Of a stretch of 64,000 bases of DNA, positions 1 to 64,000 are shown piece after piece. Position numbers and translations under genes: made by a program. Origin of the DNA: Thecamonas trahens ATCC 50062 (Eukaryota > Protista > Apusomonadida); NCBI RefSeq assembly GCF_000142905.1, contig NW_013657674.1, positions 29,787-93,786 on the forward strand. Direction: 5' to 3'. Each line of letters starts with the position of its first letter. Position 1 is the stretch's first letter. The notes beneath the pieces were generated by a model. It searched no databases. It was not told the origin of the DNA and saw nothing but the letters and a program-made list of their open reading frames with translations.

Positions 1-105
1 CCCCCCCCCCCCCCCCCCGCCCTCCCCCCCGCCGCCTGCCAAAAATTCTCTCTCGCTCCCTTCTTCGTCGCCTTCTTCGCCACGCTACCCACACTCATCA
101 CAACT

Positions 106-774
106 GTGTTCACATGTCATCAAGACGCCAACTCGGGCTCGGGTACCCCGGCTGCTGAAACTCCTGCTGATTCGCCGGCCCCCGAGTCGTCGTCTGCTGT
201 TCTGGATGCTTTTGCCGCTCCGGCTGCCGCTCCGGCTGCCGCTCCGACTGCCTCTCCAGCAAGCGCGGACGCCCCGGTCTTCGGCTCGGACGCTGGCACG
301 CCGACTGCGGCGGCAACCACGCCTGATCTCTCGTCCATGTTTGGCGGTGGTGCGTCGGCGGATGCTGCGCCGGCTAGCTCGCCGTTCATGGCCGCGGCTT
401 CGTCGAGCAACGGCATCGGTGACGACGAGCCGGCTCCGCTGAAGGAGTGGAAGGCGGAGCGTGCGCAGCTCATTTCCAGCCTCGAGGCAGAGGCCAAGGC
501 GACCAAGACCGCAAACGCGGCTCGCGCCAAGGAGGAGCTCGCAGAGTTTGTTGCCGAGCGCACAAAGGTCATCGGCGGGACCGCCAAGGCCAACCGCGAC
601 GCCGAGGAGGCCGGCCGCGAGAACCGCGAGAACACCGTCCAGCCCGGTGAGGAGTGGGTCCGCGTCAACGACCTCGTCGACTTTTCGCGCAAGGCCTCGT
701 CCGATGTCTCGCGCATGCGCTCGCTCTACATCTCGCTCAAGTCCAACCCGCCGCCGGCTGCTGCTCTGGCATGA
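106..774 (+). CDS. CLC: Clathrin light chain (5' end probably in an upstream exon outside the window or ORF)
   Basis: Acidic/Pro-rich N-region, coiled coil EPAPLKEWKAER...AKEELAEFV, and the typical C-terminus WVRVNDLVDF...DVSRMRSLYISLK. Confidence 0.8.
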   Translation: MFTCHQDANSGSGTPAAETPADSPAPESSSAVLDAFAAPAAAPAAAPTASPASADAPVFGSDAGTPTAAATTPDLSSMFGGGASADAAPASSPFMAAASSSNGIGDDEPAPLKEWKAERAQLISSLEAEAKATKTANAARAKEELAEFVAERTKVIGGTAKANRDAEEAGRENRENTVQPGEEWVRVNDLVDFSRKASSDVSRMRSLYISLKSNPPPAAALA

Positions 775-927
775 GCCGTGCCAATCTTTCCCTCCTCTCC
801 TTCCCGCCGTCTGCTCTAAACCCCGAAACTGATGGGTCATCACGCTATCACTGCGCAGCGCTGCCATTTATCATGCCTCTACCCTGCGCAGTGTGGGGGT
901 GGCGGTGGCGGTGCAGAGCAGCTCCGC

Positions 928-1365
928 CTACTCGACGATCTCGGCAACAGCCTCGATCTCGACCTTGGCGCCGAGCGGCAGGGCCTTGACGGCAAAGCAC
1001 GAGCGAGCCGGCGGGTTCTCCGGGAAGAACTGGGCGTAGACCTCGTTGACGGCCGGGAAGTCGTCCATGGTCTCGAGGAGGACAAGGGTCTTGACGACCG
1101 AGCCGTGGTTGGCACCCGCAGCCTTGAGCACAGCGCCGAGGTTCTCCAGCGCCAGCTGCGTCTGGGCCTGGACCCCATCAGCCAGCTCGCCCTCGGCCGA
1201 CACACCAAGCGAGCCGGAGGTGTACACCATCTTTCCGCTCGTCACCGCATGCGAGTACGGCCCGATAGCAGCAGGCGCACCCTCGGCCACAATCGTCGTC
1301 TTGCTCCGCACGCCGGTGGACGCCACACGGCAGACTCCAGCAACAGCTCCTGCAGCACGGAACAT
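928..1365 (-). CDS. RIDA: RidA/YjgF/YER057c/UK114 enamine deaminase, probably mitochondrial
   Basis: APAAIGPYSHA, SGSLG, VVKTLVLL..MDDFPAVNEVYAQFF...PARSCFAVKALPLGAKVEIEAVA; Arg/Ala/Ser-rich presequence from ATG 1365. Confidence 0.93.
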   Translation of the reverse strand: MFRAAGAVAGVCRVASTGVRSKTTIVAEGAPAAIGPYSHAVTSGKMVYTSGSLGVSAEGELADGVQAQTQLALENLGAVLKAAGANHGSVVKTLVLLETMDDFPAVNEVYAQFFPENPPARSCFAVKALPLGAKVEIEAVAEIVE

Positions 1366-1549
1366 AGTCAAGGTCAAGTACAAGCGTAGTGCAAGTCAAG
1401 TATGTCTTCCACTTTGACTGTCTCTGCCGCTGCCGCTGCCCGTGACCAGCACCGCCAGCTCTTGCTCAGTCGGTCACATGGCGTGCAGCGGCCGGTCGGC
1501 GGACGGTTTTTAAAGCGCGTCAGCGCAGAGCGGAGGAGGGCGGACGGGG

Positions 1550-3643
1550 TTAGAGCGCCCGTGCCATGAACGCGTGCTCAATGAGCGGCGCCGGCGTGCC
1601 GTCCGGATAGGCGACAATCACGACGTCGGGGCCTACGCTCCGCCCGGCGACCCAGAGATCCGATCGGAGCGACGGGGTGCCGGCGGTCGGGATCTGCAGC
1701 AAGATGCGGACCTCGCTCGGGGCGTGGACCTTGTACGCAGGCTGGTGCTCGAGGCCGGCCGGTGGCGGCGCGGCATCGCGGGCTGCGACAATCTTGGTCT
1801 GAACTTGTGCAAAGGCGGCCGAGAGCGCAGCGTCAACGGTCGCAAGGTGGGTGTCGAGCACTGCGCCGAGGGCGGCGGCGTCGTCGCTGCCGGTCCGAGC
1901 AGCCGGCGGCGTGGCAATCACTGAGCCGCGGACTTGCCCGTACGTCACTGCCCGCACAAAGTACGTCCCGTTACCGCTTGCTGCGTATGTTGCTGCCGGC
2001 GACGGACCCTTTTTGCGAAATCGGTCATACTTGCCGGCCTTTCGCTCCACCCGCAGCGAGTCGAGCACGCTCGCACTCCCCGCGGGTCCGAGGTTCCCGG
2101 CCAGCTCGCCCACAAGCCGGTCTGCTACCGAAAGCTGACCGGCGTTGCCTGGAAACGAGCCCGGAGCCACGAGCGCGTCGAGTGCATCCGCCATCTCGGC
2201 AACGACGGCGGCAGCTTCGGCGTCCGGCAGCGGGCCCGACGCGGTCCGCCCGACCAGCGCCACCGCCAGCCGCCCAGAGCGGACAACGATCAGTGTGCCG
2301 TGCGGCTCGACGAGATCTTGCTGCAGCGCGCCATGCTCGCCAAGTGAGGCCAAGCCGAGAATGCCGACGAGCGTGTCCACCACCTGCGCCAGCCGCGGCT
2401 CGAGGTGGGTGACCACCACACGCCCGTCGCAGAACAGCGATCCAGCAAGCACCGCCGCAACCTCGCGCGGTGCTGCCTCGAGCGCAGTCAGCGTCTGCGA
2501 GACAATCGCTGTCACGTCTGGCGAGAGCGCAGTCCGTGCATGCCACCCGGCGCCCGCAGCAAGAACCGCCGCTGGCACTGCCTCGCCTCCGCCAAACGCC
2601 GCCTTCACCGCCCCGCCAAAGAACGCGTCGAGCTGCTCGGTCTCGGCGCTGCGCACCGCTGCCGCCAGCGAGCCAAAGGTACTCTCGACGCAGGCAGAGA
2701 CCTGGTCCAGCCACCCGGTCAGGACTGCTGCTGCCGGCCCGAGCGCCTGCGTATCGCCCACCGCAACAAGCCGAGTCTCGCTCAGCGCCCCAGGCGCGCC
2801 AAAGCAGAGCGTGTAGCCCACGTTGTCAAAGCTCATCTCCACACAGCTCGTCTCGTCGTTGAGCAGCGACCGCATCATGTCGACGCACGCCACAAACAGG
2901 CCTTGCATCTTCTCCAGCGACTCGCTCATCGCCCCACCGCGCGGATACACATACTGCAAAAGGTGCTCAAACTCTGACAGCGCGTCCGAGCCCTCGCCAC
3001 CGCCGCCTTGCCGTCCGCCCTCCTCGCCACCGCCCACAACCAGAATCCACGCCCTGGGGCGCGCAGCAGGAGTTGCTGCGTCGGCGACAGGCCGGGCCAC
3101 AACGTCCGCCGCCGCAGCATCCGAAGCATTGCCGTCATCGCCGCCGCTCGCCACATTAGCATCCACATCGCTCTCTACGTCCGGCACGTGCACCCCACGA
3201 TGGCAACTTGCAGCATCCTTGACCTGAAGAGCACCACCGGCGGCGCTGTCACGGACAGGCAGTAGCGGTGGAGCAGCGCGACCATCATCATCAGGAGCAG
3301 CACCAGCAGCAGCAGCACCAGCACCAGCACCAGCACCAGCACCAGCAGCAGCACCAGCACCAGCACGGCCACTGTCACTCCCCCCATCTCCCACCGCACC
3401 AGCCGCACCCGAGTCTTCCACGAGATCACCGAACCCATCCGCAACAACAACATCCGAACCACCAAGCTCATCAGAATGAGGACCAGGTCGGGCAAGACGG
3501 TCACCCGTTTGACCAACGGCACCACCACCATTACCACCAGCACCAGCACCAGCACCAGCCCCACCAACACCAACACCAACACCAACACCAACACCACCGT
3601 CAGCAGCAGACCCACTCCCTTCCTCAACCCCAGGAGAAGACAT
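1550..3643 (-). CDS. INTU: Inturned-like (CPLANE, tri-longin) protein with low-complexity N-terminus
   Basis: Collinear blocks resembling animal Inturned: LLQYVYP..SESLEKMQGLFVACVDMM, FGSLAAAV...QLDAFF, GSLFCDGRVVVTHL, and C-terminal LWVAGR...VIVAYPDG...LIEHAF. Confidence 0.65.
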   Translation of the reverse strand: MSSPGVEEGSGSAADGGVGVGVGVGVGGAGAGAGAGGNGGGAVGQTGDRLARPGPHSDELGGSDVVVADGFGDLVEDSGAAGAVGDGGSDSGRAGAGAAAGAGAGAGAGAAAAGAAPDDDGRAAPPLLPVRDSAAGGALQVKDAASCHRGVHVPDVESDVDANVASGGDDGNASDAAAADVVARPVADAATPAARPRAWILVVGGGEEGGRQGGGGEGSDALSEFEHLLQYVYPRGGAMSESLEKMQGLFVACVDMMRSLLNDETSCVEMSFDNVGYTLCFGAPGALSETRLVAVGDTQALGPAAAVLTGWLDQVSACVESTFGSLAAAVRSAETEQLDAFFGGAVKAAFGGGEAVPAAVLAAGAGWHARTALSPDVTAIVSQTLTALEAAPREVAAVLAGSLFCDGRVVVTHLEPRLAQVVDTLVGILGLASLGEHGALQQDLVEPHGTLIVVRSGRLAVALVGRTASGPLPDAEAAAVVAEMADALDALVAPGSFPGNAGQLSVADRLVGELAGNLGPAGSASVLDSLRVERKAGKYDRFRKKGPSPAATYAASGNGTYFVRAVTYGQVRGSVIATPPAARTGSDDAAALGAVLDTHLATVDAALSAAFAQVQTKIVAARDAAPPPAGLEHQPAYKVHAPSEVRILLQIPTAGTPSLRSDLWVAGRSVGPDVVIVAYPDGTPAPLIEHAFMARAL

Positions 3644-4026
3644 GCTCTACTATGCTACCTGAGGTGTAGAGACGTGGGTCCCCACCCTGTGGTCGCTTGT
3701 CAGCCCCCCCCCTCTCTCTCTCTCTCTCTGTCAGTGGCACTCGGTCCGTCTGCTCCCTGCCCGCCCCCTGCCCCCCCCCTCCCCCCCCTTCCACCGACCA
3801 ACGATTATATCTGTTAATGACTTGCTCGATGCCGCTACCACGCCCATCAGTCTCATATCACCCAATTGTTGCTCGGGGGAGAGCACTGCTGCATCCCATC
3901 GGGCTGGCGATGACAGACGGGCGGTGGCGGGGGACCAAGACGGGGACGGAGGCCGAGACGGGGGAGACACCACTTGTCGCAAGAGTGGCGAGAGCGAGCG
4001 TACGCGTGAGGCGAATCAAGTATACC

Positions 4027-5655
4027 ATGTATAGTGGCGGGCTGGTGGTTCTGGTCTTGGTCGTCGTCCTGGTCGTGGTCTCGACTGCTGCTGGTGCTGC
4101 TGGTGCTGCTGGTGGTGACAGTGCTGCTGGTGGTGACGGTGTGGGTGCTGGTGGGCAAGAGGTTTCGTTTGTGGAAGAGCTACGTGTGCGTCCGCTGGGC
4201 GATGCTGCGCTTGCCAGTCATCTGACCTTCAGACTCGAGGCAAGCGAGGCTTGCGAGGGGGCTGCTTGCTCTGGACATGTAGGGATGATGCCAAAGAACT
4301 TGATCGAGCTCTTGGTGGAACACAACGTGACGTGGATGGACCTGTCTCTGGCGAGGAATACTTGGAATGGCGATCGCTGGGGTGCTCCGTTTCTGCCGGC
4401 TCCCATTGGCGGCGCTGTGGCTGTGGCTGTGGCTGGGCCTCATGGATCGCATGCTCCTGACGGGCATGCATGGTCGCAGATCATGGCGGATGTGGCCGGC
4501 TTGTTCTGCGCCTCGTTTGAGCTTGTAGGCGCCGATGAGACTGCGGTGGTCGCGGTTGCGGCGCAGGAGCTCCGCCGTGGCTCGCTCGCCTCCGAGTCGG
4601 TTTGCACCGAGAACCTGACACCATGGCTCAAGCTCATTCCGGGGCGGTCTGTCGGCCTGGCGAGTCTGATCAAACCGCTGCGGGTGTTCAACGTCAAGTA
4701 CTTTGCGCAGTTTGTGCGGTTCCGGGCGCCGGGCACGCTTGTCCTGGACCTCACGCTTGTGCACACGCCGGAGGGGCTCGGAACCGGGCGGGTCATGCCG
4801 TTGGCGAACTTTGCGCTCCCAGATCTGCTTGTGGGCCGCGAGGCGGGTCCAGGCGGTATGCGCGGCTCGCCGCTGGCGGACCGCTCGATGGTTGTGCTCG
4901 AGCTGGACGCGCAGGTGGCCGACGCGACGACGCTCGAGCCTGCGCCGAGCCAAAGGCGTGCGACTGGCGACGGGATGCGTGTTGATGCGGTCTACGAGCT
5001 GGAGAGCGCTCAGAATGTGCGTGTGGTTGCGACAGTCTCACCGCCGCTGGCGCCTGCGCTGACGCCGCTGCCGTCTGCAGCAGGCGGGGTGAGCCTCGAC
5101 CGGCACGTGAGCGGGTCGGGCGGCGGCCCGGGCGGCATGCACACGTGTGTGGTGAACAGCGGCCGCGGCACGGTCCGCGGCAAGTTTGAGGACGTGTTTC
5201 CGGCGTACATTGTGGCGTACTTTCACACGCTGACGTGGACCGGCGACGGGACGCTGCGCGTGCTGCGTCGGCAGCACGGGCGGCTCGGCTCTGCACCGCA
5301 CCATTTCGAGCTTGCGATCGAAGTTGCCGGCGACGGCGAGCTCTGCTGGTCGTACGAGTTTGACAAGGAGTTCCTGCACCTCAACAAGTATCCGCCGGAC
5401 GCGCACCGCGGCTTTGATCTCGCGTCTGGAGTGCTGCGTGCTGTTCGCGACGGCAGTGACGAGACCGGCGAGCTTGTTGTCTACACGCCGTCAGTCCTGC
5501 TCCATGTTGTCACGCCGGACTTTTCGATGCCGTACAACGTGATCACGCTGACGTGCACGGTGATGGCGCTCTTCTTTGGCTCGATGTTCAACTCGTTGCT
5601 CCGCAAGCCGACGCCTGCTGCCGACGACCAGGGCGACGACGATGGAGCAGAATGA
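4027..5655 (+). CDS. PIGT: GPI transamidase component PIG-T/Gpi16
   Basis: Signal peptide from ATG 4027; GLFCAS, ESVCTENLTPWLKLIP, YPPDAHRGFD, TPDFSMPYNVITLTCTVMALFFGS plus C-terminal TM. Confidence 0.93.
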   Translation: MYSGGLVVLVLVVVLVVVSTAAGAAGAAGGDSAAGGDGVGAGGQEVSFVEELRVRPLGDAALASHLTFRLEASEACEGAACSGHVGMMPKNLIELLVEHNVTWMDLSLARNTWNGDRWGAPFLPAPIGGAVAVAVAGPHGSHAPDGHAWSQIMADVAGLFCASFELVGADETAVVAVAAQELRRGSLASESVCTENLTPWLKLIPGRSVGLASLIKPLRVFNVKYFAQFVRFRAPGTLVLDLTLVHTPEGLGTGRVMPLANFALPDLLVGREAGPGGMRGSPLADRSMVVLELDAQVADATTLEPAPSQRRATGDGMRVDAVYELESAQNVRVVATVSPPLAPALTPLPSAAGGVSLDRHVSGSGGGPGGMHTCVVNSGRGTVRGKFEDVFPAYIVAYFHTLTWTGDGTLRVLRRQHGRLGSAPHHFELAIEVAGDGELCWSYEFDKEFLHLNKYPPDAHRGFDLASGVLRAVRDGSDETGELVVYTPSVLLHVVTPDFSMPYNVITLTCTVMALFFGSMFNSLLRKPTPAADDQGDDDGAE

Positions 5656-5661
5656 ACGGTT

Positions 5662-7032
5662 TTACTTGCGGGAGCGCTTGCCCTTGCCCTTGCCCTTGCC
5701 CTTGCCCTTGCCCTTGCTCTTGCTCTTGTCCTTGCCCTTGCCCTTGCTCTTGCCCTTTCCCTTGCCCTTGCCCTTGTCCTTGTACTTGTCCTTGTCCTTG
5801 CCCTTGCCCTTCCCCTTACCCTTGTCCTTGTCCTTACCCTTCTTCGATCCCTTGCCCTTGTCCTTGCCCTTCTTTGATCCCTTACCCTTGCCCTTGCCCT
5901 TGCCCTTCTTCGATTCCTTGCCCTTGCCCTTGCCCTTGCCCTTGCCCTTGCCCTTGCCCTTGCCCTTGCCCTTACCCTTGCCCTTCCCCTTATCCTTGCC
6001 CTTACCCTTGCCCTTACCGTTGCCCTTGCTCTTGCCACCACCGCCAGAGCTTGAACTCCCACTCGAGCTCGCGCTATCGCTGTCGTCTCCACTCCCGCTT
6101 CCGCTTCTGCTTCCGCTTCCGCGTGAGCCGCGCCGTGCCTTGAGCGACCGGATGGCCCGCGGCGGCTTGCCCGTGGCCGGTGGCAGGGCGTCGTGGTAGT
6201 CAGCAAACATCTCAAAGACAGCAAAGAGCTCGTCACGCTGGCGGACGATGGGCTCAAGATGATGCAGGGCGAGGAGCGGCTCGCCTGACGGCGAGTACAT
6301 CGGCTTGGCCTGGTTCTCGGCAAGCGCCATGACTGCCGCCGTCGTCCGCTCCGCGAACCGCCACAGCCGGCGGTTGTTCTTGGCGGTGATAGCAAAGGTC
6401 CGCGGGTGCTTGTCGGTCCGCATGCCGGGCGCGGCAAAGCAGACCCGCCGGACGCACGCTGTGACCTCGGCGATGAGCTTGGCCACCTGGTGAGCAGAGA
6501 GGCCGACCTGCCGAGCGTCCAGCACCGCGGTGCCCTCGGCCAGCGAAGGCTCCGACCCGCTCGACCCGCTCGCCGAGCCGCTGCTGGACTCTGAGCTCGA
6601 CGAGCTGCCAAACGGCAGCCACGACCGCTTTGCTGTCGATGCCGCTGGCTCGGCCTTGAACAGCGCGAAGAGCTCGGTGAGAGTCTGATCAAGATCAGAG
6701 AGCGGATGCGAGAGTAGGACGGCGTAGACCGCAAAGTCGCGGTAGTTCATCCGCTTGCCGCGGGCGAGAAAGTCAAACTGGTTCATCAGATCCGACACGT
6801 AGTCACGATGGCTGATCCCGGCGCTCTTGGCCGCATTCTTGAACATGCTACGGCTGACGCCGACCGACCGCGTCGCACCGGTCACTTCCAGCCCCAGCTC
6901 GCCGCTTCCGTGCACAACCGCCGCAAACAGGGCGTCCCGCATCCACCCCAGGCTCTTTTGGTGAATGTGCGCCTTGCTTGCCATGCTGCGCAGCTCCCGT
7001 ACGTCCGCCTCAACAGAAACTGATCCACCCAT
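5662..7032 (-). CDS. Probable N-myristoylated, degenerate EF-hand protein (NCS/calcineurin-B-like) with a Lys-Gly repeat tail
   Basis: Starts MGGSVS (MGxxxS); DLMNQFD..RGKRMNYRDFAVY...LDQTLTELFALF resembles an EF-hand pair; about 110 aa (KG)n C-terminus. Confidence 0.5.
   Translation of the reverse strand: MGGSVSVEADVRELRSMASKAHIHQKSLGWMRDALFAAVVHGSGELGLEVTGATRSVGVSRSMFKNAAKSAGISHRDYVSDLMNQFDFLARGKRMNYRDFAVYAVLLSHPLSDLDQTLTELFALFKAEPAASTAKRSWLPFGSSSSSESSSGSASGSSGSEPSLAEGTAVLDARQVGLSAHQVAKLIAEVTACVRRVCFAAPGMRTDKHPRTFAITAKNNRRLWRFAERTTAAVMALAENQAKPMYSPSGEPLLALHHLEPIVRQRDELFAVFEMFADYHDALPPATGKPPRAIRSLKARRGSRGSGSRSGSGSGDDSDSASSSGSSSSGGGGKSKGNGKGKGKGKDKGKGKGKGKGKGKGKGKGKGKGKGKESKKGKGKGKGKGSKKGKDKGKGSKKGKDKDKGKGKGKGKDKDKYKDKGKGKGKGKSKGKGKDKSKSKGKGKGKGKGKGKRSRK
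5678..6030 (-). repeat. Coding hexamer microsatellite (CCCTTG)n encoding the (KG)n tail
   Basis: Imperfect tandem CCCTTG/TCCTTG units read directly. Confidence 0.95.
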
Positions 7033-7208
7033 GCTGTTACTGTTGGTCACCGGCAGTTGGGTATGACTGCCTCTCCCGCAAACCGTTGGAAAGGGGTGGC
7101 CGGACAAGGCCAGCGCCGGCGACGGGCGACGACGGCAAACACTCTATTCCTCACACACAGTGGCCACAAACGCAAAGCTTTAAGATCAGCTCCCATAGAG
7201 GGTGTCGA

Positions 7209-8234
7209 TTACTGGCCGGTGGCGCGCTTGATGATGCGGTTAAGCTTGGGCGCGAGCGGGCCACGCTTGTTGAGAAGCTTGAGGTAGGCACCGTCGTGGA
7301 CCACGTCACCGTCGTCGCGGCGGGCAAGGTAGTCAGCCTTGTCGAGCTGGGTGAAACCCCAACGGCGCGAGACCTTGATCAGCTGCTGGCCCGGGAACTT
7401 GTACTTGGACCGGCGCATGGCCTGGAGGGCGTGGTAGAGGTTCTTCTCGTACGTGCGCATGGACAGAATGTGCTGGCCAATGTTGACACGGGCGACGAGA
7501 CCCTGCGGCTTGCCGAAGGCGTGGCGCATACCGGTCTGGAGACGATCGGCACCAGCGCACGAAAGCATCTTGTTGATGCGCAGGATGTGGTACGGGTGGC
7601 ACCGGACGCGGAGGTGGAACGCATCCTTACCGCAGTTCACGACCATGTACTTGTTGGCAGCAATGCGGCCGGCCTCAAGGGCCTCCGACGACAGCTGCTC
7701 GTACTCGTTCGAGACAAGGTGGACGCAGAGCGGGAACTGGTCGATCGACGCGGCCTTGTTGCCCATGTCATAAATCCGGATCTTGGCATCGGGGACACCA
7801 CGGCAGTACCGCGACTTGATGTACGGCTTGTTCTTGCAGTAGCGGTAGCAGCGAGCGGGACCTACAACAAAACCAGTCCACCACACAACACATACACACA
7901 ACACGTGTCCGTATCCCAGCAAGGTGAGTCCTGGTCCCGTCATCCCCTTGCCCTTCTTTGACCCCCCCCTTTCCTGCTGAGGATCACCATCAAACAAAAA
8001 CTGGTGGCGTCATCTCGGCGACCTTCCCGCACGCGCGGAACACCACCTTCCACACTCCGCCTCCAATGTCACTACCACCACCACATCACATGCCCATGGT
8101 CATGCTCAATGTCCACAGCGGTGAAATGCCCTCGCCATGTGCCTCTCCCTGTCGCTTCCCCCCTCTTTTTGCCATCTCCTTGCCGGGCGAGTCTCGCCAA
8201 CAAGCTCCCACAAAATGAACGTACGACGACCCAT
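7209..8234 (-). CDS. RPL10: 60S ribosomal protein L10 (uL16); exons 8225-8234 and 7209-7861
   Basis: Exon 1 ATG GGT CGT C | GTACGT intron (7862-8224) ending TAG restores [17 protein letters not shown]; [18 protein letters not shown] motif. Confidence 0.97.
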
Positions 8235-8305
8235 GTTGAAATGAAGACGAGTTGTACCAAACTCACTCTCTTTGTCCCCAACACTTTCGCCACTTGTCAT
8301 GCCAG

Positions 8306-8360
8306 CCAACGAACGAACGAACGAACGAACGAACCAACGAACGAACGAGCGAACGATCGA
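8306..8360. repeat. (AACG)n microsatellite in the divergent RPL10/EF-Tu intergenic region
   Basis: Tandem aacgaacg units read directly. Confidence 0.85.
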
Positions 8361-8680
8361 AATGAGCAAACGGGAACGAACGAGATCGAACGTGATCAAA
8401 ACAAGATCGAACGAAACATCACAATGAACAATCGAACTCACCCGCCGCCCAGCCACACTACCGCCCCCTCCCCTGCCTTGCCTCTTCCTCCTCCCCATCC
8501 CGCCACCTTGCCACCGCCTGCGACTCATCAACAATCACACCAAACGGATGCTCTTCCACATCCCCATCGATTCACCATACTTTGGTTGATGATCGGCTAC
8601 TCATAAGTAACTCAAGATTATTGGCCAGCAGCAACGCCCCTCCCTCCCACTCGGTCACCTCTCTCGCGAACCAACGCGTC

Positions 8681-9071
8681 ATGTTTCGGTCTCTCGCTCG
8701 CTCTCCGCTTGTGACGGCGCTTGCCCAGGCCTCGTCTGCCGCACGTACGCCACATTCTACGTCTCCCCTTCCACGACTTCCCACACTCTGCCGCATTGCC
8801 GTGCTCTGGCTTGAGGCAGACCGTCGCATCATCGCTTCGCCCGGCTCTGTTGCGCAGCGAGCCATCCCATCTCGCATCTGGCGGCAAGGAGCGGGAGGAG
8901 CCGGGAGGAGGGAGCACGACAGCGTGTAGGGCGAGGAGACGGAGGCGATGACTCACCGAGCAGGAGAAACGATGGATGCACAGTGGCGGCGCAGACCCGG
9001 ATGGGTGGTCTGGTGAAGCTCCCGGCTGCTGGGGCTGCCTTCACCCGCGGCTACGCCGAGTTTGTCCGTGA

Positions 9072-9104
<33 letters not shown>

Positions 9105-10233
9105 TGTGGACCACGGCAAGACGTCGCTGACGGCGGCGATCACCAAGGTGCTGGCGGAGAAGGGCGGCGCGCAGTACGTTGACTACTCGAACATCGACCG
9201 TGCTCCCGAGGAGCGCAAGCGCGGTATCACCATCTCGACCGCCCACGTCGAGTACGAGACCGACAACCGCCACTACTCGCACGTTGACTGCCCGGGTCAC
9301 CAGGACTTTGTCAAGAACATGATCACCGGCGCGTCGACCATGGACGGTGCTATCCTCGTTGTCTCGGGCACCGACGGCCAGATGCCGCAGACCCGCGAGC
9401 ACGTCCTCCTCGCCCGCCAGGTCGGCATCCAGGACCTTGTGGTGTACGTCAACAAGGTTGACCAGGTCGACGACCCCGAGATGCTCGAGCTTGTCGAGAT
9501 GGAGCTCCGTGAGCTCCTCACCTCGTTCGGCTACGACGGCGACGAGGTGCCTTTTGTCTTTGGCTCGGCCCTCATGGCGCTCGAGGACAAGGACCCGGAG
9601 AACGGCCGCGACTCGGTGCTCAAGCTGCTCGACATTGTCGACGCCAGCATCAGTGAGCCGAAGCGCGACGTCGACAAGCCGTTCCTCATGCCCATCGAGG
9701 ACGTGCACTCGATCGCTGGGCGTGGAACCGTCGTCACCGGCCGCGTCGAACAGGGCGTGCTGGCCAAGGGCGAGGACGTGGAAATCCTGGGCCTTGGCTC
9801 CAAGTCGAAGACCGTTTGCACCGGCATTGAGATGTTCCACAAGCAGCTCGACGAGGCTCGTGCCGGCGACAACCTTGGCGCCCTCCTCCGTGGTGTCAAG
9901 CGCGACGAGATCCGCCGCGGTCAGGTCCTCTGCGCCCCGGGCGCATTCAAGGCCTACAAGGAGTTTGAGGCCGAGGTCTACGTCCTCGAGAAGTCTGAGG
10001 GCGGCCGCCACACCCCCTTTGTCTCCAAGTACGCCCCGCAGTTCTTCATGCGCACCGCTTCGGTCACCGGCACCATTGACGTCGTCGACGCCGAGATGGT
10101 CATGCCTGGCGACTCGGCCAAGCTCAAGGTCGAACTCATCACCGACGTCCCCATGCAGGAGGGTGACCGCTTCACCATGCGCGAGTCCAACCGTACTGTC
10201 GGCACCGGCGTCATCTCCAAGGTCGTCGCCTAG
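8681..10233 (+). CDS. TUFM: Mitochondrial elongation factor Tu; exons 8681-8744 and 8984-10233
   Basis: Presequence [17 protein letters not shown]...CAG phase-1 intron; [35 protein letters not shown]. Confidence 0.97.
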
Positions 10234-10361
10234 ATAGCTTACATAGTGTTGAATGAAAAGTGCGTCACCAATCCCCAGCCTGGCCTGGCCGCCCCTCGCC
10301 GTCCCGTTGCCCGCTGCCCGGCCGGAGTCTCCTCGGCTTGCCACCACTCGACGCTCCTGCC

Positions 10362-11566
10362 ATGTCCACCGCCGGTGTGGCGCCCTTCCTCCGGGACAGA
10401 CCGTTTACCAACACCTTTGCCTCCAAGCAGCTTGAGAAATACGGATGGGAGAGGTACGCATGCCCCCCCCCCCCCTCGACACACACACACACACCTTTCC
10501 CCCTTCCCCTCCCCCCCGCCGCCCTGCCACCCGAGGATGCGATGGGATGGATGGGAGCCGTACCACCCCATCACCCCCCCCCAGACTCACATCATCTCAT
10601 CATCTTCATCTTCATCACCATTATGACCACAGCGGAGATGGGCTGGGTCGGAACAAGCAAGGCCGTAAGGATGCGATCAAGACGCGGAAGCGGGCGAATG
10701 GTGTGGGACTCGGGGCTGAGCGCAAGCCGGTCTCCTTTGGTGATCGGTGGTGGGAGATCCTGGCCAACAAGACGGCGGCTCGTATCACCTCGGGCGCAAA
10801 CTCGGCCGATTCGGACTCGGACTCGGACTCGGATTCGGACTCGGAGGATAGTGATCCGCGCTCGGGTCTCGCGGCGTTTGCTGCTCGCGACTCGGCCGCT
10901 CAGCGCATCCGGAGTCAAGAGCTTTACCTCGGCAAGTTTGTCCGCTCGCCCGTCCTGCTCTCCATGGAGATGATGATGGCCAAGGAGAAGGCTGCCAAAG
11001 AGGAGGCTGCTGCTGCCGCCGCCGCCGCTGCTGCTGCAGACAAGGCTGCCAAAGAGAAGGCCACAGACGATGACTCGGACTCGGACTCGGACTCGGACTC
11101 GAGCGCTGCCGATGCGAGCCTGCCTAAGGTCATGGATCTCAACTCGATCCTCACCGCCTGTGAGGGCCGCGTTCTGTCCAAGGGCGCCCGTGTAGGCGCC
11201 GGCGTCGGCAAGCTGGCTCGTCTGGCCGAGCAGGATCGCCTGCGCAAGACTGGCGCTTCCCTCGACGTCACTGTAGGCGCCAAGCGCAAGCGTAACTCGC
11301 ACGCCGCACGCGGCGCCGCCGCCGCGCTTGCCGCTGCCGAGCGCGCGCTCGCAGAGGCTGGCGATGCCAAGCGATCCAAGAACCTCAAGGGCAAGTCCAA
11401 GTCCAAGTCCAAGTCCAAGTCCAAGAAGAAGTCCAAGTCCAAGTCCAAGAAGAAGTCCAAGAAGAAGTCCAAGAAGAAGTCCAAGAAGAAGAAGGACAAG
11501 TCAAAGTCCAAGAACAAGGCCAAGTCAAAGTCAAAGTCCAAGAACAAGGCCAACGACGATGATTAG
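10362..11566 (+). CDS. G-patch domain protein, GPATCH4/PINX1-like; exons 10362-10453 and 10633-11566
   Basis: Splicing rebuilds the G-patch FASKQLEKYGWESGDGLGRNKQG..DAIK....GVGLG followed by WW; GKLARL motif; Lys/Ser-rich tail. Confidence 0.85.
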
Positions 11567-11675
11567 CTCCTCGTCGCCGATTCATCGACCCCGAAGCACA
11601 GACTTTGCTGTGGCTGCTCCTGCAAGCTGTGTACCCCGTCACCCGACAGGCTTCTGAATAATGAATCGCTACTCG

Positions 11676-12329
11676 TCAGACATCCGACACATACTCGGAC
11701 GATTCGATGCCATAGCGGTCGCCCGAGCCTGATCGTGACGCCAAGGTCGAGCCCGAGTCCGGATCTGAGCTCGAGTCCGAGTCGGAGTCCGAGCCCGACC
11801 TCATGCCGCCGCGCTCCTTACTCGATGCAGACGTAGCAAGGAGCGCCGGATGACGCCCACTCCGCTTGCCAGCCACCGACTCGCGGATACGCGCCTCGGG
11901 TGATCTGCAGATGAACCACAGCCGGAACAGGCAGCAGGGAACAAAGACACAGACAACGAGGCCGAGGACAAGCGCCACTACGACCCAGGTCGGATCCAAC
12001 ACGCCCGCCAGTGATGCAGCCAAGATACAAACAACAAACAGTGCGTAAGCCACCGCCGGGCACATAACCCATGGCTTGAGCTTATACAATTGCTCTCGCG
12101 ATCGACGTCGCCTCCCTATCATCGCCCAAACACCGCCACGCGCACCGCTGGTGAGTCGCTCCCCCCCCTCCCCCGCTTCGCCACTCGGCATGCTCAACCA
12201 CACCCATACGCCGCCACTTTGCCACGTACGACCCTCCCGTCTCCGCGCAGCATCCTTCTTGTGTATCTCGTTCATCCGGCGAGCTTCTGCCGCCTTGCGC
12301 ACTCGCTCCCGCTCACGGCTGCGGCCCAT
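11676..12329 (-). CDS. Hypothetical two-TM membrane protein
   Basis: 217-aa ATG ORF with two hydrophobic helices followed by a Cys-rich stretch; fills the intergenic space. Confidence 0.5.
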   Translation of the reverse strand: MGRSRERERVRKAAEARRMNEIHKKDAARRREGRTWQSGGVWVWLSMPSGEAGEGGERLTSGARGGVWAMIGRRRRSREQLYKLKPWVMCPAVAYALFVVCILAASLAGVLDPTWVVVALVLGLVVCVFVPCCLFRLWFICRSPEARIRESVAGKRSGRHPALLATSASSKERGGMRSGSDSDSDSSSDPDSGSTLASRSGSGDRYGIESSEYVSDV

Positions 12330-12779
12330 CGTAAAGGCCAGGAAGGAGTGCGAGGCGGTGAGAGTGGCGTGTCGCCGTCGCCGCTCCAGTCACCGCCGTC
12401 ATACAGCAGCCGATGGCAGGCACCGGCCAGCACGACACAGCGATCAAACTATCGAGGTGCGGCAGATTCATACGGATATGTATGACACAGCCAGAGCTGT
12501 GACTAAGGTGTCGAGCAGTAGCACACCGCTGTCTTACGGCAGACACTTGCGCTGTCAACTCGCGGCGGCAGGTACAGACTCGCCGCTTGACCTGGGGGAC
12601 ACGGCCATCCACGCTCGATCACCATCCGCACGCACACGCATAAACACATACAAACATACAAACACAAATACATCGACTTTATCGCCATCGTGCTCAAATC
12701 GCCCCGGATCACAGCCAATGATCACACCGCTCGCCTCTCGTCGCCTCTCATCGCCAACCACACCTCACTCTCGCTGGCG

Positions 12780-14354
12780 ATGCCGTCCCTCACTTCCCGC
12801 AACGTCGCCATGGGCTTCTTGGCATCGGCCATACTCTTTTGGTGGCTTCTCTATGCACCCTCAGTCGTCCACGCTCCTGCTCCGTGTCCACATGCGCCGT
12901 ACCACTCGCCTCTGTCGCCTCTGCCTGTCCCTCTTCCACCACCGCCATCGCCACCATCGCCGTCGACCCCGATCACCCCGACAACTACTGATGATGATGA
13001 GCTGGAAGCGCTTGCTCGCCAGATTGCAAACATCTCGCAGAGTTTGGACAAGCGCTTGCTGGAGGTATGGCATCGATCGCCGGCCCGGGATTGTCTTGCC
13101 AGATCGTGGGGGAGACGACCAGGCTTTGTCCTAGCAAGCGACCCGCCGAGGCTTGTACCGCTTGCAGACTCGGTTGCTGTCCGGGGAAAGTGTGCGAGTG
13201 CGGATGCGGTGGCTCCCATGTTGCTGCGAAGGGCACTGGAGAAGGCAGATGTGTTTCACGGCGCCGATCATGTGTACGACATCGTCGAGGCCGCAACCGC
13301 GAGGAGGTGGGCCGGCCATCGCGCAGACGCTGTGTACGATCCGGAGCTCGGAGCGGCAATCGCCAACGCGCACCGAAGCGTAACTGCGTCGAGCTCGGCT
13401 CGAACCAAGCACGTTGCTTTTCTCTCGTCGTCGCACGACCGGACGATCATGAGAGAGATGTGCTCCGCGTGCGGCGGCGAGAAGTACTCGTTTGTCTACG
13501 ACGAGCTGAGCTGGCTGGTCAAGGATGCCCCAGGATTCTCGCTGAGAGAGCTGCTGGGCGTTGAGACAAAGGCCAAGCTCTCGCTCGAGTCACTGCAGGC
13601 GCATCGGGCTGATATGGTAAGCTACTCGCACTCGTCGTGCATGTGCGCGTCGCGAAAGCTCGCCTTCCACACCATAGTCCACGCCGGCTCGTACGCCTCG
13701 CCGCCGTGGCACGCTTCGACCTCGTGGCAGAACCCGCTGATGCCTATGTCGGCCCACGACGAGCTTCCACTTGCGCTGGCGCTTCTCTTCCTTCACACCG
13801 GGGGTCACGGGCCGGACATCGTCTCCTTCTCGTCGATGTACTGGGACATAACGTCGGGCCACTTTGGCTCGCTTGATCCTCAGCTGCCGGCCTTTGTCGA
13901 CGATCTTGTCGAAGCGACCAACCTTGCAGCGCTGCAGGAACTTGCCACCGACGCGCGCACGCTTGTGGAGAGCGTGCGCGCTCAGGTGGCATCACTGGTG
14001 GTGGACGGGCCACTCAACAAGGTACTGGATGCTCTGCTTGGCGCGCTACCTGAGCCCGTCCGCAAGGCAGCCGAGTCGCGATTGGCGCCTGCGGCGAGCC
14101 GACTCCTACCTGTATTCACGCTGCGAACAGGTATGTTGGCAGAGGACCACCCGCGGCCGATTTCAGCGGCAGTGGCGAGCGTGCTGGCTGCGGTAGGCGA
14201 TGCGGTAGGCGCAGCGGTGATTGACGAGTGGGTACTCTTTTCCGGCGCCGTCCGGGTCCACGGCGCACATCCGCACCCGCCTCTGGCGCTGGCACTCTTT
14301 ACCTGGTATGCCAATGTGTGGGAGGCGGAAGAAGGAATCAGGCTCGTGCTGTAA
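12780..14354 (+). CDS. Type II membrane protein, divergent SGNH/PC-esterase-like
   Basis: N-terminal TM, Pro-rich stem; HVAFLSSSHDR (GDS-like), PDIVSFSSMYWD, VHGAHP (DxxH-like). Confidence 0.5.
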   Translation: MPSLTSRNVAMGFLASAILFWWLLYAPSVVHAPAPCPHAPYHSPLSPLPVPLPPPPSPPSPSTPITPTTTDDDELEALARQIANISQSLDKRLLEVWHRSPARDCLARSWGRRPGFVLASDPPRLVPLADSVAVRGKCASADAVAPMLLRRALEKADVFHGADHVYDIVEAATARRWAGHRADAVYDPELGAAIANAHRSVTASSSARTKHVAFLSSSHDRTIMREMCSACGGEKYSFVYDELSWLVKDAPGFSLRELLGVETKAKLSLESLQAHRADMVSYSHSSCMCASRKLAFHTIVHAGSYASPPWHASTSWQNPLMPMSAHDELPLALALLFLHTGGHGPDIVSFSSMYWDITSGHFGSLDPQLPAFVDDLVEATNLAALQELATDARTLVESVRAQVASLVVDGPLNKVLDALLGALPEPVRKAAESRLAPAASRLLPVFTLRTGMLAEDHPRPISAAVASVLAAVGDAVGAAVIDEWVLFSGAVRVHGAHPHPPLALALFTWYANVWEAEEGIRLVL

Positions 14355-14362
14355 GCTGCGGT

Positions 14363-16419
14363 TCACATCCGTGAGCGGAGCAGCAGCGGCTTGAGGTGCT
14401 CGCGCCAGCCGGGGCTCGGCTCGTCGTCGTCGAGCGGCGCGTTCATCGGATCGTGCCGGGTAGTGTCGATGAGCCGCTCGTAGACTCGCCCGTTGTAGCA
14501 CCCGATGGCCGAAGAGAGCGCACAGTCGTGGTAGTCAAAGGCGTCGACAAGCGAGGCGGCGTCGGGCCGCAGGACCCCCAGCAGCTTGCGGACCGCGGCA
14601 CGGACCCATACGACTTGCTCCGCGGAGACAAAGCCCGAGTCGAGGAACTCCCCGGCGTGGACCTCCATCCAATAGAGCGCAAAGAGCTGGGCGAGGGCGG
14701 TGAGGACAGCAACAAGGGCAGAGGGGCGCCCGCGGCCGAGGCGTCGGTCACAACCTGCGCAAAGTTACGGACAATCACCACAAACGAATGCGCACGCGAC
14801 ATGCGGAAGGCTTCGACCTGGGCCTCGATCCATGCCTCGACGTACGGCTTGCCGCCCGCGATGGCGGCCTGCAGCGACTGCGCGGTCGCCACGGTCAGCG
14901 CTAGCGAGCGGTGCTCATAGGCGGTGACCAGCGCAGCAAGATCGGCAACGGCGTCGCCGTCAGTCGGGCTCCAGCGCTCGCCGCCGGTAACGGCCGCAAA
15001 CCGCTCGAGGTACGCCGACGAGCCAGTCAGTGCCCCGCCGCCGACCGCAGTCTGCAGCGCCTTGAGGAGAGCGCGGGCAGTCTGCTGGGTGAGCAGAAAG
15101 TTCTCGCCCTCGGCGGTCTCGACGCCGACGTAGCCGGAGAAGAGATCGGGCAGGCCCGAGGCTACGAGAAAGCCGACGCCGCCAACCGACTTGCGCAGCG
15201 CCTCGCACCCATCGCCGGCCAGCGAAGTGGTCAACGACTTGAGGCCTGCTGCTGTGGCATGGACCTCGGCGAGGAGCTCAAAGTTGCCGTCGGCCATCTG
15301 CGCCACAAGCGTATCGTGGAGCGACTCCATCCACAGTCCGGTGAACTTGAGCGCGTACGCCGTGGCGACAAGCGGGAGAACACGATACTGCTGCATGGTG
15401 TAGTCAAGGATGGGAGTCTCGGCCTCGGGCGCGCAGTTGGGCTGCGCGTAGTTGAACTGCCGCCGCTGCAGCGCGTAGCGGACGGCAATGGTGGCGGCGC
15501 GGGCGAGAAACCCGCCGGCGCCCTTGATGAGCGAGGCACGGACAGAGATCATGCCGGCGTATGCCACCTTGGCATGTGCGGGCTTGGTGTAGCTTCCGTC
15601 TGCGTCAAGCGAGGCAAACTTGGCGAGCATGTTGAACCGCGGAATAAAGACGTCGTGGAGGCAGAGGTACCCGTTGTCCACGGCGTTCATGCCGAGCTTG
15701 GACCCGATGTCGCCGAGCTCGATGCCCGGCAGCGTCATGTGGCTCTCCATGTCGCGCAGCTGGACCAGGAAAGGATGCACTCCGTGGTCGGTCTCGCCCA
15801 CAATTAGCCGCGCCATGACAATGGCGTGGGTCGCCGTCTTGGCCATGTTGCCCGGCCACCACTTGCGGGCCTCGCTCCTCGGTGTGGTGAGGATAAACCC
15901 GTCAGCGTCAGGGTCAAACACCGCGCGGGTCTCGATGCCACGCACATTGGAGCCATGGGCGAGCTCGGTCTGGGCGTAGCAACCCAGAATGCGATACGCC
16001 CGGGCATCGTCCAGCCAAGCCGCCGCCTGATCCTCAGTCGCCTGCGCCGCCAGAAATGGCACAAAGGCAAGGTCATGCAGATCGGTAGGCAGAGCGTCGG
16101 GCACGCCCTCGTTCCGAAGCAAGGCTCTCTGCTTGTCATCCAAGCCATGGATCTCTGCCAGCTGTACCACTCTCCGAACACTGCCCAGCGCAGCCTTGTA
16201 CCGATCCACCCGGGACATCATCATCCGCTCCGCATCATACTTGCGCAGCTCTGCATCGAGTGCCAGCTGCTGTATAGCCTTGCGCTCGACGCTTGCCTCA
16301 GCTCCGCCATTGAACAAGTCGGTGAGAGCCGCCACAGGGAAGCTTCCCTTCCTCCGCTCTGCTTCCAAAATCCCGCACGTGCTCCCTGCGCCTGCTGCTG
16401 TTGCTGCTGCTGCTGCCAT
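14363..16419 (-). CDS. ACOX: Peroxisomal acyl-CoA oxidase (frameshift near 14725)
   Basis: GCYAQTELAHGSNVRGIET, KWWPG, GDIGSKLG..DNG, TAEGEN; C-terminal frame DAASLVDAFDY..LSSAIGCYNGRVYE ends in the PTS1-like tripeptide SRM. Confidence 0.93.
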
Positions 16420-16906
16420 GCCGGTGTCGTCTCAGAGTGGAGTCTGTGACAGGTGGCAGACTGCCTGCGGGGATGGCGATGATGCGGGGAGGGTGGAACG
16501 GGTGGGTGGGTGGGGACAGAGATCTGGGGAGCCCTAACATGACATGTATGAGGAGAGAAGAAAGGGAGGTATCGATAAGGTTGGTTGTGGGTTATGGATG
16601 GCAATCGCAGCAGCCACAGCCCGCGCAGCAGGCGCAGCAGGCGCAGCAGGCGCAGCGGGAGGGGGGGGGAGAGAGAATAGTTGATGGGCTCTCCTTCATT
16701 ACTCCCACCACTACTTCTCAACTCATACCTACTAGCACATAGCTTATGTAGTCATGTATATCCGGGTGTAATTTGATCTCCATAGCCTTTCCCCATCTCC
16801 CCATCAAGCCCAAAACATACCCCATCATCTCCCCCACCCTCGAGGGGAAAGGGGGACCTCGTTCCATGTCGCGCTGCAGTCAACGACTCGCCACGCAACC
16901 CCCCAG

Positions 16907-16939
<33 letters not shown>

Positions 16940-16975
16940 TACACATACACATACATACACACTACTCTGTATAGT

Positions 16976-18359
16976 ATGGCATCCATGGCCAATCCGGGCG
17001 TATTCAAGCTCACCTGTGGGTACGTCCATGCCCTTTCCCCCAATCCCGCTGCACTCTCTGCTGTACTCCCCAAGCTGAGGCGATGCCCTCACTCACCGTC
17101 ACCTCGCCTGTCGCGCGGTCGGCACACCGCACACACACACTGCACACTCACCGCCGATGCTCATGGACAGGTCTCGGCAGTATGCCTGGGGAAAGATTGG
17201 AATGGCGTCCAAGGTGGCCGAGCTGGTTGCTGCTCAGGGCGGGGAGATCGACGATGCCGAGCCGTATGCAGAGCTGTGGATGGGCACCCATGTGGCTTGC
17301 CCTTCGCAGCTGACTACCGGCGGCTCGCTGGAAGAGCTCATCGCAGCTGCGCCTGATGTCCATCTCGGGCCCGAGGTGGCGGCAGAGTTTGATGGCAAGC
17401 TCCCATTCCTGTTCAAGGTTCTCTCGGTCAACAAGGCGCTCTCTATTCAGGCCCATCCGGACAAGGCGCTCGCGGCAAAGCTCCATGCACGGGCTCCGGA
17501 CATATACCGCGACCCAAACCACAAGCCCGAGATGGCCATTGCGCTGACTGATGTCGAGGTTCTCTGTGGCTTCCGAGTTCATGCTGAGATCCGCCAATTC
17601 ATGACCTCGGTCGCTGCGCTCCGCGCTCTAGTTGGCGACGACGCGCTGGTGAGCCGTTACGCCGACGGCGACGACGACGCGCTCAAGCCGCTGTTCTCGG
17701 CGGCGATGAAGGCCGAGCCGGTGCGGGTGGCGGACACAGTGGCAAGCCTCATGGGCAGTCTTGATGAACTCGAAGCTAGCGGCGCGCTCGACCCGTCGCT
17801 GCGCGCGCTCCTTGACCGGGTGGCTGGCCAGTACCCGGGCGACATCGGCCTCTTCTGCGTTTTGTTCCTTAACTACATCCAGCTCGCCCCAGGCCAGGCG
17901 GTCTTCCTCGGACCGAACCAGCCGCACGCGTACCTCTCGGGTGACATTGTCGAGTGCATGGCAGCGTCGGACAATGTGGTCCGTGCTGGCTGCACGCCCA
18001 AGCTCCGCGACGTCGACACCCTCACTGAGATGCTGACATACGCGGTGGGAACGCCGACCGACCAGCTCAACCCGCCGCTGGATGCTGCACCGGGCGTCGC
18101 CATGTACGCCACTCCTGTGCCCGAGTTTGACGTTGCGCGCTTTGAGCTCACCGCCGCCGCGCCGACCGGCGCCATCCCGCCCGTCGACGGCCCGTCCATT
18201 ATGCTCGTTGTCGACGGAGAGGCCAAGGACTCGACCTGCACCGCCTTTACCCCTGGCGCGGTCTTCTTCATTTCCGCCGGCGCGAGCCTCACACTCACGC
18301 TGGACGACGGCTCGCCAGGCCTTGTCGCCTACCGCGCGTACTGCACGCTCGACAAGTAG
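16976..18359 (+). CDS. MPI: Mannose-6-phosphate isomerase, class I; exons 16976-17019 and 17171-18359
   Basis: QYAWGK, AELWMGTH, LPFLFKVLSVNKALSIQAHP, DPNHKPEMAIAL, HAYLSG, SDNVVRAG; GTACGT...CAG intron. Confidence 0.96.
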
Positions 18360-18378
18360 CTGTGCCGCGCTGCAGCAA

Positions 18379-20919
18379 CTACTGAATGAGCGACGAGAGG
18401 AGGCCCGGAACTCCTGCGGCCGGGGAAACAGTCCGCGCCGCGCTCTGCGCGTGCACCCCGCTCATGTGGGCGTGAATGGCCGCCGGGGTTGTTGGCGCCG
18501 CCAACGGCGACGCAAACAGTGCGTGCGCTCGCTCCGAGTGCGCCGGTGACGTCGACGGCAGCCGCGCGTCCCACGTCGACACCGGCGGTGGGAGAGGGGC
18601 CGGTGGAAGCGTGCCACCAAGGCCTGCGTTGGTGGCCTGTAGCGCGTGCGATGCGTCGACTGCGTAGCCGAGTGTAGCCTGCGCATCAGCAAAGTTTTGC
18701 GCCGCTTGCGCGAGTGTCGCCTCGAGCGTCGCCCGCGTCGCCTCGTCTGCCCGATTGCGGGCGAGAAGCTCATTGGTGGTTCCAGCCACCGTGGCAAGCA
18801 CGGTGTCCATGCCACGGAAGAGAGTCGGGAGCGAGTCAAGCAGCACATCCGGCTCGTCGCTGACGGCCACCGTGGCTTCCAGCAGCGCCTCCAACGCGCC
18901 CTGTAGCCGCGTTGAGTACGCCGATGTCCGCTGCGCAAGCGCCAGCTCGGCCGCAACGTGATCGAGGACCGGCGGCCGCGGCGCGCTGGTAGCGTGTACT
19001 TCCGCCGCCGCTGGGAGCGGCGATGGCGACCGCCGGTCGCGGAGCACCCGCGCCTGCTCGGCCGCAGCATCCATGTACCGGGTGTGGACGTGGGTGGCCG
19101 TCGCGTGACTTGCCCGCAGCGCCGCCTGAAGCTCTTCGCGCTCCTCGGCCACAACCCGGGCCTGCAGGTGGATGGTGTGCTCGAGCGCCGCGAGCTGGGC
19201 CTCCTTGGGCGCCAGCTCGGCCTCGAGCGCCGCGATTTGATTCCGCAACGCAGCGTTTCCCTCCTTGTGCGAGGCGACGAGCCTCTGCGACTCGGAGAGC
19301 TGTGCCGAGCGGGTCGTGATTCGGGTCAGCTGCTCCTCCAGCGCACGCTTCATCCGATGCAGCTCGAGCGTTTCGTTCGAGAGCATGTCCAGCTCGTCGG
19401 CAACAGCGTCGCTCGACGACGTCGCCCGCCCGCCGGCTTCGCGCAGCTGTGCCTCCAGCACCGACACAGCATCACGAAGCGCCGCGTTGTCTGCTGCCGC
19501 AGCAGCCACCGTAGCCGCCAGCGAGTTGTTGGTCGCGGCCTCGCGCGCCACAGCCCCGCGCTGCGCCTCCAGCTCGGTCTGCTTGATACGGAGCTGGGCG
19601 GTCTCTGCTGCCAACGCCTCAGCCTCGGCGGCGAGCGCGTCGCGCTCGGCTGCAAGCGCCGCAGCTTGCTTGTCCAGCTCGGACATGGTGGCACCTTCTC
19701 CAGCCAAGTCTGCGGCGTCGCGCTCGGTCTTGACCTCCGCCACTTTGGCGCGCAGTTGCACGAGCTCGGCTTCAAGCGCGTCCGCCGCCGCAGTCGCCTC
19801 GGCCGCCGCCACCGAGTCGGCGGCAAGTGCGACGTCATCGGCTTCGAGCGCCGCAAGCTCGGCGGCGAGCGCGGCACGCTCCTCACGGAGCTGCGCAGCG
19901 CGGGCATTGGCCGCAGCCTCGGCGGCCGATCCGCTAGCCGCAGCCTGGTCACGAGCGGCCATCGCCGCAGCGATCTTCTCCCGAAGCGCGTCAATTTCGT
20001 CTTCAGCAGCATCAATGGCGTCGGTGAGAGCGTCGGTCGCAGTGGCGTTGTTGAGCTCCTCGAGCTGAGTCTCAAGCGTCGCGAGCTCAGACTCGAGCGT
20101 AGACTTTTGCGCCGAAAGTTGCTCGAGCTCCGACTCGGCGGCGGCAATGTCTGCCGCCTGCGACTCGCGGAGCATGGCGAGCCGCTCAGCAGCAGCACTG
20201 GTCTTGGACTCGAGCGCTGCGACATCGGCCTGCAGCTCATCGGTGCCGCGGCCGTCGTTGTCGTCGTGCCCTCCATTGGCGTCGGCAATGACGTGGGCGT
20301 GGTCGATCGCCGCGAGCGTCGTCGCCACCGCACCAGCCAGATCACTCTGCGACGCCGAGAGCGGAATGCCGAGGGTGTGGAGGTACCATACCGGAGCGTC
20401 GGCATGGTCGACGTCGTCCGACTTGTGGTACACCAGGTGGCACATGGTCATGCAGGTGGTGTCTGGCGCATGGGCGTGGCCACGAAGGGTCATGCGAGCC
20501 AGCTCTTCCGGGTCATCGGCTGCCTCATCGTCGTTGATGGCGCCAGCAAGCAGACGAACGTATGCCTCATCGATGTCGGCAAAGGCATGTCCGGAGAACG
20601 AGGTGAGGACAAAGACAACCGAGTGTGTCGAGCCATCGAGGGCGAGAGCATGGAGATCGACGGAAATGGACTCATCATCACCATCGCCATCGCCAGACAC
20701 GTTGTCTCCAGACGCCACAACAGCACCATTCCCAGCATCAGAGCTCAGCTTGGCAAAGTATACACGCTCAACAACCGTGTGGTCAGGTGCAAGGAGGTAA
20801 GCAGCGAGGTCGAGGTCGACCCGGCTTCCGTCGGCAGACTCCCACCCGGTGGCCACAGTCACCGTCTGCAAGCCCCTTGCCAGGCCCATGGAAAAGTCCT
20901 TCCCCACTTCATGCTCCAT
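18379..20919 (-). CDS. TerD-domain protein with long coiled coil
   Basis: GW....DLDLAAYL...VYFAKL...SGDNVSGDGDGDDESISVDL (TerD Ca-binding signature) followed by about 500 aa of heptad-rich sequence. Confidence 0.8.
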   Translation of the reverse strand: MEHEVGKDFSMGLARGLQTVTVATGWESADGSRVDLDLAAYLLAPDHTVVERVYFAKLSSDAGNGAVVASGDNVSGDGDGDDESISVDLHALALDGSTHSVVFVLTSFSGHAFADIDEAYVRLLAGAINDDEAADDPEELARMTLRGHAHAPDTTCMTMCHLVYHKSDDVDHADAPVWYLHTLGIPLSASQSDLAGAVATTLAAIDHAHVIADANGGHDDNDGRGTDELQADVAALESKTSAAAERLAMLRESQAADIAAAESELEQLSAQKSTLESELATLETQLEELNNATATDALTDAIDAAEDEIDALREKIAAAMAARDQAAASGSAAEAAANARAAQLREERAALAAELAALEADDVALAADSVAAAEATAAADALEAELVQLRAKVAEVKTERDAADLAGEGATMSELDKQAAALAAERDALAAEAEALAAETAQLRIKQTELEAQRGAVAREAATNNSLAATVAAAAADNAALRDAVSVLEAQLREAGGRATSSSDAVADELDMLSNETLELHRMKRALEEQLTRITTRSAQLSESQRLVASHKEGNAALRNQIAALEAELAPKEAQLAALEHTIHLQARVVAEEREELQAALRASHATATHVHTRYMDAAAEQARVLRDRRSPSPLPAAAEVHATSAPRPPVLDHVAAELALAQRTSAYSTRLQGALEALLEATVAVSDEPDVLLDSLPTLFRGMDTVLATVAGTTNELLARNRADEATRATLEATLAQAAQNFADAQATLGYAVDASHALQATNAGLGGTLPPAPLPPPVSTWDARLPSTSPAHSERAHALFASPLAAPTTPAAIHAHMSGVHAQSAARTVSPAAGVPGLLSSLIQ

Positions 20920-21981
20920 GGTAGTGTCACGCCCAGTGCGAGGGCGCGAAAAGTGTGTCTCATAGCCTTAGCCTGCGCCTGGCCGAGCTAGCCGCAGCAG
21001 TTGCGGCTGATCGACCGCTGCCTGATTGAGCGCCGCTGCCGCCCTCCTCGCCACTGCCATCTTGATCGCCGCTGCCAGTTTGATCGCTTAGTCCATTGTC
21101 ACCGGCTGATCGACAGTTGATCGAAGCAAAGGTGCAGCCTAGTATATTGCTCCCTCGCATGGTCGGCCTGTTAGTCGATGGGTGGCGAGAGGCGGTTGTG
21201 CCAGTGGCTGTGGGTGGTCGGCCCGCCGGCTGATCGACCGCGACAAAATCGATCGCTGCCGACAGTTGCAGCGCTTTCCGCACCGCAACGACGCCTTATC
21301 CTGTTGCGAGAGTCTGACAATGTTAGATCGCGACGTTCGACACACTCATAAACTGGTGGATTGGATTGGCTTTGCTGTCGTCATCCACGGTCCTCTGGCT
21401 GTCACCGAACAGCCCCTCACAAACTCGAGAATTGATGATCGCGTTGCGGTGACATAGATAACACAACCCAATCTTCTGACGGGCCACAACAGAGCAAGTG
21501 GGCCGGCATGGCTGTACTCGAGCGTCGACTGTGCCGATCGGGACGCTGAGCGGTGCACACGGCTGATCTGTTTTGGGTTCAAGCCTCCAACAACCTGCGA
21601 TGGGCCACGTCGAACGATGTCGCCTTTACTCGCAGTTGCCGATGTGTATCCGCTGCATCTCCCAGCAAGCCCAGCACGCTCCCGACACCACAGACCGCGA
21701 TCCCAACAAGAACGAAACCTCTCCCGCTCCCTCCCTCCCCCCCCCCCCCCCTCTGCATCTTCTCCTTCCCATTCCCTTCGATTCCAATCGGCGCATTACT
21801 CTCAATCGGCAGACTGACACCAATCGCTGTCATGTCGCCTCGGCCAAGAGGCGAGGTCACGGGACACAGGCGACGAGGTCACGGGCAGTCGGCGAGGCAA
21901 GGGCAGGCAAGGGGTAGGTAGCGGGAAGCACCTGACTCCAGACCAAAGGGTGGTAACAAGTTGTAGGGTATAGGCAGGTTT

Positions 21982-23007
21982 ATGCCTGGGAACAACGATT
22001 CGGAGCTATGTACCTCTGCTCGGGAGCATCTTGAGGTGGCGCAAGTGGGCAACCTTGCGGTGGCGGCGGTCTCGTTGGTGGCGGCGGTCTTTGTTTGTGG
22101 CGCGTATGTGGCGTTTGGAAGAGTACAAGGCTCACGGGTCGATCGGCTGGTCTTTTGTCTTTGTGCGATGGGTGCGCTGGGTGCTCTCGCTTTGCTGGCA
22201 AAGGGAACGTTGGAGGTGGTCGATGATCTGCACAGATCGGCTTGCATTGTCCTCGGCGCCGTCATCGAGGCCTCGTACCTCTCGCAGATGCTCTTCACCT
22301 TTCTCCTCTCGCTCAATCTCTTTGTCCAAGTTCGGTTGTCGCTTGCTCCGGGCTTGTCGCCGGCACAGGTCTTTGCTACAGCAGCGTCGTCGGTCTCGAG
22401 CCGGTCGGGCGCGCCGCGGCCGCGATCGCCGGTCCTCGTTGAGCTCTGCTACCTGTTCTACGGCCTGGTTCTTCCATTTGGCTACGTCGGGTGCCTGCTC
22501 TGGCGTGCGCCGTACCGCACCTCGCCGCTGGGATGGTGCGCACCGACGTCGCGGCTGTATATCGGCATTCCGCTGCTGGTCCACTTTGTGGCCACGGCTC
22601 TACTCCTCGCCGCCGTCCTGGTCTCGCTCCGGACCGGCATCAAATCTGCGGGCATGTTTGCCGAAAAGGGCCGACGGGTCGAGCTCAAGGCACTGCGCCG
22701 CTTCTCGATGTTTCTAGTGCCTGTGCTTGTCACTATGATGCCTGTTGTTGTACTCTCGGTTTTCCGCACCTCGCACCACTGCCTTCCGTTTGCGCTCGTC
22801 TTCTTCCTCAACATTGCCTTTCCAGCCCAGGCCTTTCTCAATGCAATTGTCTTTGGCATCAACAAGGACCTGCGCCGCGCGCTCTCCCACAGCTGCTGCC
22901 CGCCGCGCGAAGAGACCCGCGTTGCCGAGTACCCCTCGCTCCTCGGCATGGGCGTCTCACCCACGCCGTCACCGATCGTCTTTCCCTCTTCACGTGCTCA
23001 CCGCTAG
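21982..23007 (+). CDS. Seven-TM GPCR, cAMP-receptor-like/Git3-like class
   Basis: Seven hydrophobic segments, Cys at the top of TM3 and GWC in ECL2, TM7 PAQAFLNAIVFG (cf. PLQGFLNAIVY). Confidence 0.75.
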   Translation: MPGNNDSELCTSAREHLEVAQVGNLAVAAVSLVAAVFVCGAYVAFGRVQGSRVDRLVFCLCAMGALGALALLAKGTLEVVDDLHRSACIVLGAVIEASYLSQMLFTFLLSLNLFVQVRLSLAPGLSPAQVFATAASSVSSRSGAPRPRSPVLVELCYLFYGLVLPFGYVGCLLWRAPYRTSPLGWCAPTSRLYIGIPLLVHFVATALLLAAVLVSLRTGIKSAGMFAEKGRRVELKALRRFSMFLVPVLVTMMPVVVLSVFRTSHHCLPFALVFFLNIAFPAQAFLNAIVFGINKDLRRALSHSCCPPREETRVAEYPSLLGMGVSPTPSPIVFPSSRAHR

Positions 23008-23340
23008 CCTGACGCACTCTCGCCAGGCCATGCCAGGCTATGCCACGCTGCCATGCGATGCCCCCCCCTGTCTTGCCGCCATGCACTTGCCGCGGTTGTC
23101 ATGTCAATGTCCGACCGTTCCGGCCCCGATGCCACCACGCATCGTAGCCCGCTATAGGACGCAGCTGGCGTCAGCCTCTCATCGATGGTCTTAAAACCGT
23201 CGCTGTGGCCACTCAATCTGTCTTGATACCTGCCATGGTTGAGCGTGTGGCCCTGCTGCCACACTCATCACTCGCACACCGACGTGAATTGCCTGCCATC
23301 GATCACGCACAGATCCCACGCCAAGATGACATCATCACCC

Positions 23341-23481
23341 TTTCGCTCTCTCGCTCTCGCTCTCGCTCTCTAGCTCTCGCTCTCGCTCTCTAGCTCTCGC
23401 TCTCGCTCTCTAGCTCTCGCTCTCGCTCTCTAGCTCTCGCTCTCGCTCTCGCTCTCGCTCTCTCGCTCTCGCTCTCGCTCT
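23341..23481. repeat. (CTCGCT)n-type pyrimidine microsatellite with 20-bp higher-order units
   Basis: Read directly, upstream of the iGluR-like gene. Confidence 0.9.
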
Positions 23482-23558
23482 CCAACGGCGTCCACCGCAG
23501 CTCGCTCGGCAAATTCGCTTGCCGTCACTCCTCTCGCTCACCCCAGCCGTCCTCAACC

Positions 23559-24977
23559 ATGACTCGGTGGCTGTGGTTGGCGGTGACGGCAGCAGTCATG
23601 GTTTGCCTATGTGGACAAGCAGCCGAGGGCCAAGCATACACGGTTTACTTTGCACAGAACCCACCGTTTGTCATCCCCACATCACAGACATCCTCTGCCA
23701 CAGACCAGGTATGCCCCCCCCTCCCCCTTCATCCCTCCGTCATGTCCCCCCCCCCCTCCCCTCCTGTGGCTGTCCATCGCCACTTCCCGCCTTGTCGCCA
23801 TTTTTGCCACCGCCTCCACTGCCCCCCCCCCCCCCCTTCGCAGCCAACCCCCCACTCACCCCCCACCCCCCCACCCCCTCCCCCGTAGTTATCTGGGTAT
23901 GACGTGGATCTGTGGGCTGAGGTCTTCCAATACCTAAAGGCGGCAGACGGCAGCAGGAGCTACAGCTCGCAGCTGGTGACGGTCCCGCAGCTGCTCGAGG
24001 CTGTCCGGAGTGGAAGCAATGTGGTGGGACTGGGATCGCTGGCGGTGACGAGGTCGAGGGAGTCTACCTATGGAGACTTTTCGTACACGTACTTTCAGTC
24101 TGGCTTGGACGTCCTCACCAGGAGAAAGGATGAGGAGACGGATCTGTTCCTCTTCTTTGCGCCCTTCTCCTTCTTCCTCTGGCTCTCCATCATCGTCACC
24201 CTCTACTTCTCCGGCCACGTCATCTGGTTCCTTGAGCGCAACTACCAGCCGACTGAGTTCCCGCGGACGTACTGGGCTGGAGTCAACGAGGGCGTGTGGT
24301 ACTGTTGGGGCATCCTCACCGGGACCGGTACCAAAGATCTTATCGGCTTTCCCTCGCGCATGTACTCGGTCGGCTGGTCCACCCTCTCGGTCATCATGGT
24401 GGCGGCGTACACGGCCAACCTGGCAACCATTCTCACAGTCCGCCAGCTGCAGACCGACATCTCGTCGTTCCAGGAGCTGGGCGGTAAGACTGTGGGCGTG
24501 GTGTTTGGAACAACCGGCGAGGCCTTTGTCCAGTCTGCGCTGCCTAATGCCAACGCCCGGGTCTTCACCTCGATCGAGGAGGCGTTCACCGAGCTCGACC
24601 GAGGCAATCTCGACGCAGTCATCCATGATGCGCCGGTCTTGCTCTACCTCAAGATCCTCCTCGACACTGGCGACAAGCTGCAGCTTCTGGGCAACCAGCT
24701 GTCGGACGAGCAGTACGCACTGCTTCTCCCGTCGGGTGACGAGGCGCTGCGGACGGAAATCAACTCGATCCTGCTCCTGCTGCAGGAGAACGGGTTCCTC
24801 GACTCGCTCTACCGCAAGTGGTTCAACCAGGTCGAGAAGCCAGACGACGCCTTTATCTCTGAGCATCCGCAGGCGCTCTCGTTCCTTGCCATCTCGGGCA
24901 TGTACATCACGCTTGCCTGTGCCCTCGTCATCGCCATCATCACCTACTGCTGCTTGCGTGCCCGCAAGTGGATTTAG
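23559..24977 (+). CDS. Ionotropic glutamate receptor-like channel lacking the ATD; exons 23559-23708 and 23889-24977
   Basis: Signal peptide, NPPFV, GYDVDL, VTRSRE...DFS (S1), FFAPFS..LW (M1), gating motif AYTANLATILT, S2 GTT and M4; GTATGC...TAG intron. Confidence 0.9.
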
Positions 24978-25007
24978 CCGCTACATAAAGCAACGCACGA
25001 CACGTCT

Positions 25008-26231
25008 TCACAGCTCTGCGAATAGCTCGCGGTACGGATCGTGGCCCGAGATGTCCTCGGTCCCGTCGGGCAGCAGCGGGCGCTCGAGCCAGTCGTAGGC
25101 GTCAAACTCGTAGTCGGCAAAGTACCGAGTGTCGGTCGGCCCGCAAACGGCCGGAATGAGCGGTGCGGCGGACGCCGGCAGGTTGTCCCAGTCGAGGTGG
25201 GAAAAGAGTGGCTGACTGCGGAGCTGGTTGGCGTCGAGCAGCCGGCCCGCGGGCGGGACCGAGAGGAGGACGCGGAGGAGGTCGAGAACGCCTGCGTCGA
25301 GCTCGTCAGGTAGCAGAACAGGATCCGGAACAGCGGCGACAGCGGCGAGCACCTCCTCGGGCGCACCGATGTGGTCAAACGGCGTGCTGCCGGTGACCAG
25401 CTCGCAGAGCAGGATGCCGAGCGACCACCAGTCGGAAGCAAACGAGACAGCACCGCGGGCGGCAACCTCGGGCGCCATGTACGCCGGCGTCCCGCGCGGC
25501 GCCGGCGGCATGTCGTCAATGTCGCAGGCAAAGAGCGCAAAGCCAAAGTCGCAGACCCGGATGTGGCCGCTGTAGTCGAGAAGCACGTTCTCGGGCTTGA
25601 TGTCACAGTACACAATGCCCGTGGCGTGCAGGTCGAGGAGGAACATGGCGACCTCGGCGGTGTAAAAGGCGGCTGTAGCAGGCGGAAACTGCCCATGCGC
25701 CTCGAGATGGGTCAGCAGCTCGCCGCCGGGCACGTAGAGGGTGAGGATGTAGACATTGAGCAAGTTCTGGAACGAGCCAACAAACATGACCGCAAGCTCC
25801 GAGTCGAGCGCCGAGAGAATCTCGATCTCGCGGCGAAGGTTGGCCACCTGCCCGCTTGCCACCACATGCTCCTTCCGCACTACCTTGACCGTAATCACTT
25901 CGTTGCTCTCCTTGTGCCGCACCAGATACACTCGTCCGAACAGCCCGGCGCCGACCGTCTTCAGCGGCTCAAAGTCGGCAAGACTCGCCACCCGCCCAGA
26001 TTCGCCGGCTCCGCCGCCGCCGCTGCCGCCGCCGCGCGACTCGAGTGACATCTCCGCCCATCCCATCGAGCCACGAAACTTGTGGCTTAGGCTTCCGGAC
26101 ATGGTCATCGAGTTGAGCGACGATGCCAGCATGTCCACCGTCCCCGCCGACGGCCACAAAGGCCCACCGTCGTCTCCGCCTCCACCAGGCAAGCCGCCGC
26201 CGCCGACGCCGACTGGCAGCCTCGACATCAT
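25008..26231 (-). CDS. AGC kinase, PKA/PRKX-like catalytic subunit (non-RD)
   Basis: GAGLFGRV, YVPGGEL, IVYCDIKPEN, DFG, GTPAYMAPE, DWWSLG, AGC tail DTRYF...FAEL. Confidence 0.88.
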   Translation of the reverse strand: MMSRLPVGVGGGGLPGGGGDDGGPLWPSAGTVDMLASSLNSMTMSGSLSHKFRGSMGWAEMSLESRGGGSGGGGAGESGRVASLADFEPLKTVGAGLFGRVYLVRHKESNEVITVKVVRKEHVVASGQVANLRREIEILSALDSELAVMFVGSFQNLLNVYILTLYVPGGELLTHLEAHGQFPPATAAFYTAEVAMFLLDLHATGIVYCDIKPENVLLDYSGHIRVCDFGFALFACDIDDMPPAPRGTPAYMAPEVAARGAVSFASDWWSLGILLCELVTGSTPFDHIGAPEEVLAAVAAVPDPVLLPDELDAGVLDLLRVLLSVPPAGRLLDANQLRSQPLFSHLDWDNLPASAAPLIPAVCGPTDTRYFADYEFDAYDWLERPLLPDGTEDISGHDPYRELFAEL

Positions 26232-27474
26232 CGCGCCCGCCACAGCCACATCACCCCTCGTACTGTTATCGCGTCAAGCACTGCAGCCGAAGCAGTCTCT
26301 GCAGACGACGGGCCCGCCGACAACAGCGATGCAGATCCCGAAGCGGCATCTGATTCAGGCAGCGATGCCGAAGCTCGTTCACTTGTTGTCGGTGAGCCGC
26401 TCGATGATGCGCCCCCCGCCGCCGACGATTCGACATTGTTCCTGCTGCCCGTCGCGAGTGGTGGAGCCGAGTTGTCATTGACCCGCGCCTCTTCCTCTGC
26501 CTGTGTCCTCGTCGTCCTCGCCAGCAACGCAGCCATTGAGAAGGACATGGGCACCTGTTCTTCCTCTCACCCTCTCACGCACACACTAATCTCCCTCTTT
26601 GACTCGGTGAACCTTCTCTGCGTAAAGTGGTTCAGGCCCTCTGACCCTCCCCGGCCTCGTCCCCTCCAGCCCCTCCCCCCCCTCACTCTCCCCCCCTCCA
26701 CCATACCACTCCCTTGTCGCCTTCACACTTTCGTTTTTTTTTTTTGCCGCTCCGCTCATTTCCTTGCACAGACATGCACAACTGCAACATTTGCGTATGC
26801 AGACGATTATCAGACGACAATGTGGGGCTTTACCTTGCCATCCACATGGTGTTAAGCTACGGGTCCTGCTTTCGTGTGTGATTGACTTAAATTGACTGTG
26901 ATTGCCAACTGTGGGGGGTCAGCCTCCAGTGTGGATTTCACATTGACCAGTTTGTGGCGCCACGACACCGTCTCGCATTATTCTGCACCATCTGTGCTGT
27001 AGAGTGAGGCTACCTGCCTCCGATGATGGATCGTAATCGTCATGACCATGGGGTGTGGTCCGAGCTTGTGGCCAGAGCCCTCTTCCCCTTCCTTCTCCCG
27101 TGTCACGGTGGTGTAGCCAGCCCCAATTGCTGACGGCTTTTTGGCAGCCGCATCTGCTGGCCTCTCGGCCTTCCGGCCGCACTCTTCCACTCGCCCACCA
27201 TCCTCTGCCCTCTGACAGCCATCCCCACCTCCTTTCCACTTTCCCACCCAATCCTCCCAACCTACCAAGCTATCGGCCTCTCCCTCTGCCTGCTATCAGC
27301 CCGCCCGCGAATCAGCCGGCCGCCCACCGCCAATCGGCTGGCTGCCCACCGCCAAGCCTGTCAAGTCACGCGCCCTCCCCTCCCTCCCCTCGCCACGCCA
27401 CGCCCACCACTCCAACCACGCCCACCCCTCTTCTGCACACTGAGAGTAGACAGAGGCCAACTACCTTGTCGTTC

Positions 27475-28033
27475 ATGTGTGGATCATCGATCTGCGTGGC
27501 TGTCAACGGCCTTCTCCAGCTGGTACGCCACCTCCCCCTCCCCCCTCCGTCCGCCCCCCACACTTCCACCTCCGCCTCCCCCTTCCCCCCTCACCTCACA
27601 CTGGACTCAAACCCTGCAGTTGCTGAGCATCACGATCCTGGCGCTAGAGGTGGCCACATCGCAGTTTGATCGCCCGTTGGTGGTCGGATCAGCAAAGGAT
27701 ACGCAGGAGACCATCTTTCTCGCTCTCGTCTCGGGCTCGCTCGCTCTGTCGGGCATGGTGGCGGTGTGGGCAAGATCGAGAGAGTCCGCAAGAGCTGCGT
27801 ACATCTTTGCCTATCTACAGATCCTAGTTGCGGGGGCTGCCGCCGTCTACGCCTGCATCTCGCTCATGACCCGTGCAGACGCGAGCCATCCGCCGCTCGA
27901 CGAGGAGCCGGGCTCGGCCGTCGTCCGCGCCTCGCTCCTTCTCGGCGCCTTTGTCCTCGGCCTTTGGGGCATCGTCTCGGGCTTTTCAACCGGCTCCAAG
28001 CTCGAGTCTCAGTTCCACTACTCGTCGTTTTAG
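27475..28033 (+). CDS. Small four-TM hypothetical protein; intron 27523-27619; start uncertain
   Basis: GTACGC...CAG intron joins in-frame hydrophobic segments. Confidence 0.5.
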
Positions 28034-28319
28034 CCTCGGACCGCCGTCCGCCGTCCGCCGTCTCGCTTTATGAACGTTATGGCTACAACTGTATGTACGA
28101 TACTTGCTTGCTCGGCTCTCCGCCAGCCGGCTCTTGGGGGGTCTGTGGTTGTGGTTGTTGTGGTTGGTGTGATGATGGTGATGAGGGTAGGGGGCTGTGG
28201 CCGTGACGTGTGGCGGAAGAGGATGCGGGGCGGGGCATGCACGCCCGCACAATGGCAGACGTACGCACACGCGCACTCGTTCCTTGCTCCCGCTCCACGC
28301 CTGCTGAGCAACACGCGCC

Positions 28320-28499
28320 TTACTCGCCACTGCTCTTCTCCGCCACCGAGTAGTTGAGGAGCTTCTCGATGAGGTCGACGTGCGAGAGGAGCATGCGCCT
28401 GCAGCAGTAGCGCTTGAGCCCCAGGCTGTCCAGCGCGCTGCGCTCGTCATAGCCCGCGTTCAGGAACGTCAGATACGAGTCCCACTTGTTGCCGATGAC
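28320..28499 (-). CDS. RPB10: RNA polymerase I/II/III subunit RPB10, last exon (first exon probably lost in the N gap)
   Basis: Manual translation after a TAG acceptor: [51 protein letters not shown]; not in the ORF track. Confidence 0.93.
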
Positions 28500-28693
28500 C
28501 TATCCTCCGCATTCTCTCCGCATGAGTTACGCCCACATCCCTCGACCGTCTTTCCTAGTCTCCCCCGTCCCCTCCCTCCCCTCCCCCCGCCCCTCCCCCC
28601 CCTCCTTCCCCGGCCGCGTCTCCCACCCAAGGACTGGACGCACCTCCCCCTCCCTCCCCCCCCTGCCCTCCCCCTCCCATCTCCCCCTCTCCC

Positions 28694-28793
28694 NNNNNNN
28701 NNNNNNNNNNNNNNNNNNNNNNNNNNNNNNNNNNNNNNNNNNNNNNNNNNNNNNNNNNNNNNNNNNNNNNNNNNNNNNNNNNNNNNNNNNNNN
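28694..28793. other. Assembly gap (100 N)
   Basis: Run of N flanked by poly-C tracts. Confidence 0.99.
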
Positions 28794-28927
28794 CCCCCCC
28801 CCTCGCCCAGCCCACCACCACTCCACCCCACCCACATCCATCCACCCAATCCTCCACCACCCCTCCACTCCCCCCCTCCACTCCCCCCTCTCTCACTCTC
28901 TCCTTCACCTGCACCTGGCCCTGTGTC

Positions 28928-31900
28928 ATGGTACGCATAGCAGAGCGATTGATTCTATGGCTCCTCCAGTCGCTTCCCACCCACCATGTTGACGACCTTT
29001 TCCTGAACTTCCCCAACTCACCCCCCCTCCTCCCCCCTCCCCCCCCTTCCCCCCTCCTATACTCAGTACAACTACGTGGTGACGGCGCAAAAGCCGACAG
29101 CAGTGACGGATGCACTTGTGGCTTCGTTCTCCTCGGCGAGTGAGCGCAACCTGATTGTGTGCAAGACCACGCTCGTCGAGGTCTACACCCTTGCTCCGGC
29201 TGGCCTTGTGCCGTTGCTGGAGCTTCCGCTCTACGGCAAGGTGGTGTGCATGCGGACGTTCCGACCAATGGGCGCAGAGAAGGATCTGCTTTTCCTCTTT
29301 ACTGATCGCTGCCGCTTCTGCCTCCTCAGCTACGACGATGTCCGCGGCGAGGTGGTGACTGTGGCTGGTGGCAACCTCGAGGACAAGGTCGGCCATCCGT
29401 CGGACGCTGGCCAGCTCTGTGCCATTGAGCCGAGCCTCTCGCTCATTGCGCTCCACTGCTACGATGGCCTGCTCAAGATTGTGCCCATGGCCAACGGCGG
29501 GCAGAGCCTCTCCCAGGCCTTCAACCTGCGGCTGGAAGAGGTGTGCGTCCTTGACATTGCCTTTGATGCGGCACTCTCCACCGGCGACGGCCCACCGGTC
29601 CTTGCTGTTCTGTACAAAGACGCGCACGAAGCACGGCACCTCAAGACGTACCAGGTCCACGCGTCGGTAGGCGCCAAGAAGGAGCTCCGGCCCGGCCCGT
29701 ACCAGCAGGCCGGGCTCGACGCCTTTGCCTCGCGGCTGATTCCGCTGCCTGCGGAAGCCGGCGGTGGCTTTGTCATCCTCGGCGAGTCGACTGTTGCCTA
29801 CAAGTCTGGCGCCACCTTTGTCCAGATCCCGCACACCGTCCCGTGCGCCTTTACCGCCTTTGGAGCTATCGACGCCTCTGGTGCCCGCATCCTGGTCGGC
29901 GACCACCTCGGAAACATGCACGTTCTCCTGATCGACATTGCAAACGGAGCTGTCACCGGGCTCGAACTCTCGCTGGTGGGCAAGACGTCGATCCCGTCGG
30001 CGATTGTTTACCTTGACTCTGGCTTTGTCTTTGTCGGCTCGCGATTCGGCGACTCGCAGCTTGTCCACCTCTCGTCCGAGCCGGTCGACGAGTCTGGCTC
30101 GTACGTCCAGGTTGCTGACGCCCACATCAACCTCGGCCCGATTTTGGACATGACGCTTGTTGACGTCGACCGCCAGGGCCAGGGCGTGCTCGTCACTTGC
30201 TCTGGCGGCTTCCAGGACGGCTCGCTCCGCATTGTCCGCTCGGGCATCGGCATTGCCGAGCAGGCTGTCCTCCCGGTCGAGGGCGTCCGTGGCTCGTTCA
30301 CCCTGCCGGCCGTCGGCGAGCCGAACCTTGCCGCCTTTCTTGTTGTTTCGTTTGTCAACATGACCAAGGTTCTCGCCTTTGACGGCGACTCGGAGCTCGG
30401 CGAGTACGCCGGTGACCTCGGTGGCCTTGTCGCCGACGCGCCGACCCTGGTTGCCTGCGGCGTCCGCGACGACACCTACCTCCAGATCGTGCCTGGCGGC
30501 GTGCGCCTTGTCGACGCGACCTCGCTCGCGCTGCTCGGTGAGTGGAGCCCGGAGGCTATGGGCGGGTCGTCGATCTCGGTCGCCGCCGCCAACGCCAACT
30601 ACGCTCTGCTGGCGGTCTCGGGCACCGACACCGACCATGGCACCCTTGTCCTGCTTGCGCTCGATCCGCGCGGAGCGTCGCCGCTCGCGGTGGCTGCCAC
30701 GGTCGCACCCGACTCGGAAGTCGCCTGCCTCAACATCGATCCGCTCGGCGACTCGGGCGACGCCGCGCTGGCCGCTGTCGGCCGGTGGTCTGACTACTCG
30801 GTCCACCTCCTTGCGCTCCCCTCGCTCGAGCTTGTCGCGCCGCTCTCGCTTGGCGACGCGCAGGTCATTCCGCGCTCGGCGCTCTTTGCCACGCTTGAGT
30901 CGGTCAACTATCTGCTGGTCGGCATGGGCGACGGCTCGTTGGTCTCGTTTGTGCTCGGCGACGACGGCGCAGTCACCGACCGCAAGGAGCTCATGCTCGG
31001 GACCCAGCCGGTGACCCTGTTCAAGTTCCTTCACGCTCCGCCCGAGGCCGAGGTTATGGGCGAGCCGGCAGCGGCGGCGCCAGTCGTTTTCGCCGCCTCA
31101 GACCGGCCGTGCGTCATCTACTCGTCCGGCTCCAAGCTCCTCTTCTCCAACGTCAACACGCCCGACGTGGTGTGCATGACCGGCTTCAACACCACGCCCA
31201 TCCCGGACGCACTCGTCCTTGTCACCGAGTCGGAGCTCATCATCGGATGCATCGACGAGATCCAGAAACTGCACAAGACCTCGGTCCCGCTTGGTGAGAT
31301 GCCGCGCGCCGTCGTCCACCACACTCCGTCGTCCAACTACGCCGTCCTCACCGTCGCCGTTAGTGCCGACAACGCCACCGGCGCGCCCGTCAAGGTCTCG
31401 TACCTCCGCGTCCTCGACCCGGTCACCTTTGAGGAGGTCTCCTCGGCGCAGCTCGCGCCGCACGAGCAGGGCCTCGCCGTCGTCGCCGCCCCGCTCACCA
31501 TCCTCCCGGCGCCGACTCCGCAAGCCCTCGCCGATGCCTTTGCCACCGACGGCGTTGTGCCCATGGAGACCGCGTCGACGAGCAAGCCGCCGGCTGCCTC
31601 GCCTGCTGCCGACCCCGACGCCCCGGTCTACCTCGTTGTCGGCACCGGCATCGAGTCGGAGGCTGGCCCCGGGTCCGACGGCACCGAGCGCGAGCGCGGG
31701 CGCCTCATTGTGTACGAGCTCGCCAACAACCAGCTGGTCGAACTCGCTGCGCTCGAGGTGCCCGGCGTCATTTACGCCATCGCGGTCCTCCGCGGCCACC
31801 TCGTCGTTGCCGTCGACGCCACGGTCCGCCTCTTCTCGCTCGTGACCGGCCGCGGCGGCGCGCCGGTTCTCCGCCAGCAGGCCGTCTACCACGGCCAGAT

Positions 31901-32587
31901 CCTTGCTCTCTCGCTCCGCGTCCACAACGACGACACCATTGTGGTCGGCGACCTCATGAAGTCGCTCATGCTGCTCCGCTTTGACGCCAAGGCTCGCGAG
32001 TTTGTCCAGCTCGCCAAGGACTACGCCGTCGCCTGGCTCACCGCCGTCGAGGTGCTCGAAGGGCCTGACGGCTCGGACGAGGTCGGCTACCTCGCCGCCG
32101 ACAACTCGTTCAATGTCATCGCCCTTCAGCGGACAGCAGGCGCGTCCGCTGCCGACGACGACCATCGGCTTCTCCGCGCCGGCGTAATCCATCTTGGCGA
32201 GTTTGTCAACACCTTTGTCCGCGGCTCGCTCGTCATGCAGCAGGCCTCGGCCTCGCTCGGCATCCTGCCCACCGTCCTCTACGGTTCGGTCTCGGGCGCC
32301 ATCGGTGTCATCGCCGCCCTCCCCGAGGACCTCTACGTCACCCTCCTCCGCCTGCAGAACGTCCTCCGCTCGGTCATTCCGGGCATCGGCGGTCTGGACC
32401 ACGCCGACTGGCGCTCGTTTCCGACGACCAGCGAACAACGCCGGCAAAGCACTTTGTCGATGGCGACCTCGTCGAGCGCTTCCTCGAGCTCGATCCCGCG
32501 AGCCGCAAGCGCGTCGGCGAGCAGACCGGCGACGATCCGGCTGAGCTCGAGAAGCTGGTTGAAGAGCTCGCGCGCCGGCTGCATTGA
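28928..32587 (+). CDS. DDB1: DNA damage-binding protein 1; ATG-only exon 28928-28930, exon 2 from 29067, frameshift near 32420
   Basis: YNYVVTAQKPTAV, FVGSRFGDSQL, NLGPILDM, CSGGFQDGSLRIVRSGIGI, IDEIQKLH, VGDLMKS, HLGEFVN; shifted frame gives FVDGDLVERFLEL...EELARRLH*. Confidence 0.95.
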
Positions 32588-32648
32588 ACGCCCAACCGAA
32601 CGCCCCTCTCACTCCCCTCCTCCCCCTCTGTTGCGGTTGCGGTTGACT

Positions 32649-35600
32649 TTACACCAAAAGCGAGATCATCGGAGCAAAGATGTCACGGAGGTTCGACCAA
32701 ACGGTAGCATGCGAGGTACCCGACTTGCGCACAATGTCGGCCTGCTGGTTGGCATCGGCGAGGAGGTAGGCGGTGAGGAGGTTGGCATCAAGGACTGGGC
32801 GACCGTAGTTTTGCTTGCCGTCAAAGTTGGCGAGCGGCTGGCGGAAGGCGACCGGGTGCAGGCCGCCGGCGTGCGGGATCGAGGTGACCAGGTGCGAGTG
32901 GAGCATGGCGAGGCGCTTGTACATCATTTCGTCGACTGGCAGGAGCATGCCGATCGAGCCGTCGGCCGAGCACACGATGTTGACGTGCGTCTCGCCGCTC
33001 GACGTCATCGGCTGTGGGAAGACGGTGCGGATGAGCGTAGTTGCCATCGAGCCGAGGTGGAACGTGGTCCGCCTCAGGAGCTTGCGGCCCTTGCGCGAGT
33101 CGATGACCGTGTCCATCAGTGAGTACAACCGCAGGTTGCGGGCGTCGTCGGCCACGACGTAATGCATGTCCTTGCCGTCGACCATAAACTCGGCGGTGAC
33201 CACATTGAGCGAATCGTAGTCGCGGGCGAGCAGGTGGACCGTCGCATCCGACGAGCGGAAGAAGAAGACAAAGATCGACTTCATGACGTCGCCCATCATG
33301 ACGTAGTCTTTGAGTGCCGTCAGCTGGGTTGTCAACATCGGTGCGTCGTGGAATGTCGTCTCCTCGAGCAGCTCCTTGGCCGCGTTGTACACGTAGCCGA
33401 GCAGCGTCTGCTCGATGCCGGCCAGCAAGATGCCGCGCGCCACCGTCACCTGAGTCACTCCGCCCTTGCACGCCTTGTCAGCCCTCAGCTTGAACCGCCG
33501 GTTGGTCCATGGCTTGCCGGGCTCAGGAACCACAGGCACGACCTCAAACACCAGCAGCCGCCCGTACACCTTGTTCTCCTCGCCCTTCAGGACCGAGGTA
33601 CCGGCCACGAGGTAGTCGCCCCACTCGCCGGCAGTCGTCTCGTCAAACGTGCGGTGGCCCGAGTCGCGGTGCCGGAGCTGGACATGCTTGAGGACCGAGA
33701 TGTGCTCGTACGGCTTGAGGTCGGCCCACACGTCGATGACCTCCCACACGCCCGGCGCAAAGAGGACGAGCTCAAAGACGTCCAGCGTTGGCATTGCCGC
33801 GTTCGGCGGCGGCGGGAGCTCTTCCGGCGGGTTGGGCGGGTCGTGCTCCTTGTTGCGCTGCGGCGACGGGTGCGTCCGCTTGATCTCCTCGTGCGAGAGC
33901 GCCACCGCCACCGTGTTGGACGTCGGGTGCGAAGCGACTGCCCGCGGCGTGCCCGGGTGCTGCATCGCCACCTTGGTCACCACCATGTCGTGCTCCAGAT
34001 CGGCCGCCTTGGGCAGCGTTGAAAACTTGATGGCGCCAGACTCGGCCACGTACGAGAACCCGCGCTCCACACTCGCCGAGTGGTACGGCGTGAATGACCG
34101 CACTGGTCCGTCGACATGCATGGCGTGGATCCGCAGGTACGACCGCTCAAAGGTGCAGAGCATCGGGTTAAGCCCAGCCACAAAGATGCCCGACTGCCCG
34201 GCGACGTTGTCAAACGGAATGATTCGCCCGTACGAGATGCCGCCGGCTCCGGCCGCCACCCGGCTCTCCTCCTCCTGCACAAACCGGTGCTGCACCTTGC
34301 GGAGACGGATGGCCACGTGCGGCTTGCGGACGGCCGCAAGCCCGCCCTCGCTCTCGCCCTCGCCCTCGCCCTCAAACGCAGACGAAATGTCGCCGTCGTC
34401 GTAGTGAAACGCCTCGTAGAACACAATGTCATTCGACGAAAGGAACGCCACCAGGTACGCCCGAGGCCCACACGTCACCAGCGCCAGCTCGGTCACCTGC
34501 GTCGCCTCGGCATCAAACGAGGCAATGTTCGGCAGTGCAACCTGCGGCGTGTCCGTCACCAGCGCCGGCGCATGGCTAAAGTACGGGAACGCAAACGCGA
34601 GCGTGAGCTCCGGAAGGTGACGCAGCTCGAGCGTTCCGTTCCGCCGCGCCACCACAAGGTACACCTCGGACGACTCAAACTGGAGATCGGCCTCTTGCGC
34701 GCCCGCAGTTGCGCCCGACGGCGCCGACGCGTCGTCGCCACCTGCGCCCGGTCCCGTTCCCGATCCAGCGCTGCTGCTCGCCTCGGCTGCAGGCGTTGCG
34801 CCTGGCTCCGCCGCGGGCTGCGACGACGCCGCCGACGGCCCGGTGCCAGCGGCGCCGCGGTTGAGCGAGTCGAGAGTAAAGCCAGTTGGTGCGTACAGCT
34901 CCTCGTCCGAGTCGTAGTCGCCGGCGACGGCTCCCGCCTCCGGCGCGGCGTCTTCGCCGCCTGCCGCCGCCTGCCGCTGGCTGCGGGCGGCGCGGGCGGC
35001 GTCGACAAACGCGTCCGAGACGGCGGTCACACCGGCTTTGTCGGCAAAGAGCGAGGCCGCGGCAATCGACGAGACCGCAAGGTCCGGCGGCAGCTCCAGG
35101 ACGTCGAGCAGCATCGACTCGGCCGATGCACGGAGCACCACAATGTCGTCGGACGAGAGCCGGAGGACAACGTAGGGGTCCGCGACAAAGGCGGCAACCA
35201 CTGTGCCGCCGCCGAGCCGTGCGCTCATGCCGCCGACGCCCTTCTTGGCAAGCGCCGAGAGCTCGGCAACGCTCAGCTCTTGGGTGTTGGACACATCGTT
35301 GAGCAGCCGCAGACCTGTCGGATAGACTTGGATCGTCCGCCGCGCCTCGAGCAGCGGCGCCACCAGCACGGTCGGGCCCTCGAGGTAGTAGTCGAGCTCG
35401 GTGGTGACCTCGGAGATGGAGAAGCCTGCCGACGAGAGCACAATCGTCGCATCAGCCGACGAGACCACAAAGTACTTGTGCCACGAAAAGTCGACGGGAA
35501 TGCGCTCGGTGTGCTCGACCATGCCGCCCGCGACCACGGTGCCGTCATCCTCTGCCGCACCCGTCGCCATTGGCGCTGGCTGGGCCTCCTCGTCGCCGGC

Positions 35601-37940
35601 AGTGGTCGGCTCCTTGGCAGAGCCCTCTTCATACGCGTCGCGCCCACGCTTGCCGAGCACCGACGACGGCTCGCTCGGCTCGCTTGTGGGAGCGACGTCA
35701 TTGTCGCCGCCCTCGACAGTGGTCGGCACGGGCGCCGGCACCATCACCGTCTGGGTCAGGAACCTGGGGTTCTTCTCGGCTGCCGGATCGCGGACCTCAA
35801 CCGCCCATGCGGCCGAGCCCAGGAGCGAGAGCGTCGACATGGTGTCGGGCCGAATGCCTGTGGAGAGGACCGCCAGCGCACCAGAGCGCTCCTGCCCACA
35901 GCACACCACAAGCTCGGTGAGCTCGCCGATGCCGGCCTCGTAGACAGCGCCAAAGGTGGTTTCGCACGCGCGCGAGAGCGTCGCAGAGGTGATCGGCCCG
36001 ATGTTGGTGATGCGGTCGCAGATGCGGAACTCGTACTCGTCGTGCGCCTTGCGCCCGAGTAGCGGGCCGGCCTGCGAGAGCTCTTGCGCGGCCTGCCGCC
36101 GCAGCTGGGCCAGCGTCGTGTCGGCCACAAAATCTTCAGCAGACTCGCCAAAGATGGCCACGTCCTCGTCGTCGACCTCGAGTTGCGGGAGCGTGACCGG
36201 CGGCCGCGGCGCAAACGCCGCCCCTGGCGAGAGCGGCGGGAGCAAGTCAGCGGCGGCAGCGGCGGCCCCGGCTACGTCGCCGGCTGCCGACTTTTGCCGC
36301 TTGGACGGCGGCGCAGCAGCACCACCATCATCGTTGTCGTTGTCGTCATCGGCGGCAGCGGCGGCGGCGCCGGTGGAGGCAAGAGTCTTGCCCTCGTCGT
36401 CGTTGGCCGTGACTTCGACCATAGCCTCGGCAGCCGGCGGATCCTCGGTCACCATGTCCTGAACGCCGTTGTCTTCGTTCTGAGCAGACTCGGCCTCAGC
36501 AGCTGGCTCAGCTTCGGCAATGGTGGCGGCGACGTTGGCAGCCTCTGCCGCCGCGGCTGCAGCGGCGGCGAGAGCCTTGGCCTCGGCCTCTGCAGCGAGG
36601 TCGCGGACGCGAAAGGCGATGAGCAGGGCATCGCCGACGTGCGAGCCGTGGAAGAAGAGATGGGGCGAGAGAGCGACAATGGTGGAGGCGCGGATGCAGC
36701 CGCCCACTTTGGTTAGCGTCAGCTTAATGCCCTCAGCCGGGCGCGGGCGCATATGAAGCATAAAGATGTCGCCGGACGGGTTGACCACAATGATGTTCTG
36801 CGGGTCAAGGACCGCGGCGGCCGAAGGCTGGAGGTTAAAGGCAAAGCCAGTGTCGCCAAGGAGGAACGGGTAAGAGCCGTCGTTGTCAAAGGCGTAGCCA
36901 TTGACGGCGAGTCCGGCCCCGAGGTTCTGGTGGTAGTGCAGGATGGCGTTGTTGGTGAGGACAACGGCGCCACCAATGGGCTGCGGGACGGCGACAAGCT
37001 TGAAAGCCGAGTGCGAGAGGCCCTCGGCGTGCCAGATGACCGGAAACGTCCGGGTTTGCATGTTGAGCGAGATGGCGGCGAGCCGGCAGTTGTCGAACGA
37101 GTCCGACATGCGGCCTTCAAAGTTGAGGTCCGAGGCAAAGAGAACTAGAACCGTCGGCTCGTAGTAGCCGTGCAAAAAGACGACGTCCATGATGTACCGC
37201 ATGTTCGGGTCGACCTCGAGCAGGTCGACCACAAACGACGACCGGATAGGCGCCTTGCTCACGCCCGAGCCGGTTGACGCCTTGGCCTCGGACGGCCCAG
37301 CAGCGGCCCGGCCTGCCGCGCCAGCGCCACCAGCCGGTGCGCCCTCGCCGAGTTCCTTGAACGGCATGATGGCGAGCTTGGTGTTGTAAATGGGCATGGC
37401 AGCGCAGCGGTTGTCCGGATCGACCACAGCCTTGGGGTTGGGGAAGAACTGGACCCGCGAAGAGCGAAGCTCATCCGACTCGAACAGGTGCATCGAGGTG
37501 GTGACAAACTCGTGGCGCGAGGCGTCCCACTGGACGACAGTGACCTTGGCCTCGGGCAGCGAGATAAGCAGCGAGTCGTAGCTCGAGCCCGGGAAGCGGA
37601 CAGCCTCCAGCGCCACAACCCGCCCATGCAGCGAGAGTTCGGCAACAAGCTCGAGCTTGGCATGGGAGACCGCGTCAAAGCCGTCGGTATCCTGAACATG
37701 AGCACGACCAGCAGCAGTAGCAGCAGCGGCGCCAGCAGCAGCAGCAGCACCACCACCACCACCCCCAGCAGGACTCTCGTCACCATGCTTGTTGTCGGGA
37801 AGAACGAGCGAGTAGACACACACCTTTGTCCCACGAGCCGTCGCCAGGTTGACACTGGTAGTGTGCGGCAGGAAGAAGCCCCGGGTGGCCACGTCGACCC
37901 CTGTCGGGCCCTGCAGCTCCTTGTACACAGAGTCAGCCAT
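32649..37940 (-). CDS. CPSF1: Cleavage and polyadenylation specificity factor subunit 1 (CPSF160)
   Basis: FVTTSMHLFE, VDPDNRCAAM, FLHGYYEPT, ELVVCCG, GRLLVFEVVPVVPEPGKP, GDVMKSI, GRKLLRRTTFHLG, PHAGGLHPVAFR. Confidence 0.94.
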   Translation of the reverse strand: MADSVYKELQGPTGVDVATRGFFLPHTTSVNLATARGTKVCVYSLVLPDNKHGDESPAGGGGGGAAAAAGAAAATAAGRAHVQDTDGFDAVSHAKLELVAELSLHGRVVALEAVRFPGSSYDSLLISLPEAKVTVVQWDASRHEFVTTSMHLFESDELRSSRVQFFPNPKAVVDPDNRCAAMPIYNTKLAIMPFKELGEGAPAGGAGAAGRAAAGPSEAKASTGSGVSKAPIRSSFVVDLLEVDPNMRYIMDVVFLHGYYEPTVLVLFASDLNFEGRMSDSFDNCRLAAISLNMQTRTFPVIWHAEGLSHSAFKLVAVPQPIGGAVVLTNNAILHYHQNLGAGLAVNGYAFDNDGSYPFLLGDTGFAFNLQPSAAAVLDPQNIIVVNPSGDIFMLHMRPRPAEGIKLTLTKVGGCIRASTIVALSPHLFFHGSHVGDALLIAFRVRDLAAEAEAKALAAAAAAAAEAANVAATIAEAEPAAEAESAQNEDNGVQDMVTEDPPAAEAMVEVTANDDEGKTLASTGAAAAAADDDNDNDDGGAAAPPSKRQKSAAGDVAGAAAAAADLLPPLSPGAAFAPRPPVTLPQLEVDDEDVAIFGESAEDFVADTTLAQLRRQAAQELSQAGPLLGRKAHDEYEFRICDRITNIGPITSATLSRACETTFGAVYEAGIGELTELVVCCGQERSGALAVLSTGIRPDTMSTLSLLGSAAWAVEVRDPAAEKNPRFLTQTVMVPAPVPTTVEGGDNDVAPTSEPSEPSSVLGKRGRDAYEEGSAKEPTTAGDEEAQPAPMATGAAEDDGTVVAGGMVEHTERIPVDFSWHKYFVVSSADATIVLSSAGFSISEVTTELDYYLEGPTVLVAPLLEARRTIQVYPTGLRLLNDVSNTQELSVAELSALAKKGVGGMSARLGGGTVVAAFVADPYVVLRLSSDDIVVLRASAESMLLDVLELPPDLAVSSIAAASLFADKAGVTAVSDAFVDAARAARSQRQAAAGGEDAAPEAGAVAGDYDSDEELYAPTGFTLDSLNRGAAGTGPSAASSQPAAEPGATPAAEASSSAGSGTGPGAGGDDASAPSGATAGAQEADLQFESSEVYLVVARRNGTLELRHLPELTLAFAFPYFSHAPALVTDTPQVALPNIASFDAEATQVTELALVTCGPRAYLVAFLSSNDIVFYEAFHYDDGDISSAFEGEGEGESEGGLAAVRKPHVAIRLRKVQHRFVQEEESRVAAGAGGISYGRIIPFDNVAGQSGIFVAGLNPMLCTFERSYLRIHAMHVDGPVRSFTPYHSASVERGFSYVAESGAIKFSTLPKAADLEHDMVVTKVAMQHPGTPRAVASHPTSNTVAVALSHEEIKRTHPSPQRNKEHDPPNPPEELPPPPNAAMPTLDVFELVLFAPGVWEVIDVWADLKPYEHISVLKHVQLRHRDSGHRTFDETTAGEWGDYLVAGTSVLKGEENKVYGRLLVFEVVPVVPEPGKPWTNRRFKLRADKACKGGVTQVTVARGILLAGIEQTLLGYVYNAAKELLEETTFHDAPMLTTQLTALKDYVMMGDVMKSIFVFFFRSSDATVHLLARDYDSLNVVTAEFMVDGKDMHYVVADDARNLRLYSLMDTVIDSRKGRKLLRRTTFHLGSMATTLIRTVFPQPMTSSGETHVNIVCSADGSIGMLLPVDEMMYKRLAMLHSHLVTSIPHAGGLHPVAFRQPLANFDGKQNYGRPVLDANLLTAYLLADANQQADIVRKSGTSHATVWSNLRDIFAPMISLLV

Positions 37941-38176
37941 AGCAGAGCAGCGGGTAGGGGAGCGGAGGGGGGGGGGGGAGGGGGGGAGGGGGGCGTTGAC
38001 TACGTGTGGGCTGGGAGTATGGGTGACGTCTAGGTGGAGGTGGGGAGGAGTGTTGGGGTGTGGTGGCAGTAAGCGGCGGAGGGGAGAGGGGAGAGGGGAG
38101 AGGGGGGCGGGGGGGGGGCCCTCGGCTGGTGTGTGCTGTGATGGGTCTTGCTTTGATCAGCCGTGGTGTGATGACT

Positions 38177-38227
38177 CGGTTGATCAACGCCGGTTGATCA
38201 ACGCCGGTTGATCAACGCCGGTTGATC
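38177..38227. repeat. 14-bp tandem repeat CGGTTGATCAACGC x3.6 with palindromic core GTTGATCAAC
   Basis: Read directly, in the divergent intergenic region between CPSF1 and the lebercilin-like gene. Confidence 0.9.
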
Positions 38228-38557
38228 GCACTGTTTGATATCGGAGCATGGTTGGCATCAGCCAAGTTCTGTGGCCTTGACCCGTCTGCAATCAGCCGAG
38301 TCCACCTGGTAGTCAATGTAAGGCATGCTGTCAATGGTGTCAAGAAGTCATCTCGCGTGGGTGTGACCAAACCAAGCCATTGGCGCCAACTCGTCACCGA
38401 ACGCGCCCCATTCCCCGCCACCCGCCACCCGCTCACCACTCCTTCGGTCCTTGGGCGACCGACCGGGAGACAGAGCGCGCCACACTCCACGTCCTCCCCT
38501 CCCCTCCCCCCTCCCCGCCCCTTCTCCCCCTCCTCCTCCACTCCACCTCCTTCAAAC

Positions 38558-41368
38558 ATGGCCTACGAGTCGGACTTTGACTCGGACGACTTTGACATTG
38601 ACCTCGACGACGAGCTGGAGAACCTGTCCGACTCACGCGCCTCGTCTCCGGGCGGCTATGCTGCCTCTCACGTTCTCGCTCGGACTCCTTCGTCTAGGAC
38701 GTCTTTGACATACGCCGCCGGCTCACCACATGCGTCTGCCTCGCCGCTCGGCTCGCCGCTTGGCTCGGGGCGCGGCTCACCGCTCGGCTCAGGACGCGGC
38801 TTGGCTTCACCGGGCGCGACCGGTGGTGGGGAGGGAGTTGGATCGCGGACAAGCACGCCGGGGGCATCGCCTGCTCCGCAACCAGAGCCTTTGCCAGAAC
38901 TGGATGTGATGGCGGATGTGACGCCGCGTCCGCCGAGCTCGCACCGGTCGATCGGCTCGCGAGCGAGTTCGCGGGCGAGTTCGCGGGCGAGTTCGCGGGC
39001 GAGCTCACGTGGCGGATTTACAACGCCGCGGGGACCAGGCGGTGCGGCGCACTTTGCGTGGGATGACGACGTGGATGAGGCGACGACGGCCGCGGTGCGG
39101 AGTCGGTACGTGGGTGGCGCGGGCGTGGTGCCGTCGCGGCGGCGGATCGGGTCTGCGTCGTCGGCACGGTCTGCGGCGTCGGCACGGTCTGCGGCGTCTG
39201 CCTCGTCGGCACGGTCGGCGCGATCGGCGCGGTCGGCACGGTCGCGGGTCTCACACATGTCGCGTGGGCCGAAGCGGCGGCCGCGCATTCCGCCGCGGGC
39301 CGCGGATCCGGTCACACTCTCGCTGTTTGAGCAGCACCAGGCCGAGGTCCACGAGCTGGAAAACCAAATGCGCGAGAAAGATGATGCCATTGCGCGACTG
39401 GTGGAGGAGAACAAGACACTGGCCCGGATGCAGAAACAGACCGAGCGTGGCCTCCGCGACATGGAGCGCCAGTCGGGCGACATCCCAAAGATCATGCGAC
39501 GGTACTCGGAAGAGGTTCGTGTGCTCAAGGAGAAGAACAAGCGGTACAAGGAGCGGATGGTCAAGGTAGAGCGGATTGCCCGGGTCAAGGACGAACGGCT
39601 CAACAAGTACATGGACCGGTGCGACAAGCTCATGACCATTCTCAAGGCCAAGGAGCTCGGCGAGCGCCATGAGCTTGCCAAGGAGCTGGAGAAAATCGAG
39701 GCCGAGGTCCGCACCAAAGATGCCACCATCGCCGACCTCCACCGCCACATTGCGAACCTGAACAACACCCACGCCCACACCGAGCGCAAGTACCGCAAGA
39801 AGCTCAAGATTGCCCTCACTGAGCTCCAGTCGGCGCGCGACAGACTCGGCGAGCTCGAGAACCAGGACAAGAAGCACATGGAACAGCTGCTCATGCTGCA
39901 GGCCTCGGTCCCGCGCTCCCGCGTCGCCCGCTCTCCTGAACACGCAGATCCGGCATCGCCGCGGCCCAGCGGCGTGCTCTCTTCCCTCGAGCCGCACTCC
40001 TCGCCCGAGTCGCCGTCGCGGACACGCGCGCGGTCGCAGGCTGCCTCGCGATCACCCGCTTCACCGGCCTCGGCCCGTACTCGGACTTCGCCAAAGCGGC
40101 GGAGCTCGCCACCGCGCCCGGCACTGCCACGTGATGCTGCCGCCGCCACGAGCCCGCGCTCCAAGCCGAGTCCCAGCCCCAAGCAAAGCCCCAGCCCCAA
40201 GCCGAGTCCGAGCCCAAGCGCAAGTCCGCTGCCGGGCTCGCCAGCGCCCAAGCCTGCCATCGATCCTACGCCGCCTGCTCGTGAATCGAGCCTGCCCTCG
40301 ACTTCGTCATCGGGCGTGTTCAAGACCTTTTCGTTCGACGCTTCGGGGCCTGCTCGAAACCCGCCGTCGACCAAGATTGCCGAGCTTCCAGACGTGGCTG
40401 CCATGAAATCGTCCGAGCCCCCGCCTGCGCCTGCATCCGCACCTGCGCCTGCGCCCGCTGCTGCCGTCGCTATACCGGCTGCACCGGCACCCACGTCTGA
40501 ACCCAGTCCTGCACAGGCCACCGAGCCAACGCCGCCCGCTCGGCCGCCGACCGCAACCAAGGTGCGGTCGTCACTCTTCTCGTTCCCCAAGGCCACTGTG
40601 GTCAACGCGAACGAGAGCAGCGCCACTGCTGGCAACGGCGCGTCGCGGCCGTCGACTTCGACCACCACCGCGCCCCGGCCCAACTTTGGCTTTGCCAGCA
40701 GTGTGGTCAACAAGCCTCCGTCGACGGCTTCGCCCGCCGCCGCCATGGGATGGTCGGCAGATGCTGTGCGCGCGCCCGCTGCAGCCCCTGCCCTTGCCCC
40801 TGCCCCGGCCCCTGCTGCAGCACCAGTCCCGGCTCCGGCTCCGACTCCGACTCCGGTCCCGGCTCCGGCTGCCGCTGCATCGCGCCCGCCGCTACGCCCG
40901 CAGAACTTCGAGGCAACCACCGTGACAGCGCTGCCAGCGGCATCAGAGCCAAAGCCGGCGGCACTCCCAGTCTGGCTGCAAGGCAGCAGCGGACGGACCG
41001 GTGCCAGCCCACGACCTGCTGGGCCACCAGTCACGCCACAGCCGGCATCTGCGCCGGCGCCAGCGCCAGCCGCCCAGCCGGCGGCTTTCGCCGCAGCGCC
41101 AAACGACAAGCCATCGCCACCGGTTGGCCGGCGCGGGCGGACCAACTTTTTCGGCTCAGCGGGCGGGGGCGGCACCGGAGCTGCCTCGGCATCGCCGGCT
41201 GCTGCGCCGACAACCTCGATCTTTGCCACCGGCGGCAGCTCGGGCAGTGTCGCCGGCGGCGGCACAACGTCGATCTTTGGCGGAGCGGGCGGGGGCAGCA
41301 CGGTGTCGTCGTTTGCCTACGTACCCGGCGGCGCCGGGGGAGGCCGACGTAAGCGTCCTCTGTGGTAA
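38558..41368 (+). CDS. Lebercilin (LCA5)-domain ciliary coiled-coil protein
   Basis: ENKTLARMQKQTERGLRDME..SGDIPKIMRRYSEEVRVLKE matches the lebercilin domain pattern; flanks are Ser/Pro/Ala low-complexity. Confidence 0.72.
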   Translation: MAYESDFDSDDFDIDLDDELENLSDSRASSPGGYAASHVLARTPSSRTSLTYAAGSPHASASPLGSPLGSGRGSPLGSGRGLASPGATGGGEGVGSRTSTPGASPAPQPEPLPELDVMADVTPRPPSSHRSIGSRASSRASSRASSRASSRGGFTTPRGPGGAAHFAWDDDVDEATTAAVRSRYVGGAGVVPSRRRIGSASSARSAASARSAASASSARSARSARSARSRVSHMSRGPKRRPRIPPRAADPVTLSLFEQHQAEVHELENQMREKDDAIARLVEENKTLARMQKQTERGLRDMERQSGDIPKIMRRYSEEVRVLKEKNKRYKERMVKVERIARVKDERLNKYMDRCDKLMTILKAKELGERHELAKELEKIEAEVRTKDATIADLHRHIANLNNTHAHTERKYRKKLKIALTELQSARDRLGELENQDKKHMEQLLMLQASVPRSRVARSPEHADPASPRPSGVLSSLEPHSSPESPSRTRARSQAASRSPASPASARTRTSPKRRSSPPRPALPRDAAAATSPRSKPSPSPKQSPSPKPSPSPSASPLPGSPAPKPAIDPTPPARESSLPSTSSSGVFKTFSFDASGPARNPPSTKIAELPDVAAMKSSEPPPAPASAPAPAPAAAVAIPAAPAPTSEPSPAQATEPTPPARPPTATKVRSSLFSFPKATVVNANESSATAGNGASRPSTSTTTAPRPNFGFASSVVNKPPSTASPAAAMGWSADAVRAPAAAPALAPAPAPAAAPVPAPAPTPTPVPAPAAAASRPPLRPQNFEATTVTALPAASEPKPAALPVWLQGSSGRTGASPRPAGPPVTPQPASAPAPAPAAQPAAFAAAPNDKPSPPVGRRGRTNFFGSAGGGGTGAASASPAAAPTTSIFATGGSSGSVAGGGTTSIFGGAGGGSTVSSFAYVPGGAGGGRRKRPLW

Positions 41369-41381
41369 ATCGAGCAGCTGT

Positions 41382-42134
41382 TCAGGCAACAGTTGCATTT
41401 ATGGCGCCTGGCGGAGGGAACGGCGGCGGCGAGTCGGCGCGCGCGCCGGCAGTGGCGCGATGGCGGTCGATGAGGCCCTCGGCGGTGGCGAGGATGTTGA
41501 TGATGAGCGGATCGGCTACGTGCTTAAATATGCCCGAGAACGACAGACCCGACGGCACCCCAATGTCAGAGAGGTGGATGCGGGGAAGGCGAACGTCGCG
41601 CGGGAGTGACGGATCCAGCTCGAGTATGTCGGGAGATGCGACGAGCGTGACAAGGCCGCGGCGGATGACAAGCTCCTCGATGACCATGAACGGGCGCATG
41701 CGATCAGCCGAATACTGCAGAATGGCATCATACACAGCTCGGACCGAGTTCCCTCGCTTGTTCATCTCAAACACAATCTGCGGCGCATCGACCACAACTG
41801 AGAGGACACGGATGACCGAGCCGGTGACGAGGGTGGCCGGCTCAAAGACGATGGAGACGTTGCCCATGGATGCCGGATGTTTTGTAAAGCCCTCCGGTAC
41901 GCCAACTGTTACACCACGTAGTCCAGCGGCTCCCACTGTGGGATGGATGTAGATGTCATCGATGGTGACCTCGGTTTGCGTAGCGTGCGAGCAGACTCGG
42001 CTCACCACCCCCAGCGCCGTATCCTGCAGCAGCGACGAGACCAGGCCCGTCCGCGAGAGCGTCACCCTGTACGCAAGCAGCAGCGCCAGAACCGCCCCGA
42101 TAGTTCCCAGCACTCTTGGCGTACAGCACTCCAT
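41382..42134 (-). CDS. Short AsmA-like protein with N-terminal TM anchor, bacterial type
   Basis: TQTEVTIDDIYIHP..G...LRGVTVGVPEGF....MGNVSIVFEPATL....IRVLSVVVDAPQIVFE and LPRIHLSDIG resemble short bacterial AsmA/DUF748-like proteins. Confidence 0.6.
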   Translation of the reverse strand: MECCTPRVLGTIGAVLALLLAYRVTLSRTGLVSSLLQDTALGVVSRVCSHATQTEVTIDDIYIHPTVGAAGLRGVTVGVPEGFTKHPASMGNVSIVFEPATLVTGSVIRVLSVVVDAPQIVFEMNKRGNSVRAVYDAILQYSADRMRPFMVIEELVIRRGLVTLVASPDILELDPSLPRDVRLPRIHLSDIGVPSGLSFSGIFKHVADPLIINILATAEGLIDRHRATAGARADSPPPFPPPGAINATVA

Positions 42135-42635
42135 CTCTCTCACCCTATTGAGTCAGGTTGTCTCTCCCCCGCCACATTGCCGCCTCTTGTAGCTACTCCA
42201 ACCCCGCCCGCCTGCCCGGCCTTTTGCTCCCGCCAACTCGGCTCATCCCCCGCTTGAACCGCTTCTGCACTCATACTTCTTGTACCCCGTAAAAAAATTA
42301 CCGATGTACCGGGCCGGCACCACAGACCCTCCCTCGCATCCTCCAAGCTGTCATACTGCCGCCGCGGCTACCTTCTTGACAGTGAGTGGGCAGTGTGGAA
42401 CGTGGGAAAAGGGTGCGTCTCCTCTGGTGCTCTGACTAGGGTATAACGAGAGCGGGTCACTGTGTCGGGGGGGGTCACGGCAGGAGCAGGATGCGGCCGC
42501 AGCCGACCGCAACGCGACACAACTCGACACGAACCAGATGACCGACAGCCACCACCGCCACCACCACCACCCGCACACCGCACCCCGCCACCCCCCACCG
42601 CTCGACACCCTCCACACCCCACCCCGTCCACTCCC

Positions 42636-44419
42636 ATGCCCCAATCTGAACGCGGCGAGTCGCACAGAGGACACCGCGACCAGAGACGGGGACGGGGACG
42701 GGGCCGGGGACGGGGACGGGAACGACGGCGCAGAGGCGGACGAGGAGGACGGCGACGAGGACGAGGACGGGGACGGGGATTCCAGAGACGGGGACGGGGC
42801 CGTGGTCAAGGCTCGCACCACCAGAGACGGCACTGGCAGCGCGGAAGAGATGACGATGAAATCGATGCAGACGACGATGAGATGGATTCGCGGATGTTTG
42901 CCCGGGCAGAACTCCCTCCTCAGACGGTGCTGGAGCGGACCCAGGCGAGCGTGGCCGCCGCAGCCGGTCGCGCAGTGGCTGACATGCCAGTGCTCCCGGG
43001 CCTCGTCTACGATCCGGTTCGTGATCGGTACTTTGCGCTGCCGTCGACCGGATCGGCGCCGCCGTGGGCCACCTCGTCCGCCGGCCCGTCGTCGTCGCCG
43101 ACGCCGGCTCGACGGGAGCCCCCCCCTTCGCCCGAGCCTGCGATGCTGCCACGCCCACCATCGGCCATGGCGTGGCGGATACAGCGAGCGCTCGGCCTTG
43201 CCCGATCTTCCAAGCTGCGTCGGTCGCTGCTGAGTGTTGCGCCGCTGCAGGGTCCAACCGCAAGCGTGTGCGTCATGGACGAGCCTGTAGTGTGGAGCAG
43301 CGAGGCCGTGGCGGTCTCGCCCACAATGGTGTCCGGACCGCGCATGCCGGGCGCGTTCCCGACATCGCTCATTGTGTACTCGCCGCAACGATTTGGCATG
43401 GTCTTGAGCAGCAGCGCTGTGTCGGCGCGGACTGCGACCTGGCAGTGCGAGACCATGCTCGAAGCGCCGACGGCGGTCCTCCCGTCGCTGCCGGCGCCGG
43501 TGGTGCTGCGGGTGACCGCCGACGAGGATGTCGTTCGCACCGGCATCGTTGTTGTCTCTCACGAAACTCCCATCACCGTCTTTCATGCCAACGCCGCGAT
43601 GCGGTGCTTGCCTGGCCGTGACCTTGTTTCATCGCCAGGCGCTCTGCCTGAGATGAGCGCCTTTCTCTCGGCATCTGACCGCAACGTCTTTGCGCTCGAC
43701 GCAGAGTCCGGACGGATCTTGCGCGTTGCGCGCCTTCCGTCGCGCGCCCACCGGGTTGTGGCGAGCCTTGCGTACGAGCCACATGCACAGCTGCTCCTTG
43801 TTGGCGCCACCTCGCGCGATGGTGGTGGACAGGCTCTGTCTGCCCACGACGTTCGCGCGCCGTCGCTCTCGCCTGCTATTACCTTTGAGCTTCCGCGAGC
43901 ATCCGGGTCGCACACCCACCGTATTGCGCCGTTTGTGGCGCCCTGGGGTCCATGGGGTCTGTCAACACCGGCGAGTGCCGGCCGATTCGGGACTCACGGC
44001 CCTTCGACCGCGTCGCTGTGGGATATTCGCTCGTCGACGCCGCTCTTCAAGTTTGCCGCTGCTGCCGCTGAGGGGCGCGGTACTCGTTCACGCCCGACGG
44101 CGCTCACATGCTTGGGCTGACTGGACTCTATGGCGGGCGCGGCAGTGGTACTCTTCAGCCGTCGATTTCAGTCTGGTCTGCGCACACCGGTGAACGTCTC
44201 GGCATCGAGACGCTCGATGTGGCCGACCTGGGTGACGATGGGCCGCGCGCGCTGGTCAAGCCTTGGCGCATCGTGTGCACGCCAGGACCTGACGCAGGTA
44301 TGGATGCTGGCAGCTATGCGGTGCACACACTACTGCTTCCGCGACAGCGCGCGTTTGATGGCGACGTGGCGTTTACGGTCCATTCGGTGGCGCCCGGCAG
44401 TCATTACACACTGGCGTAG
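42636..44419 (+). CDS. DCAF4/WDR21-like divergent WD40 protein (frameshift near 44073)
   Basis: PVLPGLVYDPVRDRYFAL resembles the DCAF4 N-terminal PGxYxDPEKKRYF motif; HDVR and LWDIR WDxR-like motifs; shifted tail ISVWSAHTGERL. Confidence 0.6.
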
Positions 44420-47400
44420 CTCTCGTAGGTGTACTCGTAGGCGTCGTCGTCGTTGCGGCGGCTCGGCCGGCGGACGTCACCGTCCGAGTCGTCGGTGATG
44501 GCCTGCCGGCGACAGATTGAGACGATGACGGGGCCAACGCCGCCAGCAACCAGCAGGACCAGGCCCCACCCGATGAGGAGAACGATGAAGAGGGCCCAGG
44601 ATTGGTGGGCGTCGAGTGCGACGCCGAGGGCAGCGACCGCGACAGACCAGAACGAGAGGGCGTAAAAGATGACCTTGTAGGTGTTGACCCAGCGAATCGG
44701 GCATGGCTGGTAGCGGTGGGTAACGGCGGCGAGGAGCGCAATGCCAAGTGCAAGGACGACCAAGCCGATGGCCTTGGACTCGGTGAGGACAACGACGCCG
44801 ACCGACGCGACGAGCTTGACAATGCGCTCGCCGAGCGTGTAGAGCGCCACAAACTGGGCATCGGTCTCGCCCGAGTAGTCGACGGTAAACGAGAGGCCGA
44901 TAAAGGCTGAAGAAAAGACGTAGACCATGAGGATGGTCATGGTGAACGCAACGTAGAGCGAGTGACCTGTGCCCCAGCACTCGAGCGAGGGGTCAGCCGC
45001 AAGGAATGGGCTGCCGACATTCGAGTAATCGCATTTGAACATGCGGAACATGTTGACCGTGACCGCAAGAAAGAGAGTGTGGGCGAGGAACCGCGAGATG
45101 TCCTCGCACCACACGATCGACGACAGCGCACCCGCAAGATTGGCGGAGAGTGCGTTGACCGCCAGGTATGACGCCAGCAGCCACCAAAGCAGCGCAATGG
45201 TGGCCGAGAGCCAGTAGGCGAGCAGAAATCGCGAGCCGCCGAGGTCGAGCACAAACGGGTTGAAAATGGTGTCTACAGACGACTCGGATGGGTAGACCTC
45301 GACCGCCGGAATGAGCGAGAGTGAGGTCAGCTGGGCAAACTCGACAACGATGAAGAACAAAGCGCAGGCGTTGCGAAAGTTGGGCCTGACCCGGGTGGGT
45401 GGGTTGTTGATCGAGGTAAAGGTACCAAACTTGTCGGCCCGGGCGAGGACAAAGACAAGCACCATCCAGCAGAGGAGGGCGCCGAGGAAGACGCCGGTGC
45501 CCAGGCCGGCCACCTGCTCCCACGACGACGGCGCAACCGCGCGCATGATCCAGAACGGGAAGATCCACGGAAAGAGGAGGAGCGCAAAGGTGCCGAGGTG
45601 TGCAGACATCTGGGTGCCGAGCTTGGTCACCATCGGCGCCGCCATCGCCCGACTAAAGTCGATGCCAAAGCCGGTCGGGCCACGGCGGGCAGTGTTCAGC
45701 CTGTCGGCATCAGCCTCGGACGACGACGCGTTCGACGGGTGGTCGGCCAGCCGGCCGGTGCACGGATCGCAGCACATGAGCGACGGCAGCAGTGTCGCTT
45801 CAGACCGCTTGGCTGCCGACGCAATGTCAAAGCCGTGCTTCCTCCGCAGGCCCGAGTCCGAGTACGTCACCGACGACCCGGACGATGACGACGACTTGAC
45901 CTTGCCCCATGTTGCGAGACCGTCGGTGGCTTCCGTTTTGATCGAGCGTTTGCCCTTGGTGGACCGCTTGCCCTTGGTAGTGCGCTTACCCTTGGTAGTG
46001 CGTTTGCCCTTGGCAGTGCGCTTGCCCTTGGTGGACCGCTTGCCCTTGGTGGACCGCTTGCCCTTGGTGGACCGCTTGCCCTTGGTGGACCGCTTTCGCA
46101 TCGCCCCGCTGGCGCTCATGTCGACAGAGTCGCTAGAAACGGGTGTAGTGGATGACGCCGACACAGCCCGTGATGCATCCGATGGCGTCAATGAGAGCGA
46201 GCTCGAGACGGTGGCTTTGCCCTTATTGCTCTTGCCCTTGTTGCTCTTTCTGCTCTTTCTGCTCTTCTTGCTCTTGCTCGCCCGCGTGCGCTTGTTCTTG
46301 CGGCTCGATTTGCTGCTTCGCCTTGCCTCTTCCTCTTGCTCCTCAGACTCCGAGTCCGAGTACGAGCCGAGATCGACAAAGTCCGAGTCGTCATCATCAC
46401 ACGAGTCTCGCTGCGAGGAGGACGCCGAGGCCGAGTCGCCATCAGGCTGGAGAGCGGCAGCCCACCGAGCAGCGCGGCGGGCGCGGCGGGCGCGCCGCTT
46501 GGCGTACGAACCATAGCACGGGCGGCACGCAATGGATGAGCCATGGTACTCGCGAGACGCCGACGCGTACTCTTGCGCGGCGAGGAGAATGCCGGAGATC
46601 ATGACAAAGAGACCAAAGACCAGGTACGCGAGATAGACCGAGAGAAGCTCGCAGTACCGACCTGCGCCAAAGACCCGCTTGAGTGATGCGCTCTTGAGGT
46701 GCGGGTGGTTGCGAAAGGCTGCCATGAGCGAGCGGACCGAGTCCAGCGTCGTGAGATTGTTGCCATCGAGACGCAACTCCTCCAGAGTTGCGTTGTTGCG
46801 CAGCGCAGCAGCAAGCGCCTTGCCCTGTTGTGCGTTGAGTCCGCACGCAAGCAGATGCAGCGTCCGCAGGGCAGCCGGCGCTGGAACTCGGTAGTCCAGC
46901 CAGCGTGCGAGCGACGGCACAAAGCCGGAGGTGGGCGCCAGGTCAGCGAGCGTCGTCCGCTCCAGCACCAGCGTGTGGAACCGACGGAGGCCCGAGAGCG
47001 ACTCGATGAGCAGCGCACCTGCGTCACCCATGTCGCACGCCACCAGCGTCAGCTTTCGCAGCCGCTTCGCCGAAGGCAGTGCCTTGGCCAGCACCATGAG
47101 AAAGCCCGAGTGCCGCGACTCGACGTGAAAGTCCTTGACATGGGTGAGGAGCGAGCCGACAAGCTCGGTCTGGCCACCCTCGCACGCCGCGTTGATGTGG
47201 GCAACAGTGACGACTGCTCCAAGTTTGCGGAAAACCCGGACAGCCCGCGAGTAACCGCGTTCGCACGCGTAGTCCATCGGCGTCCGGCCCGACGCGTCAG
47301 GCGTGTTGAGTGCAGACTTGAGCAGCCCGACCGTGGTCCCCGTGTTGACCAGCAGCGCCACGACAAGGTTGTGACCTGCGCGGGCGGCGGCATGGAGTGG

Positions 47401-48867
47401 CGTCGACCGTGCGGTGTGGACCGTAATCTCGGGATCAGCCCCAGCCTCGAGGAGCGCCGAGACTGCGCGGACGTAGTTGGCACCGGCGGCAACGTGCAGC
47501 AGAGTGCTGCCTTCCTTATCGCGCGTTCGAAGCATGCGCGACGATCGTGACCGCAGTAGAGCACCATTCTCGAGCAGAAACGCGGCTACGTCGAGATGGC
47601 GGGCCTTGATGGCACACTCGAGTGCAGAGCCGCTGGCGTTGTAGTAGTTGACGTCGGCGCCGGCGCCGATGAGCAGCTGGACAAGCGCCATCGAGCCACG
47701 GCTTGCCGCCAGCTGCAGCGGAGTTGTGTTGTCGCGTGCAAAGGCGTCGACAAGGGCGCCACCCTCAACGAGGCCCTTGGCCACGTAAAGCAACCCGTTG
47801 TGCGCCGCATAGTGGAGTGGGGTGTTCTTGAACCCGCGCCGCTCGGGCGTCCGCACATCCAGCCGCAGATGTGCAAACCGCGGTGCCGACCGCAGCGACG
47901 CTCGCAGCGACGCCCGCCCAGCTCGCGGCGTCTCGTCGGCCTCGGTGCCGTCGTCGCCGGCAAACCGGACAGCCGATACCGAAATCTCATCGCCGAGCCC
48001 TGCCGGCGCCGCCGACGCCTCGGCCGGCACCACAAACTCGAGCAGCGCGTACGCCACGTCTAGCTTCTCAAACTTGGCCGCCAGCAGGATCGGGGTCTCG
48101 CCTGCGCGCGACCGCGCGTTGAGTGTCGCCGGCAACAGCGCAGCCTGGACAATCTCGGCATTGCCGCGGACCACCGCGTGGTGAATGGGGAGGTATCCGG
48201 CCGAGTCCTTCTCCACCAGCGCACCCTTGTGCTCGGCGGCGTAGGCCAGGATCTTGCTCACCGCCGTTCCCCGCCGAATCATCTTGCTCAGCGTCGGCAG
48301 TCGCTTTGACTGCAGCGCAACCTGACCAACCATTGACTTGCTTGTTTCCGACGAAGGCTTGTCCGACGACTCGTCCACTGACTTGTCCGACGATTGCTTG
48401 TCGCCGGACCTGCCGGACTTGTCCGACGACGGCTCTGACGACCCAGCCTCGGCTTTCGCCTCGTTCTCACCTTGGTCATTGCCACCATCGTCATCGTCAT
48501 CGTCGTCCTCGTCGCCATCGTTCTCGCCAGTGTCCTCGCCAGTGCTCCCCTCATCGCCATTGTTCTCGCCAACATCATCGCCAGTGTCTCCGTCACCGCC
48601 GTCGTCACGGCCATCCTCCTCCCGTCTGCTGCCGTCGTCTCTGGAGCCATCACTCTCCTCATGCGCTGCACCTGACGCCGATGCCGACGCCGATGCCGAT
48701 GCCGATGCTGGTGCTGGTGCCGGTGCCGGTGCTGGTGCCGAGGCCGAGGCCGAGGCTGAGGCCGAGGCTGTGTCTGCCACAGGCACGGGCGGCAGTGAGC
48801 GCTTGCGGGACTTCTTGCTCCGGCTGCCCTTGCCCTTGCTCTTGCTCTTGCTCTTTTTCTTGCTCAT
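44404..48867 (-). CDS. Ankyrin-repeat + RI-like LRR + multi-pass membrane protein
   Basis: About 8 ankyrin repeats (TPLHYAA, TPLQLAA, TPLHAAA), LRR (LRNNATLEELRLDGNNL), C-terminal about 8-10 TMs with C..FLAADPSLECWGTGH motif. Confidence 0.8.
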   Translation of the reverse strand: MSKKKSKSKSKGKGSRSKKSRKRSLPPVPVADTASASASASASAPAPAPAPAPASASASASASASGAAHEESDGSRDDGSRREEDGRDDGGDGDTGDDVGENNGDEGSTGEDTGENDGDEDDDDDDDGGNDQGENEAKAEAGSSEPSSDKSGRSGDKQSSDKSVDESSDKPSSETSKSMVGQVALQSKRLPTLSKMIRRGTAVSKILAYAAEHKGALVEKDSAGYLPIHHAVVRGNAEIVQAALLPATLNARSRAGETPILLAAKFEKLDVAYALLEFVVPAEASAAPAGLGDEISVSAVRFAGDDGTEADETPRAGRASLRASLRSAPRFAHLRLDVRTPERRGFKNTPLHYAAHNGLLYVAKGLVEGGALVDAFARDNTTPLQLAASRGSMALVQLLIGAGADVNYYNASGSALECAIKARHLDVAAFLLENGALLRSRSSRMLRTRDKEGSTLLHVAAGANYVRAVSALLEAGADPEITVHTARSTPLHAAARAGHNLVVALLVNTGTTVGLLKSALNTPDASGRTPMDYACERGYSRAVRVFRKLGAVVTVAHINAACEGGQTELVGSLLTHVKDFHVESRHSGFLMVLAKALPSAKRLRKLTLVACDMGDAGALLIESLSGLRRFHTLVLERTTLADLAPTSGFVPSLARWLDYRVPAPAALRTLHLLACGLNAQQGKALAAALRNNATLEELRLDGNNLTTLDSVRSLMAAFRNHPHLKSASLKRVFGAGRYCELLSVYLAYLVFGLFVMISGILLAAQEYASASREYHGSSIACRPCYGSYAKRRARRARRAARWAAALQPDGDSASASSSQRDSCDDDDSDFVDLGSYSDSESEEQEEEARRSSKSSRKNKRTRASKSKKSRKSRKSNKGKSNKGKATVSSSLSLTPSDASRAVSASSTTPVSSDSVDMSASGAMRKRSTKGKRSTKGKRSTKGKRSTKGKRTAKGKRTTKGKRTTKGKRSTKGKRSIKTEATDGLATWGKVKSSSSSGSSVTYSDSGLRRKHGFDIASAAKRSEATLLPSLMCCDPCTGRLADHPSNASSSEADADRLNTARRGPTGFGIDFSRAMAAPMVTKLGTQMSAHLGTFALLLFPWIFPFWIMRAVAPSSWEQVAGLGTGVFLGALLCWMVLVFVLARADKFGTFTSINNPPTRVRPNFRNACALFFIVVEFAQLTSLSLIPAVEVYPSESSVDTIFNPFVLDLGGSRFLLAYWLSATIALLWWLLASYLAVNALSANLAGALSSIVWCEDISRFLAHTLFLAVTVNMFRMFKCDYSNVGSPFLAADPSLECWGTGHSLYVAFTMTILMVYVFSSAFIGLSFTVDYSGETDAQFVALYTLGERIVKLVASVGVVVLTESKAIGLVVLALGIALLAAVTHRYQPCPIRWVNTYKVIFYALSFWSVAVAALGVALDAHQSWALFIVLLIGWGLVLLVAGGVGPVIVSICRRQAITDDSDGDVRRPSRRNDDDAYEYTYESYASV
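45950..46095 (-). repeat. 18-bp coding tandem repeat (KRSTKG)n, about 8 copies
   Basis: ttgcccttggtggaccgc units read directly. Confidence 0.9.
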
Positions 48868-49666
48868 GCTTTGTCTCTGTCCCAGCTGCCGTCGGCTTGT
48901 TCGCCTGCGACAACTGGTGCGCCGTCTACTTCCGCTGTCGAGCCTCCAATCAGTCGCCGTCCCCCCCCCGCTGCGCGGTGTTCCGCGACTCGCCGGGGCA
49001 CCCCCACCGGCCATACACGGCATAGCGCATTCAAATCAGTCGTCAACACCAATCAGACCATGGCACAAGGCCAACATATACTTTCGGTTGTGGATCACTG
49101 CAGTTTTGGATGTGCAGGCAGTATAGGCGACACAGTTGATGTCAAACAGCTCCGGGAGGCTACACCTTGCGCCTGCAATGGTGGGTCTCATCCCAAAGTT
49201 GATGCGTTTGGCCCAGCCCTTTCGGCGTTCGGCCACCGAGCCATTGATTTCGGCCATAGTCGGCTCGGTGAGGCGGATGAAGGACAGCGACCACGACCAC
49301 GAGAACGACCACGGCCACGAGAACGACCACGACCACGAGAACCACTGTATGTAATGACCCGCACCCCATCCTCATTCCCACATCGTCCCAACTACTTTAT
49401 CCCAACCTCCATCCCACCAACCTTCCCATCATCATGCTGCGCCTTTCCCACCACTGCAGCTCAGCAACCAACCATCTCTTGGAGTCCGAACGAAAAGCTG
49501 ATGCGACAGGCGGGCGGGCGGAAGGGGATGGGGGGGGGGGGATGGGGTGGCAACCCACGCCGTTTCCAACCGTAGCCACTGCAAGGCGAGCCCTTCTCCT
49601 CCTCCTCTTCTCGGTACCAGACTCGCACACTTTTCTCTGTCGTCACCTTCAGAAACAGTGCTCAGC

Positions 49667-52227
49667 ATGACGTCTTCATCTTCTTCTTCTTCGTCCTCGT
49701 CTTCTTCTTCCTCCTCCTCGTCGTCGTCGTCGGCTGCTTCGGCCTCGGCCTCAGCCTCCTCGTCGGCTTCTTGCGGCTCAGCATCGGGATCGGACTCGAG
49801 CTCGGGCTACGGTTCGGGCTCGGGCTCGGGCTCGTGCTCAGACTCGGCAGTGATGGGCCTTGGGCTGACGCAGGAGCAGATTGCCACCTTCCGGGTCAAG
49901 TTTGATGAGCTCGACGCCGACGGCTCGGGCTACATCACGGCCGACGAGCTGGGTGCGCTGGCGGCGGCGATTTCGACCGACGACGACGTGGCCGATGTCG
50001 ACGAGCTGATGGCCGAGGCCGACGTTGACGACGATGGCCAGATCTCGTTCTTTGAGTTTTGCAAGATCATGTCCGAGGCTCAGGCCGACAACTACCGGCT
50101 GATCTGGGAGGTCTACCGCTACGCCACCGGTGGCAGCGGCCTGCTCACCGAAAAGGCGCTGGGCAAGCTGATGAGCAAGGCGGGACGGGCCAAGTACGCC
50201 AAGTCCTCGGGATCGTCAATTGGCATGATCGACGAGGCCAACCTCCGCACGCTCCACGGCGTCAACCCGCTCTACACCCAGCAGGTGGCGGCGTCGGCCG
50301 ACCGCAGCGCACGCAAGAAGCTCATTTCAGTCCTTGAATCCGAGGAGCGCAAGGAGCTCTCGCTGGAGGCTTTCGCGCGTGCGCTTGGCCACGAGGGCAC
50401 CATCGACGAGCTCTCTGACCTCTCGGGCTCGGGCTCCGGTTCGGACACCGTCTCGGACAACGCGCCCAAGAGCCGCAAGCGCCGCGGTGGCCCCAAGCGC
50501 CGAGCCGGCCAGCGCGCCGGCGGTGTGCCCACCATTGCCGCTCATGAGTTCTTCCTCGGCAAGACGTACGACATCGAGTTCCAGCCGGCGCTCACCGTCA
50601 AGGAGCTGCACAAGGCTGTGGCCAAGGCTGCCGCCGAGCCCGTCGCCAACGTCCGCCTCTTCCACAACGGCTTTGAGCTCGAGGCCAAGGACGGGACCAC
50701 GTGCGGCGAGCTCGGCATGGAGGCGAACGAGACCCAAGTCCATGTCCTCTACCACCCGCGGACCAACAAGCTCTCGTGGGGCGACGCTGTCGGCGCCGAT
50801 GGCGAGCTGGACCTCGACGTCATCTTTAAGCACTTTGAGCACGAGGGTGCCATCTCGGACTCGTTTGCCAAAAAGCTGGTCAAGAAGGCGACCCGCCACT
50901 TTCAGGCCCAGCCGACCATGATCGAGGTCGCGGGCCCGATCACCGTCGTCGGTGACATCCACGGTCAGTTCTTTGACCTCCGCAACATCTTTGAGGCTGG
51001 CGGCGCTCTCGGCGACCGCAAATACCTCTTCCTCGGCGACTACGTCGACCGCGGCTACTTTTCGACCGAGACCGTGCTCTTCCTCCTCGCCGCCGTCCTC
51101 CGCTACCCGGACAAGGTCTTCATGCTCCGCGGGAACCACGAGTCGGCGTCGCAGGCCGCAAAGGCCTCCGGCTCCGGATCGGAGATCACCCGGAAGCTCT
51201 CGCAGAAGATGCTCGACTCGCTCATCAACATGTACCAGTCCATGTCGCCGTGCGCCCTTCTCGAGTCGACGCCTGGATCGGGCCACAAGTTCTTCTGCTG
51301 CCACGGTGGCATTGCCAAGGCCTTCCCCAAGGTCTCCAAGCTCGCCACCTTTGACCGCACACCCGAGGACGAGCGCATTGCTAAGGGCAAGCTCAAGGAG
51401 ATCATGTGGAACGATCCGGCGCCCGACCACGACTTTAGCGACGACGACGAGGCCCACCCAAGGGCTCGGACGCAAAGTGGCGCCTCGACAAGGTCGTCGA
51501 CGACGACGCTTCTGACTCGGCCTCGGGCGGAAGCTCCAAGCGCGATTGGGCAAAGTCCAAGCGTGGCCGCAACATCTACACCTTCTCGCTCGCCGCCACC
51601 AAGGCCTTCCTCGCCCGCAACAACATCCGCGGCATCATCCGCGGCCACCAGCAGAAGCCCGGCTACTCAGTCTCCAAGCCCGGCCCGTTTGGCATCCCGG
51701 CCGTTATCACCGTCTTCTCCGCCCCCAACTACGTTGACCAGTCGCTCGCCATGGGCGGCGTCGCCAAGTTTGACAAGGGCAACAAGCTCTCGCTCAAGGA
51801 GTACACCTGGTCCTTCCATCCCGTTTACCACAACGGCGCTCACCTGACCAAGCCGTTTGAGAAGAACTACGTCATGGAGGCCTTCCTCGTCTACCTCTCT
51901 CACTTCCATCCCAAGATCCTCAAGACCGTCTCGCTCGTCCACCTCCGCTCCACCATCGAGGCCCGTAAGTTCATCGCCGTCATGCGCGCACGTGGCCACG
52001 ACGTCACCCTCGCCGACCTGCAGGAGGCCACCTCGGACTGGGACTACCTCAAGGCTAACCTGCTCGAGGTCCTCTCCCACTCCAAGTCGCCCTCCGTCCG
52101 TGCCTTCCGCCGCGACAAGCTCAAGCGCAAGACCGGCTCCAACTGGGCCAAGGGCTTTGACCATCTCGCCTACTCGATCCTCGCCGAGGCCCAGAACGAG
52201 GTCGAGGAAATCACCTATGATGTCTAG
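49667..52227 (+). CDS. EF-hand + ubiquitin-like + calcineurin A-like PPP phosphatase (frameshift near 51455)
   Basis: EF loops DADGSGYITADE and DVDDDGQISFFE; Ubl-like LTVKELH..VRLFHNGFELE..TCGELGM; GDIHGQFFDL, FLGDYVDRGYFS, LRGNHE, HGG; after the shift RGHQ and ITVFSAPNY. Confidence 0.88.
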
Positions 52228-52360
52228 CTGCACAGCTGTTTGTTGTCACGCCCTGTGCCACCATCGCCCATCAACCACCATCCTCCTCGATAAATCCTAG
52301 CCCATCTCAGCCAAGCCCTTGCTCTGGCTGTGTCAGCCGAGATGGGGCCATGTCACTGTG

Positions 52361-55300
52361 ATGGCCCTATCTCAGCTGACACAGCCAGAGTCGCGATCCC
52401 CCGCCCACTGCCGGGACCACGCTCCCTCCCGCACCTACACCGACGAGCCGTCACGCCACTCATCTCCCCACTCCGCCTCTTCACACATGCCCCCACCCCC
52501 CTCTGGGACTGGCATGCATGGCCTCCCACGTCCATGGCGGCAACACCCGGCTCCGTGGCAGGCGTGTCTGACAAGAGCTGACGTTCGGTGCGTCGCATTG
52601 ATCCTTCTCCTGTCGGTGGTCATGGCTTCAGCTGGGGGCACTGCGAGCGGTCTGCATGGCAATGACGGGCGGCGGGGTGCTGGAAGCGATGATGCGCGTC
52701 AACATGTGGTTGTGATCGGTGCCGGGTATGCTGGGCTCTCGGCGGCGCTGGAACTGGCTCAACGAGGCTACAACGTGACGGTGTTCGAGAAGCTAGCCCA
52801 GGTCGGCGGGAGAGCCCAGGTCGTCACCTCGCCCGATGGCCGGTTTGTCTTTGATGCCGGGCCATCATGGTGGTGGATGCCTGAGCTGTATGATGCCGTA
52901 CTGGATCGATATGGCCTGGTTTCTCAGCTGGCGATGACTCGCCTCGATCCGGCGTACACTGTTGTGCTGCCGAACGAGGCCACCGTCCAGGTCCCGGGCT
53001 CGCTCCCGCAGCTGCTAGACCTGGCGGATGAACTTGATCCGGGCCACACTCTACGCGCACTCTTTGATGAGGCTAGTATCAAGTACAAGGCTGCCGTGGA
53101 CGAGTGGCTGTGGAAGCCGATGATCTCCTGGACCGAACTGATCGATCCGGGACTGGCGGCGGCGGCGCTTACGTCGGACATGCTTGGCTCTTTTGAGTCG
53201 CATGTGGCAGCACACACGGCCTCGCCACTTCTTCGCATGCTGCTCAAGTGGCCGGCGATTTTCATTGGCGCGTCTCCACGCGACGCCCCGGCGCTGTACT
53301 CGCTCATGACCTACGCGGGGCATGCCCGCGGAACATGGTACCCTGCGGGTGGACTCTCTGCGCCGGCGCGCGAGCTGGCGAACGCTGCTACGGCCGCCGG
53401 TGTGGTGATTCGCACTAACGAGCCTGTGATCAAGCTTAGTGCCACCGAATCGCACATTTCGTCGGTGTGTACTCCACAGCAGTGCGTCAGCGTCGACGGC
53501 GTTCTTGCGGCCGCCGACTACCACTATGTTGAGCAAGAGCTTCTCCCGCAGCATCTCCGGCGATACACATCGCGGTACTGGGCACGGCGGCAGCTCTCGC
53601 CATCGTGCATGCTCTTCTTCCTGGGTCTCGAGGAGGCTCTGCCGGGGCTCGGCCACCACACGTTCTTCTTTGACACTGGCCTCGACGAGCACCTGAGCCA
53701 AGTGTTTGACTTTGGCCAGCATGCGGCGGCGCCAACGTTCTACGTGACAGCGGCGGCGCGGACGGCTCCGGAGGGCGCGACTGCGCCTCCCGGCGGCGAC
53801 GCGCTCTTTGTTCTTGTGCCGATGGCATACGCTCTCAACGGGACCGACACGCCGGCGTTACGAGCGGCAGTCCTCGAGCAGGTGCTGGATCGCATGGATG
53901 CCCGGACGCCTCTGGCATCGGGCGCTTCTATCCGGAGTGTGCTTGCCTACAATGCGTCGTACGGGACTAGCGAGTTTGAGCTCGATTTTCATGCGCTCCG
54001 CGGCAACGCCTTTGGCCTCGCCAACATCCTCTCGCAGTCGCTGGTCTTCAAGCCGTCGATGACAAGTGGCGCACGCAACATGGTGTTTGCCGGGCACATG
54101 ACCAATCCTGGGCCGGGCGTGCCGCCGTCGATGATTTCCGGCATCGTCGCGGCAGGCGTGCTCGACGAACAGCTTTCCTCACACTCACATAGCACCGAGC
54201 TTGTGAATTTCATGCTGGTTGGCGCCAAGTGGGTGGCGTGCGGAGCAGTAGTGCTGCATGCGGCCGTGCTTGCAGCGGTCTTGCTCTCCACACGTGTTGC
54301 GTCGTACGCGCACTGCATCTCGCTGTTTTACCGACACGGGCGGACGTACTTTTTGGCGTCGACGCTTTTTGATCCGGTGCGGTTTGTGGATACGGCTGCC
54401 ATGTACGCCCTGTTCCGGGTTGCCGACGACTGTGTCGATGTTGTGGGTGCGAGCGCCGAGGCCAAGCGGGCTGCGCTGGGCAAGTTTATGGCCGCGTTCT
54501 GGGCCGGGCTTGAGGCGGGCGCAGGCGAGTATCACGAGCATCCCGTGCTTCCAGCGGTGATTGAGACGGTTCGCCGACGCGGATACTCGGCGAATTTGTT
54601 TGCCACCTTTTTCGCGTCAATGAGCATGGACGTGGAGACCAAGGTGTGCGAGACGTGGGACGAGACGTGGGAGTACATGCGCGGCTCGGCGGCTGTCATC
54701 GGCGACTTTATGCTCCCACTACTCATCCCGGGTGACGACGAGAAGGCAAAGAGAGCGCGAGCCAAGGCACTGGCCCATGCCCGCGATCTTGGGTATGGCT
54801 TTCAGCTGACAAACATGATCCGCGACATCGGCGAGGACCTGGAGCTCGGGCGCGAATATGTGCCGCGGGAAGAGTGCCGGGCACATGGGGTGACGCTTGC
54901 GGCACGCGCACCCGACGCGCCCGGGTGGCGCGGAACGATCGAGACGGTGATGGCCAAGGCCGAGGCTTGCTACGCGTCAGCAGACGTCGGAATTGCCATG
55001 CTGCCAGGCGATGTGAGGCCGGTGGTGGCACTCGCGCGAGCAATGTACTCGGAGTTACACCCTGCGATTCGAAGCGCCGAGTACAACGTGTTTAGCGGGC
55101 GTGTGGTTGTGTCTGGACGTCGCAAGCTGGAGCTTGCAGCTCGAATGGTACCGCTCCTACCACTGCTGCGGATAACGCTGGCCAAGACTTACGCCGCGGT
55201 GCTTTGTTGTGCTGTGGCTCTTGCCGAGCCTCTGGCTGGCGTTGCCTTTTTGGCGGCCGCGTTGAGCGAGTCGGAGAGGTGGATGCTGCCGAGCATGGTC

Positions 55301-56998
55301 TCCTACGCCGGGCTCCACGCCGTGGTCACGATTCCGCTTGTGTGTGGGGTGTGGGCTGTGGCGGTGCGCCGGGCGCCGACAAGACTCTTGGCCGCAGGCG
55401 GGATGTGGAGTGCAGCTCTGGCGCTGGTGGCGTTTGTGTACACGACGCCGTGGGACAATTACCTCGTGTATCGGCAGGTGTGGGGCTACGGTGGCGCTGC
55501 AGCTGTTGTCGGGGTGGTCGGCTGGGTGCCGGTCGAAGAGTACGCATTCTTTGTGCTGGAAACGCTGCTGGTGGGCGGCGTTTGGGTGGTGATGGCGAGC
55601 CAGAGCGATGACCGTGGCGAACAGCGGTGGAGTGGAGAGGCGGTTACGCGCCGGCGGCGGCTGGGGCTGGGAGTACTGGCCGGCGCGTGGCTGGCTGGTG
55701 CGCGTGCGGCGAGCGGCCGCGGGACCGAGTACCTGGGACTCATCGCAGTGTGGGCGTTGCCGGTGCTAGCGCTGCAGTGGGCGGCTGGCGCAGGAGTGCT
55801 GCTGCATGAGTGGCGGGTGTGGCTGCCGACAGTGGCGACGTCAGCGAGTGCACTGTGTGTGATCGACATGTGGTCGATCTCGCATGGGCTGTGGCGCATT
55901 GCGCCCGAGGCGTCGATCGGCGAGCTGGCACAGGATCTGCCTGTCGAAGAGGCGCTGTTTTTCGTGGTGACATCGACTATGTGTGCTTGGGGGCTCACAC
56001 TAGCAGTGGACGCATGCCGACGGGCCGAGGCGCGTGGCGTAGCGCTTACCGCAGTGGTGCTCGAGATGCTCATGCCGCCGACGAATGTGAGCAGTGAGAC
56101 CATGCTGGCAGCGTTTTCACACGGCATTGCAGCGACTGTGGTGCTTGCGTTGTGGGTTTGCGGGGCGGAGATCTCGCTCGAGTCGCAAGCGGCTGCGCTG
56201 GTGGTGACGACTTGCGCCATCGGGCTCCCGCATGGCGCACTGGACCCGCTCCTGGTGCTGTCTGGGGCGAGCTTTACTCGGCGTGCCGGTGGCATGGCTG
56301 CCAGCTGGGCCGTATATGTGGTGCTGATGGGTGCAATGTATGCTGTGTGGGAGGCAGCGCCTGTGGCAGCGCTCAGCCTATTTCTCGCGCTCTCGATCGC
56401 GCATTTCGGTGAAGGTGACGCCCCTGTAGGCAGCATGTGCGATGCAACGTGGCTCATTCATGCGATTGAGGTGTTTGCGCGCGGCGGAGCGTTTCTGGTG
56501 GCAACCACGACGCATCGGGCGCAGGTGGCGGCTGTGTTTGCCGACCTGGTGGATGGACAAGAACTTGGGATGCTGATGACGCTGCTCTCACTGTTGCGAT
56601 GGGCGCATTTCGTGGCGGTGGTGGGCAGCGCGGCGCGGCATGTTCAGCGGCTGGAGACGAGGGCGGCTGCGGTGGGCCTCGCGGACCTTGTTATGCTCAA
56701 CGTGCTGTTTGGGACGACGCCTCCACTTGTCGGGTTCATGGTGTACTTTAACGGCTTCCATGCGCTCCGGCACGTGGTGCGTGTCCAGACGCAACTCGCG
56801 CCGGCGATATTGTCGCGGTCAAGTCTCGGCGCGTGTGTGGTCGCCGCGATCGTTGCGGGGGCGTTTGTGGCGTGGCAGGCCGGCGGAACGTCGCTCGTGC
56901 ATGGCGTGTCAGGTGCAACCCGTGGAGTCTTTGTTCTCCTCTCTGTCATGGCTACCCCGCACATGGCGCTTGTCGCCTGCGCTGCTCTTCAGAGCTGA
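52361..56998 (+). CDS. Four-enzyme fusion CrtI-CrtB-CrtY(c/d)-Blh: phytoene desaturase / phytoene synthase / lycopene beta-cyclase / beta-carotene 15,15'-dioxygenase (start ATG uncertain: 52361, 52487 or 52514)
   Basis: CrtI: VVIGAGYAGL, FDAGPSW, GNAFGL, PGPGVPPSMISG. CrtB: HGRTY, ADDCVD, FQLTNMIRDIGED. CrtY: TTPWDNYLV, PVEEYAFF, PVEEALFF. Blh: IGLPHGALD, HFG, HALRH, PHM. One uninterrupted ORF. Confidence 0.93.
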   Translation: MALSQLTQPESRSPAHCRDHAPSRTYTDEPSRHSSPHSASSHMPPPPSGTGMHGLPRPWRQHPAPWQACLTRADVRCVALILLLSVVMASAGGTASGLHGNDGRRGAGSDDARQHVVVIGAGYAGLSAALELAQRGYNVTVFEKLAQVGGRAQVVTSPDGRFVFDAGPSWWWMPELYDAVLDRYGLVSQLAMTRLDPAYTVVLPNEATVQVPGSLPQLLDLADELDPGHTLRALFDEASIKYKAAVDEWLWKPMISWTELIDPGLAAAALTSDMLGSFESHVAAHTASPLLRMLLKWPAIFIGASPRDAPALYSLMTYAGHARGTWYPAGGLSAPARELANAATAAGVVIRTNEPVIKLSATESHISSVCTPQQCVSVDGVLAAADYHYVEQELLPQHLRRYTSRYWARRQLSPSCMLFFLGLEEALPGLGHHTFFFDTGLDEHLSQVFDFGQHAAAPTFYVTAAARTAPEGATAPPGGDALFVLVPMAYALNGTDTPALRAAVLEQVLDRMDARTPLASGASIRSVLAYNASYGTSEFELDFHALRGNAFGLANILSQSLVFKPSMTSGARNMVFAGHMTNPGPGVPPSMISGIVAAGVLDEQLSSHSHSTELVNFMLVGAKWVACGAVVLHAAVLAAVLLSTRVASYAHCISLFYRHGRTYFLASTLFDPVRFVDTAAMYALFRVADDCVDVVGASAEAKRAALGKFMAAFWAGLEAGAGEYHEHPVLPAVIETVRRRGYSANLFATFFASMSMDVETKVCETWDETWEYMRGSAAVIGDFMLPLLIPGDDEKAKRARAKALAHARDLGYGFQLTNMIRDIGEDLELGREYVPREECRAHGVTLAARAPDAPGWRGTIETVMAKAEACYASADVGIAMLPGDVRPVVALARAMYSELHPAIRSAEYNVFSGRVVVSGRRKLELAARMVPLLPLLRITLAKTYAAVLCCAVALAEPLAGVAFLAAALSESERWMLPSMVSYAGLHAVVTIPLVCGVWAVAVRRAPTRLLAAGGMWSAALALVAFVYTTPWDNYLVYRQVWGYGGAAAVVGVVGWVPVEEYAFFVLETLLVGGVWVVMASQSDDRGEQRWSGEAVTRRRRLGLGVLAGAWLAGARAASGRGTEYLGLIAVWALPVLALQWAAGAGVLLHEWRVWLPTVATSASALCVIDMWSISHGLWRIAPEASIGELAQDLPVEEALFFVVTSTMCAWGLTLAVDACRRAEARGVALTAVVLEMLMPPTNVSSETMLAAFSHGIAATVVLALWVCGAEISLESQAAALVVTTCAIGLPHGALDPLLVLSGASFTRRAGGMAASWAVYVVLMGAMYAVWEAAPVAALSLFLALSIAHFGEGDAPVGSMCDATWLIHAIEVFARGGAFLVATTTHRAQVAAVFADLVDGQELGMLMTLLSLLRWAHFVAVVGSAARHVQRLETRAAAVGLADLVMLNVLFGTTPPLVGFMVYFNGFHALRHVVRVQTQLAPAILSRSSLGACVVAAIVAGAFVAWQAGGTSLVHGVSGATRGVFVLLSVMATPHMALVACAALQS

Positions 56999-57247
56999 TA
57001 GCAGCCCGTTCCTCTGAAGTCGATGTCGAGCCTGACAATGAAAAGATGATCAACCTCCCGATGGCTGAGTCCAATGTGATGGGGTATCGCAGCTGCTCGT
57101 CGGAGACACACGAGACCGTGTCGACCGGCCACTTGTCGCCGGCGGCCGCGAGAGAGTGCGTGAGAGAGAGAAGAGACAGAGAGGGGCAAAGAAGAAGAGA
57201 CAGGCGACCAAGCTCGAGACCGAGACCGAGACCGAGTTGTGGAGAGT

Positions 57248-60200
57248 ATGGGCCAGGAACAGAGCACTGTGCTCGACAGGGACGTGGAGCAGCTAACCCC
57301 TGAACTGCAGCGGAGGTTCAAGCATGGTGTGCAGTACAACAGTACGTGTGGGTGAGGAGGGGGGCGGAGGGGGGGGGGGAGGGGGGGAGGGGAGGGGAGG
57401 GACGGGTACTTACTATAGTGGTGGCNNNNNNNNNNNNNNNNNNNNNNNNNNNNNNNNNNNNNNNNNNNNNNNNNNNNNNNNNNNNNNNNNNNNNNNNNNN
57501 NNNNNNNNNNNNNNNNNNNNNNNNNGTGGGAGCAGAGACGGCGGAAAAAAGGCGGCGCAATGTGGTGGAGGCGGGAGGGGGAGGAGGGGGACTTACCTAT
57601 ATGGTGGGCATGTGGGTATGGGCATGGCGTGGGGTTTGCGCTGGTGCTGGTGCTGGTCGTTCTGGTCTTTCTGGTCGTTCTGGTCGTCGCGGTCGTCCTG
57701 GTCGATCTGGTCGTCGTGGTCGTTGCGGTCGTTCTGGTCGTTGCGGTCGTGGTCACGGTCGTGGTATTACTTCCGGGACTTGGGCCTGCTCATGCATGCG
57801 GTGGTGGTGCGGCTCATGGTTCTCCATGTGGACTGACGGCGCTGAACGAGCAGTGAAGGTGTTGTTGCGGGGCGATACTGGGACGGGCAAGACAACGCTG
57901 TGGCATCGGCTTCAGGGACGGCCGTTTGCGGCGTCAACAACCACCACGCCAGAGATCCAGGTGGCCAACATCCACTGGAACTACAAGCTGACTGACGAAG
58001 TGGTCAAGGTCGAAGTGTGGGACGTGGTTGACCGGGCCTCGGGGCTCGGGCGTGAAGAGGGCCAGCCTGCGCTTGACGCCGAGACGGTCAACGTGTACCA
58101 GGGGGCACACGCGGTGGTCTTTCTGGTTGATGTGTGCAAGCCGTGGACGCTGGACTATGTGCGGCAGAAGGCCGGTGAGGTGCCGAACGGCATCGAGATT
58201 CTGGTCATCGGCAACCGTGTCGACGCCGTTGATGAGCGCAAGCTTGATGCTGCCGTCCTGCGGGCTTGGGTCGCGCGCGCCTCGGCCGTCCGCCCTGTCC
58301 GCTACTTGGAGGCATCGATGCGAACCAACTTCGGCCTCCGCGGCATCCACACCTTTTTCAACATTCCGTTCCTCAAGCTGCAGCGCAAGTCGCTGGCCAA
58401 GCGGCTTGAGCTCAACGCGTCCGAGCTCCAGTTGGCCGAGCAGGAGATGACCGCCATTGCCACCGGCGAGGACTACGACGCGTTTGTCAAGCGCAAGGCC
58501 GAGGAAATGCGGGCCAAGGATCGCGCGGCTGCCGCTGCCGCCGCCACCGCGTCCCCTCCTCCGCGGACGCAGGCAACGTCACCGCCGCCCGTCGCGAGTG
58601 GCGTGAGCTCGGGCGCTGCCAGCGGGACCGGCGCCATCACGCCGCCACGGCCAGCCAAGGCCAAGGCCCAGCCCAAGGCCAAGACGAAGAAGCGTGGCGG
58701 GTTCTTCTCGCGGATGAAGTCCAAGCTCATGGCCAAGGAGGCCGAGCCCGAGGCCGAGCCAGAGGTGGACCCCAACTCGTTCATCAAGCCGCCACCGGAG
58801 CAGGACGTTACCAACGTGGACGAGTTTGTGGCCGGCGAGTTGGACGATGGCTTTTTCTCGGACGACGACAGCGACGATGGAGGTGCTGCATATATGGCAC
58901 CGCCGCCGACTCGCGTTGAGTCATCGTCTGATGGTGGCAATCCGATGCTAGAGCCCGAGGCCGAGCCTTCATCTGACGACGACACGAATCCGATGCTTGC
59001 ACACGCTGTGGGGCCTGGTGAGGATTCGAGTGACGATGATGGCCCCAACCCGCTCCTTGCACACGCTGTGGGGCCTGGTGAGGATTCGAGTGATGACGAC
59101 GGCCCCAACCCGCTCCTTGCTCCCGCTGTCTCGCCGGGCGATGAATCAAGCGACGACGACGGCCCCAACCCGCTCCTTGCTCCCGCTGTCTCGCCGGGCG
59201 ATGAATCAAGCGACGACGACGGCCCCAACCCGCTCCTTGCTCCCGCTGTCTCGCCGGGCGATGAATCAAGCGACGACGACGGCCCCAACCCGCTCCTTGC
59301 TCCTGCTGTCTCGCCGGGCGATGAATCAAGCGACGACGACGGCCCCAACCCGCTCCTTGCTCCCGCTGTCTCGCCGAGCGATGAATCAAGCGACGACGAC
59401 GGCCCCAACCCACTCCTCGCTCCTGCTGTCTCGCCGGGCGATGAATCAAGCGACGACGACGGCCCCAACCCGCTCCTCGCTCCCGCTGTCTCGCCGGGCG
59501 ATGAATCAAGCGACGACGACGGCCCCAACCCGCTCCTCGCTCCCGCTGTCTCGCCGGGCGATGAATCAAGCGACGACGACGGCCCCAACCCGCTCCTTGC
59601 TCCCGCTGTCTCGCCGGGCGATGAATCAAGCGACGGCGACGGCCCCAACCCGCTCCTTGCTCCCGCTGTCTCGCCGGGCGATGAATCAAGCGACGACGAC
59701 GGCCCCAACCCGCTCCTTGCCCCCGCCGTCTTGCCGGGTGATGAAACAAGCGGCGACGACGGCCCCAATCCGCTCCTTGCTCCCGCTGTCTCGCCGGGCG
59801 ATGAATCAAGCGACGACGACGGCCCCAACCCGCTCCTTGCTCCCGCTGTCTCGCCGGGCGACAACTCGAACAGCGATCCGGCCGTCGCGCCCGACGACCA
59901 TTCTGGTGACGACAACAGCAATAGCGAAGTTCCTTCAGCTGAAGGCAACACCAACGCGCCGGGGCCCGAAGCCGACGCCGATGAGCCTGCCGCAGCGCCA
60001 GAGCCTGCAGCACCTACCGAGGATCCTGCGGATGATCCACTCTCCTCGATGTTCTTCTCTGGCACGGTCGCTCCGACATCCGCGGCCCCGCCCAAGCCCC
60101 GGCTCCGGCACCAGCTTCCGCTCAGCCCACAGCCCAGACTGGCGCGCCCCAGATCTCGCCCGAAGTCATGGCTGCCATGGCCGAACAGGCTCAGCGCGCT

Positions 60201-60629
60201 CTGGTTCAGGCCCAGGCCCAAGCTCAGGCCCAAGCCCAGGCCCAAGCTCAGGCTCAGCCCCAACGTCGCCGTCGCCGTCGCCGCAACCAGCGCCCCGATC
60301 AGGCACAGCAGGCGCAGTTCCAGCAGGTCCAGCTTCAGCAGGCCCAGCTCCAGCAGCAGCAACAACAGCAGCAGCAACGCCGTCGCCGCAAGAAACCGTC
60401 CGGCCTCCTCGGTGCCGGCGGCTACGCGCAGGTTATCAATCAGACGCCGGACGTGCCACCGCCAGCCGCCACGCAAGCACTCCCAACCATGGCACCTGCA
60501 GCGCCCGCCCCTCGCGCGGCAGCCACTGTTGCTGCCCCCGGCCTCCCGCAGCCTGTGCCGGACATCATGTCCCTTGGCGACGCAGAGGCCAACGAGTACG
60601 ATCTCGACGCCTTCTATGCAGACGTGTAA
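57248..60629 (+). CDS. RABL6: Rab-like protein 6 (RBEL1); exons 57248-57341 and 57854-60629, frameshift near 60100
   Basis: Splicing gives [37 protein letters not shown]...EIQVANIHWNYK..VVKVEVWDVVD...FFNIPFLKLQR; MGQEQS myristoylation-like start. Confidence 0.92.
57426..57525. other. Assembly gap (100 N) inside the RABL6 intron
   Basis: Run of N. Confidence 0.99.
58975..59862 (+). repeat. 60-bp coding minisatellite, about 14-15 copies (DDDGPNPLLAPAVSPGDESS)
   Basis: Consecutive 60-nt lines 59041-59860 are near-identical. Confidence 0.97.
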
Positions 60630-60732
60630 GGCAACTTTATCCCATTACGGAGTGGACACGCCCTTTGTCACCAGGCGACCTCGGGTGTATGCCACAGTTG
60701 TGCAACCTGGCGCGGTGCGAGAAATCGTACCG

Positions 60733-63208
60733 TTAAGGGTTTGAGCTCCGCTTGGACTTCCAGAACTCGTTAAAGTCGATGCGGAACGAGAGGTTGCGGA
60801 GCGCCGAGGCCGACTGGGCGTTGAGCATGTCGATGAGCTGGGTGACCAGCTCGTCGTACTTGACGTTGAAGGCGCCAAGCTGCGCACGGGCCTGCGGCGT
60901 TAGCTGGTAGTACGAGCTCGCTGACGCGTCCGACTCCTTGTCGGTCGTACCCCACTCGCCAGCAAGGACCCGCTCGTAGGCGCGAGCCTCGGCGGCGGCC
61001 CGGCGAGCGACCTCGCCCATGGCAGAGTCGTAGAAAACGTCCTGGGTGGTGCGGAACTTGGAGATGAGGGCAAAAATCTGGGTGATGAGCGAGAGCAGCT
61101 CCTCGGCCGAGCCGTCGAGCAGGACCCGCTCCAGGATGCGGTCGATGTACGCCTCGTGAGCACCGTAGATGGCGTCCAGGTCAAGGTGAGTGCGGTCAGA
61201 GGTAAGGAGCTCGACGAGCTCGGTCCATGCGCCTTCGATTTCAAACATGATGTAGTACTGGAGGTTGAAGACAAAGTGGGCCATCTCATTGCGCAGGATG
61301 TGACACTTGCGGACGACGAGGTCGAGCTCCGGCAGCTGCCGCAGAGCAGACGCCGAGTTGACGTGCCGCTGCCAGGTAGACGACAGGTGCCGCTCCACCC
61401 GCTTCAGCCGCCAAAGGAACGAGAAGAGCTGCAGGTACTTGGCCCGCACGTCGTTGGTAAAGATGGTAGTGAGCGGCCCGGTGAAGACGTAGTCGAGCGA
61501 GAACACGTCCCATCCGATGTCGCCCGGCGACGCCTCCAGCAGCATGACATCCAGCTTGTCCGCCAGCTCGGCATCGGCAATCGGCGTTGTCGACTTGAGC
61601 GCCGTTTCCAAAATACCCAGCAGGTTGTGGCGGAAGACCTGCGAGGCCGGCCGCGCCAGCTCGTCGTCGAGCAGCTCCATGAGGTACCCGACAAAGTCGC
61701 CCTGGCCCAGCAGCAGGTAGCGGCGGCAAATGTCGAGGACCGGCATGAGCTTAAACTGGCCCAAGAGCGTGGATCGGACCGCGGCGTTGACTGCGTCTGA
61801 CGCTGCCGCCACAAGTCCGGCAAGCTGGCTGCTCGCCGATGCGTACGTCACCGCCTCCCACGCGCCGACGAGGGCACCGTCAAAGGCAAAGTCGGTCACC
61901 CCGCACGCACGCCGCAGAAAAGCCACAGACTTTCCGATGCGCAGAATGTCCGAGGCCAGGTCCGGACCAACAAACGACGGCACGAGCCCATCTACGAGCT
62001 CGTACTTGCCGTGCCACGCCTCGTCGGCGCTAGCTGCTCCATTGGGCACCACAAAGAACTCGCCAAAAGGGTCAGCAAGCTCGCCGTCAAACATCCACCG
62101 CGACGTCATGGCAAAGAACGGAACACAGACCTGCTCCAGCAGCGACTCGACAAACGCCGCCACAAACGGGTCGCCGTGCTTGGCAAATGCGTGGATGGTC
62201 GACACGAGCTCGCCACCCTGCAGCCCGCGCGCCGCGTCTGCTACCATGGCCACGGCCTTCATCCGCACCAGCGGGTCCTGCACCCACACCACCAGCCGCC
62301 GCAGCGTCAGCGCCTGTCCATGCGCACCCGGCCCGGCCGCCACCTGCGCTTCGAGCACCGCCAGCAGCTTAAAGTACTCGGCGAGCTCGCCCTGCAACGC
62401 GCCGACGAGCGCCTGCCCGACAAGGCCCAGCGACGGGGCCGCCGACGCCTGAACCACAAACGCCTTGACCCGCATGTACAACCACCCGAGCTCCGCCACC
62501 CGTCGCACAAGATTCGCCTGTCCGGCCTTGACTCGTGCCCGCGGATCGACGGCAAACGCCTGCGCCCGCTTGTCGAACGCCACCACTCGCCCGTCTATGC
62601 CTTGCAGCGCGTAGATGACGTCTCGCAGCAGCTCGTTCTCGCTCACACCGCCATCGTTTCCAGACCCCGCACGCACAGCACCCTCTCCGGCGCCACGACG
62701 GACCATCTCCACCTCTTTGGCCGCCGCCGCCGAGAGGCCCACGGCGGCCGACGGAAGGGTCGACGACGCCGCGCCAGCCGACGTCGGCATCAGCAGCCTC
62801 GGTAGCGGCTTTGCCGGCAGCGGAACATCGCCAGTCTCGGCCAGCGCCGCCAAAACATGCACCACTGACCACTTGCGGGTGACGACGGCCATGCTCTCCA
62901 GCCTGCGGACCAGATCAGCAAAGGCCACGGCATGGCTCTGGCGGCCAGCCCTGGCGACTGCACGCGAGTGAGTGAGGGGAGAGGAAGCAGAGAGGGGCAG
63001 AGAGGGGCAGAGAGGGGAGACTGTCCAACATGAGCTACGTACGGCTTCGTTGGACGGCTTCCGAGGTGTGGAACAGGTCGGGAATGGGTGCTGCCGAGAG
63101 GCGCGAGGTCAGGAGGGTGTGGCAGAGTGAGACCAGCTGGCTACGACCTGCCGGTCCCGTGGCCGACGGCACGAACGTCCCCACCAGCTGCTCCAGGAGC
63201 TCGTTCAT
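60733..63208 (-). CDS. TUBGCP3: Gamma-tubulin complex component 3 (Spc98); exons 63043-63208 and 60733-62957
   Basis: ENELLRDVIYALQGIDG, ELGWLY, LTLRRL, HGDP, RRYLLLGQGDF, SPGDIGWDVFSLDY, LQYYIMFE, LSFRIDFNEF; in-frame GTACGT...CAG intron. Confidence 0.93.
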
Positions 63209-64000
63209 TGATGAGAGGTGGTGGACGTGGAGACGGTGGTGGAGGATGGAGGGTGGAGGGTGGAATGCGAGTCGCCAACGGGTGTTACCTTGCCTGGGGG
63301 TGAGGTCAGCCTCGGTCTGCCCGACGCCCTCGTCGCTACGACTGGCGACGGTGGTGATCGATCGGTCCACATTTGGCGCCAAAGGCCTTCGTGTGGCGCG
63401 AAAATGGCCAATGGCCAAGCCAAACTCCATTCCATGGCGTGTCATCCGATTCGGAACATTCGTAGGAGGGATGATGGCACAGATGTGAGTCGGTGCGAGA
63501 GGGTTGGGGTTGGGGGGGGGGGGGGGGGGGAGGGGGGACACGGGGGGACGGGCAGGCGGGGCGGGAGCACACGTCGCGTTTTGAGCATGTCTCTACGACG
63601 GTCGTGTGACGCTTGCCGCTTCTTCCACAGACGGTGCTCGGGTGAGCGTAGTGGCTGCCAGGACTGTCTTCGCCGTGGGGAGGCCTGTGTCTACTCGCCT
63701 CGCAAGCGGCGGCGAGCAAGGTCAGAAGCCAGCCCGGCGTCGTCGACGAGCACCACGCCGGGCGAGAGTTGCAACACGGGCGACAGAAGCAGCGCAAGTG
63801 GTGGTCAAGGAAGTAGTGGAGCGAGCGTCAATGTCAACGGCGATGATGAGGAGCGCAAGAAGCGCATCAAGCGCGTGTGTACCCTGAATCGCGCTCCGAG
63901 CACACGCGTCGCCGAGCTGGAACAGGTCTTGTGGCTCTTCTCTCGGTTCGTCAATCCTGCCCTCGGCGCTGCACGGCTGAGCGATGCGATGCTCGCGCGT

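Follow-up and report, generated by a model that had tools for sequence, protein, structure and literature searches.

One Reading Frame of Thecamonas trahens Carrying Four Domains of a Predicted Route from GGPP to Retinal

The locus analyzed here raises the question of whether one gene of a non-photosynthetic flagellate, Thecamonas trahens, specifies the whole route from GGPP to retinal as a single polypeptide and, if so, how much of this was already known. Within the window (the whole stretch of 64,000 nt that was analyzed), an open frame of 1559 codons with no stops ran along the forward strand from 52319 to 56998 and was closed by the stop codon at 56996-56998; all coordinates given below are on the same strand unless another contig is named. 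Counted from its first in-frame ATG to the stop codon, the whole fusion ORF occupied 52361-56998 and encoded 1545 aa, in agreement with the single stop-free ORF that a first-pass annotation, made from the sequence alone, had placed there. The publicly annotated start lies at 52622 (M88 of the ORF), and the protein model that begins there (P0001, 1458 aa) was 100% identical to the ORF.

This gene is almost certainly the one behind the "quadrifunctional" CrtI-CrtB-CrtYc/d-Blh protein of T. trahens, XP_013761525.1, described by Rius et al. 2023 (Genome Biol Evol, PMC10016063), because the length of 1458 aa, the domain order, and the CrtB coordinates all agree. In the supplement of that paper the protein appears as A0A0L0DT58 of Thecamonas trahens, 1458 aa in length, and CrtB is placed at 571-833 (PMC10016063); the SQS_PSY match at 658-921 of our ORF corresponds to 571-834 when counted from the M88 start of the 1458-aa model. 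The role is also the same, since those authors proposed a direct cleavage of beta-carotene to retinal in T. trahens (PMC10016063). The published model and ours differ only in the proposed start, which in our case adds an upstream extension with a hydrophobic N-terminus. The four-enzyme fusion is therefore already known, the same protein having been published with the same reading in 2023 (PMC10016063), and the caution of the first-pass annotation that novelty needed checking was justified. The best overall explanation of the locus, to which we assign a probability of about 0.88, is that it is this published nuclear quadrifunctional gene, making retinal as one polypeptide.

Four enzyme domains and their catalytic motifs

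The ORF contained, in order, CrtI, CrtB, two-repeat CrtYc/d, and Brp/Blh domains, all of which exceeded the curated HMM cut-offs (TIGR02734, PF00494, TIGR03462, and TIGR03753, respectively) and retained intact catalytic motifs; the domain scores were far beyond chance. The first-pass annotation had given the same order, and its domain coordinates fell about 30 nt or less from the HMM boundaries. It had proposed a Pfam/HMM scan, in which Amino_oxidase, SQS_PSY, and BCD passed, and the cyclase was recognized through TIGR03462, with Pfam Lycopene_cyc (PF18916) remaining sub-threshold on the cyclase region (11.9 bits).

The CrtI-type phytoene desaturase domain (aa 116-609, 52706-54187) scored 313 bits with TIGR02734 (cut-off, 238), and Pfam Amino_oxidase matched aa 124-599 of this part (E = 7.5e-27). 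Its FAD motif, GxGxxG at aa 120 (nt 52718), was invariant across homologues. Among NCBIfam equivalogs, CrtID, a bifunctional phytoene desaturase/3,4-desaturase, fitted the CrtI part best, at a score below the cut-off (431 vs. 640 bits). By analogy with thraustochytrid CrtIBY, which yields beta-carotene, we infer that the domain would carry out the four-step desaturation of phytoene to lycopene. The CrtB phytoene synthase (SQS_PSY) domain (aa 658-921, 54332-55123; PF00494, 179 bits vs. a cut-off of 26, E = 1.9e-52) had both of the Asp-rich motifs that had been claimed for it, DDxxD at aa 689 (nt 54425) and DxxED at aa 822 (nt 54824), and the residues D689/D690/D693 and D822/E825/D826 were invariant in 10 of 10 aligned fusions.

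The lycopene cyclase consisted of two CrtYc/d repeats, at 55301-55573 and 55727-55993, which were placed by a six-frame genome search, the call itself resting on NCBIfam TIGR03462; this model matched the cyclase region in two stretches (95 bits vs. a cut-off of 39.4). Each repeat had a PxEE motif (aa 1057, nt 55529, and aa 1194, nt 55940, respectively), as the earlier reading of a two-repeat cyclase had it, and both motifs were invariant in the aligned fusions. The C-terminal Brp/Blh beta-carotene 15,15′-dioxygenase domain (aa 1280-1538, 56198-56974) scored 131 bits with TIGR03753 (cut-off, 95) and matched Pfam BCD (PF15461) over aa 1284-1539 (117 bits vs. 28, E = 1e-33). Four candidate Fe-ligand histidines had been pointed out in this domain, and we found five: His 1291, 1348, 1467, 1471, and 1534 (codons at 56231, 56402, 56759, 56771, and 56960). 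Their spacing (57/119/4/63) was like that of the iron-site histidines of the bacterial Blh 66A03 (57/110/4/64), namely His-21/78/188/192/256 (bioRxiv 10.64898/2026.08.06.743266).

With these domains, one membrane-anchored polypeptide would carry the four steps from GGPP to retinal: the CrtB domain would condense two GGPP to phytoene, the CrtI domain would desaturate phytoene to lycopene, the two-repeat CrtYc/d domain would cyclize both ends to give beta-carotene, and the Fe(II)/His Blh domain would cut the 15,15′ bond to release two all-trans-retinal. The ApuR channel and a histidine-kinase rhodopsin, the two type-1 rhodopsins of the cell, would then use this retinal as their chromophore. We consider it likely that the fusion protein converts GGPP to retinal in this way; the enzymatic activities, the retinal end product, and the single unprocessed polypeptide are what the sequence leads us to infer.

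Start codon and N-terminus

A signal-peptide-like hydrophobic segment (aa 77-88, 52589-52624; Kyte-Doolittle mean, 3.14) was located mostly upstream of the annotated M88. Before the FAD motif, a 12-residue hydrophobic window was present in 11 of 11 homologues with complete N-termini (Kyte-Doolittle mean, 1.8-3.6), and the annotated 1458-aa T. trahens model had no such window (0.37). A signal-like hydrophobic N-terminus is therefore probably lost from the model with the annotated start, and the true start is probably one of the in-frame candidates upstream of M88, that is, M52 (52514), M43 (52487), or M1 (52361). The longer N-terminus was favored because the homologues conserve the hydrophobic segment, and this was the sole basis for the choice: GC3 and codon log-likelihood were also calculated over 52361-52621, where the stretches are too short to tell coding from non-coding sequence. 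The signal-like or anchor segment is a conserved feature of the family, which Rius et al. 2023 do not discuss (PMC10016063). Hydropathy, and hydropathy only, also predicted one or two membrane spans in the linker between CrtI and CrtB (aa 614-648, 54200-54304). The N-terminal segment and this linker bear on the topology of the fusion protein.

Genomic setting, pathway partners, and transcripts

The gene is intronless and encodes bacterial-type domains, as would be expected if a bacterial operon had entered the assembly by contamination or by chimeric mis-assembly. Against this, a 631-kb contig holds the gene between ordinary eukaryotic genes, an EF-hand/ubiquitin/calcineurin-like phosphatase upstream and a Ras-like GTPase downstream. 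Its GC3 of 0.71, admittedly a crude measure, was no outlier when set beside the remaining long frames in the window (0.69-0.84), the domain junctions were reproduced by independent contigs of other runs, and homologous fusions had eukaryotic neighbors as well. We regard contamination or mis-assembly as having next to no chance of being correct. Codon style was also considered as a footprint of transfer, and was rejected as such because the GC3 lay within the range of the neighbors.

Searches of the genome (28.7 Mb, 131 contigs) were then used to place the published quadrifunctional gene among possible pathway partners. The Blh domain of the fusion was the sole Blh of the genome, and no CrtYc/d cyclase repeats were found elsewhere in a six-frame search of the 28.7 Mb. 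Four polyprenyl synthase genes were present (one type-III GGPP synthase, two FPP synthases, and one of the solanesyl-PP type); the GGPP synthase was located at C1:462977-463708, and its best PDB match was human GGPPS (E = 2e-89). The genome also encoded two type-1 rhodopsins, both with the DxxxK Schiff-base lysine and both on contigs other than that of the fusion. The first was a 1075-codon frame combining rhodopsin, HisKA, and receiver domains. The second, stand-alone and with an in-frame intron-like insert, is the published apusomonad rhodopsin channel ApuR (PNAS 2025, PMC12557545). The genome search for type-1 rhodopsins and GGPP synthase suggested by the first-pass annotation therefore returned two of the former and one of the latter. 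Substrate supply and chromophore users are thus encoded, which supports the retinal-pathway reading without proving activity. The four-enzyme interpretation offered at first pass, from GGPP to retinal, was supported by these partners together with the intact motifs, and it is the same as that of Rius et al. 2023 (PMC10016063).

A second oxygenase was identified in the same genome, an intact 636-aa ORF of the RPE65/CCD family (E = 3e-107), the best solved relatives of which were carotenoid 9,10-dioxygenases; it adjoined a eukaryotic-type carbonic anhydrase gene. Rius et al. 2023 reported T. trahens as the only one of six taxa without Rpe65 (PMC10016063). Contrary to that reported absence, an RPE65/CCD-family gene is present in the T. 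trahens genome. Its relationship to carotenoid 9,10-dioxygenases lends some weight to the view that the pathway does not end in retinal, the Blh domain being inactive or cleaving differently, or beta-carotene or other carotenoids being the main products and serving the separate CCD-family oxygenase, and so does the 3,4-desaturating type of the nearest CrtI equivalog, although that match was below cut-off. The Blh domain nevertheless had its five conserved histidines with native spacing and a TIGR03753 score above cut-off, rhodopsins that need retinal are encoded, and Rius et al. came across no record that T. trahens accumulates pigment (PMC10016063). We consider a product other than retinal improbable, and retinal is retained here as the predicted end product.

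Read contigs were compared with the sequence over 5301 letters, and no splice joints were seen over the ORF. Contigs of runs X3 and X4, which carry the same organism label and may be DNA libraries, spanned the CrtI-CrtB junction (53256-55050) and the CrtB-CrtY junction (54327-55821), and there was no coverage at nt 56012-56061 of the CrtY-Blh linker. The RNA libraries X1 and X2 (marine and subsurface metatranscriptomes) each gave 3-4 fragments of 151-184 nt that were ≥99% identical, which fits the Thecamonas-like rhodopsins reported in Tara Oceans data (PMC12557545). Among the relatives, the whole four-domain frame was present on transcript-derived contigs, namely Trinity isoforms of Namystynia and a 5.2-kb Logan contig (L002) with a sequencing adapter at its 5′ end.

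These data bear on whether the fusion exists at the DNA level only, with the mRNA or the polypeptide processed into separate enzymes. Such processing would be in keeping with the hydrophobic and low-complexity linkers between the domains, with the short fragments that were all the metatranscriptome libraries yielded, and with a marine eukaryote-like contig (L013) that had an in-frame TGA between CrtI-CrtB and CrtY-Blh. The frame runs unbroken for 4.6 kb, however, and the same order was found free of stops in at least six other lineages at 35-47% identity, including the transcript-derived contigs; conservation of a stop-free order at such low identity speaks for selection to keep the domains fused. 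Separate mature enzymes are accordingly given little credence here, slightly less than a product other than retinal, and a single polypeptide is preferred.

Relatives of the fusion and its significance

The CrtY-Blh half was searched against 1.8 billion representative proteins, and the matches were then checked for domains. The four-domain order was found in at least six further lineages, with 35-47% identity and no stops: P0002 (from a Logan run), P0004 (GCA_014466275.1, beside WDR19 fragments), P0006 (EukProt, the ichthyosporean Chromosphaera perkinsii), P0009/P0157 (EukProt, the diplonemid Namystynia karyoxenos), P0010 (an environmental cluster with 11 members), and P0011 (on a contig with Snf7 and protein-kinase neighbors). 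Of the seven four-domain lineages, six kept the catalytic residues, and in the remaining one, P0010, residues other than His were aligned at three Blh positions. A "two-domain" cluster, P0012, was set aside because it probably results from prokaryote-style gene calling on a eukaryotic gene with introns. Rius et al. 2023 found the architecture in T. trahens only, in a database that did not include these further taxa (PMC10016063), and we found no report of a four-domain fusion in other lineages in the literature searched or in that paper.

A branch with an SH-aLRT of 100 divided the CrtY-Blh tree, with every four-domain protein to one side and seven CrtYc/d-Blh-only proteins of about 600-645 aa to the other. 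The latter group included P0037, whose gene is on a bacterial contig of 2.37 Mb, and a cluster drawn from Chloroflexota MAGs (MEM6280810.1 = P0022). These bacterial two-domain proteins correspond to the last two domains of the fusion in the same order, but have neither CrtI nor CrtB.

Other systems resembled the fusion in part. Fungal CarRA/CrtYB also joins a two-repeat CrtYc/d-type cyclase to phytoene synthase, in reversed order (cyclase N-terminal), with CrtI and the cleavage oxygenase encoded by separate genes and the oxygenase belonging to the RPE65 family rather than to Blh. Thraustochytrid CrtIBY (P0003 of Aurantiochytrium sp. KH105; Aurli_150841 of A. limacinum) has the same CrtI-CrtB-CrtYc/d order, aligned with 72% of the query at 46% identity, and shares the hydrophobic N-terminus and the catalytic motifs, but has no Blh domain, and its product is beta-carotene, as a knockout demonstrated; in Aurantiochytrium the knockout identified CrtIBY as the only route to carotenoids (PMC10016063). 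Bacterial proteorhodopsin-linked crtE-I-B-Y-blh clusters encode the same four steps to retinal, often beside an opsin (PMC10016063). Those steps are separate genes of an operon in bacteria, whereas in T. trahens they are joined in one polypeptide and the opsins are on other contigs.

The origin of the fusion from a collapsed bacterial operon is plausible. Rius et al. 2023 argue for horizontal transfer from Actinobacteria, Bacteroidetes, or Archaea and leave the donor unsettled (PMC10016063). In a quick whole-protein tree, three- and four-domain proteins were interspersed and the backbone was not resolved; this tree, which has no root, is compatible with either gain or loss of Blh. We put forward, at somewhat less than even odds, a broader proposal in which the four-domain "retinal synthase" is a module found widely among heterotrophic eukaryotes and directed to the endomembrane system, thraustochytrid CrtIBY arose from it through loss of Blh, and the public T. 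trahens model is N-truncated.

For T. trahens itself, one gene leading from GGPP to retinal would explain how a non-photosynthetic flagellate charges its rhodopsins without dietary carotenoids, and the fusion gene would offer optogenetic or retinoid engineering a compact candidate cassette; the 2023 paper had already made both points for this protein (PMC10016063). The additions made here to that paper are modest: a probable mis-annotation of the N-terminus, further occurrences of the four-domain order, the bacterial CrtYc/d-Blh fusions, and the RPE65/CCD-family gene. The wider distribution, which extends to an ichthyosporean, a diplonemid, and environmental eukaryotes of marine origin, suggests that heterotrophic protists make their own retinal more commonly than the six-taxon set implied.

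Distribution of the four-domain fusion

The CrtI-CrtB-CrtYc/d-Blh order of the T. trahens protein was also found in the ichthyosporean Chromosphaera perkinsii (P0006, EukProt), the diplonemid Namystynia karyoxenos (P0157, EukProt), NCBI assembly GCA_014466275.1, one Logan run, and two environmental lineages. The fusion loci in these lineages were L001:3368-7768, L002:195-5192 (the Logan contig), and L014:6366-11045, and the proteins included P0010, an 11-member environmental cluster. Rius et al. 2023 (PMC10016063) made no mention of a four-domain fusion in any of these further lineages.

A candidate split four-domain gene was located on a marine metagenome contig of 42% GC (L013:4600-9857), with a KDEL-receptor gene near the fusion parts. 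Its CrtI was broken by an intron-like stretch (GTAAGT...CAG), and one TGA, adjoining a GTATGT, divided CrtI-CrtB from CrtY-Blh, both parts being in one frame; the CrtY-Blh half clustered with the four-domain proteins. This is probably an intron-bearing four-domain gene cut in two by prokaryote-style gene calling. Two-domain CrtYc/d-Blh fusions (approximately 600-645 aa) were present in bacteria: one at L012:8001-9821, on a contig of 2.37 Mb, and others from MAGs of Chloroflexota (P0022, MEM6280810.1). These proteins formed a group apart from the eukaryotic fusions.

Start codon and metatranscriptome fragments

A hydrophobic signal-like N-terminal segment was present in all 11 homologues with complete N-termini. 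The T. trahens counterpart lies in the same frame just upstream of M88, the public model start at 52622 (segment and upstream in-frame sequence, window positions 52514-52624); the true start is thus probably upstream, and the annotated M88 too far downstream. Fragments of the fusion gene at least 99% identical to it occurred in one marine and one subsurface metatranscriptome run (X1 and X2), matching window positions 55330-56514 and 52113-54267, which suggests Thecamonas-like cells or RNA in the environment, or library-to-library carry-over.

Other retinal-related genes and three-domain relatives

T. trahens was stated to be without Rpe65 (Rius et al. 2023, PMC10016063). Its genome contains an intact 636-aa RPE65/carotenoid-cleavage-dioxygenase ORF (L015:1456-3366, minus strand; G000 contig 15:136793-138232), the best solved relatives of which were carotenoid 9,10-dioxygenases. 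The retinal lysine was kept in both T. trahens rhodopsin genes, a rhodopsin-HisKA-receiver fusion (L010:2616-5843) and the apusomonad rhodopsin, which stands alone and carries an intron-like insert (L011:3080-4252).

A CrtI-CrtB-CrtYc/d fusion was also observed in the photosynthetic amoeba Paulinella micropora (P0108, EukProt, 1560 aa). Another protein (P0007, ENA, 1944 aa) combined a three-domain CrtIBY-like part with an additional C-terminal region, whose His-box-like motifs resembled those of carotene hydroxylases. If that region is hydroxylase-like, P0007 would be a four-part fusion of a different kind.
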